Origin: Selaginella moellendorffii | Lineage: Eukaryota > Plantae > Lycopodiophyta | DNA: 64,000 bases | Direction of reading: 5' to 3' | Assembly (NCBI RefSeq): GCF_000143415.4 | Contig: NW_003314354.1 | Span: forward strand, 162,575 to 226,574 | In this document: positions 1 to 64,000 of the stretch, piece after piece | Numbering within the stretch: the first letter of the stretch is position 1 | How the letters are laid out: the number at the start of each line of letters is the position of its first letter | Made by a program: the position numbers and the translations under genes | The notes under the pieces: model-generated | Databases searched by the model: none | The model's input: the letters and a program-made list of their open reading frames with translations, nothing else | What the model was told of the DNA's origin: nothing

Positions 1-226
1 GTGCCATGAACACTGCCATCAACTAAATTTGGTTATTCAATTATAAGCACATAGCTGTAAGCCACAAATTTTTCCTTTCCAATTTGCCAGCTTACCTCGC
101 CTATCCGACCAACTCTGCCTTGGCTTGTGCTAAGTTCCCTCGCCAAGGTTCTCGTCTATGGTACCAGCTCCTACTTGGTTTCAGCTACTTACTGCACGAG
201 CAACGGAGTGTTAGCCATCCCTAAGT

Positions 227-1382
227 TGTAAGGAACCGACTCCCCGAGATGTCGTAGGCTAAAGGATCCCCAAAAGCTTGACCGAAATGACAAAGAGTTC
301 ATCGGATGGGACCAAGTCGAGGATCGAGTCCAAGACCGACTCTAGGACCGAGTTCGAGATAGAGTCCGGAATCGAGTCCGAGACCGACTCGGGGACCGAG
401 TTCGAGTCCGAGTTCGAGACCGAGTTTGAGACGGAGTCCGAGATCCGAAATCGGGTCCGAGACCGAGTCCGAGGTCGAGTCCGAGGTCGGGTCCGAGATC
501 GGGTCCGAGATCGAGTCCGAAATCGAGTCCGAGACCGAATCCGAAGTCGGATCCGAAATCGGGTCCGAGATCGAGCCAGAGACTAAGTCCAAATACTAAT
601 ACGGGTCACGGGGTGAAAGCCCAAAGCGTGCGTCTCCCAGGGGGGGGGGGGGGGGGGGGCGCGGGGGGTTCCAAAAGTATAGTAGGGATAGTGAGGTCCA
701 GGAACCAATTTTGAAGGGACTCTCCAGTTGGGCTTCCAAACCGACTTGAGGTTGGGACTGGGACTGAGGGGCCTTGGGTGGGAGTGAGCATGGACTTGGC
801 TGGTGCTGGAGGGGCCATCCAAGGAAGTGCTCAAGAGCAGCTCCCACTCCCGAAAGGGAAACCGACTGCGGTGCTCCCGGCTCAGGTGGAGTGGTGCCCC
901 GCTTGAGTACCTTGTGGCTCATTGGTCCTCGCCCTTCCGGGGGCTTGGGCCTTCCCTTCGGGATGGAAGAGGGGGGGTAGAGGTACCCATACCGGGCCGT
1001 TAGGCCACGGTGTTTCGCCCCGACGTCCCGAAGCAAGTGCTGCACCCAAGGCTTGGGATTTAGAGGGTCCCATGATCAAGTCTTGTGGTACCAAGGGGTG
1101 TTAGGAATCTGGAGGCTTGGTGTGCTTGGCTGCTTGTGCCTGCGGGGAGTGTAGCCGAACCTTAAGTCCAGTCTAACCTGGGGAGGGGGATTGGGAGAGA
1201 TTTGGGAATCCATAGATGAATGGCTAACACTCCGTTGCTCGTGCAGTAAGTAGCTGAAACCAAGTAGGAGCTGGTACCATAGGCGAGAACCTTGGCGAGG
1301 GAACTTAGCACAAGCCAAGGCAGAGTTGGTCGGATAGGCGAGGTAAGCTGGCAAATTGGAAAGGAAAAATTTGTGGCTTACA
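227..1382 (+). mobile_element. Solo LTR, family A (Ty3/gypsy-type), 1156 bp
   Basis: TGTAAG...CTTACA termini. Colinear and highly similar to 44039-45124. Contains a CCGAGW-type hexamer array and an AAAGTATAGTAGGG TATA-like motif shared with family B. Confidence 0.9.
310..585 (+). repeat. Degenerate hexamer array (GAGTCC/GAGACC/GAGATC) inside LTR-A
   Basis: Visible 6-bp periodicity; it explains the spurious RD/SD/ES-rich ORFs. Confidence 0.9.
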
Positions 1383-1420
1383 ATAGCTTCAAGCAATTAT
1401 ACCAACTGCTGCTCCAAAAT

Positions 1421-1755
1421 CAAAGGAGGAGATTGTTGATTTGCCATAAAAATGAATGAAAAGAAAAGAGCAAAAGAAGAGAAATGACAAAAAGTTAAAA
1501 AGAAAAGGAGATCTAGACAATCCAAAAAGTTAGATCTAAATCAAAATCTTGAAAGGAAAAAACAAAAGAAAGGAAATGGAAAAAGCTAGATCCAAATTAA
1601 ATTCCTAAATTCAAGCACTCCTTAAGAACAATCAAAGATGCCTTCACCTCCACCAATGTGAGTGTATGGAATATAGAAAGGAAATACAAAAAATGTGCAT
1701 ATCAATTAACCCAAAAACCTTAGTTTAAGTGGTCTGGATTGAAATCAATTCAACA
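1421..1755 (+). mobile_element. Decayed Ty1/copia-like PPT and 3' LTR (LTR 1434-1755); host of the LTR-A insertion
   Basis: AAAGGAGGAGAT directly followed by TGTTGA (1434), with matching TCAACA ending at 1755; A-rich interior. Confidence 0.55.
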
Positions 1756-2532
1756 GCTACCAAAATCCCACTACACTAATATTAATATATAGCATTGTAG
1801 CCATACACTTGGCCCTCACAATATAATATTTTTTTTAGATAATAAATAGGCACATAAATGTTTTTTGAAAAAAAAATTTAGAAAAGAAAAATACTATAAC
1901 AAAAAAACTTCTATATAGATTAAAAAAAATAGAAATACTTATAACACACATCATATTTTGGCTAAATACTAAAGAAGTTATATGCTATTTGCCACTTGCT
2001 AAATAAATGACACTACCAAAGAATTTGTACAACTCATAAAATTGGAGGAAAATATTTATATAATAACATTTAATTTTTATTTTCATTTTCTTGTGAGAAA
2101 ACTTGCCTATTCCAATCTAGCCATCTAGGTGCTTGAACATCTGCATCTATGAATCACAAACAATGTTCTTGTGGTCTTGCAATGCCCATCAAGAACTTAG
2201 TATAGTATAACTTGACTGTCTTGCTACCTTGTCAATGGGATTGCAAAAATCACACGATTTTGGGGAAAACCAACTAGTCAAATCTACCCGCGCTTTCGCC
2301 TCCCTCCCCCCACGTGTCGCATCGCCGCGCTCACGTCTAGGGCAACAGTCAAAGCCGTGGTGCCGGAGCCCCAATTTTGACCGGCTGCCTGGTAAAAAGG
2401 TAAAAGGCGGGGGCGAGATATATATACTCCATCCCTAACTCTTTTCCCTCAGTGCTAACAGCACTTGGGCTTCTTCTTTTCATTTGTTCCATCTCAATTC
2501 AATCAATCGGATTGTTTGCTCCCAAGAGTTGT

Positions 2533-3861
2533 ATGGCCAGTGCCGCCACGCCAGTCAGTTGCAAGCTCCTGATCGAAAAGAAAAGCCCCAATCTCGCCAA
2601 TCAGAGGGATCATCTCCTCAATCTCCAGCAGCAGAGCAAGAAGAAGCGATTCAAGCCGGCTATGGCAGGCTACAATCTGGGTGAATTCTACGCCACCCGC
2701 GACGCCTGGAATTCCCGCCACGCGCAATGGCAGAGCCACTGCGCCATTGTTTCCAGCCAGTCCATCGCCCAGCCCGAGGAACAGCACGAACACTCCAAGA
2801 ACGCCGGTAGCGGTATCAATGGCGATCTAAAAGAGGGATCCATCCAGATCCTAGCAGCGTCAAACGGCGCCGCCGCCAAGTCCATGATGATGATCCTGCC
2901 CAAGCCGCTGTCCATCGCGGATCTCGCCATGCCGCCGTCGCACGGATCCACGCTGCGCGTCGCGTACCAGGGCGTCCCGGGGGCGTACAGCGAGGCGGCG
3001 GCATCCAAGGCCTACCCGGAATGCGAGCCCATCCCCTGCGAGCAATTCGAGGCCACATTCCAGGCCGTGGAGCTCTGGATCGCGGACCGCGCGGTACTGC
3101 CCATCGAGAACTCCCTCGGCGGTAGCATCCACCGGAACTACGATCTCCTCCTGCGTCACCGGCTCCACATCGTGGGCGAGGTCCAGCTACCAGTCCACCA
3201 CTGCCTCATGGCCCTCCCCGGCGCCTCGATCGAGGGGATCCGGCGAGTGATCAGCCACCCGCAAGCGCTAGCACAGGTGGAGCACACGCTGACCAACCTC
3301 GGGCTCCAGGCCGCGCGGGAAGCCGTGGACGATACCGCCGGTGCCGCGCAGCACATCGTGGCGAACAACCTCCGCGACACCGCGGCGGTGGCCAGCGCCC
3401 GCGCCGCGGAGATTTACGGCATGGACGTGCTGGCCAGCGGCATCCAGGACGATCCGGGCAACATGACGCGCTTCCTCATGCTGGCGCGCGAGCCCATCAT
3501 CCCGCGCACCGATCGGCGATTCAAGACGAGCATCGTCTTCGCGCTGGAGGAGGCGCCCGGGGCGCTGTTCAAGGCGCTCTCGGCCTTCGCGCTCCGGAAC
3601 ATCAATCTCACCAAGATCGAGAGCCGACCGCAAAAGAATCGGCCGGTGCGCGTCGTGGATGATAGCAACCACGGCACTGCGAAGTACTTCGAGTACCTCT
3701 TCTACATCGATTTCGAGGCGTCCATGGCGGATCCGCGGGCACAGAACGCGCTGGGGCAGCTCCAGGAGTTCGCGAGCTTCATCAGGGTTCTTGGGAGCTA
3801 CCCGATGGACATGACGCCGGTGGTACCGCCCGGCAAGCCCAAGGTGATCAGCACCACGTAG
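2533..3861 (+). CDS. ADT: Arogenate/prephenate dehydratase, plastid-type, intronless
   Basis: [35 protein letters not shown] motif, ACT-domain TKIESRP; N-terminal transit-like extension; first ATG at 2533. Confidence 0.95.
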
Positions 3862-4369
3862 CCGGTACCGCACGGTGCGTACTCTATGCCGCGCGGTATA
3901 CCACGTGAATCGCGCGGGCTACCACGTGCAACATGTGATTGATTTTTCTTGCAAACACACCTTTGTATTAACACGAATCTCGAAATGAATGAAATAAATC
4001 TTCCCAGAGGATGGGAAGGACACACAAGTTGATGGAAGAACATTGTGATGCCACGATTAGACTCTCCAAACTTTGTCAGGTTTCTCAAACGTATGGTGGA
4101 TTGTATTGGAAGTTTTTGCTGCCAAGCTGCACGAATCACGATGGCGATTGTGATGTAGCAACCAATTCTTTAGGTTCTTCCTCCAAAAGCTTTAATGCTC
4201 GCCAGAAGAGAGCCGCGATTTCTTGACTTAAGAAATGACTTTAAAGCCGCGGGAGTGGACTTGCGACCTGGGAATTCAAGCGAGAATAAACGCAAGTGCG
4301 CGAATTCAACACAGAAGAATATGAATTGCCTCTGAAAGTTCTTAGCTTCGTGGTTTCATGCGAGGTTCA

Positions 4370-4650
4370 TGAAGGAAATCATATATTTTCAGCTCTGCCT
4401 GAGATGTTTGAATCGGACTTTCAGGACTTAGCTCGCTTCAAGATCGGATGGAAAATCTCACTCGCGCAGTTCATGAAGGCAAAACGAGGTTTTCATGTTT
4501 GAATCAGACTTTCAGGAAGTGCTTGAAGATGGAAAAATCGAGGAAATCATTGATTTTCAGTTCCGCGAATGTTTAAAGCAGACATTCAGGAAGTTCTCAG
4601 TGCCTTAGCTCGCTTGAAGATCGAGGGTGGAAAAATCTCGCTCGTGTTGA
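4370..4650. repeat. Degenerate shuffled direct repeats of the PPR gene 3' end
   Basis: TTAGCTCGCTT(C/G)AAGATCG..GGAAAA.CTC and GACTTTCAGGA motifs recur at ~4420, ~4510 and ~4590-4640. Confidence 0.5.
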
Positions 4651-6325
4651 CACCCGCGTTCCTCTTGACGGCGCTCGCCACTGTAGTCCAGGCCAACTCG
4701 TCCGGCTCGAACGGCATACACCCAAATACCTCCCAAGCACGCTTGATCTCTCCAGCTCTAGCGAACAAATCCACCATGCAAACGTAGTGATCAAGGCAAG
4801 GATGATCCAAGCCCGAGAACTCCCCGGCCGCGAGCGCCAGGAAAAACACCCGCGCCGGATCGATCAGACCGGCGTGGCTGCACGCAAAGAGAACAGTGAC
4901 CATGGTGATCCCATCCGGTTTCGTTCCATCCAGCAGCATCGCGAGGAAGAGCTCGATCGAGATGGATGGGCGATCGTTCTGCGCATACGCGAGCATGATC
5001 GAGTTCCAGGCCGCGTCGTTCCTCACGGGCATTCGATCAAACACCGCGCGCGCCTCTTCCACTCGACCACACTTCCCGTACATCCCGACGATCGAGGTCC
5101 CGACTATGAAGTGCTCCTCCAGCTCCTCGTCCCGGATCGCAGCGTGGAATCGCCGCCCCTCGGCCAGCGCTGCGAGCCCGGCGCACGCATCGATCGCCGC
5201 GATGAATGTCACTTCGTCCGGTGCGACACCCTCGAGATCCATGATCGCGGGGAGTTGCAGAGCTGTCGCAGCGTCCTCTGAATCCAAGCTCGCGGCAAAT
5301 GCTTTGATGAGCGCCGTCCACGACACGACGTTTCTCTCCGGGGCGGAAACGAAGATCTTCTTAGCCTCGGCAAGATCACCGCAATCGCCGTAAGCGTCTA
5401 AGATTGCGTTCCAAGACGCAGTGTCCTGCTCCGGCATCAAATCAAACATGCTCCTCGCGTCATACAAATACCCGTTCTTAGCATACGATGCAACCATGCT
5501 CGTCCAGGACACTACGTTCCGCCTTGGCATCTCGTCGAAGAGATTGTGCGCTTCTTCCATCCCTCCGTGGAGTGCGTGTGATTGCACAATTGCGTTCCAG
5601 GAAACGATGTTTCGCTGCGGCATTGCATCGAAGAGACGGCGCGCTCGGGAGAGATTGCCGTGGTAAGCATTTGCAGTTACGATGGCAGTCCAGGATACCA
5701 CATCCGGAGACGGCATCCGGGTGACGAGCTCGCTTGCGCGGTCGAGGTCTCCTCTTTGTGCGTACGCCTGGATCATCACGTTCCAGGTAACGGTGTTTGG
5801 ACAATCAAGATCGTCAAACAGCCTCTGAGCCTCCAGAAAATGCCCCTTTTTGGCAAATGCTGCAATCAAAACAGTCCAAGCAACAACATCCGGCCGAGGG
5901 ATCATCTGAAACACTCGGAGCGTTTCGGCCATGCAAAAGTTCTGCTCGTACATGTGTAAGACTGCACTCCACGAGACAGAGTCTCTCTCCGGCATCGTGT
6001 CAAACAGCCATTTCGCTCGATGAAAATGCCCGTTTTGGGCATTTGCTGCAAACATGATGTTCCAGGTGTAGACATTGCGGTGGATCATGCCGTCGAACAC
6101 GGAGCCCGCCAGATCCAGCCGGCGGCACGCACCGTACATCTCGATCAAGAGATTGGCGATGTAGGTGTCGTTCCCGTACCCGTTCTTGGTGATGTGCGTG
6201 TGCGCCATCTTGCCTTCGATGAGCGCTTGCGAGTCGCGGCATTGGCGGAGCAGCGATGCGTAGGTCGCGGTGTCGGCCTTGAGGCTGAGATTGTTGAGCG
6301 CCGCGGTCAGCTTCTCCACCCTCAT
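4586..6325 (-). CDS. PLS-class pentatricopeptide repeat protein with partial E domain, no DYW (candidate organellar RNA-editing specificity factor)
   Basis: Tandem S-type motifs (FDxMPxRNVVSWT), ACSHAGL, HYVCMVDLFARAG, MPFEPD; intronless. Start codon uncertain (ORF is open to 6490). Confidence 0.9.
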   Translation of the reverse strand: MRVEKLTAALNNLSLKADTATYASLLRQCRDSQALIEGKMAHTHITKNGYGNDTYIANLLIEMYGACRRLDLAGSVFDGMIHRNVYTWNIMFAANAQNGHFHRAKWLFDTMPERDSVSWSAVLHMYEQNFCMAETLRVFQMIPRPDVVAWTVLIAAFAKKGHFLEAQRLFDDLDCPNTVTWNVMIQAYAQRGDLDRASELVTRMPSPDVVSWTAIVTANAYHGNLSRARRLFDAMPQRNIVSWNAIVQSHALHGGMEEAHNLFDEMPRRNVVSWTSMVASYAKNGYLYDARSMFDLMPEQDTASWNAILDAYGDCGDLAEAKKIFVSAPERNVVSWTALIKAFAASLDSEDAATALQLPAIMDLEGVAPDEVTFIAAIDACAGLAALAEGRRFHAAIRDEELEEHFIVGTSIVGMYGKCGRVEEARAVFDRMPVRNDAAWNSIMLAYAQNDRPSISIELFLAMLLDGTKPDGITMVTVLFACSHAGLIDPARVFFLALAAGEFSGLDHPCLDHYVCMVDLFARAGEIKRAWEVFGCMPFEPDELAWTTVASAVKRNAGVNTSEIFPPSIFKRAKALRTS

Positions 6326-6822
6326 ACATTTGATCGATCGAATGGAGCGAATTGGAAGCCTACATCCAAAATGAAAACCAATGTCAGTTCTTCCTTTCTT
6401 CGTCAGTGGTTTGTCGATTCGTGATGCATTATTGCCGCCCAAATGGATAGACTTGGCAAGAAACGTCTCCGAGGAGACGATCAAGAACAAGTGGGCTCCT
6501 CTCGATTCGAGAAAGAGACCCTTCTTTCATTCTCACTCTCTGTGTTGTCAAGCTTTCCATGAATCTTTTCTCTCTTATGTGACCCCCACACGCACACCCG
6601 GCAGAGTTTCAATCTCTCGTAGCATTTTCTCCGCATAGAACAAGACCAGATCTTTTTCTGTTCTCATTTTGTTTACGGTATCTACAAGCAATCTACAAAG
6701 AAAAATCCAGGCACTTCTTCTATCTCGCATAACCAACATAACTTACACTTAACTTACGCTGATGAAATGATCGATGGATCATCCACTCGATCCAAGCTCT
6801 CTATCCAGCCGGGAAAGAGGAG

Positions 6823-8070
6823 CTAGTTTTTCTCCTCCTCCGTCGGCCTCAGCGTCAAGCAATCTAGATACAGCCCACCCTTCCAGTAGCTGCAATCCAC
6901 TTCCCGGATGCAAAACTCCAGCTCCAGCGGCTGGGCGATCAATCTCTCGCCCTCCACGACGATCTGCCCGACCTCAAACTCAAACCACTGCTCGAACCCA
7001 GTGACTGGGACCTGCTTCATCAGGTCCAGCTCCTTCTCCAAGACTTTGCCGTGCGTGATCTTGAGCCGGAAGAGCAGCGGCTTCTTCCAGGCGAGATAGA
7101 GGATCTGTCCGAATTGCGGGTTTGCTACCTTGAGCCTCCAAGTGGCCGAGTACTTCCCCGGAGTTAGCGAGCATTTCCATTTCCCAAACACTTCCAGCCG
7201 GCAAACCGCGAGTAAGTGCGCTACCTGCGATCAAGAAAAGGAAGAGTTCGACGTGATCAATCAATCAATCACTCTCTCGTGAAAGAAAGAAAAAACTAGA
7301 TCGGCCAATCACACACTGTCGCGAGGAAAGAAAAAGAAAAGTTTCTAAGTAGAGAAGAAGATTAGGTGAAGGGATGCTCTAAGCAACGCAAGAGAAAGAC
7401 CCCAGAAACACTGCAATATGACGAACAGACGTTTCCAAGCAAAGCTTATCCCCCCCTGGCGATGGAATCCATCCATCAATGCGAGCAATCCTCGTATCGA
7501 GCTGCTTGGAGCTATGGAGAGGGCAAGGCAAGATTTTGCAATGGAGCTCAAAGTGGAAGACGAAGAATCGAAATATCGGAATGGCAGTGCTAGCCCAGGA
7601 GGCCGAGCTATCAATCGATCGCTCGATGCAAAGAAAGAAAGAAGGCGGCAATGGAACAAGAAGAATGAAAGAGAGGAGGGATTTCTTACCTTGCCAAAGC
7701 AAGAACTCCGCGAGTCCTCCCAGCGCCAAAATCTCGCGTCCTGGCCCCAGGTCACGCCCATCCCGGCCACGGACAGGATCCTACACACCCCGCCGGTGCG
7801 TCGCAGCAGCAAATATTTCTGCCGGCCTCCACTCACGAAGATCCCCTCCGCCAGGGCCTGGAGGAGCTCCTTCCAGCTCTTCCATCCATCCCTGTAATCG
7901 CAGCACTCGCCGCGCACATCCGATGGGAGCAGCCCCTGCCACACGAGCTCGGAGCTCGCCGCCGCCGAGAAGGCCTGGCTCACCGACGCGAGGCGGCACG
8001 CATCCAGCGGCGTTGTCCGCCCGATGATCGCCGCAATGCAATCGATGGGAAGATCGCCGAGGCTCGACAT
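6823..8070 (-). CDS. F-box protein with phloem protein 2 (PP2) domain; exons 8070-7690 and 7224-6823
   Basis: LGDLPIDCIAAII F-box; VTWGQDARFWRW, WFEFEVG and WKGGL PP2 motifs; GT-AG intron 7689-7225. Confidence 0.9.
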
Positions 8071-8238
8071 TCTTGAGACGAGAGAGCGTTCTTCTCTTTA
8101 GCCCTCTCGTCCTGTTCTACTTCTATTCATCGCCAGATATTCCAGTAAATATTCTTTTGGCATTCTAATTTAGGGTTCGTCGAGGCGATGGCGGAGCTGG
8201 AGGCGATGCTAGGGCTCCGCGACTGATGCTTCGCGGGG

Positions 8239-11200
8239 ATGGAAAACGGCACTGCTGCTGCTCCGAATCCTTGCTGCAAGCAGGTATATCCTAGATTCTT
8301 TCGCGATTTGATCGAAATCGAGTCTGTCAATCGATCGCTGCAGCTCGCGGAGAAGCTCGAGAAGAGCGATGCCGGGAGAAAGAAGCTACGGCAGGCGATA
8401 TCGATGCTCAAGGAGAAGCTGGAGGCCGCCGACAAGGTTATGCAAGAGAATGACGCTCTACGACGAGGTGTGTGGCTCTATCTCTTTACTCGCAAACTTT
8501 TTTCTTCGTCTTTTGCTCTTGTGGTGATCATCTAATCCCCCGGAACCCTTCCATAGGGATCTGTCTATCGTTTTTGGCCCAAGTCTTGCTTGTAAAGGCT
8601 CTCATAACGATGCGAGCCATTGGGGATTGCGCAAAGAAGCAGGCAACACACTGGTGTTTACAATGCCAGTCTTGCTTCTTTGTGCATGATCCTGAGACAG
8701 GGACTCTTAGTCTCAAATTGGTAGGAATGGTGGATGACTTTGTCGAGGAGCTCACTCTCGTGTCGTATTCTTTTGTTGACAGATTGCGAGAAAGAGCGTG
8801 AGCGTGCTGCAATGGAAAGACAGGCTGCTGAGAAAGAGAAGAACGCCCGGCTAGTGCTGGAGGAGGAGGGCCGGTCTTTGAAGGAAACACTAGCCATGGC
8901 AATAGCCAGGATAGATTTCCTGGAGGCCACACAGGCAGCTGATCGGAAAGAAGTGCAGCATTTGCGTAACGAGGTACCGATTTATGTTCCCTTTTCTTTC
9001 GCTTAAAGAGTAAATCTTACAGGTGAGAGTGGCCGTGGATGGCGTTCGTGCAGCTGTAACCACCAGCGAAACAGCGCAAAGAGTATGTATAAGTCTTGAG
9101 AAGAACCTGACGGCTAAGGTATGCCTTTCAACCTCGTGCTACGTAGAAGTACTGAACAGGTGTTACAGGTCAATGCGCTTCCAAAAGCCGGTGGACAAAA
9201 CTTGCAGGCTCAAAATGGATTTAAAGCTCTCCAGGGAACTGTCAGCACTTCTCAAAAGGAAATGGCCGCGCTGTCTACGAGGTTGGCAGCGTTGGAGACA
9301 CAAAATGCACAATATGTCGATCAACTGAACCAGTTGCGGCAGGCCACAGCCGTAAAGACAGCAAAGCCCACGGAGGCCGTCGCTACGAAAACTCCATCGA
9401 AGCTACCTCCGAGATCTCAACAACAAAGGCCCGACTTAAATCGTAGTGTGGTCCGGAACTCTCGGTATACTTCCACTTCAACCGGCGCCATTCAAGTGAT
9501 ACCCGGAATTGCAGACATACTTCAACCATTGACGTCGGCATCGAAGAAAACAGGCTTTGTTGTGCATGACGAGAACCACGAGCAGGCGAAGGCTTATACT
9601 GCCAAAGCCACGCAGGACAAAGACCCGGTTTATGAGACTGCAAAGGATGGGTCAGACTTAACTGTTCAGGACGATTGTGGTGGGGCAGGAAAAACAGCAA
9701 AAAAGCTGTTGCACTCACTCAGCCGCCTAATTCACAAGGAGAAACGGGCGCATTCGAGAATGGAGGTCAAACTGTGTGAGTTGCAACAAGCACTTAATCA
9801 CAGTGAGTCTCCTCAAGCGAAACAGCATAAAAAGAGAAAGAGAAGTGGAGCTGAGGCAACCAATTCTAAACATTCATCGAAAGCAAAGGCGAGCAGGAAA
9901 AAGCGGAAACTGAAGGTGGATGCTGTCGTCATTGATGATGACTCGGAGATGGAGGTTCTCGTTGAAAAGTGGCTGGACGCGAAAAAGAATCTGCATTCGC
10001 CAAACTTACCTGAGGTTCCGTCGCGGGCACAAACTGCGATTAGCAACTCGGAGACTCGACCGTGCACGGCTGCGTCACCTCAGGATGTTTCAGGACATGC
10101 TTCAGAAGTTCCAAACGTTCAAAGCTGCCAACAAAATATTGGAAGAGCAGAAGTCTGGAAGGTCCAAGGCTCTTCCAAGGATGAAGCCTGCCAACAGAAT
10201 ACTGGGAAATCAGAAGTTTTGATAGTTCGAGGCCGCGAACAGGACACTGGACATGCCGCAGACTTGGACACCGTGACCAGGTATCAACTCAGTCCAAGGT
10301 TGCTTTCTACAGCTCCTCAAGCTGTCGTTGAGGAACGTGGGGGTCAACTGAATTTCGATGATCGAGACGAGCTGCGCATTTGGTTTTCTGATGCGAAAGA
10401 AGTGCGCGGGGCTATTTTATCAAATGAAGATTGCCCGAACCAGAGCGTTTTGGATATGGAGATAGTTGCCGGCTGCTTCGTGGGTGATGACGGGCTTTTG
10501 AAGCCTTCAGAATCATGGAAGCAAGAGTTTGAATCGAGAGCCAGTGGCCTGGCTTTGAACATAACACTGAGGTGAGCATGCTTGTCTTGGGCTGCAGGAT
10601 TCTAACATCTTTGGCAGGTCATCCTTGCTGGTAGTAACTTCGAGCATTGTCAACATCCTAACGACGAGACTGTTTCATGGTAACGTGGTTTTCCAGTTCG
10701 GGAGCTTTCTCTGCAATGGTCAGTAGCGTCCCTTTTAAAAAATACACCAGAATCTGATATGTTGCTGTTTGCTACAGTTTTAACTGGAAAGCGTGTGGCC
10801 TTCGATACACTGCTGAGGCTTCTCTCCAGTTTCCTTATCTTCGGCGAAACTCAGTTTTTTATGGCTATAATGACAAGAGACGAAAAGGAAGTTCACAGAC
10901 TAGATTGTTTTGCTGCTAAAGCAACAGCGGACGAGGTTGCTGCTGCTAGTAAGCTCCTCGCAACTCTATGCAACATATCTGGCCATTTCCGGCTCTTGCG
11001 CAAGATCACTCACAAGATTCTACGCCGGAGCCTGATGGATGTCGGTCTGTTGGTCACCGTTTTGGCTTCACTTGCCTCGGTTTCGAAACAGCTCCTCTCA
11101 GATACAGTGATCCGATGTGTTGCTTCCGAGCTGGTTGCGGAGGTGGTGGTTCCGCAACAATGTGGTACGCTTGCCAGTTTAGATGGGAAGCTACAGGACA

Positions 11201-12023
11201 GGAAGCTACTAGAGCACCTCGAAGTTTCGGTTGACGCCACTGTACAGGAGGTTGTACGGGCCACACTCGACCTTCTCTGCACTTCCAACTTACCGGGTTT
11301 TAATCTCATAAAGGAAATGGAGTGTCAACGTATAAGCTCGAGCTGTTTTGAAGAGACCGAAGCTTGGCCCATCCAGTTTCATGAAGCTGTCGAGGCTCTG
11401 GAGCTTATCTCCTTTCACATGGTAAGTGTCTTCTTCTTTCGGGTTTCATCAATGACATGTTGTTCAGGGATGGGAATGGACATACAACAATCTTATCGTA
11501 GAGAGATTATGGGTCCTTGTGGCGCCTGGTGTTGCACAAACGACAGTAGGAGGCGTTGCTCATCTCCTTGGTAGCCTAGGAAGGTATTTATCACTAAACA
11601 CTCATACTTGTTCTAATTTAGTGTCATTACAGGCTAGGCTTGGAAGGTGGCCAGGAAATGCCTGGTGTTGACAAGCTGAGACAAAGCTTGGCTTTTATAC
11701 TTGAAGATGGGAACCATGAGCAAGGAAGGTTTTCCTTCGCGACTCGCCTGGTTGCGGCAGCTGCCCTGTTGGAGCTGTCAGTTCATGATAAAAGGGCTCC
11801 ACGGTTGACAGATGACGATGATGCCACCGACAGTCAAGGCCTGGACGTTCTGAGCTTGGACTACGTGAAAACCGTGCAAGACTGGTTTCACAGTTTGGAC
11901 AGCGAGAAGCAGAGCAGCGTACCCCTTCGTCTGAAGAACCAGATTTTTGCTATCCATGTGCCTTCTCGTAGAGCGCTTGAGGAGCTGCCTGAGAACGAAA
12001 AAAACGATAAAAGCGCTCCTTGA
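8239..12023 (+). CDS. MEE22/EMB1611-like coiled-coil protein, multi-exon
   Basis: N-terminal NPCC followed by coiled coil (RKKLRQAISML). C-terminal WEWTYNNLIV..LLGSLGRLGLEGG..GVDKLRQSL resembles the MEE22 family as recalled. Short GT-AG introns. Confidence 0.7.
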
Positions 12024-12766
12024 CACCTTGTGACCAGCTCGTTGAGGTATCAACGTCTTCGTTATATTCCTTCTGCCTGTCTTAACTCATCCTCTCTCGC
12101 TGACAGGGAAAGCTAGAATCGCAGCTGAGCTCCTCCGGCAGGCCACTGCAAGAGTTTTGATCGACCGGGACAGATCGCAAACCGATGATCTATGCTGTTG
12201 TCGGCGTGCTGGATCTGCATTGAGCCCAGTTCCCAGCCAGTATCTAAGAGACGATGAGACGACGAGTTCGTGAACTTTCCGTCTTGGTGGCGAATGGCAC
12301 GCGTAGTAAGACAAGAACGAGGCGGCTCGGCATGGCCCAGGCTTGTCGTTGCTCCCCTTCGAGGACATACTGATATGAACAGCGAATCACTTTGGTGTCG
12401 TTATTGTGTAAGTTTTTCTTTCTTTCCTTGCTCTAGTCCTTTCTCACTTGTCGTGGCTCCCAGGATCCGCGGTCGCTGTAAGGCAGCGAATTCGCTGGCA
12501 ATGGCTAAACATCCAAGCCCGCATTTCGACATGACAGTGAGCTTAACGCGATAGTGATCTTAACGATTGGAAAAGTTTCTTTGGCCAGTTATAGATTACA
12601 AAGCTGCTATATCTGACTGGAGAGGCCTAGACTGGCTATGGACGGAACAGTGTCACTGATATCAACAGTGGTAACAAAGCCCGAGGAAAGTGCCAAACTG
12701 GAGAATGGTATCACTCAACAACTGAAATTTCAATGCTCCCGAAAATCCAGCGAAGATGCTCCAGTT

Positions 12767-12839
12767 GCATGGATTGTTAAATCGCCAGGAATGTAATCAC
12801 TCCATTCGCATGGATTGTTAAATCGCCAGGAACTTAATC
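12767..12839. repeat. Short direct repeat, period 41 bp (GCATGGATTGTTAAATCGCCAGGAA x2)
   Basis: Identical 25-mers start at 12767 and 12808. Confidence 0.8.
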
Positions 12840-13990
12840 AAATGAGAGCAAACGTTTTGTTAATCAAAGGTTTTGTTGCATTCCAAGAATGGGGCTTGTT
12901 TAGCGAATCTTGGGTGTGCCACTGTTCTTGCATGGTGAGTTTTACTAGGTTGGATTTTGGAGCATCGCCAATCAAACCAAAGGTACCTGACGATATCAAC
13001 TAAACTTTGCGAGAAAAGGGAGCGAGTTAGTCCCTCCAAGAGCTTGGATTCCAAAAGCCAAAAAGGTGACGAGCAACACGTACAAATGCATGCGTCAAAC
13101 GCGACTTTTCACCACCGATCTTTTCAGCAAAGGAAAGGTTGACGGAGCCGTCATGGAGCCCGATCGATCGTATACGCATATATTCCCCAGACAATGCCGT
13201 TTGTTACAGTGGGCGAAAGAAAAAAAAGAGGAAGAAATCCCATGGTACGACGGGTATATTCCACCTCACGCACTCCCAAACAAAGGTGGTACATGAAAAC
13301 AAGCGGAAGGATCTCTAGGCGGCGCTGTCCAGTCCCCAGAGAGGCTTTGTCGCCATGGCCTTCTTCCAAGTTGTTTATACAAGTTTTTTTTCTAGAGCGA
13401 GTATTTTGGTTGAATGTGGATCACTTTGGCACTGTTGGTTTCACTGTTGCTGCTCATCCATGGCTTGTTTCTAATTTTATAAACACTGGGTGTTTTGGCA
13501 GCTTTCACAGTGTGATAGTGGTATATTTACCAGTCTAGTTTCGTGAGGCATAGCCTGTGCCTCAAATCTAGACGACCAGTTTGTAGTTTGTGTGTCTATG
13601 CCTGGTTGAAACACGAGGAACTTCCCGAGTGTGGTAAGCATTGTAAAGTTTGATCCACTCTTAGATCCTGCCTTCGCAATCGTGTAGAGTTGGATTGAAA
13701 TGTTGTTTGCGCAGGAGCTTTGGTGATTCTAATCTCTTATGGTGATTCGTCTGGCGAGGATGAGAGTTTATAAGACTCTCATCGTGGGATCTCTCAACCG
13801 GTCGGCTGAGCTTCCCAAGGTGTCCAAGTTTAAGTTCGTGATGCTTGACTTTGAGGTGTTTGGAACCTCCCGTGGTGGTAAAGGACTCAAACAGATATCT
13901 GTGTGATCGACACCCGAGAAAGAAAACAATCGTTCATCCACAGCGCCTGGAAGCCTTCGAAGATCAGCATCTAGCTTTAAACCATTAATC

Positions 13991-15546
13991 ATGTTGAGAC
14001 AGTCCGTGAACTATCAGCTCCCAGCGGCGGCGACATCGTGCTCCAGATCATACCTCGACTCCAGGGAGCTCGCATTCCTATCCAAGGAGGAGCACAGTAG
14101 CCCTGGACCGGAGAGGTACTATTACAACACTCCCGAGAAGCTCAAGAACAACACGACAATCAAGGAAGCGTGGCCACTGTCGGGGCTCTCGGTGCGAGGC
14201 ATCAGCATCCTCCGCGGATCAAACGACGCCGCCTGCGTGGAGCAGCTTCTCCTCCACTGCGCCACCGCGCTGGAATCCAGCGACACCACTTTCGCCCAGC
14301 AGATCATGTGGGTTCTGAACAACATCGCCGCCTTCGATGGCGATCCAAACCAGCGCGTCGCCGCCTGGTTCCTCAAGGCGCTCGTCTCGCGGGTGTCGAG
14401 AACGCTGCTCTCATTCAGCTCCTCGCCGCCCAGATTCCTTCCCAGCTCTTCTCCCACTGCCGCTGCCAACACGAATCTTTCAGTAAGTTTGTAGAGTTCT
14501 CGTGCTCGCTAGAACTGGTTCTTAGATTGCTTTGTTCCCGTTTCTCGCAGGTTTTCCAAGACTCTTGCTTGAACCTCGATGCCAGCAGTGCCTCTTGCTT
14601 CGACAACCGCCTCCTCACTCCAATCCAGCTCGCCAAATTCGTTGATCTAACTCCATGGCACCGTTTTGGCTTCTCGGCGGCAAACGGCGCCATCCTCGAG
14701 GCCGTCCAGTCGCGCGACAAGATCCACATCCTCGATCTGAGCATCACGCACTGCATGCAGTGGCCGACGCTCATCGAATCGCTCTCCAACCGGCCAGGTG
14801 GACCTCCCAACAGCGTCCGGTTGAGCGTACTGACTGCCCGCCCCAGCGTTCCACCCTTCGTTGACATGCCGTACGAGGAGCTGGGCACACGCCTCCGTAC
14901 GTTTGCTCGCAGCAAGCGCGTCAACCTCGAGTTCGAGGTGGTGAGCTCCAGCGATCTCATCCCGGGGCTCTTCCAGATCCGCGATGGCGACGAGGCATTG
15001 GTCGTGAACTGCCAGCTCCGCCTGCATTACTTCCCGGAGATCGATGACCACGACGGCCCCCACTTGGATCATCACGGGCTATCATCGCCGCGAGACGAGA
15101 TCCTCCATCTCATCCGGAGCCTCAACCCGGACATGGTGACGCTGGTGGAGGAGGACGCGGACGTAACATCGCCCAGCTTGGTGGATCGCCTCCGCGCGGC
15201 CTACAACCATCTCTGGATCCCGTTTGATCTGCTCGAGTCGTGCCTGGCCAGGAACCACGAGCTGCGCCTGCAGTACGAGGCAGATGTTGGGCGGAAGATC
15301 GACAACATTGTGGCCTGCGAGGGCGAGGCGCGGATCGAGCGGCTCGAGTCGAGGGACAAGTGGAGCCAGCGGATGAGGTTTGCGGGGTTCCGGCAGCTGG
15401 GATTTTGCGACGAGGTGTGGGGAGATGTCAAGTGGATGCTGGAGCAGCATGCCACTGGGTGGGGACTCAAGCGCGATGCGCACGACTTGCTGCTCACTTG
15501 GAAGGGGCACAATGTGGTGTTTGCTACTGCATGGACTACAGGTTGA
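13991..15546 (+). CDS. GRAS transcription factor, SCL32/SHR-related; exons 13991-14482 and 14551-15546
   Basis: DLTPWHRFGF, IHILDL (VHIID), QWPTLIESL, C-terminal WKG..VFATAW (SAW); the GTAAGT...CAG intron restores frame. Confidence 0.92.
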
Positions 15547-15752
15547 TCATACGATATTCATGATGTTTGTTCCTGTGAGAAACTTCAGGTGAGTACTATC
15601 AGGAAAGGTTGAACTTTTTTTTGACGATACTTTCGTTTCTTGTTTTCCCAGCTTTTTATTTTGATGTGTAAAAATTTGCCCGCTCGCTCATCAGTTTGTT
15701 CCTAAAAGCCTGGAATGCTGGTTGAAGCGTTTAGATATGAATCAATATGGCA

Positions 15753-15890
15753 TCGGTAGCCACGAAATCATTCTCAATGGAAGCAGTAGGAGCAATGTGG
15801 TAGCTTGAGCACTCCCATCGCAGCTACCTGTCTCACGTAACCATTGTTATCCTTGAGGCCCTTCCTGAGAGACCACTCCACGAATTCATC
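15753..15890 (-). pseudogene. Fragment of AP-4 complex beta subunit (beta-adaptin A)
   Basis: Reads EFVEWSLRKGLKDNNGYVRQVAAMGVLK, frameshift, then YHIAPTASIENDFVAT; resembles beta-adaptin GLKDNNSYVR..GVLKLYHI; isolated fragment. Confidence 0.7.
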
Positions 15891-18800
15891 GTTTGTACAG
15901 TCCTTCCATCAATATAAAATAACAGTTCCTAGTTGAATGTTACTCAACAATACGTCTGGAGAAACAGGCAGAGCAATCATTCTTGGGGGGATTTGAATTT
16001 CCACGTCTCTAAGGTGTGTACCCATCTTCCTGCAGCACAAGCATGGCAGCTTCCAACGTGATGGTACTCCTCCTTCCAGTTAAGTGGATTAGTTCTCAGC
16101 GATAATATTACTTTCTGTATTACTGCTTACGTGGCACAAACCAATTCTCCAGAATTTGATTTGTTCGTTCAAGGTGGATAGACTTGCCCTGTTATATGCA
16201 TAATATGAATTCCTGCTGTATAAGATATGCTTTGACGGTAATATGTGTTTACAGACACCAAGGGAGGAATTCTATCATTTGGCACATTATGTGCTTACTA
16301 TTTTTAGGTTTACCTAAACATTAAAAATTAAAAATTAAAAGTTCAAAGTTCAAATTAGAAGTCACAAACCCAAAATATTAGTTTGCAAATCTTGCTAGGA
16401 GACAAAAGCATTGCATAAGAGCATAACCCTAGACGGAAGGATGGTGCATTGGATTCTCCATGTCCCAGCAGTTAATCCTTATCTGAGAGGCTGCTCTAGA
16501 GACTTAGGGAGGAGAGTCGCCTGAAGCCTCCATAGCTGACAAGGCCGGGGTGGCATTGGAACTCTTTTGATTACATTGCCTCAAGGCTTTAGGTTTGCAA
16601 GTTCAAGGATCTCAATCTCTGGGACTCCATAGCAATAGCCAGTGTTTGCACAAAGTCTTGTCATATCTGTATTCTTGATAAAAGAAGAAACCACTACTGT
16701 CCTTTTTATCCAAAATGTTATTGATCGATCAAGAATGTCATCATCATCCAGAAGTAATATTTCACTTGCTTGGAAAACTTGAACATACTATATAGACTTG
16801 AAAAATAACAATAAAACTTTCAAATTAGAGATCACCTATACATACATCTAAATCCACATGCATATACATATACGTATGTATGGAGAATAAAAACTAATTA
16901 TATCATATGACATAAATATAAATGACAATATATCTTCCAATGTTTAAAATACAATGCCTTTAACGCCTGGTAGTTTAAACTAAGCATCTTGTTCTTTGGT
17001 ACTACCAAAGATGAGTACGTTTGCTTTTCTAATTGTGATTTTTTTATGTTGTAGTGTTGTTAAAGTAGCATGTTTAAGGATGTCCAAAATAACATTTTTT
17101 CCCAAAAGTTCCATTTTTTGAACGAACCTAAAAGGAATAAACATAAAATAAAAAATAAAAAAATAGAATTGACAAAAAAGTTATACATGTCAGATGAAGT
17201 TTATTAAAGTGCTTTTTTTGAAAGTAACAAATTTTTTCATTGACATTACCTTCTGTAAAGATTTTGGAAAATTCATCCCAGCATAGCCTTCTAAAGTTAC
17301 CTAGATGTGCATATTTCTAGGTTGTTACTTTCCATTAATTCAGTTTATATTCCAAAAACATGAAAATTTCTAAATGTTTTTTGAAAAGTTAAAAAATAAA
17401 AAAAGAAATAACAAAACAGACTTTTCTCATAGTTTACAAATATGATATTGATTTCAAGCTTTGGCTCACAATGATGTCTTTGGCAAGTTCGGCCATCTCT
17501 GCAACTTTACATAGTTTCATCTTCAATATATTTTTGCAAACTTTCTCAATCCCTTTAGAAGTTCCTAAAACAACAACAACAAAAAAAAACAATTATTAAG
17601 TAACTTGAAAAGCTTACTCTATACAGTCTAGTTTTACAAAAAATCCTATGATCACAAATAAGTATACAGCTCTAGTTCTTTAGTATTTCTCCCTCAATGG
17701 TAATTAGCACTTTCCTGACAAATCTATAAACTTGCCTTTTAATATCATGCAATATGAGTACAAAATAATCTGTAACACTATCATTTTACAGTTCCGAGAA
17801 AATGGCTATAGAACAATGCTAGTCATTTCTGAACTCTTGGGAATTAATTATATTTCAAGAAAGATTGTGATGAATTGAATATCAATTGCTACTATTGGAA
17901 TATTTCAGCAACCTTCTTTTTTTATGATTTTTTCAATTCAATGAAAGTTAAAATGAGAGTTCTTTCCTAATCCATGACTGGTATTCAAAATTAGAAGACT
18001 GCTAGCCTTTTGCAATGAGTATAATCAGTGGCTTTGAATCTTTAGGCCCATCTGTTGATGAACCATATACCTTTAACTCCGAAGATATAAAACCCTTTTA
18101 CAGATCAATTGCAAACTTATTCTTTATGACTTGGTCACCAAGGAAGCGCCTTATGACAGTCCTATTCATACAAGTCCTCCATGCCCATTGGCTATACCGA
18201 ACGGAGACATGTCGATTGGTGGCATCGTTTTAATCGATATAGGAGATTGTGTTTGCAAATATCCATGTCCTAGTCACAGCTGGACTATCAGTAGAAGATG
18301 GTTACATTGCGCTATGGTACACAGACGTTCAGAAGTAATTGTGGGTTGCTCCATTCCTTCCGCACCCATAGTGTATCAGTACTAAGGAGAAAAACAGAGG
18401 AAGTTACCTATCTGGAGACTCGCCTTCCATTGATCTTGAGAAAAGATAAATCAAAGTAAAACTTGGAACCTGCGATCTCACTCGAAACATTCTCGTTCTA
18501 TTCCCGTGCCACAGGAAATGGAGGGAGGTCACACCACGATCGTGGCGAATGAGGCGGCTGAGGCCTGCTCTTGTAGAGAACAGCATGGAGTTTAGAGATG
18601 GAAGAAAAATAATGTTTACAGGCTCGAGAGTTACCTCTTTCGTCTGCCATCCCGTAAATGGCAATGGCCACAAGAGCTTTGGCGTCGGCAGTGTACCTCC
18701 ATAGATTTCGATATGGCCGTCAGATGAACTTTGATGAGCTCGCCCTGCTCAACCATCCTTGTCGTTAGATCGATCAAATCGGAGTTTTTGACGTGAATTC

Positions 18801-19329
18801 TTGTCCTCAATCTATATTCGCAAAGATGAGATGGAAATGAAATGCTTTACTCTCTAGCATTCAATTCCAGAATCACACGATAGCCTGAGATTCTTTTCTT
18901 TTTCGAGGAGCTAGTAAACAGAAAGTTCTTATTTGCTCAGTGAGAACGACAGGTTTCTCGTTCGTCACTCAAGGAGCCGGACCAGCGATCGTCTTAAGCT
19001 TGTCCACTGCCGTGCTGTATCGAATCACACGATCAGTGTTAGGGATCCAAGCGTTTGAAATATTTTACCCGACTACATTAGGAAAGCTCGAATCTTTGTC
19101 GTCAAGAACTTCCTATCGGACCTTTTGATGCGGCGAGTACTAGCGATCGTGACGCCTGGACAGAGACTGAGAAAACTCTTCTAGGATAGGCCGGGCGAAT
19201 GGAATCACACCATTGTCGACGAAGAACCCTCGCACGCTCGCCTCATGGCGATAACAGAGAATGCATTTACAGCAGCCAAAATCGGGGCTGAGATCTCGGC
19301 AATCTCGGCATCGAAATCTTGCGGCAGCT

Positions 19330-19735
19330 CCAGAGACTTGGAACCTCCACTCGGATGCCGCCATCGCCGGGGATGACTCCTACCCGTTCGTGGCCAACAC
19401 GCTCATCAGCATGTACTCCAAGTGTGGCCCCATGACTGAAGCTTGCGCCGTCTTCGACAAGATGCCCCACCGCGGCATTGTCTCTTGGACGGCTTTGATG
19501 CTGGGCTACACGGACAGTGTCTAAGGCGACACGGCCCTGGAGCTCTTTCAGCAAATGCAGGCCGATGGCTGCCAGGCCAATGCTCAAGCTCTCGTCGCGG
19601 CGCTCAAGGCTGGGCCCAGCGCGTGAAGGCTTGTGAAACCGAGCTCACCCGCAAAGGTAAGGCTCTTCACTCGAAAGCTTCCATGACACTGATGGTTTCG
19701 TTTGACTGCCATGTACATCAAGTGCGGGAATATGT
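19330..19735 (+). pseudogene. PLS-PPR gene fragment
   Basis: VANTLISMYSKCG..AVFDKMPHRGIVSWTALMLGY, in-frame TAA at 19522-19524, then ALELFQQMQADG and frameshifts. Confidence 0.85.
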
Positions 19736-19935
19736 AATCGTGTCCGTAGTTGCAAACCAAAAATTCTCTTGATCACTAAATTACTCAAAACCTTTGGAGG
19801 TGGCCTCATAATTCATAGCCTTCTTCTTAATAACACTGTTCACCTGGAATAAAATTCCAAAGTTTTAGCACAGCTTATAGGCCTGGATGTTTTCTTCTTC
19901 TATGTTTCATAGTTGGGCACGAAGTTCTAATATAA

Positions 19936-20963
19936 TCATGTACTAAAAGCAATCTCTGGGTGTTCTTTGTCTATAGAAGAATGAAGCGGGAAGTCCAATG
20001 AAAGCTCGGCCTCGGCAATCCCTGCAAGCTTGAAAGCCTGCACGACTTGGTCGAAAACAACACCATTTCCAGCCGCAGTAAGGTGAAGTCCGTCGCTGCA
20101 TGAGAAGAAAAAATCAGTCAGTGAGAGGCATAGAAACCAACCTGAGATAGATCGATCGCCAATCGTGGTTCTCCTGGAAAAGCGTCCATAGATCAATGAC
20201 AGCTACATTCTCTTCAGCAGCTACGGCCTTGCAAGCCGAGGCATACTCCTGGGCCACTGCATTCGTCCTCTCGGGGAGCTCGTGAGCATCTCGACCATAA
20301 GTATCTCTAGAACAGCCAAAAACACACGCGAAGTAAGGACGGATAGAACACACAAAAGAAAAGAGCAGACATAGCAAACTCCCGACGAGCTTTCTCATCA
20401 ATTGGAGGAGGAGTGATGAGGACGATGTGTGTGCGTTTAGAGACTGCCTATGGAGAGAAGAAGAAACGAGAATCCATTAGTGTTCCACTGTGGTGTTTCT
20501 CTACCTTGAGGTGTGAGATGATGCGCTTGAGATTTGTCTTGTAAGTTGGGAGTGGAACGTGTTGGTGAGAGCTGCCACGGTCGGGCAAAGCGGCATCGTT
20601 GGCTCCAAAGAAAATGGTCACGGCCAGTGGAGCGTCTTCTTCCTGCCAAGGGTATCAACACTTCAAACGATGAGAAACTCTGAGTAGAAAACACGCACAA
20701 ACTGGACTCATAACACTCGTACCAAAGAGGAAGGGAAGATCTTGTGTAGGAGGAAAAGTGCCCAGCTGCTATTGTAGCCACTGTAGCCTCGAAGCACAAT
20801 ATCCGCCTGAATGGAAAGAACAAATCGAGCAAAAGCTTGGCTGTTACGATGTTACCTTGCGGCAGTAGTGATGAGCTAGAGCAGCGCCCCATCCACCAGG
20901 CCCAAAGGATTGCTGCGTGATAGAATCGCCAAACAACACAATCCTGGGCCTGGCCGACCCCAT
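19936..20963 (-). CDS. GDSL/SGNH esterase (CPRD49/IAH1-like), multi-exon
   Basis: RPRIVLFGDSITQQSF, RGYSGYNSRWA, FFGANDA, SDGLHLT blocks across short introns. Confidence 0.92.
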
Positions 20964-21278
20964 CCCCCACTCTCTCAAGAACCCTAAAAGTACTCTGGCA
21001 TTTTTTAAAAGTTTAAAAGATTAAAGAATATTCCGAGTAGATTCTCCTCAAGAAAAGGGATGAGAAAATTAGGTCAACACCATCTCTGGTGGAACTTACG
21101 CTGCGCTCGCGGCGGGGAGGCGGAGGAATCGATTGAATCCCTCGCGAGTAGGGTTCTTTGACCGTGCGGTAAGATCTTGGCGACGAGAAGGTGGAGGGCA
21201 TTCGCTTCTCTGGAATGAGGAGGAGCGACACAAGGGGCTTTTCTTCTCCTCCCTCGCCAGGCCGCCTAGTGTAGCGAG

Positions 21279-23674
21279 ATGAAGGGCCACGATCTTCTCA
21301 ACGATGTGCTGCCGGACGAGGCGCTCATTCACATCCTGAGCTATCTGGACGTTCCCAGCGACCGGGGCTCGTGCTCGCTGGTTTGCAAGCGATGGTGGCA
21401 GCTGGAGAGCGAGACCCGGCACTCGATCCGGATTGGCGCGTCCGGGAACCCGGACGCTTGCGTCACGGCGGTGGTGAGACGATTCACGGGGCTGCGAGAC
21501 GTGAGCTTCGATGAGAGGGTTCCAATCCAGCTCCACCACCAGGGCCGGCCTACTTTCCAGCCGCGGCGATCTTTTCTTCTCAGGACGCCGAGAAGGGGCA
21601 GCGCAGATCAGGTACGATTCTTCTTTCTTATCTCTAGTTTGTTCTTGCTTATCTTCGCTCGACTCTTTCTTTGCGTGGATTCTTCCTCGGCTTGTTTGGT
21701 TGAGAATGCTCGCTCTTTTGGCTGGTTCTGGAGTTCTTTCCTTGGAGGTTTTCAAAGTTTGGTTTTTCCTTGATCCAGAATGGCGACGCGACCAGCCGGA
21801 GGGGACGAAAGCGTCGCAGAGGTACTGACGAGCTATCACCACTCTTGACGGAGAGTCTGTGGAGCAGCCTCTCGGACAGCGGGTTGATGCTGCTGGGACA
21901 AGGATGTCCGAGGCTGGAGAAGCTGACGCTCGTCTGGTGCTCGGCCATTAGCAGCACCGGATTCAAGTCCCTGGCCGAGAATTGCTGCGGCTTGAAAAAT
22001 CTAGAGCTCCAGGTGAGCCGCTTGCTTGCTTTCTTTCTTTCTTGACGTTGGGAGCTCTCATTGCTCTCATTGCTTCGCAGGGATGTTACGTAGGAGACGA
22101 CGGGCTCAAGGCCATCGGTCAGTTTTGCAAGCTCGAGGATCTCAACCTTCGCTTCTGCGATGGAGTAACGGACTTGGGACTTATGGCGATCGCCACGGGC
22201 TGCGCAAAGTCACTCAAGGCGCTCATCATATCCGTGTGCCCCCGGGTAACGGACGCGACTCTGGCAGCCGTGGGAAAGAACTGCTCGCTGCTGGAGAGGC
22301 TCACGCTCGACTCGGAGGGATTCAAGAGTGACGGCGTCCAGGCCGTGGCCAGGGGCTGCCCGAGGCTCAAGTACCTGAGGATGCTGTGCGTGAACGTCGA
22401 GGACGAAGCCTTGGACTCCGTGGGACGCTACTGCCGGTCGCTGGAAACGCTAGCGTTGCACAGCTTCCAAAAGTTTGACAAGTAAGCTCTTCGTACTCTT
22501 CTTCGTTCGTTCTTCTTACTTTTGGATCCATTTCTCTGCAGAGGCTTCTTGGCGATCGGGCATGGCTGCAAGCAGCTCACAAGCCTCACGCTGAGTGACT
22601 GTTACTTCCTCACGGACACGACGCTGGCGGCGATTGCCAGCGGCTGTACTGAGCTCTCGTCGCTGGAGATAAATGGCTGCCACAACATTTCCACTTCTGG
22701 AGTCCGAGCAGTGGGACGCTCCTGCCGGTAAACTTTCCACTCTCGCCGGAATGGAATGCTCGTTGCTTACGTTGGAACCTCGCTCCAGAAAGCTCACGGA
22801 GGTAGTGCTCAAGTACTGCCAAAAGATTGGAGACGATGGCTTGTCCGAGATTGGCAGAGGCTGCAAGCTTCTACAGGCGCTCATTCTCGTCGACTGCTCG
22901 GCCATTGGAGACTCCTCCATTCGTAGCATCGCTGGAGGCTGTCCCGGTCTAAAGAGGCTCCATATAAGACGCTGCTACAAGGTACTCGAGCTCCGCCATC
23001 TCACGCTGGCCTTAAACTGGATTATGTTGCAGATTGGAGACAAAGCCATCGTCGCCGTTGGCCAGCACTGCGAGAGACTGACCGACTTGAGTATGCGATT
23101 CTGTGACCGGTATGTAGGCTCCAAAGTTACTCGTTCTATAGTAGTTTCTTTGTGATGATTCGCAGAGTTGGAGACGATGGCCTGGCAGCAATTGGAGCAG
23201 GCTGCCCGGAGCTCAAGCATCTAAACGTAAGTGGTTGCCACCGCGTTGGAGACGCTGGCATTTCTGCGATTGCGAAAGGATGCCCAGAGCTGATACATTT
23301 GGACGTGAGCGTTTGCCAGGTACTCACTCAGTGATGACTTTGCGAGTTAACTCAGCTCGAGTTCTTTTTCTTCCTAGAGCGTAGGCGACGAGGGACTCGC
23401 AGCGCTGGCCGGTGGATGCCGGAGCCTCAGAGAAATCATACTGTCACATTGTAGAAGTATCACGGACGCCGGACTGGGTTTCCTTGTGGCGTCTTGTACC
23501 AAACTCGAAGCTTGTCACATGGTTTATTGTCCATACGTAACTGCTGCAGGAGTCGCGACCGTGGTGACCGGTTGCTTGAGCATCAAAAAGGTGCTGGTCG
23601 AGAAGTGGAAAGTTACCCCCAGGACGAGGCGCCGGGCCGCGTCAATTTTAACAGAGCTCTGTATGGATCTATAG
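21279..23674 (+). CDS. FBL4: F-box/LRR-repeat protein 4-like, multi-exon
   Basis: MKGHDLLNDVLPDE..CSLVCKRW..IRIGASG; many cysteine-containing LRRs; C-terminal KKVLVEKWKVTPRTRRRA..ELCMDL. Confidence 0.88.
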
Positions 23675-23904
23675 CGAGAAACATGATCATCTGTAACAAG
23701 TTACACACGGAATGAAAAGGACAAAAAAACTTTCGCTTACAAATGTTACAAACGCTCCAAATTAAACAAAATGTATGGAGGAACCAAAAAACAAACCCCC
23801 TCAAAACCTGTGGTAAGAACAGTTAAAAGCCGACTTGAAGGAATGCTCTAGGAAACATTTACCTCGAAGAAAACAAGGAACGAGATCGTTGCAAAAAAGT
23901 TCGA

Positions 23905-26900
23905 TCACGCCGTCCATTCCGGGATGTTCCTCGGGGGCCAGAGCTGACGTCCACGAGAAGGCGGACTGACCCTGTCTGTCAATCCCTTGGACTTCAAGTT
24001 AACAACCGAGCGACCACCATCTACCAAGTCGGGCGAGCTGAAAAGAAAAACTTTCGACGCAGGAACCTCTTGTCCTGCTGCTGAAACATCCAGACTACCT
24101 ACTTTCCCCCACTGCCTCCTATCCAACACTGGCGTCCCGATCGTGGAAAACGATGCCTGGTTCTGGCTACTAACTCTATGACTGTATGGTACATGTCCAC
24201 TAGTTGGAGCTGATCTCGAGAAGTCACCGCTATGAACTACACCGGCCTTGTTTCCCAAAAATGGAGACGACGAGTTCCTGCTGCTTGCTCTTGCCACTTC
24301 CGAGTTAATATGTGCACTGTGGCCCCTACTCGAACTAAAGGCTTGCAGCGAAGTGTTCCTTTCAATGCCCCGCTTAAGATCTTGGAGCTCGTTATCCAGC
24401 CTTGAAAGCTCCTGCATATTAAAAATTCAAAGTGGTTAGTTTTTTTGGACACGCGAAAGTCATACCCTTTGAAGCATTTTGTTGTCTACAGCCTGTTGTC
24501 CACTTGGCTTGTGCCTTGTAGCACTCGTCAAGCAATGATCCGAATCTTCAGTTTCACTGCCCTCGCTACCGGCGTCAACACCAGTGGTGTTTCCATCCGC
24601 CAGTAACTCATGCGTGCATTGGCGTACGCGGCAGTCGGCTGATCGGGGTTTTCGCTTGTGCTTCAAAGGAGTCACCACCTTTCGAGCTCCATGAGCTGTC
24701 TGAGACCGTAGCCTCGAAGAGCATGAGCAAGACGTATCTGACCCCGTATCTGTTCTCCCCAAAACCCCGCTTTCCAACAAGACCTGCTTGCATATCTCCC
24801 GGAACTTCTCCGGAGACAGGTCCTTGCTATTCTCAACCGTGTCACCTTGAGGCTTCACGTCGGGAAGAGGAGTCGAATTTCCCAAACACTTCGCCTTGAA
24901 ATTTGCCTGGCCGATGCAGTCACTCTCTGTTAGTCTCCAATCCATGTTTGGAGTGCCGGGAGACATTGGCGTGTCCAAAGGTTCCCGAATAGAACCATTG
25001 CTGGACACTCGAAACTCTTTCGGATTTTCTCCATCGCTTCTGGGAATCTGAATTATGTTTGAGAACCGTGTTGCCGAAGGTGTCATAGGCTGGCCATGCA
25101 TCGCGGGAGCATTGGATGAATGTGACCGCCCTGACATCGGCATACCGTCCTCTATCATTATTCCTTGTTGAGCAGCAATTTCCAAAATCTGGTCGTGGTT
25201 TAGTCCCGAGCTTTCCAGTAGCCGCCACATATTGTTCAAGGCCTCTCTTTGATCCTGAATTATCTGATCCCTGATAGCCATTTGAAATTGCAGCTCCATA
25301 TTCGTCATTCCCTGCAGTATCACGGAGGAGTCCGTTAAAATGCTTACGAAACAAAATGGCTTACCAATAGCCTATATTGGCTAAGGATGCGCAGATATGT
25401 TTTATTGCGATTGCTGCTAATAGCCTCATCAATCTGCCGCTGAAGCTCTTTGCGTTGTTTCTCATTGTGTTCAATATCCTGGTACAAAACAACACAATCA
25501 GCAGCGACTAAAAGGGATAAAATCAGACCTGTCGGTAATGAGCCCCAGTTTCGTCATTGTCCCGGATATTATCGAGCACTACTTGCCTCCTTTCAATAAG
25601 GTCATCTAGCTTCTCACCATCCCCTTCTTCATCCTGATAAAACAACAAGATCAGATGAATTATAAGTGCCGCAGAATCCTCACCTGATGCTGTGCAATTA
25701 GCTCGTCAAGCTGTTGAAGCTCCATTCGGTTGTGTAAATTCATGTCCTCGAGCTCAAACAACGCCTTCTGCAGATTGACTCGCATTTCCACGTTCTCATT
25801 GATGTCGTGACTCAAAACGTCCAACCACGAAAGCTCGTCATCAGCCTTTTCCGGGGTCCGGGCACTGAGCTGAGTTTCCTTCTCAGCAAGCTCCCTGCGC
25901 AGTTGACTTACTTCCACCTATAGACGTTACACAAGCTTAAAAGAAGCATAAAAGATTACAGGCTTCTTACCTGAAGATTGTCAATCATTCGTTGATAATC
26001 TGCAACATGTGCATCCACAGTTCCCACATTTGTCTGGACGATCAAGAACTGTAATTAGTGGAGTGTAATCACAACGTAACATACCTGAATGTGAGTTTTA
26101 ATTTCTTTCGCTCGGTCAGCATATTTCAGAGTATTGGTTGTATGATGATACTGATCATCGGCACAGGAAACCGTCGCAACCATCACGGTACGCGAATTGC
26201 CACTTAAGCCATCTTTCAGAAGCCGCGTCAGTTTGCTGGAAGAAACAAAGTAGCAATGACCACTGAGAAAAAAGTAGCGAGCTACCTGTTACGATATGGG
26301 ACATAGGCGAGGCCCTTCTTTTGTTGCTTGCCAAGAGCGTTGATACAATTTGCTAAAGCAAGCAATGAACGGTTGATATTAGCCCCGTCTCTCAGCTTTT
26401 GCCCAGCATTATTCGTTTCCGATGCTCTTTCACTGCAAAAGAAAGAGCAAATGTCTCAAGGTCTCGAGATGAAAGTGACAGACAAACCTTCCAGCAAGGT
26501 CGACAAGCGCCAGCTTTCCTCGTAAGACTTGAGATCTGTATTGATTTCTTTGTTTCCTCTTCACAATTATTTCTAGAACGGCATGTGATCTGCACATAAT
26601 GAGGGCGTTAGGCTTGGATATTAACAAGAAAAACTTGCCTCGAAGACGTGGCATTGGCATTAGTGCTTTCCGTTTTACGACGACTGTTCCCCAAGTTGAG
26701 AAGCTCCAGAATCTTTTCAGCTGAGTTTACCTGACGAAGTAAAAGCGTCAAGATTTTATTCCGTTGAGTTAAACTTCGTCACCTGGATTCGTTTTAGACC
26801 AGCAACCGTGATGCCTTGATCGGGATCTTCTCGTAGTTCTAAATGACCAGACGATTTCTCCAACAAATCATAAATAACCTGCACTACGACAACTGAACTT

Positions 26901-27634
26901 ACTACAAAAATTCCGACGAACTACCGATTGGTTCTACCTCATTGTAAACTTCCAAGTAGGAGCAAGTAACCTCGAAGTCATGTTCTTGCTCCTGCTTAGT
27001 TATGAGGCCAAATATCTCTTGCAAGCTTAGAACCATCAGACCTGGATCCTCTGGCAAACCAGCCATCGTGTGAGTTTTGCCACTGAGAGAAACAGCGCTC
27101 TTAGGAACAACAAACACTATTGATAATTCATAAATACCTGCCAGTGGCTCCATACGCAAACACCGTAGCGTTCAATCCCCTCAACACCCCCTCAATCATG
27201 GATCCGACAGTAACATTGTACACATCCTATTAAAGAATTCATATAGCAGTGCGACAACACAGATCCAGATTTTGACATTACCTTGTTGGAGCATTCTGGT
27301 CCAAATGCAACATCAAAAACGTATTTCTTTTCCTTGCTTCGATTTTGAACCCGATCCAGATATTCTTTAGAGGAATCCGGGTCCAGCACAACGACCACCT
27401 ACAGAAACATTGCAGTATCAGGCTAGCTCGAGCACGCTCTCTCGTACCTTGTCATCGACTACCCGTAAAATGTCTCGGCTCTTGGTCTGTTCCTTCGAAG
27501 TAAGCGGACGGCATCTCACCGCAACCTACGGTTTCCAAGATAGATTCATTCACAAGAGCTCCGAGAATCGAGAGAAAACATACCAGCAAAGTGGTCGCCT
27601 GTTTGGATTCTGGAGGTCGAATTGCCCGCATCAT
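23905..27634 (-). CDS. Kinesin-8 family motor (KIN-8B-like), multi-exon
   Basis: [34 protein letters not shown]-loop YGATGSGKT, LVDLAGSE, NINRSLL, PYRNSKLT; coiled-coil tail. Confidence 0.92.
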
Positions 27635-28440
27635 TTTCAGTCATCACTAGGATCCAGGCAGCTGTGGCAGAACTAGCAAATCATCGCCTGGAGCCCAATT
27701 GTCGACACCACAGCCAGTGGCCTCGCTTGATGCTGCATGGCGAATTCACCATTCTCGCATTGCCAGACCGGGCCAGCAGCGCCCCTAAGCTACGCGCATT
27801 CCCTGATCTACATTCTGCATTACTCCTAGATTCCGCGATTCCTGCTGAGACATGAGCGCATTGTCTCCTGGAAATCCACGGGCCCCGATCTGCAAACCCT
27901 AAGGCGCCAAACCCTACCGCCAAGAAATCGCGGAGGGAAGAAGAACGACCAGCGAGGCCAGAAAGAAAAGAAAGGCGCGGTAACAAAAAATGGTGGAGAA
28001 TGGAAGAAGGGAGAAGAAGAAGGAATAATGTGGGGACGGTCGGTGGCTGGCAAAATAGCGTTTTTACTGCAGGATAAAAAATGCCACGTCACACGATCGT
28101 GGAAACGGCCGAAACAGACGGCGGCAAGTTTTCATGCAATCCAAAAGAAATGGAGAGGATATTCCAGCACGGACATTCCGGCAAACGCGGGAATGACGGA
28201 AGAATCAACGGTTTGGAATAGTTTGGTAGATAACGAGGCCGAGGCCAAACGGGAAAGATACCAGTATATCCTATGATGTACAAGGAGTCCTGCAAGAACT
28301 GCAAGAACAAGGACTTCTTTGTTCCATTCAGCTGGTAGAATCTAGCTTAGAGCTTGTAAGCGTGGATTGTTAGAGAAACTTAAACGCCAATGCTATATAG
28401 GAAAAAAAGAATGAAAATTTGGTGTACATACAACTTATCA

Positions 28441-30172
28441 TTATAGTGGAGCCACTGCTTGAGCTTGTTCTTCGTCTTCGAGTGAGTCCCAACAAGCTGA
28501 AAAGCGTTAAAGAAAGAGGGGAAGAAAACGTAAAAAGCTTAAAGCAAGGATACAATCTTCAGCCCACAGCTCTGTGATTCCAGCGCCAGCGCCGTCAGAG
28601 ACAAGCCAGTAGTCCGTTTCACCCTGACAACAAGAGACTAACACGTTTGAACAAGCGTGAGGAACTGCTTACCTCCACTTCAGTTGGCAAAATCTTCATG
28701 ATGCCACCAACATCGCCAGAAACTCCAGTGGATTTCTCTGTACCGGACGGTGCTTCTTCCTGCGGCTGCGGAGGAGACGAGCTTTGGGAGCTTCGTAGTA
28801 CCACGGAGTTCTCAGAACCGTGTTGCAACGTGATGTCCATTGATTCGTTTGTCTCGCCGTAGTGACTGCTATAAGAATTAGCGCAGCAAAGATAAACAGA
28901 AGTAGAAAAAACGTAATTGCTACCTCACGAGATAGACATCAATCGGCCCAAACGCACTTCGCAAAAGTATTTGGTACCTTCTTTGAGGATACTCCACGGC
29001 CTACAGAACACAAGAGTCTTTTAATCAGAAAGTGAATCGCTGCAAGCGTTACCTCGTCGGGATCAGGAACCTCTAATGTTGTCCCTTGGGGTGCTTTTAT
29101 TGCGATCAAAGTTTCGTTCTGTTCATTGAAACTCATCATATACAAGTTGCCACACGGTCAAGCGAGTAAACTAGTTACCTGGAAGCAAGGAAGTCCCTTT
29201 ATATCGTCTTCAGTAACATAGAGCCATCTGACAGAAAGCACATTTCAAGCTGTAAAGTCTGAAAATAATACTTACTGCTGGTTGCTCACGTCCTCACACA
29301 TGGTTTTCAGTTTTTCTCTCATCGCCCTGTACCAATACCGAGGTTTAGTACATCAGAAAGACAAATACACCAGAAAGCCTACCTTATTTTCTCGTCCAGA
29401 CTCTCTTCTTGAGCATGGAGGTCATCAACTTCACTCTTGTCAACAACAGAGACAGGTTTTAGCAAAAAGATCACCAAAGTTTTTGTAGATACCTGAAGAC
29501 TCGATAAAAGACCAGTACTATCCGAGTCTGCCACGGACAGCCCCAGTCCCCTGAGCATTAACAAAGAAAATAGCAAACATCATAAGACGAGACGAGCTTA
29601 GCTTACTTCCATCTTATTCTGTTCTTTAGCTTCTTCTCAATCAGGCCAATCCCTTCGAGCACATTCGTGATATCATATATCCTCCGCTTTTGGACCTGCT
29701 CGAAAGAAATTAACTCAACAAAACTAAAGGAAAAAAAATGTTTCAAGCTTACATGTAAGGTGTCCGCGGCATTGTTGAGATCGAGAACACCATCCTCCGC
29801 TTGATCGATCAGATTGATAAACTTCTTTGTCAATAGTCCTGGCAGAAAACCAGACAAATCAGTGTACAGCACTGACGAATCGTACCTAGAGAGCTGTCGT
29901 ATCTACAAGTGCTAGGCGCTGGAGAGCCTGATCGAACGAAATGAGCACAGTGTGAGCGGCTGATCGCGAGAAATCGCTTACCAAACGAGCTACCTGGCCC
30001 CGATTGCGGCAACCCTTTCCTTGCGTTCTTCATCCGGCTGCCGCTCCTCGTTCCAGATGACAAAGGCCCCATGGATGGAGGAGAGGCCGAAATATCAACA
30101 AGAAACTCACACTAGCGCCGCTGCGCGCTCCTCCGCGCCATCGTCAAGCGGATTAGGGCTCCTAGCTCCCAT
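28441..30172 (-). CDS. E2F: Typical E2F transcription factor (E2FA/B-like), multi-exon
   Basis: [35 protein letters not shown], marked box [22 protein letters not shown]-binding DYWLVSD..ITELW. Confidence 0.93.
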
Positions 30173-30260
30173 TCCCGCCCTCTCTTTTTTAACAGAGTGT
30201 TTTAAGGTTGCTAAAATTAGGGCATGGGCCGCCTTTAAATTTTCTTAGATAATAACACGC

Positions 30261-31700
30261 TTAGTGACATTTTGCTTTTACCCGCTTATGTACCAAAGAG
30301 TCGATATTATTCCGTGAAGATCCTTTGTTCTTCATGGCAGCTCTTACCACTTCTTTGACGCGCCTGGCATTCTTCCAAATCTCGCTAGTTTTTGGGTCGG
30401 CTTCCATAAGAGCTTTGATCGAGTTCTTGAGATCATCCTTGCGCGCCAGCTCTCGCCCCATTTCAATCCCTCGCACTCCAACTCCAATGCCCCATTCGTC
30501 GATCACAAACTTCGCCGTAAGAACTTGGTCGCCGGTAATGGGCCTAGCCACCATGGGCATTCCAAACGACATGGATTCCATCACGGAATTCCAGCCGCAG
30601 TGAGTGAGAAATCCACCGACAGATCTGTGTCCCAGAATCTCCAGCTGAGGCGCCCAGGACACTACCAGCCCTTGATCTAGTTTGGTCATTCTTTCCTGAA
30701 ATCCGGGAGGAATCAACGACGAGTCTCTAATTGCCCACACGAATTCCTGCCTCGATTCTTCCAAAGCCGATGCGAGCTCCTCGAATTGCCCATCGGCTAC
30801 TGGCATCGTTGTGCCAAATGCGATGTAGATTACACTGGAATCTGGCCTCGCGCCCAGCCACTGGATGATCGCGCTCGACTCCTTTTTGCAATCTACTCCT
30901 TGCTGGGCGCTGGTGCCCAATTTGTCGGAGAGGAGATGCAATGGCCCGATGTGCTTGATGTTTATCCCGCTGCCGATCAGGGAATCGATTGCTGGCCCTT
31001 CAATCCCCTCGATCGAATTCACTAGCACTCTGTCGGCCTGGGGAATCTTGTGAACGAGTTCCTTGTAAGTGTGGAGGACTTTGTGGAGAGACTCGTATGG
31101 AATGAACCCAAAAGTGGCATAATTCTTTGGCAGCAGCGGTCGCCTGGAAAACGAAAGAGAAGTCTAAGATTTTGACAGAGAAAAGTTTCTAGGGGCTCTT
31201 AACCTGCCAATGGAAAAATGCCGCGCTCGATGAGGCGTGGCATATGGTGATACACGAGGAGGTCCGCCACAGTCGACGTCCACAGCGCGATCCACGGCAC
31301 CTCGAGCTGGGCGGCGAGATCGCGAGCCCATCCAACGTAAACATCCGAGATCACGCAAGAGATTGGGACGCCGGAGCTCTGGCTGAGCTCCTCCGCGATG
31401 GCTAGCATGGAATCGTCGTCATTGAGAGCCTGGAATCGATTGAAGTAGCAAAGGACCTTCTCCAACCTCGCTCCATGATCGTCCTTGTGAACTGCCGGCA
31501 GGGCCTTGGATGGATCGAGCGGGAGGCACGACTTGATTCGCACGCCATTTTCCCACTTCTCGGCGCCAACGCTCTGTGAATTCTCGGGGGTCTTGAGGAG
31601 CGTGACGAGACACCCCGACGCTGCCAAGTGCTGGCAAAGATGGAGGAGTGGAGTGATATGCCCTGGCATTATGTATGGAATGGGGACCTTGAGAGCCCAT
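30261..31700 (-). pseudogene. UDP-glycosyltransferase (GT1) paralog with two frameshifting deletions
   Basis: Near-identical to 46778-48278. A deletion after ATG 31700 puts the start out of frame. A deletion at the start of exon 2 (~31140) gives GDRCCQ...TAG after the phase-1 intron. Confidence 0.75.
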
Positions 31701-33159
31701 TTTTTACTCTGTTTCTCTATGATTTGTTTTTTATATTTAGAGTATGTACAAGGCAGGACACGTGGTTGATGACGTGGAATAAGTTGTCAAAGGGGACTAT
31801 GCAGCGGCTGGAGGATAAAAAGGAAGCAAAGGCAAGGTTGGGGTCAAATTTGCGAGCAAGGACTGGTCAAGATCCAGTCAAGGTGGGCTTGATCCCGAGT
31901 GGACCTTGCCTGGGCTTACGCCCATATTACAACAGTTATAAATTATATTCATATTTAGAATTATTTTCCATAAGGTGTATAATTATTATGGAAGATTTCA
32001 GATAGTGTTGAAATTGGTCTTCTTCAGAATGAAAATACATAAAGCTCAATTGCATACTCTCCCTATGAAGTAAACTAATTTTGAGTAAGAGTTTATGATA
32101 AATATTATGATTAATTTTTTTATTGATTCACACACCAATTTAATTAAATATAGCCAAGAATCTCATACCTTCAACTACCATTAACACTACCTCAGTATTC
32201 TCATTCTTGGTGTGTCTACAAAGTTTATATATTTACCACTTACTTGTATATTTTAATACCTAAACTAATCACATATAAAAGAAGACTAAAAATAATATTT
32301 TTACAATTTAATTCAAATATTGTTATTCATTCTTAAATCTAGTATTAGTTCTTTATGTAGATAGTATAATTTAGTTTAAATTCGATAAGGTGGCAGTAGC
32401 AGCTATAAAGCATTTCGAAAATGTCCCTAAGAGCTAGGAGGACATTGTTTTATGATAAATTTTGTAGTGTATCATGTTTTATATTATGAAATTCAAAGAT
32501 TGATAATAAAATATACCATCATTATTATGCCTAGCTAGCATGAAAATGAATTATATAGACATTACAAAGTCTAGATTACTATTTAGGAGTTAATTGAATA
32601 TATATTGATTGAAGTTTTAACTTGTATAAAAGATTTTGTAATAAATTTATCACCAAATCCACATTTTAAAAAATTCTCTAAAGTGATTAGAATTTAAATA
32701 AATATATTAAATATTTATATTTACTACTTTATTATATTTCTGATAAAATAATTCAGTCTTCAATTATATAAATATCTTGAAAACTATTTACTTGCAGTTT
32801 ATTTAAATAGCACTTAATATGCCATGTGGCACAATGCTATATAAAAAATTATTTAATTATAGTAAACTTAAAGTAGAATAATATTATTCTATAACTTCTT
32901 TTTAGAGTTCATAATTTTCAATAAATGTTACAACTTAATAAGAAATAAAAAATGAGAGAGAAAGGTAAATATTCTATCAAAATAGAATATTGGTAGAGTA
33001 CCAATATTTTCTTTTAATTTTTTATATATGAAAATATGTTATCTAAATATATACTCCTTAACCTAGACTTCCTCAGAAATCTCTCATCATATTACTATTA
33101 AAATCTAAAAATGCATAACTTTATATATGAAAAAGATGTATTATTATTTATACACTAAT

Positions 33160-34211
33160 AATACACAAATATTTAAAGTGTTCCATCCACATAACAGTGG
33201 TTGAATTTAAAATCCAACAAGTGTAATACATTTGGACCAAAAACTCCAATGCAAAAAATTAAAAGTAAAAAAGAAAATCTAAAAGAAGTATTGAGGAACA
33301 AGTATGAAACAATTGATAAACAAGTCTCTAAAAATGGATTAACACTAAATAATAGGGGAAAACTTTAAGAGAATTAATGTGAAAAAATAAGATATATTTA
33401 TATGGCGTGTGATGATATAAACATTAAAAAGTCAAAAGTTAGAATGGATATAAATGGACAAATAAAATGACTTAGTAAAGTGTTCAAAAGCCAACTTTAG
33501 CTCTTTTAGGAAATTGAATAATTGATACTCCCAATCTAAGTGTAGATAGCACTACTTAATTAAATACCTTGTATAGTTCATTAGAATTTCATTCTAGCCA
33601 AATGGCTAGTGGTGGAAAATGGGTGGAGTATCTACAAAACTAACATTAAATTATAATATTTTAAAATATCATCCCAAAATCCCCAATGATGGAAAGGAAG
33701 AAAAATAGGTTCTTTACTTTATAACTAAGGTATAGTTATGTGGTGAGGAAGTCTTAAAAGTATGTAAAACTCCATCAACATGCCTTTAAACCCTGAATTA
33801 GTGGTAGTGTTAGCAAGCTCTACTATGATTAAAGAGGGACTTAATGAGGATCAAAAGAGGGATATTGAAATATAATGTTCCTTATTTTAAGAGATTCTAA
33901 AGATGTTAAAAGTATAGAATGACCATTCACAAATTAAATGGTATAGTATTAGAGAGATAAGTCCATGGCTTTAGTGATCTTGGACCACCAATGAGACAAA
34001 TGTAAATGAACATGATTTTAATGTAATAGGCTGGCATTTAGTGGAATTCAAACATATGAAACACTTAAACCAAGTGTAGAGGCAAAATAGCTAGAAGGTT
34101 ATTTTTGGAGTTTTACCAAATACCCCTAAATTGAGATTAAGACCTATGAAGGTTCTGAGTGAGAATGGCCAATAATGATTAAAGTGAAATACAAAAATTT
34201 AGTCATTTACA
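33160..34211 (+). mobile_element. Old, heavily C>T/G>A-mutated family-B-like solo LTR (start approximate)
   Basis: CTCCCAATCTAAGTGTAGATAGCACTAC versus B CTCCCAGTCCAAGTGTGGGTGGCACTAC; ends AAAAATTTAGTCATTTACA like B; hexamer array not visible. Confidence 0.75.
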
Positions 34212-34262
34212 ATAATTTTAAAAAATGATATTAGAAAAGGGTCTTTATATCAAATTCACACT

Positions 34263-34434
34263 TGTAAGCTCTTGAATTTGGACTTCTCAAGAGGTCACCT
34301 AGTTTAGTACTATTCAACTTCAATAACACTTAACCCTAAATATCCTAAAATCCTTAACCGATGAAAAACAAATTGCACTTTTATTCATATATCTTACAAA
34401 TTATTTCTTGAGTTATTCTCTTTAGTTACTTATA
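34263..34434 (-). mobile_element. Degenerate Cassandra-type solo LTR with TSD ACACT
   Basis: TGTAAGCTCTTGAATTTGGACTTCTCAAGAGGTCACC... aligns to 41732/42131. ACACT at 34258-34262 and 34435-34439. Confidence 0.88.
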
Positions 34435-35299
34435 ACACTTTTGTGATCCTCCTCCAACAACATATATAAAAAATTAAACTCACTTCATTCGTATTTCACA
34501 TCCTTTTTATCTTTTCCTTAAAGAAAAAAAAGTTTTGAAATATCAAGATTTGTTATGCTTGCCATCTATGCTCAACTTCACTCTACTATCATATTCATTT
34601 GGCCTTACTATGTCGAGGTGAAGTATTATGGTTAAACTCACTATACTTATCCTTATTTTACAATCCATGACATTCATTCTTACTTCACTACAATATTTAT
34701 TAGTCCTCACTTCATTATTGGGGTTAGATTTTTGTTTGTCCCTTCTACCCCTTTTTCTGAAAAAATAAAATATTGAAATATCAAGGTAAAAAAGTGAAAG
34801 TGAAAAAAAATTGAGGAAGAAATATTATAAACGAAGAAAAAGTGGATAAAGAAGCATTGAAAGAGGAATTTGCAACAACTAACAATGCAAAAATGGGGAA
34901 ATCAAAAGAAGGACATGTGTTAAAAAATAAAGGACTTCCTATCATAAAATACTTTGATCACAATATAAGGAAAAACTTCATATTGCTCAACCTCTTTAAT
35001 ATTCAATTCAACATTTAAGACAAAAAAATCAATAGAAATGTCTACACTCTTAAGAAAACACATTAATGTGAGACACAAAATCCCTAGGCCCCAAAGTGGA
35101 GCCGGAAGGGCGCCACGTAGTAGTGGCCAAAGCGAAAGCCAAACGAGCGTAACACGTTTGGAATAAAAGCTCTAAGTTGAAAGATCGAGAGTGGGAGTGG
35201 AACTCCTAACAAAGTGCTCGAGGAACAAACACGAAGCGAGCAATAAGCAAGGATCCAAAAATAGACCCAAAAGGACCAACATATGACATGTGGAAGTGT

Positions 35300-35725
35300 C
35301 TGAGATGGACCTAAGTTAGAGTCTGAGATGGACCGAGATGGAGTCCGCAATGGACCCGAGATGGAGTCCGAGATGGACCCAAGATGGAGTCCGAGATGGA
35401 GTCCGAGATGGACTGAGATGGAGTCTAAGATGGAGTCCGAGATGGACTGAGATGGAGTCCGAGATGGACCCGAGATAGAGTCCGAGATGGACCCAAGATG
35501 GAGTCCGAGATGGAGTCCGAAATGGACTGAGATGGAGTCCGAGATGGACCCGAGATGGAATCTGAGATGGAGTCCGAGAAGGACCTGAATGGAGTCCAAG
35601 GTCGACACCGAGACCGGGACTAAGACCGAGATCAGGACCGAGACCGAGACTGAGGCCGAGGCCGAGACCAAGCCCAAGTCCGAGTCTGAGTCCGAGTCCG
35701 AGTCCGAGTTCGAGTTCGAGTCTGA
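35300..35725 (+). repeat. 12-bp/6-bp tandem array (GATGGAGTCCGA; GAGACC; GAGTCC) in LTR-B; also at 40045-40575 and 43450-43660 with different copy numbers
   Basis: Direct periodicity; source of the WSPR/RDGV/MESE ORFs. Confidence 0.92.
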
Positions 35726-38700
35726 GAGGGTGAAAGCCCAAAACGTTCGTCTCCTAGACCCTAGGGGGTTTGGTGAGCTCCAAAAGTATAGTAAGAGAAG
35801 GACTGCAATGGAGCCAGTTTGGCCAGGAAAGGCCAGTTTGGCCCAGGAAGGCTGTACCCAGTGTTGGGTGATGAGCTGCCCACTGGGAAGTCCAAGACTA
35901 GAGTGAACACGGACCGACAAGCGGGGTAGCTTGGTGAAGTGTTCAAGAGCCAGCTCTAGTTCCCCTGGGAGATCGACTGGCCAATGCTCCCAGTCCAAGT
36001 GTGGGTGGCACTACCTACTTGGATACCTGGCGTGGCTCAACGGAACCTCGCTCTAAGCCCATGGCTAGAGCACCCAAAAGCGGAAGGCGGGGAGAATACC
36101 CATGAGGCCCGCGTAGAGCCACTGTGTTCCAAAATGTTGTCCCAAAGGCCCAAACCGTGGAAAAGAGGACCGTGGGACTTAGTGGTCAAGCCTATGGGCC
36201 TCGATCCAGTGGTAGTGTTAGGGAACACGGCCATGGGCAGAAAGGGACTTGGTGGAGACCGGAAAAGGGATGTTGGGGAAGGTTATTCCCCATGTCTGTA
36301 GGCATCCTAAGGATGCTAAGGAGTGGATTTGGGACGATCACTCATGGACGGATGACCTAGTCTTTGAGAGACAGGACTGTAATGTAGGTGGTGTCAGACC
36401 ACCAATGTGACCAAGGTGAATGGGCATAGCTTTAGCGTAACAAGCTGATATTTCGGTGGTACCTTGTGGTGTCGGTCATGGGATCGGACACGTGGAGCAC
36501 TTGGACCAAGTGCAATAGTTGAGTGGCATGGATGCCATTCTGGGGGGCTAGCAAGTCCCTAAGTCCAAAATAGAACTTATGGAGGTTGTGAATGCAAGTG
36601 GTCGGAGGTGTGGCTAAATGACTAAAGTAGAATGGAAAAATTAGTCACTTACAATTTGGTATCGGAACTATTCCTTAGTTTGACTTTTATTGGTGCTCAA
36701 GTATATCACTATTGATGTTGGCATCAGAAGGTCTTAGGAGTGAGCCTATCCTTTAGGAGTAGCATGTCGAGAGGACATGGCTCTCCCCTCAAGTTCATGC
36801 GTGAACTTGGGCGCGATGTGGTGGATAGAAAAGGGCCAGTAAGGGAACGACTTTGGGATCTTGGGAACAGTATAAGGGTTTTTTCAAAGAGTTGAGGATG
36901 TGATCTAGATGAGCGTTTGACTTAGCCAACTGGCGGATGTAGTTGTGGTAAACAACTAAAGTTGGGATCACGGGAAAGATGCAGACTCCAAAACAATAAA
37001 GGAGTCACAAAATTACCCTCATATAGTTGGGGCTGGTGCTTATAAATTTGAGACTGGAATTGATGACCGTGGGAGGTTAAATATGGAAGAGGACACAAGT
37101 CCTTGAAATGGTAGCTGGGGCTACCTCTAATAAATGCTAGAACAACTCAAGGAGGTGGGGGTGTACTCAAAGGATAAGTTGGTATTCTCATCCTATGGAC
37201 AAGTGGTTCTAAGGGGCAAAAGGTTGCCCCAAGAGAACAAATCAAGTGTCGAAGTAACGCTTGCAAAGATGGTCCTTGTGAGTAGGACCTGAATACAAGA
37301 AGTTGTATTCCAATGAGCTAGCACCTCAAGAGTAAGACCTTATAGGTCGGGGGATTAGAAAAAGTCCAAGAGGCTAAATGACTTGAGTGGAGTTAAGGAA
37401 TGGTCCTAAAAGACTGATAGAAGCATTTGGACTAAGGTGTGTTGCGCCCCACAAAGGATGGGGAGGATTATAAGATCCAAGTGTGAGAATAGTGGGTATC
37501 TCATTGATGGCAAAATGTGTCATACTAAAGTCGTGGGAAAGGTGTTCCCAGAAAAAAGCAACTTTGGTGTAGAGTTGTGTGAAAAACTGTGATGAAGTGC
37601 CATTGGATAGTTGGCATGAGAAACGACTGTGTTGGTCTTGGCAAAAGATCTAGACACGAGTGCAAGTGTCATAAAGGTAGGCTAGTGGAGCCGATGGTAT
37701 GAAGACATCAAATGTGCCAAAGTGTTATACCTTGAGATTAAGTTGGCAGGTTCATGAAAACCCCTTCCAAAAGAATCCCAATGGAAATAGAAATGGCATA
37801 GCCTAAGCTGGAAGGCATGCAGTTAAAGTGTGGTGACCCAAATAATGATGAAGGTGTGGAAGCACCATCAATGAGTTGTAGGACTTGATAACTATGAAGC
37901 AACTAAACAAAAGATGCAAAATAATTGGTTAAATTGGTAGAAGGTAACTACTTAAGACTTCTTATGGGGATAAGGAAGTTAGATATACCCTTATGGGGGA
38001 AAAATTGTTTATGTTGTGAAATAGTAAGTCAATGTCGTAAAGGGAATGCTCATTGCCAAAGAAGGCCATCATTGGGACACCCAAACACTCTAAAACACTA
38101 GGAAGTGGTGTTTAGTGTCGCAAGGGCATTAGATAAAGCCCAAGGGACTAAGTCCCTAGCGAATGATGGATAGGAGGTGCTATCCAAATGTCCAAGGTTC
38201 TGGAGATGGGAGAAATCCGTCTACCTGATTTGGACAAAGTCAAAAATGGAATTTTGGCAAGGCTAGTGATGGGCATATAGAGGCCCATAAATAGTAACGT
38301 TAATCCCGGTGTGTGGGATTATAAAGTGAGCATGCCCAAATTGAGGAACCACTCCCTAAGCTATTGGGTAAGTTCATCCCTATGAATACTTGCTAAGGCA
38401 TGGTAAAAGGTTCAAAGCTATCTTCCTAGTCTTGAGAAGAATAACCAAGGGAAACATTTGAGGCCAAAAGGCAAGTAGTATTGGGATGGAACGGAACCAT
38501 AAAAATCAAAGGGCATAACCAACGGTGGTTATGCAAGTTGGGAGTGGAGAATCAAGAGGGTGCTCAAGGAGGTTACTACTAGCAACCGCAATGCCATGGA
38601 GAGTCTAAAATGTAAAATTATCCATGTTAGACCATGTGGTGAGTAGGGAGCTTGCAAAGGAGAAGCCTTAGCAAGCTAAGGGACAGAGTTCCTTCAAGGT

Positions 38701-39812
38701 TCCCAAAGATGATTCTAAGTAGCTTAGTACCTAGGAAGGCCAAGTGTAAATGATTCATAGAACGCATGAAATCAGAGTGGCACAGCAAAAGCATGGTCTT
38801 GAAACTAGCCATGAAGTGAGGCTATCAAGGTTGGGGAAGTAATTCCGAAGTGTTCAAAGAGAGGGTTTTGAACGAAAGTCGATAATTAAGGACTTTCACG
38901 CTTATGCATGAACCATGTTACAATGGCCGGATGATTTGCTAAGTGAGATTGGCAAGTTAGGGGAACAAATCCCCTAGTTGAAGGTGCTAACTTCAAAGGG
39001 GTGGCCCATGGGGCCGAGCATGGAGGAGTTCATGTATGATCATAGACTTGTCAAGTGAGAGGACTTGGCAGTGTGGAGGAACTAAGTTCCTAAGCTATGA
39101 TCTATAGCGCGCTTTAAGTACACATTGGTGCACCGGCGTGGGGAGTCATGCCAGGCATCCTATACGGTGCCATCCGTAGATGCATATACGGAGGTTAGGT
39201 TTGAGTCCCAACCCTCTAGTGTTTGGGTTCGAGTCCCAAATCACTAGGGCATGGTGATGGTTTGGAATATGAGGACACTCATATTTCGATGATCATGGAC
39301 TCTTAGTAAGGAGACTAGCTTGGGCATACCGCCAAGTGGAGGATGCTCCATAGTCGTGATGCACGGTTAAATTGCTTAGAGTGAAAGCTCAACATATCTA
39401 ACTTGAACACTTTGGTGCAAAGGGCACCAAAGACGTGGTGAATGAAATGGGGACACCCAGTCTCAGTTGCTATGGATCCTTGGCCAAAAGGGTTGGCTTG
39501 GGCGCACCGCCAAGTGTGGGGGATGCCCCCAGGGTCATAATCAACAATTTAAAAGGGCTTGGAAGACCTAATACCTATTGGCAAGTCCGGTAAGGAACCA
39601 AAGGTTAGATCACTAGGTGGTTTTATGGCTAAGCAAGGACAAGGTCCTTGTGAAGTTAAGGAATAAGGTTCCTAATTCAAAAAGTTGATTTGAATTGTTG
39701 GGGCTTGGTCAAGGTGACCAAATGGGAAGGCCACCTAAGAGAAATGAGCTATGTCAATGCAATGGCATAGTAAATCTGAGGAAAGTAGTTTCTATAAAAG
39801 ATCCAAGGGAAG

Positions 39813-41707
39813 TGTGAGACACAAAATCCCTAGGCCCCAAAGTGGAGCCGGAAGGGCGCCACATGGTAGTGGCCGAAGTGAGAGCCAAACGAGTGTAACA
39901 CGTTTGGACCAAAAGCTCCGACTTGAAAAGTCAAGAGCGGGAGTGGAACTCCCAACGAAGTGCTCGAGGAACGAGCACGAAGCGAGCAAAAGGCGAGGCT
40001 CCAAAAAGGGACCCAAAAGGACCAACACATGACACATGGGAGTGTCCGAGATGGAGTCCGAAGTGGAGTCCGAGGTGGACCCGAGTTGGAGTCCGAAGTG
40101 GAGTCCGAGATGGACCCGAAATGGAGTCCGAAATGGAGTCCGAGATGGACCCGAGATGGACCCGAGATGGAGTCCGAGATGGAGTCCGAGATGGAGTCCG
40201 AGATGGAGTCCGAGATGGAGTCCGAGATGGAGTCCGAGATGGAGTCCGAGATGGACCCGAGATGGACCCGAAATGGAGTCCGAGATGGAGTCCGAGATGG
40301 ACCCGAAATAGAGTCCGAGATGGAGTCCGAGATGGACCCGAGATGGAGTCCAAGATGGAGTCCGAGATGGACCCGAGATGGACCCGAGATGGAGTCCGCG
40401 ATGGAGTCCGAGATGGAGTCCGAAGTCGAGACCGAGACCGGGACCGAGACCGAGACCGAGACCGAGATCGGGACCGAGACCGAGATTGAGGCCGAGGCCG
40501 AGACCGAGCCCGAGCCCGAGCCCGAGTCCGAATCCGAATCCGAGTCCGAGTCCGAGTCCGAGTCCGAGTCCGGAGCCTGAGAGGGTGAAAGCCCAAAGCG
40601 TTCGTCTCCCAGACCCTGGGGGGTTTGGTGAGCTCCAAAAGTATAGTAGGGGGAGGACTGCAATGGAGCCAGTTTGGCCAGGAAAGGCCAGTTTGGCCCA
40701 GGAAGGCCAGACCCAGTGTTGGGTGATGAACTGACCACTGGGAAGTCCAAGACTAGAGTGAATACGGACCGACAAGCGGGGTAGCTTGGTGAAGTGTTCA
40801 AGAGCCGGCTCTAGTTCCCCCGGGAGATCGAATTGCCGATGCTCCCAGTCCAAGTGTGGGTGGCACTACCTACTTGGATACCAGGCGTGGCTCAACGGAA
40901 CCTCGCTCTAAGCCCATGGCTAGAGCACCTAAAGGCGAAAGGCAGGGAGAGTACCCAGGTGGCTCGCGTAAGGCCACGATGTTCCAAAATGTTGTCCCAA
41001 AAGCCTAGACTGGGGAAAGGAAGAGGAGCAGTCCTCTGGGGTAGTGACCAAGGACACAGTCGTGTGGTGAGGAAGTCCCAGAGGACCATGGGACTTAGTG
41101 GTCGGGCCTGTGGGCCTCGATCCAGTGGCAGTGTTGGTAAACACAGCCAGGGGCAGAAAGGGACTTGGTAGGAACTGACAAAGGGACTTTGGGGAAGGCG
41201 ATTCCTCAGGTCTGTGGGCATCCTAAGGATGCTAAGGAGTGGATCTAGGATGACCCCTCGTGGACAGATGGCCCAGTCTTGGAGAGACGGGATGGTGATG
41301 CCAGTGGTATTGGACCACTAGTGCAGCAAAGGTGAATGGGCATGGCCGTAGCCTAACGGGCCGAGATGTCAGTGGTACCTTTGGGTGTCGGTCGTGGGAT
41401 CGGACACGTGGAGCACTTGGACCAAGTGCAAAGAGTGGTATTGGACCACTAGTGCAGCAAAGGTGAATGGGCATGGCCGTAGCCTAACGGGCCGAGATGT
41501 CAGTGGTACCTTTGGGTGTCGGTCGTGGGATCGGACACGTGGAGCACTTGGACCAAGTGCAAAGGTTGAGTGGCATGGATGCCATTCTCGGGGCTAGCAA
41601 GCCCCAAGTCCTGAATGGGACTTATGGAGGTTGTGAATGAGACTCCTCCAAGTGGTCAGAGGTGTGGTTAAGTGACTAAAGTAGAATGGAAAAATTAGTC
41701 GCTTACA
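39813..41707 (+). mobile_element. Younger family-B solo LTR nested in the B internal region
   Basis: TGTGAGACAC...GTCGCTTACA; more CG-rich than the flanking B LTRs; no TSD of its own. Confidence 0.92.
41303..41564 (+). repeat. 131-bp tandem duplication within the nested LTR-B
   Basis: AGTGGTATTGGACC...CAAGTGCAAAG at 41303-41433 and 41434-41564; single copy in the other B LTRs. Confidence 0.9.
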
Positions 41708-41731
41708 ACTTTTTAAGCTCGCTTACAACAA

Positions 41732-42324
41732 TGTAAGCTCCTAAGTTTGGACTTCCCGGGAGGTTACCCAGCCCAGTACTATTCAAACCCAAGGACGCTT
41801 AACCCCAAATATCCCAAGACCCTTAACCGATTGGAAAAAGGGGTGCACTCTTGTTCATGGGCCCTTTCCCTCTATATTTGAACCCCATGGATCGTCTCTC
41901 AAGTCGTTCCTTTTGGTTGCTTACAATCCACCACGCTTCCCTACAAGTTCACGCCCTCGTGAACGGAAGCTGAGAGCCGCAGCTCTCCCGAGAGCCCCGC
42001 TCTCTTGACACCCTACCCCTCGGGTCGAGCCCAGCGGGAGCAAACTGGACCAGCCAGATGTCAATCAACATGTGGTGTGATTCCCCTAGCCAACCAACAG
42101 AGTCGGACCTAAGACCGCTCCGATACCAAATGTAAGCTCCTAAGTTTGGACTTCCCGGGAGGTCACCCAGCCCAGTACTATTCAAACCCAAGGACGCTTA
42201 ACCCCAAATATCCCAAGACCCTTAACCGATTGGAAAAGGGGGTGCACTCTTGTTCATGGGCCCTTTCCCTCTATATTTGAACCCCATGGATCGTCTCTCA
42301 AGTCGTTCCCTTTGGTTGCTTACA
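41732..42324 (-). mobile_element. Complete Cassandra-type TRIM (593 bp) with a 5S rRNA-derived segment in each LTR
   Basis: 194-bp LTRs at 42324-42131 (5') and 41925-41732 (3'), 3 substitutions seen. PBS TGGTATCGGAGC, PPT GGGAAGCGTGGTGGAT, 205-bp noncoding interior. Confidence 0.93.
41749..41803 (-). promoter_or_regulatory. 5S rRNA-like Pol III internal control region (A-box/IE/C-box) in the Cassandra 3' LTR; second copy at 42148-42202
   Basis: GTTAAGCGTCCTTGGGTTTGAATAGTACTGGGCTGGGTRACCTCCCGGGAAGTCC aligns with plant 5S GTTAAGCG..CTTGGG...TAGTACT.GGATGGGTGACCTCC.GGGAAGTCC. Confidence 0.9.
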
Positions 42325-44038
42325 GGAGGGTCTCAAAGGTTGGGCCGTGGATAGAGCCCATAACAGTAAATGTTAAAGAGACGTACTAGGGGTGAACACC
42401 CTCTGGACTTGGCAAAGCAAAGTGTTTTCTATGGAATCGAAAAGAAACCTCAAAACTAAAGATAGCGATCCTATGTTGCTGGGTGCAACAATCAAGGATA
42501 GGACCAAAAGACTAGTGGCTAAGAAAAGAGCCATGGGAATCAGGGGAAAGAATTCAAATGGCAAAGTTAAGCCAAGAACACTAATGTGTTGGGTGTTAAC
42601 GGATTGTGGGAAAAGCAATGTTTCCCCAAGGATGGATTCCCAACCGCTCCAATTTGGCGAAAGGGGAAGCCCCAAAAGGGGGAGTGGTAAGCCGTGGGTA
42701 GCCCTAGCACAAATTATGATAACTAGAACTTAATGCCAAATGTGGCATGATATTGAAGAGAGGATAGGATGATGGTGCCCTCAAGTAAAGAACTTCCTAG
42801 GATGGGGAAGTGGAGTTGCACCATGTGCAACGTAAGGTGTCGGAGACACCTAGGAAATTGACTGTGAGAAGTCAAAATTAAAACTTCCCAAAGTGCAAAG
42901 GTGATGTCGATGGAATCTGAGACTACTCGAGAATGAATAGTGGAATTGAGTTAGAGAGGGAGTCTCTAACGGGTTTAGTGAGAACTGAACCAATAAAAGG
43001 GAGCAAACCACCCCAGGTGGTCGAATGAGTCTCTATGTTAGAGAGACTATGCTCCTTAGAGGATGGACAAGGCATGATGAGCCTTTGGTGTCAAACCATA
43101 GACAAATATTAGCTAGGTGCCAAGGATGGAAATGGTAATACATGTGGGTATTACTTTATAAAAGGGTTTACCGTTCGATGAGGACATCGAACTTTGTCTA
43201 TGGGTGGTGGAGTTGTGAGACACAAAATCCCTAGGCCCCAAAGTGGAGCCGGAAGGGCGCCATGTGGTAGTGGCTGAAGCGAAATCCAAATGAGCGTAAC
43301 ACGTTTGGACTAAAAGCTCCAACTTGACAGGTCAAGAGCGGGAGTGGAACTCCCAACAAAGTGCTCAAGGAACAAGCACGAAGCGAGCAATAAGCAAGGC
43401 TCCAAAAAGGGACCCAAAAGGACCAACACATGACACGTGGAAGTGTTCGAGATGGACCTAAGTTGGAGTCCGAGATGGAGTCCGAGATAGACGAGATGGA
43501 CCGAGATGGAGTCCGAAATGGACCCAAGATGGAGTCCAAGATGGACCCGAGATGGAATCCGAGATGGAGTCCAAGAAGGACCCGAGATGGAGTCCAAGGT
43601 CGACACCGAGACTAGGACCGAGACCGGGACCGAGACCGAGTCCGAGTCCGAGTTCAAGTCTGAGAGGATGAAAGCCCAAAGCGTTCGTCTCCCAAACCCT
43701 AGGGGGTTTGGTGAGCTCCAAAAGTATAGTAAGGGGGAGGACTGCAGTGGAGCCAATTTGGCCAGGAAAGGCCAGTTTGGCTAGGAAAGGCTGTACCTAG
43801 TGTTGGGTGATGAGCTGCCCATTGGGAAGTCCAAGACTAGAATGAACACGGACCGACAAGCGGGGTAACTTGGTGAAGTGTTCTAGAGCCGGCTCTAGTT
43901 CCCCCGAGAGATCGACTGGCCGATGCTCCCAGTCCAAGTGTGGGTGGCACTACCTACTTGGATACCTAGCGTGGCTCAACAGAACCTCGCTCTAAGCCCA
44001 TGGTTAGAGCACCCAAAAGCGGAAGGGGGGGAGAGTAC

Positions 44039-45124
44039 TGTAAGGAACCGACTGCCTGAGATGTCATAGGCTAAAGGATCCCCGAAAGCATGACCGAAAT
44101 GACAAAGAGTTCATCGGATGGGACCGAGTCGAAGATCGAGTCCAAGACCGACTCTGAGACCGAGTTCGAGATAGAGTCCGGGATCGAGCCGAGGCCGAAT
44201 CGGAGACTGAGTTCGAGACTGAGTTCGAGACAAAGTCCGAGATCCAAATCGGGCCAAGACCGAGTCCGAAGTCGAGTCCGAGATCGGGTCCGAGACCGAG
44301 TCCGAAGTCGGGTTCGAGATCGAGTCCGAGATCGAATCTGAGACTAAGTCCAAATACTAATACGGGTCAAGGGGTGAAAGCCCAAAGCGTGCGTCTCCTA
44401 GGGGGAGGGTGCTGCAGGGGGTTCCAAAAGTATAGTAGGGATAATGAGGTCCAAGACTAGTCTTGAAGGAACTCTCCAGTGGTGCTTCCAAACTGACTTG
44501 AGGTTGAGATTGGGGTCGAGGGGCCTTGGGTGGGAGTGAGCATGGGCTTGGGTGGTGCCGGAGGGGCCACCCAGGGAAGTGCTCAAGAGCAGCTCCCACT
44601 CCCGAAAGGGAAACCGACTGCGGTGCTCCCGACTCATGTGGAGTGGTGCCCCACTGTCCTCGCCCTTCCTAGAGGCTTGGGCCTTCCCATCGGGATGGAA
44701 GTGGGGGGGTAGAGGTACCCATACCGGGCCGTTAGGCCACGGTGTTTCGCCCCGATGTCCCGAAGCAAGTGTTGCATACAAGGCTTGGGATTTAGAGGGT
44801 CCCATGATCAAGTCTTGTTGTACCAAGGGGTGTTAGGAACCTAAAGGCTTGGTGTGCTTGGCTGCTTGTGCCTGCGGGGAGTGTAGCCGAACCTTAAGTC
44901 CAGCCTAACTTGGGGAGGGGGATTGGGAGAGATTTGGGAATCTGTGGATGGATGGCTAACGCTCCGTTGCTCGTGCAGTGAGTAGTTGAAACCAAGTAGG
45001 ACCAAGTAGGAGCTGGTACAATAGGCGTGAACCTTGGCGAGGGAACTTAGCACAAGCCAAAGCAGTGTTGGTTGGATAGACGAGGTAAGCTGGCAAATTG
45101 GAAAGGAAAAATTTGTGGATTACA
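44039..45124 (+). mobile_element. Family-A solo LTR inserted in the 3' LTR of element B, TSD AGTAC
   Basis: TGTAAGGAACC...GGATTACA; AGTAC at 44034-44038 and 45125-45129; host LTR resumes colinearly. Confidence 0.95.
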
Positions 45125-46777
45125 AGTACCCATGAGGCCCACGTAGAGCCACGGTGTTTCGAAATGTTGTCCTAAAAGCCCAGACCGTGGAAAAGAGGAC
45201 CGTGGGACTTAGTGGTCGGGCCTATGGGCCTCGATCCAATAGCAGTGTTGGGGAACACGACCATGGGCAGAAAGGGACTTGATGGAGACCGGAAAAGGGA
45301 TGTTGGGGAAGGCTATTCCCCATGTCTGTAGGCATCTTAAGGATGCTAAGGAGTGGATCTGGGACAATCACTCATGGACAGATGACCTAGTCTTTGAGAG
45401 ACGGGACTGTAATGTAAGTGGTGTCAAACCACCAATGTGACCAAGGTGAATGGGCATAGCTTTAGCGTAACAGGCTGATATGTCGGTGGTACCTTGTGGT
45501 GTCGGTCATGGGATCAGACACATGGAGCACTTGGATCAAGTGCAATAGTTGAGTGGCATGGATGCCATTCTGGGGGGCTAACAAGTCCCTAAGTCCAAAA
45601 TAGAACTTATGAAGGTTGTGAATGAGACTCCTCCAAGTGGTTGGAGGTGTGGTTAAGTGACTAAAGTAGAATGGAAAAATTAATCACTTATAATTAACTC
45701 CTTAGTAACAATTGTAAAACAAAAGCTTTTAATAGCACTCACAAGTGGAGATATATATTTAATTTGAAACTCTGGCCAAAGTGACTCAAACTCTTGGAAT
45801 AAGGGATATGATAATTAATTAAAAACTCTACCAAAGAAACAAAAACAAAATTCTCAACTTCATGTAGATACTCAATATTTATATTAGTATAAAAAAGATT
45901 AAAAAAACATACAACTCAACACCAAATTTATAATGAGAATCATAAGAGTAAAAAATGATCAATGTGCTAGGAGAAAAAAACATTACAAATAAGGAAGAAA
46001 CACTAGAAATATAAAAATGTGGTTCGGCTAAAAAATAAGAAAGGGTTGGGAAAGAGTAAAAGGTAAAAAGAAAAAATCAAATAGTAGATTCAATAATTGA
46101 TAATTACCATGCTAAATCTTTGGACTATGGACAATATTGCTAAACTTATATTGAAAGCAATAATAATTTATATAACAATATGATATTAAGAGATGCAAGA
46201 GAGAGAGCATTGCTTGGAGATAATACAAAAATGCAATAGTCCAGCCCAACTCATCTTTAAAGTTATCTCCATAAAAATTAAAGTCTTCATCACAACTTAG
46301 AATCTATTTGAACTTGTAAACATTGTATATATTGTATGTTAATCACATAAAGTTAAGTATATAAAATAGTATAAATAATAATTTATTACTTTGAATGATA
46401 TAGTTGAAAGGTTAATTAAACTATAAAAATAGTTAAGTCTATAATATTGGTATTATATACAATAGCTTTTTATCCTATCATGATTTAAAATAATATCATT
46501 AAATAGTTAAATATTCTAAGTATTTAAATATATTTTAAATATATTCATTATTACACTGGTCCCTTTACAGGTTTATTTAAACAAATAAAAAATTGTTAAT
46601 AACAATTTATTACTAAATAACCCAATCTAAAATCTTGATGAAAGAGTAGACTTCACTTTATATGAATCACCAATAACAAAATGATAAGTTTGAAAACTTT
46701 AGTGATATATTTAGTATTATAGAGTATAAATTATGGTAGTATTACCTCTTATTACAAAAAAAAAATATAAAATCTAT

Positions 46778-48278
46778 CTAAGTGCTTTTGACACGCTGAT
46801 GTAAATCACACACCAAAGAGTCGAGATTATTCCGTGAAGATCCTTTGTTCTTCATGGCAGTTCTTACCACTTCTTTGATGTGCCTGGCATTCTTCCAAAT
46901 CTCGCTAGTTTTTGGGTCGGCTTCCATAAGAGCTTTGATCGAGTTCTTGAGATCATCCTTGCGCGCTAGCTCTAACCCAATTTCAATCCCTCGCACTCCA
47001 ACTCCAATGCCCCATTCGTCGATCACAAACTTCGCCGTGAGAACTTGGTCGCCGGAAATGGGCCTAGTCACCATGGGCATTCCAAATGACATGGATTCTG
47101 TGACAGAATTCCAGCCGCAGTGGGTGAGAAATCCACCGACAGATCTGTGTCCCAGAATTTCCAGCTGGGGCGCCCAGGACACCACAAGCCCTTGATCTAG
47201 TTTGGACATTCTTTCCTGAAATCCGGGAGGAATCAACGACGAATCTCTAATCGCCCACACGAATTCCTGCCTCGATTCTTCCAGAGCCGACGCGAGCTCC
47301 TCGAATTGCCCATTGGCTACTGACATCGTAGTGCCAAATGCGATGTAGATCACACTGGAATCTGGCCTCGCGTCCAGCCACTGGATGATCTCGCTCTCCT
47401 TTTTGCATTCGGCTTCTCCTTGCGGGGCGCTGGTGCCCAATTTCTCGGAGAGGAGATGCAGTGGCCCGATGGGCTTGATGTTTACCCCGCTGCTGCGCAG
47501 AGAATCGATTGCTTTCCCTTCAACCCCCTCGATCGAATTCACCAGCACTCTGTCAGCCCGGGGAATCATCTGGACCAATTCCTTGAAAGTGTGGAGAATT
47601 TTGTGGAGAGATTCGAATGGGATCAACCCAAAAGTGGGATAATTTTCTGGCTGCAGCGATGGAAGCCCTGGAATCGAGAATTTCTCGTGGGATGGATTGC
47701 CTGGGAAATGAGGAACAGAGGTTTAGAAATTTGGCAGAGAGAAGTTTGGTGCTGTTACCTGCGAATGGAAAAATGCCCTGCGCGATGAGGCGTGGCATGT
47801 GGTAATACACGAGAAGCTCCGCCACAGTCGACGTCCACAGCGCAATCCACGGCACCTCCAGCTTGGCGGCGAGATCGCGAGCCCAGCCAACGTAAACATC
47901 CGAGATCACGCAAGAGATCGGGACGCCAGAGCTCTTTCCCACTTCCTCCGCGATCGTCAGCACCGACCCGTCGTCATTGAGAGCCTGGAAACGATTGAAG
48001 TAGCGCAGGATCTCGTCCAATTTCGCGGCCTGATCGTCCTTGTGAACTGCCGGCAGGGGCTTGGATGGATCGAGCGGGAGGCACGACTTGATTCGCACGC
48101 CATTTTCCCACTTCTCGGCGCCAACGCTCTGTGAATTCTCGGGGGTCTTGAGGAGCGTGACGAGACACCCCGACGCTGCCAAGTGCTGGCAAAGATGGAG
48201 GAGTGGAGTGATATGCCCTGGCCATATGAATGGAATGGCAACTATATGCGGAACAATGGCAGCTCCTTGAGATCCCAT
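46778..48278 (-). CDS. UDP-glycosyltransferase (GT1), intact; exons 48278-47759 and 47700-46778 (480 aa)
   Basis: PFIWPGHITP catalytic His; PSPG box WAPQLEILGHRSVGGFLTHCGWNS...GDQ; frame is restored across the 58-bp intron. Confidence 0.93.
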
Positions 48279-48615
48279 TTTTTCTTCTCTCGTTTACTCT
48301 TTCTCTAAATGAAAACAATGGAGAATTCTTATAGAGCATCTAGATTTCGTGGAAGAACTCTTCAATAGCAGGCGACCAGGTGTTACTTGCTTATTAAGTC
48401 GGGAGCATTGCTATAACCATGCCACATGGCAATCCACGCGCCAACTTTTTTATAAGGTTTATACTTCTTTCATGGCAGAAGTACGACTTCTTTCGTGGAA
48501 GCTTGACAATAGAGTCGTGACTCTTGGAACTTTGCCATCTCTTTTCTGGAAGGTTGACGCTAAAATGTTGAAACTTTGCCAGCTTTGCCATCTAAGTTGA
48601 CTATGTTATTTAGCC

Positions 48616-51495
48616 TCAGGAGTGATGTTGGTGATGTTGCTGGCCTTCCAGTGGCTCCGGGAAGATCTCGCTCGACCCAGGCCTCCGGTGGTGGTGACCA
48701 TGGTCTTGGAAAGATCCCTGGGAATGGGAATGCTTCCGGATGCTCGACGCTCCTCCGTAATGATCGGGTTGCAAGCTCTCCTCCTTGAGAGTCGCCGGGA
48801 TCACCGTCTCCGACGAGCTGTGCCTCCAGCTCCCAAACAGGGAGCCATTCCAGGAGCTATGCGAGGATCTCCTCAGCGAGGCTGTGAAGTTCTCCTCCCT
48901 CACCACTCGCTGTGGGTTCTCCAGAGCTTTGAGAACTTGGCGGATCGCTGGCCGCCTGGATGGCTTTGGATTGAGGCACATCTTGGCGACGATCGCCACT
49001 GCCCATACTTCCTCCAGGAGATCATCGTCGACGAGCAGCGACGAGTCCACGATCTTGCTCAAGTTCTCCTTTTCGTGCCGGTCGATGAGCGGGAGTATGG
49101 TTTCCACCCACGTATCAGCGCCGGGATCCATGGTTCCACTTATTCCGAGCTTTCCAGAGACGAGTTCGAGGAGGACTTTGCCAAAGCAGTAGACGTCGTA
49201 AGCACACGATGCCACTGGAGAATCTACACGGAAAAACAAACAACGTTTGAGCAAGAAACTAGAACAAAGTTTGTAAAGTTTGTGTTTGTACCTGGGTCTT
49301 GCTCGGAAGTCCTGGTTACAAGCGAAAAGACATCACTTTTTGTCAGCCAATTTACGAAAGAATGAAACCAAGCAAGAGGAAACTTACTGTGATCTGCTGC
49401 GAAGAAAACGCATGATAAGATTTGGATGAACTCCTCCATCTTGAATCCGAGCCTCGCTCAAGCTTCCAAGCCTCACTTCAAACTTGTCATCGAGAAGAAT
49501 GCTGGTAGCCTTGATATCCCTGCGATCACCAGCAAGAACATTAGCAAGCAAAGCGAAAACTTCTCCCAAGTACCTGTGGACGAGCGCTGGCGAGCACTCG
49601 TGGTGGAGATAACTCAATCCCTCGGCAGCACCGATCGCGATCTTCAGCCGGGTGATCCAGTCGAGCGATTGCAAGATATCTTTCGGCGGACTCGGGACGA
49701 TCTTCCGATGCAAAGCGCGCGCGAGATCTCCGTGTTGCATGTACTTGTACACCAAAAACTTCTCATTTTCCCGCTCCAGACAGTGGCCGAGAAGAGGCAC
49801 CAGCCTCGTGTGCGATGCCTTGCTGAAAAACTCGAGCTCGGACAGCAAGAAATCCTTCTTGAGCGAAGTTACGTCCACCCTCTTGACCACGACGAGCAAG
49901 CCACCGTCCAGGATACCGCGGTAGAGGTCGCCGGTGTGACCAGCCTTGATCAAGTTAACCGGGTTGAAGTCCTGGGTGGAACGCTGGAGCTGCGCGAAGC
50001 TAAACGCCTCACCGATGCATGCGAGGTTTACCGTGACGTTGGCTTGCTCTTGGTCGTGGTGTCGCATGGAGCCGCCGGTTTGCTGCGATCCACGATCGTC
50101 TTTGGACGAGGAGCTCGATCTCCTCCGCCGCCGCTGGTCGCGGAGCTGGAACGCATGCACGATCGCCACCACCGCGATGATGAATCCAAAACTCCCGAGA
50201 ATTCCACCCAGGATCGCTGCTACGTGCTGCTTCTTGCTCTTCTTGTTGCTGCCCGCAAGCCTTCCTCCCAGTGACGATCCCACGATCGGCGTGGCGGTGG
50301 GAAGCATTCCAACTTCGCCGGAGAGTTCCAATCCCCTGGACGTGTAGAAGCGCTGGCAATCTTTCTGGTAGCGCTGCCTAGCCACATTCTCGAAGCAATT
50401 CCCGGCCAGCGCGGTCGTGTACGTGATCTCGTCTGGAACAGTGCCGTTTAGATAATCGCTCGAGAGGTCCAAGAACGCCATCGACTTGAGTGCCGTCAAC
50501 CCCTCCGGCAAGCTCCCATAGAACTCGTTGTGAGACAGAACCAGCGCCTCCATCCTGGCCAGCGACGAGAGCTCGCGAGGAAGGAACCCGGTCAAATTGT
50601 TGCGCGAGAGATCCATCTTCGTCAACCTCGCGAGCGATCCAATCCCGGCAGGGATCGTCCCGCCGAGAGAGTTCCGCGACAAGTCGAGAACTCGCAAGCT
50701 CGCCAGCTTTCCCAGCTCCGGCGGGAGCGAGCTATTGATCCTGTTGCTGGAGAGATCCAAAACCTCAATTCGCTCAAACCATGGCTGCGATCCATTAACG
50801 CCGCCACTATCGCCACTACCCAGCCGAGGAAGCTCGTCCAAGAGATTCCTCGATACGTCGAGAGTCACCAGCCTCCTCATCGCTTGGAACGATCCCGGGA
50901 TCCCACCGCTCAGCCCGTTGGACGACAGATTGAGCGCCTCGAGAGCGACCAAGTTGCCGAGACTGTACGGAAGACCCCCGGTTAAGTTGTTCCCGGACAA
51001 GGAGAGGAACTTGAGCTGGCGGAGCTGCCCGAGAGAATCCGGAATGGAGCCCTGCAAGCCGGAGCAAGACGAGAGATCGAGCACCTGGAGCTGGGAGAGC
51101 TCGCCGATCCAGTACGGAAGTAGACCCCGTGCATGGAAGCCCGACGCATTCAAGTAGCGGAGGAGTGGCAGGCTTCGAAGTGGATCCACCGAGAAGCTGG
51201 GCTGCGCCATCCCGGCCACTGTCCTCTTGAGCCCCGCAAGATGGATCCCCACGACCCGGCCTTGCTCATCGCATTGGATGCCACGCCACGACGAGCATGG
51301 ATCCTGTGCCGACTTTGGCCAGTAGAAGTTGCGGACCTGGAGCGAGTAGCGGAGATGGCGAAGAGCGAATGCGTCGCCCCTGGAGGAGATTTTGATATCG
51401 CCGCCGCCGCTGCTGCTCGAGTGGAGGGGCTCGATCGAAAGGAGCAGCGAGAGAGCGAGGAGGAGCTTCCCTCCTGGTGGTGCTCCCATGATCAT
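48616..51495 (-). CDS. LRR receptor-like kinase, At2g16250-like, atypical kinase domain
   Basis: Signal peptide, PCSSWRGIQC cap, LRRs, TM helix; kinase with GHTGDLYRG, RDIKATSILLDDKFEVRLGSLS, CAYDVYCFGKVLLEL. Confidence 0.92.
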
Positions 51496-52688
51496 CGGGA
51501 AGAGAGGAAGGGAGATTGGAGAGAATGGCGCTGGCTGGAATGGAAGCTTTGGTGTAGAAATCGTCTTAGAGCGCTGTGGTGGTGTTGTTTTTGTTTTTCC
51601 TGGCAGCGTTGCTTCTTCGTCTTCTCTCTTTCTCTGGAGGGAATGGAGCGACTGGGATCATCCATTGTCCGAATCAAAGTCGAGGCCTGGCGTGATCAAC
51701 ACCCGATTCCTGGGTGTTTTCGGTGCTGGAAAAAGAGAGAGACAAAGTTCCTGAGACCTACGGATTTGACACTCTAGAAGCTGTACGAGTAACAAAGCAA
51801 GAAACCACTTTCGCTTACCTCAAGTCGAGAGCGATTGGAGCAAGAACCCTAGGCAGCAGCGCCATCGCGAATCAGAACCAAGGAGGGAGTGCTCTGATGG
51901 TACAATGACTATGCCTCAATGAATGAGGCGAGGAGCAAACAAGCCATGAAGAACAACAACAAAGAGGAAGGAGGAGAAGATCACGAAAAAGAAAAGTGTC
52001 ACGAAATCAGGAAATAATATGGGATTGATTTGAACGTTTTTATACCGTTGGCACTTAAAATCTAGTGAGATGATTGATTGGGTTGTGTGTGTGCGTGCCT
52101 TCTGGCAAAAACTGTACTCGCCGCATTAAATTCCTGGAGAATTCCAGCAAGCAAACGCGCCCCAAGCCACCACCACCACCCTGGATCCAGAAAATCCCCC
52201 AAAAACAAAGCTTTCTTTCGAGCTATGTCTTGATCCTGGACTGGACCGAAGGTGACCCAAGGGTAATTCTCTTGTTTGCTTGCTTGCTTGCGAGTTCTTT
52301 GGATTTTCAAGTTATGGATGGAGGGAAAACTGTTTGCTTGCTTGCTCGATCGATCGGTTGTCCTTGCGTGAGAATTAAATTCGTGGAGCAAGGTTGCAGC
52401 GCAGCAGGGGCAGTCCGTGAGAGGCGCGAGAGACCACGTTAAAAATCCCGTGCAACAAGTTATAAGTTTGTAGACACTTCCTCTGGCGCACGATGGCGAC
52501 TCCCATGTGAGCACCTCTTTATTACACCACCCTCCTTCTTTTAGGGTTCTTCCCAGGAGCCCTAATTTCGGCCACCCGGGATCGAACCCGGGTCGATGTC
52601 ACGCAAATTTGGTTTACCACCTAACAGTGTTAAGATTGTACGAATGTACGGAGGGCTTTTGCCCTAGCTGCCGAGCTCCAAGAGCTCG

Positions 52689-55600
52689 ATGGAAGATCGA
52701 TCTGCTGCCGACGCCGCCGTGATGGAGCGCGGCAAGAAGATCGGCAGCACTGGCGTCGGCGGCGGCGCGCTCGTCAGTGGCAGCGGCAAACGCGCATTCG
52801 GCACTGTTCTTGCGGCGCTCATCCTGTGCCTCATCGGGATCATGGCATTCTCGATCCGCCTCTTCTCGGTGAGTGGGATGGATATTTCGCGGAGAATGAG
52901 CTCGCATTGCAGGTTATCAAGTACGAGAGTGTCATCCACGAATTCGATCCGTATTTTAACTATCGGGTCACGAAGGTCTGCGATCTTAGAGTTTGAAGGC
53001 TCAAAATCTAGAACTTTTTCTTGCGTTTCTGTCTTTTAGTACCTTACAAAGGCTGGAATCTACGAGTTTTGGAACTGGTTTGACGATCGGACTTGGTAAA
53101 GCTTCGGTTGTTCGTATAAGTTGTGTGTGTGTGATAAAAGATGGAAATTCATACAGGTATCCACTTGGCCGTGTCATAGGCGGCACAGTGTACCCCGGGC
53201 TCACGATAACAGCGGGAACAATGTGGTGGTATGTGTTTTTGTTTCTGCGTTCCTAAACTTTGGCTTGTTTGTTTTCTCTCTGACGCTTGATGTAATTTGC
53301 AGGATCTTAAACGCATTCAACATCCCTCTGTCTGTTGAGACAGTCTGTGTGTTCACGGCTCCCATTTTCTCATCGTTTGCGGCATGGGCGACATACTTGC
53401 TAACTAGCGTACATGAAATTTATTTTGTCACTGCCTGGTCTGATATGCTCTTGAACTTGCAGGAAGTCAAAGGACGAGGTGCTGGCCTAACAGCTGCTGC
53501 ACTTCTCGCAATGGTAAGGAACAGGAATTTGTCTTGTCTTGTTTTCTTATTCTATTTCACGCTGTAATTATTCCAGGTCCCGTCCTACATCTCTCGGTCT
53601 GTAGCGGGAAGTTATGACAATGAAGCAGTTGCTATCTTTGCTTTGATATTCACATTTTACCTTTACGTTAAGGTGAGCTCTCTTGCTACCGGTTTCTCGA
53701 GTGTTTCTCATTTGTACTCTGTCCAGACGCTGAATACAGGATCTCTTTTCTATGCAACGCTCAATGCCCTTGCCTATTTCTACATGGTACTCTTTTGTAT
53801 GTTTATAAATCTGATTCAGCTTTGCTCTCGTTCTCAGGTTTGTTCCTGGGGAGGTTATACGTTTATCATCAATTTGATTCCGATGCATGTCCTCCTATGT
53901 ATTGTGACTGGGAGATACTCATCACGGTTGTATATAGCATATGCACCTTTGGCAAGTATACTTTTTTGAGTTTTGCTTCAGAGCATAACAGTATAAAGCT
54001 TCTTCAGGTTATACTCGGAACACTTCTGGCCGCCTTGGTTCCTGTTGTTGGCTTCAACGCTGTTATGACGTCTGAGCATTTTGCGTCCTTCTTGGTACAT
54101 ACTTTTGCCGAACTTGACGCATGACATTGTCGTTACTATCAGGTTTTTGTAATTATCCACGTAGCAGCTCTTGCACACTACATTAAACGAGTACTAAGCC
54201 CCAAACAATATAGCACAGCGGTGTCATTTGTTATCACTTTTGGCATGTATGAGCGTGCCATTTGAGTTTCTACTTTTATTCAATGGTTTTGGTTTTCAGG
54301 GCGGGAGCTGCTGCTTTAATAGCAATACTGGCCGCAATGGTAGCTGCGAGTCCCACGAAAGGCTGGAGTGGGAGAAGCTTGAGTCTACTTGATCCGTAAG
54401 CTTTTACCTTGTTTCCTAAAGGTCGGTGGTAATGTTTTTTCTTTTTCTGACGCAGGACTTATGCGAGCAAGTACATTCCTATAATAGCCAGTGTCAGTGA
54501 ACATCAGCCGCCGACATGGCCATCCTACTTTATGGATATCAATGTGCTCGCTTTTCTCGTTCCAGCTGGTATTATCGTAAGTTCGTTTACATGTTGTGAA
54601 GATTTGTTTTTCTGAAGTTGTGATTAATAGGCATGCTTTCTTCCTCTTTCCGACTCGAGCTCGTTCGTCGTGCTGTACCTGGTGACTTCAGTCTACTTTT
54701 CTGGTGTCATGGTTAGTAAAATATTCCAATCTTCCGGAATATCTAACGACTGTGTGTGTAAAGGTGCGGCTGATGCTTGTGCTGGCTCCAGCAGCTTGTG
54801 TTCTATCAGGAATTGCCTTGTCGGAAGCATTCGCCGTCCTCACTAGATCGATCAAATATCAAGACTTATCGGAGGCAAGTTTACTGTTTTCGTTTCCACG
54901 TTCTAAAGTCCATCGAATTTTTATTGTAGAGCGCTGCAGTAGACAACACTGCAACACTGAACAGCACGAATGAAAACGAAGCTAGCGTTAAGGAAGTGAA
55001 GGACAAGGCGCCGAAGAGAGGCAAAAAGAAAACTGTGGAGAAAGAAGTGGAGAAAAAGCGAAAGAGGCTTCTTGGCTTGCCCATGGAAGCATCTGCCGTG
55101 GGCATTCTTCTTCTCCTTATAATGGGGAGTTTCTATGTGGTATGTCTACTTTTCTTGTTTGTCCTGTATATGGTTTTAACACTGGCAAGTATAGGTGCAT
55201 TGTGTTTGGGCTGCAGCAGAAGCATACTCTGCGCCGTCAATAGTTCTGACATCACAGACTCCTGACGGTGGTTTACACGTTTTTGACGACTTCCGTGAAG
55301 CATATGCCTGGCTCAACCACAATACGGGCGAGGATGACAAGGTCTGTTTGTGGCACATGTATTCCCTGCTAAAGATTCATTAAACACTGAAGGTGGCGTC
55401 GTGGTGGGATTATGGCTATCAAACGACAGCAATGGCAAACAGGACTGTCATTGTAGACAACAACACATGGAACAATACGCACATAGCCACCGTGGGAACA
55501 GCAATGTCTTCACCGGAGCGACAAGCTTGGGAGATTTTCCAGTCACTGGATGTCAAATACGTCTTCGTGATTTTCGGAGGTGCTTGATTTTCCTGCTTGA

Positions 55601-56238
55601 TTCGTTGATAGCTGATGGTTTGAACAGGTCTGGTGGGATATCCAAGCGATGATATCAACAAGTTTTTGTGGATGGTGCGGATAGGGGGAGGGGTTTTCCC
55701 GCATATTAGGGAGCCTGACTATCTCGTAAGCATCCTCTCTCGTTGATTTTTAACTCTATCGAGTTCTCGATTTGCAGAGAGATGGTCATTACCGCATTGA
55801 CTCTCAGGCAACGCCAACGATGCTAAACTGTCTCATGTATAAGCTCTCGTACTACCGGTATGGATTCCTTCAGTTTTAGATACCGTGTTTCTCTGACGGA
55901 GATGACAATACAGATTTGCGGAGGCGGATGGTAAAGGATACGATAGAGTAAGAAGAACCGAGATTGGGAAGAAGTACTTCAAGCTGAACTACTTCGAGGA
56001 GGTAGAAAACTTTCGTGAAGCTGTGATCTTCTCCCGCATTGATTTCACATGATTTCACAATCATTATTTCAGGTGTTCACGACGCAACACTGGATGGTGC
56101 GCATCTACAAGCTCAAACCTCCTCGGAACCTCGTGTCTGCTGTCAAGTCCAAGAAAAGGTTCTTATGATTTCTCTTCGCTGTTCCCATCGTGTGAATTTC
56201 TCTCTTGCAGGACGCAAAAGAAGAAGACAACACGCTGA
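52689..56238 (+). CDS. STT3A: Oligosaccharyltransferase catalytic subunit STT3A, many short introns
   Basis: [63 protein letters not shown]. Confidence 0.96.
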
Positions 56239-56599
56239 AATAAGTAGAGGAGCGAATTTTTGCAGGCAAAGACTTTGGAAACTAAATCTAAACTTGAATC
56301 AGCTAATTTATCCATACTCCACTCTCCCATGATGGTGATTTGGAACTTCTTTGCAAAAGAAGATCTGATGATCACGTCTCAAGCAATAGTGTTCGCTACT
56401 TTTCAACAGATTCTCGAGCTCTCTTTCTCAATCTTTCGCAATGAGAAAATTTCTTGTTTACAGTCCCTTACAACCCACCCACTTTTGCAGTTGAGTCTGG
56501 TAGCCCTTGATCAAAGCCCTGTTGTTGACATCCTTAACATTCTTTCACTGCATTCTGAGTGATTCGTTTCTGATATTGTTTCCTTTTTACACACTTTAG

Positions 56600-58259
56600 T
56601 CAGCGCGTTTCCAAATCTGGGCTCAGTAACTGAGGGCTTAGTCGCAAGAAAGGGGCGTTACACGCCAAGGAACTCAACAATAGAGAAGTTGTTACAACTC
56701 GTTCAGCAGAGAGGTGCCGTCCTGATACAGGCTCCGCCTCATAGCGGAAAGACGTCTTTCCTGCAGTTGGCATATTGGAGAGCACAAGGCTCGCCAAACT
56801 GGGAAGCTGTTTATTTTATCAATCTTGCTACCGTCAGTGACACAATAAGCTTCGGGTTAAGGTGATGGATCTCCTTGACCCAGGTGGTCCGAAGAGGCTT
56901 CTTATAGTTGACGAAGCCCGGGCTGCATTTGGCCGTGACTTGTTGTTATGGAAAACTCTGAAACAAATGCAAGGGTTATTATGGGTACTTGAACATAATT
57001 CTTTCGTCAGGATGAAACTTATCTCCTCATGAGTTTTATGCTTATAAATTGCTTCTCAGGTGATCATGGTCTTTCTTTGCAATTCAGTGATGAGGAGGCA
57101 GTAGACCTATGGTTAGTGTGGATGCAGTACTACAGATTCCTAGACCTTGGTGATGAATTACAAGATTGGATTGCCAGGAATAATGGCGGAAAATTTGGAT
57201 TGGATCGGACACTATTGCGACGAAAAGGCCGAGCAAGCTAAGTGAGTAATTCATCCATAGGCTGCAGACGATCGATCTCACTATCATTTTTGCCAATTGT
57301 CGGAGCATACAATCGTAAGCTGTGCCGTGTCTTGAAGTTTGCAATAGTCTGACAGGTTATACAGGCTGTACCACAAACTTGATAGTCCCTCCGGTGTTTA
57401 TCATCTCTTAATAACGTGCTTACTTGCGAATCTCGAGGTATGCATTCACTTGGTAGATCTTTATGTGTTGGACATGTCCTTGGAGTTGTAGGTGTCGCAT
57501 GATTTGCTTTCACAAGAAATGAAACACGCTGTGGATGAGCTACTTCTGCATGGCCAGCTTATGAAGAATCATTGGGGAAATTGCTGGTTGCTTTCTAGAG
57601 TGCACGAACGTTATTTCACCAGGCTCATCTTCAAGGGTATACATGGGAATCAAGCTGTTCCTTGTCAAAGTTTTGGAGCGCTTCTCATCGAAGGTGTTAC
57701 GAAACAGCTTGTCACGGGGTCGAGCAGATGAGGCGTACGAGCGCGATCTGATAAATGAGTTCTGCAGGTGTGTGATTTGGATCTCTTCCTTTTGTGACAG
57801 CAATGTGTTGCAGGTCAGTATGCTTCTTGCTTGAGCCTGGCATCTGGCCATGTCCCGATGTGGGACCTTGTTCCGGTCTCAAAGGCTTAGTTGATTACTA
57901 TTTGGCACAGTTTTGCTGGTATTTTGAATTGATGAGGAAGGGTACACAGATCACAAGACGTTCGCATCTTGAGAGGTAATTAGATGCATTTTCTTGTTTG
58001 TTTTACTAATATACTTTCTTTATGTTCCAGATTCAGTTAGAACGGCCGGTGTTGGCTCCTGTTTTCTGCTGGACCTTTCAAGGCTTATGTTGTAATTGAT
58101 ATTTCGAATGAGTTTGAATTTTTGGATAACAAGCCGGATGAATATAGAACAGACTTGGTTGCAGTTGCATTTTCTTCTGACTTCAAAACAAATATTACGG
58201 TGCTCCAGGTGCTGGCGCTGGTAAAAGACCGATCGATCTTTCTCGGTGATCTGGATTGA
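56600..58259 (+). pseudogene. Decayed, apparently intron-containing P-loop NTPase + restriction-endonuclease-fold (Crinkler-type) gene
   Basis: Walker A QAPPHSGKTS (56731), Walker B LLIVDEA, C-terminal ERDLINEFCR..PDVG..GLVDYY..WYFELMR; stops and frameshifts. Confidence 0.7.
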
Positions 58260-58635
58260 TCGTCTTTCTTAGTCCGCTTGGTGTTCTTGGAGGTGGTTCG
58301 ACATTTTTTTAATTTGAGAGATTGCACAATCTTTGAGGGTGGAGCTTGGTGTTCCAATCACACATCTTGTGCCAAGCGCGCGAACCTCGCTCGGCTCCTC
58401 CAATCTCATGGATAGACAGACGCTGTTTTTCGGGATTCTCAGCAATTCGGCTCAAGAATTTCCCGCGTTGTGGATTGGACTTTTACAAGTACTTGATGGA
58501 ACATCTTTTGTTCAGAGAAGATTTGAGCAAGGGTATGATCAACGCTGAGATGGTTTGTCCGGTTTTTTCTTCGTTTTCGATTCCAATGCACGAGCTCTAA
58601 GGAGCTTATCCATCTCATTTCATCCTGCCTTCCTC

Positions 58636-59271
58636 CTACGAAAGTTCTAAGATTTCTCTTGCCAGATTCGCTCTCGCCTCTCGCTCAAACCCGGCGTGGA
58701 AGAAATCCGTCCAGAAGAGGCGCTCTCGCTCCAGAAATCGCTTGAGCACGCCGGCTCTCTTCTCGCGATACACGCTCTCGGGAACCCACGAGTACTCGCT
58801 CCGGATGCCCTCCTTGTACGCGTCGTATTCCTCCTTCCCGCGTCCCAGGATGGACAGATCGATGTCCACCACCAGCCTCTCCGCCTGATCGCCAGCTCCA
58901 GTGTGGTCCACCGTCGCCAGGATCATCTTCTCAATCCTCTCCCGCGCGCTCGCCTCCATCCCTCGCGACAAGTCCACGAACAGCGCCGCGCTCTCGGCCT
59001 CGTTGCTGCTCGATTTGGGGTCGTAGATCGCGTCGTGGAACCAGAGTGCCACGGCAACCTCGTCGAGCTGAGCACCCGTGAGTGCTGCTAAATCGGAGCT
59101 GCCGTCCTGGCGGAAATCGGCCAGCCGAGCCAAGCAATCGTGTATGTGATTCAAGCCGTGATACTTTCGAGCCGGATCCGAGTAGAGTTTCTCGAGAGTC
59201 CCATGCACGCTGCGAGCCTGCTGCTCATCCTGCCCGCTTACCCTCGTCCAAAGCGCGCAGAAGTCTGCCAT
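58636..59271 (-). CDS. HD-superfamily metal-dependent phosphohydrolase (COG4339-like), intronless
   Basis: RKYHGLNHI, ALWFHDAIYDP, NEAESA, ILATVDH, DIDLSILG, IRSEY..YREKRAGVLKRFL pattern. Confidence 0.88.
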   Translation of the reverse strand: MADFCALWTRVSGQDEQQARSVHGTLEKLYSDPARKYHGLNHIHDCLARLADFRQDGSSDLAALTGAQLDEVAVALWFHDAIYDPKSSSNEAESAALFVDLSRGMEASARERIEKMILATVDHTGAGDQAERLVVDIDLSILGRGKEEYDAYKEGIRSEYSWVPESVYREKRAGVLKRFLERERLFWTDFFHAGFEREARANLAREILELS

Positions 59272-59280
59272 AGCCGGAGC

Positions 59281-59310
59281 CCTAGAACCCTTTTCGCGCC
59301 TTTATATTGG
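59281..59310 (-). promoter_or_regulatory. Compact promoter of the HD gene: TATA-like (CCAATATAAA) and E2F-type site TTTCGCGC
   Basis: TTTTCGCGCC at 59291-59300 and TTTATATTGG at 59301-59310, 20-40 bp upstream of the ATG. Confidence 0.4.
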
Positions 59311-59400
59311 ATTTGATTAATTTTTGTATTTTATAGTTTACCAGGAGTCAAGTTTGGAAGTGAAGAGTACACTTCCATATGCCATTTTTCGCTCTTCTAT

Positions 59401-61350
59401 CTATCTATCATCAAACGAGATACGTCCTCTCCAATTCTTGAGGCGCACCACCTCCTCTCCTCTTTTGCCAGTTATGGTGACACTTGCTGTGCGCTCGCTG
59501 GGACGAAAGTTGACGGACATAAAAACGACCGAGTCACTAACAGGAACCACAGTGTGCTGTTGGTCATTGGGCCTGTCCATGCAGAAGTTGATGATGAAAA
59601 CCTGTGCTGAGTGCTGATCATGGTAAAGAAGCGCCCTCGTCACGTGCTCCGTTATCTGTCTCATGTTACCGCTCGCAACAAGCTCCACTGCAAACTTGGA
59701 GTTGGGACCGTCGCAAAATAGAGAGTCACAGCGCAGCTCAGACCACCTCTGATCTGGCACAATCTCCTCCTTGACTTCAGGTAGAATTGTCACTGGAATG
59801 CAAGGATAAGCACGTTTCAGGATGGCCTTCATCCTGCACAGGAAGAGGAACTGTTGCGCGTATTCGGATGGACCTGCTCCTCTAGCTCTTAAGCTCTCGG
59901 GCCTGCACATAACTTCTCCGTCCAGAGTCTTGATAGCCTGAAGAAGGAGCCACAAGCGGTCCAGTCGAGTAGCACAAGGAGGTGCATCCACGTCGTCGCA
60001 GAAGACGGTGCACCTACGGAGCATAGCAGTCCGAAGAAGAGGCGTTGAAATGCCTACATAATACCTTCCTGCCTCAGTTTCCTCATCATCAGCTGTAACC
60101 ACAGATGCTGCGAGCACCCCGTGTGCAATAAAATCGCGTAGTTGCACCAGCGTCTCGGGTCCGCAATATAGACCAGGAGTTTCCAGGTACCGCGTCAGCA
60201 GCTTACATGCCTCGGCATCTTGCTTCTGTTTCCGAATGAAAGCAAGAATCCTGTTGTACGTAGCCTGTCCGAATATGTAAGTTCCCAAACGATACGACTC
60301 TGCTCGCCGGAGCCAGCGCCTGAACGTCCAGAGCTCCTCCTGAACAAGGTATGCCAGGCAAGTGCCTGTAAGCCCCTTGTGACCGCCAGTCCACTGCATT
60401 ATCGACACTGCAATGCTCTCCACCTCGATGGCCACACTTGGACGATCCGCTGCTGCTTGGTGTAGCAGTTCCCTCACATGTTCCAGAGTGAACCTTGAGG
60501 ATGTCAAGACATGGTCGTGAGGAAAAGGAGTCAGCCGACTTGGAGTAGAACTTGGCATATGCGTGTCTGTCCTTAGTGCATCTGGAACACGCTTGTTGTA
60601 TCGTGCTTCAAGTAGATCCTTTACAGTCTCCACCCCAACAAGCAGAAAGCCATACAAGTTGTACGCATCCTTGTCGCTCTTGATGCTTCTGATGGTGACA
60701 AAGAACTCGTCCACGATGTCCGACGATATGTCCAGCAGAGAATCTGCCTCGTCGAGGACAACAGTCACCAGCGTCGGCAGCTTGCTCCTTGTGAAGAGCG
60801 ACTTGAAGACGAGAGATGTACATGGCACCTGCTGCTTGGGGAAGAGAGCTTGACACTTCAAGGTGAGGCTGTCGCAGATATAGCCCCAAAAGTCATGGCT
60901 GCTCCAACTCATCCTCGCACCCTCCAGTCCATCTAGGTAGACCACAGTCGCTTTGGACGTTAACATGAGCTCCCTCCGAGCTGCCAGCACCATTGTCGAC
61001 TTTCCACTCTGTCGAGGGCCACACAACGCGCAGGTCTTGCCCTGCGCCAGGTCGGATACCAGGTCGTCCACGTCCGGGGTGATATAGTAGTGCGCCTCTG
61101 GATCTACTGCATGCCCAGCTACAAACCGTCTCTTTGGAAGTGACTTAGTCCTAACCCGAACGCTGTAATCGACACCGGCAGCAAGCTTGGAGTCCCTCGG
61201 GAGAATTGCCTCCCCTGCCTTGGATTCCAGCAACAGTAGATCAGCGCTCGTTTCTGTCTCCCTCGAGATATGACCCAGCACCTCCTCCGCAGTCATGCCT
61301 GCTGAGAAAGCCCACCACTTTTGCGCGCCTTGCACACACGCAGCTTCCAT
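59401..61350 (-). CDS. Crinkler-type effector architecture: Ubl-like header + P-loop/AAA+ NTPase + PD-(D/E)xK-fold nuclease; single coding exon (649 aa)
   Basis: Walker A GPRQSGKST, Walker B VVLDEAD, WTGGHKGL; C-terminal SEYAQQ..PEVKE..RCD..FAVELVAS..EHVTRALLY. Confidence 0.75.
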   Translation of the reverse strand: MEAACVQGAQKWWAFSAGMTAEEVLGHISRETETSADLLLLESKAGEAILPRDSKLAAGVDYSVRVRTKSLPKRRFVAGHAVDPEAHYYITPDVDDLVSDLAQGKTCALCGPRQSGKSTMVLAARRELMLTSKATVVYLDGLEGARMSWSSHDFWGYICDSLTLKCQALFPKQQVPCTSLVFKSLFTRSKLPTLVTVVLDEADSLLDISSDIVDEFFVTIRSIKSDKDAYNLYGFLLVGVETVKDLLEARYNKRVPDALRTDTHMPSSTPSRLTPFPHDHVLTSSRFTLEHVRELLHQAAADRPSVAIEVESIAVSIMQWTGGHKGLTGTCLAYLVQEELWTFRRWLRRAESYRLGTYIFGQATYNRILAFIRKQKQDAEACKLLTRYLETPGLYCGPETLVQLRDFIAHGVLAASVVTADDEETEAGRYYVGISTPLLRTAMLRRCTVFCDDVDAPPCATRLDRLWLLLQAIKTLDGEVMCRPESLRARGAGPSEYAQQFLFLCRMKAILKRAYPCIPVTILPEVKEEIVPDQRWSELRCDSLFCDGPNSKFAVELVASGNMRQITEHVTRALLYHDQHSAQVFIINFCMDRPNDQQHTVVPVSDSVVFMSVNFRPSERTASVTITGKRGEEVVRLKNWRGRISFDDR

Positions 61351-61467
61351 TTCTCCTCGACCAACCCACCACCTTTTTGATACCCTACATGAGAGGCAAA
61401 AGAAAAGGCAAAAACATATTTTGGATCTTCTTTCTGTGCTCAATTGTTGTTTCGAGTTTTGTTGCTC

Positions 61468-63500
61468 TCAAATCCTCGAGAATTGCCTCTTGTCGCCACA
61501 GCCTCGTTTTTCATGAGGATTTTTGACGCTGAAAGCGTGTGCCGACGACGCCTTTCTCTTCCCGCCAGCCTTTCTGTGCTTGGCTGCGTTGTTGTGAATG
61601 ATCGAGCAGCCGGGTGGGATAGATTTGAGGCAAAACGACGCTCCAAGAGCCTCCAAGACCCAGCAGTTCATTGAACAAGAGCTCTTGGCAAAGGGAAAAG
61701 AGAGCGAACCTGAAAATCGAGTTTGTGGACGTCGAAGACACTTTTGAGCGTATGGGCGTGGTACGAGTGGAGATAAGACTTGAAAGCGTCTGCAGCCAAG
61801 CGACGCATGGTTTGGACCTCGAGTAGCTGAGTTTCCTGCAAAACAGTGAGAACAAGAATGAAAAGCGGATGAAAAAGGAACAAGCAGATTGGACATCACA
61901 AACCAGAAAACTCTGAATGTTGAGCAACTTCGAAGTTCCATAAGCAGATGGAATAGATCAAAAGAAAAATAGAGGAAAGAAAAGCCATACATTAAGGTCA
62001 CGAAGGAAATCAAGCTCCTGAGGCAGCAGAAACAATACAGCCTGGCAACGGGCACCCTCTCCGCGAGCGGTCCGGCCAACTCGGTGAATATATTCCTGTG
62101 AAGAAAGAAGGCAAGCTTTCATCAGCAAAAACAAGGAAAATAGGCCAACCTTATGGTCGTACTGGATAATCCAGTCCTGAAGGAACAAAGAACTCAGAAA
62201 ACCATTGCCACAATCCCACTCTTCCATAACATATTGCAAAAACAATGCTTACCACGGCAGGAATGTCCAGAACTCGGGCCACAACATCGGTACAGAGGAG
62301 GAACCCAGATTCCGCTGCACAAAACTACGTAAACCTCGTCGACTGCTTCATCTTCTTAACAGGCGAAACAGTTCGAAGTGGAACTTGACGGACTTACAAG
62401 AAGAGAAGAAGACCATCACCTGGAACACTTGTTCTTAAGTTCCGAGCAACTAGAGATGCCTGTTTTCTTTGCTTTTTACCTTCTTTTTGTTGTTCTTCTA
62501 CAGGAATGTGTCATGAGAAGCAAGAGCCGCTTCTCGGTGGGCACCACACAGTAGCCTTGCTCCAGGCCTTATACAGTAGACTAAATCCACAATCAGCTCA
62601 AACCTGACAGAGTTTTACTGGTTATGTTGCTGCAGAAGGCAGATCGACAAACTGTGATGTTTTCTGCAACTCAAACACAGAAGGCGAGCTTAAAATTTTT
62701 CGCTTCTCCTTATGCTGCCTCCAAGCCTGCCAATCTGTTCAGGCATGGAAAAGCATTCGCATCGCTTACAAAACATTTGCTATGCTTACCGCAGGTTTCT
62801 CCTTATACGCGTTTTCGGTGATCAATAGGTGGAAGATCATGCAAAACTGACGCTCAAGGATCCAGTCTATATCGAGGTCGTATCTAATCAGGTAGGAGAA
62901 TGAGAACTGCCTGAAGTATTTTAGACTTCACACATTGCCTCATTTCCTCCTCAAATCCGATGTCAAGCAGCCGGTCCGCTTCGTCGATTATCAAGTACTG
63001 AAAACAGTGCGCAAAGGAATAGAAACTTCAAACCATATATGAAAGAATCACCTTCAAGTTGTGATAGATCCATCCTCCACGTCCACTGTCAGCAGTGCTC
63101 CTGAGATGATCCAGGAGCTTTCCAGGAGTAGCAACGAGGAGATTCACTCCTTCGGCCTCGGCTTTACGATTCGAGCCTCCGATGATCACCATATGCGTCT
63201 GGGTGTGCGCTGACATAAGTTTCCTTGCAATTCCATGGATCTGTGGCTTTAGAAGATTAAGAGAAAGCAAGAAGAAAAAAAAGAAAAGAAACACTAACCT
63301 GGCTTGCCAATTCTCTTGTGGGAGAGAGAATAAGAAAGTTGATTTGTGCTCGGTTGAGAAACTCCAACGCGGGCACCAGGAATGCCAAAGTCTTTCCGGT
63401 GCCAGTGCAGGATGCTCCCAGCACGTCGCAACCAACCAGCAACTTTGGAATGGACCGCGCTTGAATCTGGATAGAGCTCTGCTCGTAATGGAACCCTAAA
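61468..63500 (-). pseudogene. HAS1/DDX18-type DEAD-box RNA helicase (RH27/RH51-like) pseudogene with an internal inversion (5' end approximate)
   Basis: [61 protein letters not shown]; in-frame stop and deletions. The motif-III exon (FSATQT) lies on the opposite strand at 62602-62893. Confidence 0.88.
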
Positions 63501-64000
63501 AATCCCGAATGTCTATGGCGGCAAGAAGAAATGTTAGACAAGATTCTATCTTTCCTCGACATTCCTGATCTCAAAAGCCTTGCGCGCGTCTTTTGGGCGA
63601 TCTCCTGGATTCACTGGTGTCCCCCGGACGATCCACCTCCACCTCCGTGAAGCCCATACGGCCAGTGGAGCCATTGGCTCCCCGCGTCCTCATGTAGAAG
63701 AGAACTCGATAATGATTTCGCTCAATCCTGGGGACGCACAAAGGTACCATCATTTTTGATCTCGCAAACGGCCGTCTGGCTGCAGCAGACGTATCACGAG
63801 CTCGGGATCACGCTCCCACCGGAGGTGAATCGCAAAGCGAGCACCAGGCTGGCATCAATGCTCGAGGACGGGAAAGACATTGTCTTGGTGATCAGCTTGC
63901 AAGCGATCGCGCTGGTGGAGACACGGATCGTGGATGGGTTCGAAGGTGGCCAGAGCCAAAGAGAATGGGCATCGCATGTCTACTCTGGGGATGATCTCTG

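Follow-up and report, generated by a model that had tools for sequence, protein, structure and literature searches.

A diverged Cassandra-type TRIM interior probably captured by an abundant non-coding LTR family in Selaginella moellendorffii

The 5' end of a large non-coding LTR element (element B) in Selaginella moellendorffii probably holds a diverged, complete Cassandra-type TRIM interior, captured at a PBS that both elements share and mobilised through what is probably a common helper. This reading is given a probability of roughly 60%. Element B and a Cassandra copy inserted within it lie in a 64,000-nucleotide stretch of scaffold GL377658.1, referred to here as the window. The large element is neither the helper nor the parent of Cassandra. 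To our knowledge, what mobilises Cassandra has been an open question since the elements were first described.

The Cassandra copy and element B

The Cassandra-type TRIM is a young copy at positions 41732-42324 on the minus strand. Its 5' LTR (42131-42324) and 3' LTR (41732-41925) are 194 nucleotides each and have three differences between them (98.5% identical). The total length is 593 bp, with a 205-nucleotide interior (41926-42130) that lacks an ORF, which agrees with the miniature size of the Cassandra family (565-860 bp, no coding capacity). The PBS (42117-42128, TGGTATCGGAGC) starts 2 nucleotides past the 5' LTR and has one mismatch to tRNA-iMet (TGGTATCAGAGC). The interior also contains a hairpin (41947-41964) and a PPT tract (41926-41934). 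The LTR contains a box A and a box C with one mismatch each, exactly 18 nucleotides apart. Rfam 5S_rRNA matches are present in both LTRs at 31.9 and 30.5 bits (E values of 1.6e-4 and 3.8e-4, respectively), both below the gathering score of 38. In the Cassandra family, Pol III transcripts begin in the 5S segment of the 5' LTR and end in the 3' LTR.

No 5-bp TSD flanks this copy, which is bordered by AACAA and GGAGG; the unit formed by Cassandra and a neighboring LTR (LTR2, described below) is flanked by GGAAG and GGAGG. The missing TSD is a trait of this single copy and has no bearing on family membership. An nhmmer profile built from the Cassandra and B-leader pair identified no further copies in the window, and a tRNA scan identified no tRNA genes in it.

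Element B spans positions 35067-45692 on the plus strand, as do the parts described below, and has the TSD ATTAA on both sides (35062-35066 and 45693-45697). In L001, the 7.4 kb that precede the window, a paralogous empty site covers both flanks and has a single ATAAA at the junction. Because of the TSD and this empty site, element B is one insertion. A repeat at 30292-31683 and 46812-48238 was considered for the outer LTRs and rejected, as it consists of two UDP-glycosyltransferase paralogues. The 5' LTR (35067-36653, TGTGAG...CTTACA), recognized by self-BLAST and repeat families, contains a 12-nucleotide minisatellite. The 3' LTR (43214-45692) is interrupted by a solo LTR of another type (LTR-A, 44039-45124) with the TSD AGTAC. 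The B LTRs are approximately 1.6 kb in length, and the 5' and 3' copies are 93.8% identical.

A third B-type LTR (LTR2, 39813-41707) shares about 91% identity with the outer LTRs and belongs to a nested insert. No canonical PPT is present upstream of LTR2, and the family consensus before an LTR start ends in TATGGGTGGTGGAGT. Between LTR2 and Cassandra is a 24-nucleotide linker (41708-41731) with a 10-nucleotide repeat of the LTR2 terminus (CGCTTACAAC). The 3' part of the B interior (42325-43213) shows no homology to the 5' part; element B therefore has a single interior, divided by the nested insert. A tandem (L3I2) arrangement of the three LTRs was ruled out, since 42325-43213 has no similarity to 36655-39812. 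With the nested insert removed, the interior is 4.0 kb.

The interior begins with a tRNA-iMet type PBS (36657-36668, TGGTATCGGAAC) that is identical to the Cassandra PBS at 11 of 12 positions. It continues (left to right) with a leader (36669-36785), a perfect 8-bp hairpin with a 4-nucleotide loop that corresponds to the PPT-proximal hairpin of Cassandra (36790-36809, CAAGTTCA/TGAACTTG), an internal PPT-like tract (36818-36826, GTGGTGGAT), and a probable relic of the first 57 or so nucleotides of a Cassandra-type LTR, the U3 start (36827-36885). The remaining 5' part (36886-39812) is non-coding and present in high copy in the genome. Near the 3' end is a second perfect 8-bp hairpin with a 4-nucleotide loop (43173-43192, GTTCGATG/CATCGAAC), located upstream of the functional PPT of element B (43204-43212, GTGGTGGAG). 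This tract adjoins the 3' LTR, and the family-wide pre-LTR consensus agrees with it.

No ORF longer than 63 amino acids was found in 36655-39750, and ten stop-free pieces of the B interior gave no Pfam match at E values up to 1. The gag gene and the pol gene with RT, RNase H, and integrase that define an autonomous Ty3/gypsy element were not found in element B. A homologous-protein search with a spurious LTR ORF (35084-35998, minus strand) gave no match. The longer ORFs of the window comprise host genes only, with no pol gene, and no retroelement gene was found in the 7.4 kb upstream. Element B has the LTRs, PBS, PPT, TSD, and long interior without gag or pol that characterize a LARD. The multi-copy uniformity of a LARD family is also present, with 62184 contigs matching at 80% likeness or more across 36420-40000. 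Element B belongs, as an old copy, to a non-coding LARD family that is very abundant in S. moellendorffii. Summed contig depth is 52k-92k over 36660-36900 versus 230k-368k on the LTR, and the leader is present family-wide. A contig from a second organism covers the LTR end, PBS, and leader (36633-36806).

Similarity between the two elements

The whole 205-nucleotide Cassandra interior is collinear with B 36657-36826, from the PBS through the leader and hairpin to the GTGGTGGAT tract, the last being the same as the final nine nucleotides of the Cassandra interior. The original prediction, that the Cassandra interior resembles the 5' interior of element B, is confirmed, and the similarity extends beyond the 36785 endpoint it had given. 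One GAGAG...CTCTC hairpin is found in the B leader and two in its Cassandra counterpart. Nearly all contigs of the B family have the Cassandra letter at 36734 and 36743, so that the family consensus shifts towards Cassandra.

With the PBS left out, the Cassandra interior together with 60 nucleotides of its LTR, anchored and aligned globally to B 36670-36895, has a score of 8. None of 3000 dinucleotide shuffles scored above -1 and none of 3000 random genomic segments above 4, so that neither set reached 8. These anchored tests exclude chance (p below about 3e-4). The score of the local version was reached by 0 of 1000 shuffles and 0 of 540 genomic segments, and that of the leader block alone by 5 of 3000 shuffles and 3 of 3000 genomic segments. 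All of these values compare one Cassandra interior with one B interior, using shuffles and random genomic segments as controls. In a MAFFT alignment, 142 of 234 aligned columns are identical (approximately 61%), and 44 are gap columns. Single BLAST HSPs are individually not significant (E values of 0.65-13), and it is their order and anchoring that carry the 5' signal.

The match probably extends some 57 nucleotides into the Cassandra LTR, because a 13-mer (AAGGGAACGACTT) lies almost equally far past the GTGGTGGAT tract in the two elements (14 nucleotides in element B and 12 in Cassandra). Apart from the Cassandra LTRs, B 36841-36853 is the sole site of this 13-mer, with 0.05 occurrences expected in the window. 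The global score of the 60-nucleotide U3 block alone was reached by 147 of 3000 shuffles and 65 of 3000 genomic segments (p about 0.02-0.05). The U3 extension depends mainly on this one 13-mer.

The remaining LTR comparisons gave few matches. The Cassandra LTR did not score above shuffles against B 36829-37250, nor did the whole Cassandra LTR against LTR-B (100 of 500 shuffles reached the score). Against LTR-A, the score of the whole Cassandra LTR was reached by 1 of 500 shuffles, with the alignment located in the 5S-like part and not at the motifs first proposed. The proposed resemblance of the Cassandra U3 start TGTAAGCAACC to TGTAAGGAACC of LTR-A is a true match at 10 of 11 positions, but is short. 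No 5S signal was found in LTR-A or LTR-B at E values up to 10.

At its 3' end, the B interior has the hairpin and GTGGTGGA tract in a second version. The score of the last 45 nucleotides of Cassandra against B 43169-43213 was reached by 2 of 5000 shuffles and 0 of 4884 random genomic 45-mers, which bears out the predicted similarity at this end. Similarity therefore exceeds shuffled controls at both ends of the B interior. The Cassandra hairpin and the two of element B are perfect, with 7-8 bp stems and 4-nucleotide loops, and each is located 11-12 nucleotides ahead of a GTGGTGGA tract. The inner pairs vary between the hairpins without loss of complementarity; those of the 43173-43192 hairpin differ from the Cassandra pairs yet remain complementary. 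The homology at both ends of the B interior extends past the PBS and PPT. Cassandra and element B have in common an iMet PBS bearing an identical G variant, the PPT-proximal hairpin, the GTGGTGGA tract, and CTTACA termini. Two non-autonomous families thus have one set of cis signals in common, in agreement with a shared mobilising machinery.

Origin of the shared block

The lineage of element B probably acquired the TRIM block by recombination at the PBS common to both elements. Reverse transcriptase could have switched templates between the RNAs of a LARD and a TRIM packaged together in a single particle, or the PBSs of the two could have recombined as DNA. For non-autonomous LTR elements, both the reshuffling of modules and template switching have been documented (PMC13570524). 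The direction from TRIM to LARD is favoured because a PPT-to-U3 junction is functional in the TRIM but serves no purpose in the B leader; the tract at 36818-36826 has no function at that position. With the relic about 61% identical to Cassandra, and the LTR pairs of Cassandra and element B 98.5% and 93.8% identical, the capture would be far older than this copy of element B. Both elements present the same cis set, structured leader and unusual PPT included, and therefore one autonomous helper located outside the window has probably copied and integrated both. We infer co-packaging, the shared helper, and the donor direction, the last by parsimony.

The original prediction was that Cassandra arose by internal deletion from the A/B lineage (taken as Ty3/gypsy), with the B leader fused to the B 3' end to form its interior, and is mobilised by that lineage. 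Both ends of the B interior do match Cassandra above chance, and the CTTACA termini are common to both elements. In addition, one contig joins B 36805 to the LTR-B start (39813) via 12 nucleotides, a TRIM-sized form with B-type LTRs and the leader only. TRIM-sized derivatives of element B therefore exist, and a deletion between the two hairpin modules can also proceed in the opposite direction. However, the 5' region of element B alone already has the hairpin, the PPT-like tract, and the Cassandra U3 13-mer, a complete TRIM-type arrangement that simple deletion does not explain, and the Cassandra LTRs are not derived from LTR-B. Descent by deletion is decidedly improbable. As for mobilisation, element B has no detectable gag or pol remnant, and no pol is present among the longer ORFs of the window; element B therefore cannot be the helper and is unable to mobilise anything.

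The homology data apply equally to independent descent of Cassandra and element B from the same autonomous helper, each keeping its leader, 3' hairpin-PPT, and U3 start. The block in element B would then be what remains of a mini-element derived from the helper before 5S capture, and not a relic of Cassandra itself. This agrees with a similarity that stops at about nucleotide 57 of the Cassandra LTR, ahead of the 5S part, and with the lack of a 5S signal in element B. No such autonomous element was seen in the window, however, and a TRIM-like arrangement (leader, hairpin, PPT, and U3) still has to enter element B, so that this unlikely alternative differs from capture only in the donor. The individually weak HSPs, the modest overall identity, and the gap columns would suit an origin by chance and convergence on iMet-primed signals (PBS and PPT) with no common descent. 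Such an origin is very hard to reconcile with the anchored tests in which the PBS was left out, with a 13-mer that lies outside any PBS or PPT requirement, and with the family-consensus letters that shift towards Cassandra.

The capture reading allows a further, tentative suggestion. The block of about 230 nucleotides (iMet PBS, structured leader, 4-nucleotide-loop hairpin, GTGGTGGA tract, and U3 start) might be the recognition passport of one autonomous S. moellendorffii retrotransposon, with Cassandra and the most abundant LARD spreading by carrying it. If so, the block used as a probe would pick out the Cassandra helper, at least in lycophytes.

Comparison with known systems

The Cassandra interior in this lycophyte would be a transferable module that is also carried by an unrelated and hugely successful non-coding family. 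The shared module offers a concrete probe, in sequence and structure, with which to look for the helper and, as two families carry it, a natural way to test the importance of individual cis signals. It also suggests that a LARD family can originate when a TRIM core is captured, whereas small elements are usually assumed to come from large ones.

As far as Cassandra TRIMs are described where PMC7215508 and PMC10886601 cite Kalendar et al. 2008, they resemble the 593-bp copy in having a 5S-like LTR segment, boxes A and C 18 nucleotides apart, an iMet PBS, and no ORF. The lycophyte copy differs from that description in that each box and the PBS have one mismatch to the published patterns, there is no TSD of its own, and a LARD contains a homologue of its interior. 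The origin of Cassandra has been placed in the ancestor of ferns and angiosperms, whereas the host here is a lycophyte, and no indication of a Cassandra helper exists (PMC10886601).

Pairs of a TRIM and a large element that share LTR and internal similarity were described by Gao et al. 2016 (PMC4717578), where the sole S. moellendorffii TRIM case is linked to a Ty3-gypsy element. The LTRs of those pairs are 79-98% identical, whereas Cassandra and element B share no LTR sequence past the termini and element B encodes nothing. Because the Cassandra LTRs come from 5S genes, LTR similarity cannot reveal the Cassandra helper.

In the portion of the sugar beet study considered here (PMC13570524), non-autonomous LTR retrotransposon families have regional sequence in common, ascribed to template switching and recombination, and three-LTR forms and chimeras are common. 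That portion describes no module sharing between Cassandra and a LARD, and the join here is located exactly at the shared PBS. The Carduoideae Cassandra-like TRIMs without a 5S promoter (PMC10853983) combine a whole or partial Cassandra interior with unrelated LTRs, so that interior and LTR behave as separate modules. The partner there is another TRIM, whereas here it is a very high-copy LARD of about 7 kb, the leader of which also keeps the TRIM PPT tract and probably the U3 start.

Structure of element B and its nested Cassandra

Element B, a large LTR element, was delimited at 35067-45692 by self-comparison and inspection of its ends. The 5' LTR occupies 35067-36653 and the 3' LTR 43214-45692. 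The two are 93.8% identical after removal of LTR-A, a solo LTR nested in the 3' LTR (44039-45124, TSD AGTAC). ATTAA lies on either side of B, and a paralogous, uninterrupted copy of both flanks, joined at a single ATAAA, is present approximately 7 kb upstream of the window; the 10.6-kb element is therefore one insertion. A third flank copy without B, inverted and more distant, is located upstream of the window at L001 3858-4542. The repeats at 30292-31683 and 46812-48238, on either side of B, were rejected as LTRs and are two paralogous UDP-glycosyltransferase gene copies, approximately 90% identical.

A composite insert splits the B interior. It consists of a third B-type LTR (LTR2, 39813-41707), a linker of 24 nt, and a TRIM in inverted orientation (41732-42324). 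The interior sequences to the left and right of the insert (36654-39812 and 42325-43213) share no similarity, so B has a single interior of approximately 4.0 kb and a tandem array is ruled out. LTR2, linker, and TRIM form one block (39808-42329) flanked by GGAAG and GGAGG. The TRIM alone has no TSD (flanks AACAA and GGAGG), and neither has LTR2. The linker holds a repeat of the 10-nt LTR2 terminus CGCTTACAAC. The block could have integrated in a single event as a tail-to-tail chimera; alternatively, it may reflect two insertions and a later deletion.

The TRIM is a Cassandra. Its LTRs are 194 nt each with three differences between them, and both match Rfam 5S_rRNA below the gathering score (E 1.6e-4 and 3.8e-4). 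Box A and box C, each with one mismatch to the published patterns (PMC7215508), are separated by exactly 18 nt and followed by an iMet PBS.

Element B had been assigned to a Ty3/gypsy lineage, and no test run supports this. No ORF longer than 63 aa occurs in 36655-39750, ten stop-free pieces of B match no Pfam family at E up to 1, and the longer ORFs of the window belong to host genes (PDT, PPR, GRAS, LRR kinase, F-box, and UGT). In a public DNA run from the same organism, 62184 contigs at least 80% alike cover the whole of 36420-40000 very deeply. B thus belongs to a non-coding family of very high abundance and uniform structure, a LARD. Very few RNA reads map to B (8 and 12), with 0 at 95% or greater likeness. 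One contig runs from LTR-B end to LTR-B start via approximately 2 nt (36653 / 39835). This joint, located somewhere in the genome, is of either the tandem LTR-LTR or the circle type.

A second LTR-A copy (227-1382) is 85% identical to the solo copy. Its last 163 nt recur in inverted orientation ahead of it (56-218, 99% identical). LTR-A and LTR-B have a 12-nt minisatellite in common. A 46-nt part of LTR-A (44509-44554) aligns weakly with the 5S-like part of the Cassandra LTR, at a score reached by 1 of 500 shuffles; Rfam returned no 5S match for it.

Similarity of the Cassandra interior to both ends of the B interior

The original prediction aligned the Cassandra interior by eye with B 36657-36785, and its last approximately 45 nt with B 43171-43213. 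The first match holds and extends: by local alignment, the whole post-PBS interior (190 nt) aligns in order with B 36670-36826, with the same closing GTGGTGGAT, at a score matched by 0 of 1000 shuffles and 0 of 540 genomic windows. An anchored global test, with the PBS left out and 60 nt of the Cassandra LTR added, scored 8. Shuffles had a mean of -27 and a maximum of -1, and random genomic segments a mean of -34 and a maximum of 4 (0 of 3000 reached 8 in each). The second match, at the real 3' end of B, was equaled by 2 of 5000 shuffles and 0 of 4884 random 45-mers. Identity is modest (142 of 234 aligned columns, one Cassandra copy against one B copy) and no BLAST HSP is significant by itself; the evidence pointing to homology is the order, anchoring, and spacing of the segments.

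Just past the GTGGTGGAT tract, the 13-mer AAGGGAACGACTT lies at B 36841-36853 and at nt 13-25 of the Cassandra LTR, 14 nt and 12 nt after the tract, respectively. Within the window it occurs solely at these B and Cassandra LTR sites (expected 0.05). The homology probably runs on into the start of the Cassandra LTR, which is not proven because the 60-nt block past the tract is weak as a whole (p about 0.02-0.05). Further into the LTR there is no similarity to B, which lacks any 5S signal.

Three perfect hairpins with 4-nt loops stand 11-12 nt upstream of the PPT-like tract GTGGTGGA. The arms are GTTCACG/CGTGAAC in Cassandra, GTTCGATG/CATCGAAC at the B 3' end, and CAAGTTCA/TGAACTTG in the B leader. 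The core GTTC...GAAC is constant, and the inner pairs vary yet stay complementary, which in these three sequences suggests selection on the stem. The consensus of 104 contigs ahead of the LTR-B start is ...TATGGGTGGTGGAGT, so the unusual tract is the real PPT of the B family. The termini are TGTAAGC...GCTTACA in Cassandra, CTTACA at the LTR-B end, and TGTAAGG at the LTR-A start. Two contigs of a second organism read TGTGTGAACTTGTAGA ahead of 36814; since GTGAACTTGTAG, the Cassandra form of the hairpin arm, is present there, a relative may carry intermediates between the B leader and Cassandra.

Age and origin of the shared leader block

The B leader is family-wide and old. Summed contig depth is 52k-92k over 36660-36900 against 230k-368k on the LTR, and a second-organism contig covers LTR end, PBS, and leader (36633-36806). 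Among listed positions in 36669-36785, nearly all contigs differ from this B copy only at 36734 (T>C) and 36743 (A>G); in both cases the family has the letter found at the aligned Cassandra position. The block predates this B copy, as its approximately 61% identity to Cassandra reflects far more divergence than that between the B LTRs.

Cassandra had been predicted to be an internal-deletion derivative of the A/B lineage, mobilized by that lineage. Such a route exists in principle: one contig joins B 36805 to the LTR-B start via 12 nt, so that deletion between the two hairpin modules of B can yield TRIM-sized forms. It leaves Cassandra's own LTRs unexplained, however. A PPT-to-U3 junction serves a function in a TRIM, but none at a position 170 nt inside the leader of a LARD. 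The simplest account is that the B lineage captured a Cassandra-type interior, or the interior of a Cassandra progenitor, plus a portion of the accompanying 3' LTR. The join in B sits exactly at the PBS common to both elements, as expected of either a template switch between co-packaged RNAs at the shared PBS or DNA recombination between the PBSs. As for mobilization, B is non-coding, and the helper is neither B nor elsewhere in this window; the common cis signals argue that a single helper probably serves Cassandra and B.

PMC4717578 reports that TRIM families other than Cassandra hold no 5S sequence, and the origin of Cassandra has been placed in the ancestor of ferns and angiosperms (PMC10886601). 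The TRIM at 41732-42324, from a lycophyte, is young and complete and carries 5S sequence, so that the range given in the literature may have to be widened. In sugar beet, non-autonomous families are documented to exchange modules in this way (PMC13570524), and Cassandra-like TRIMs with other LTRs occur in Carduoideae (PMC10853983).
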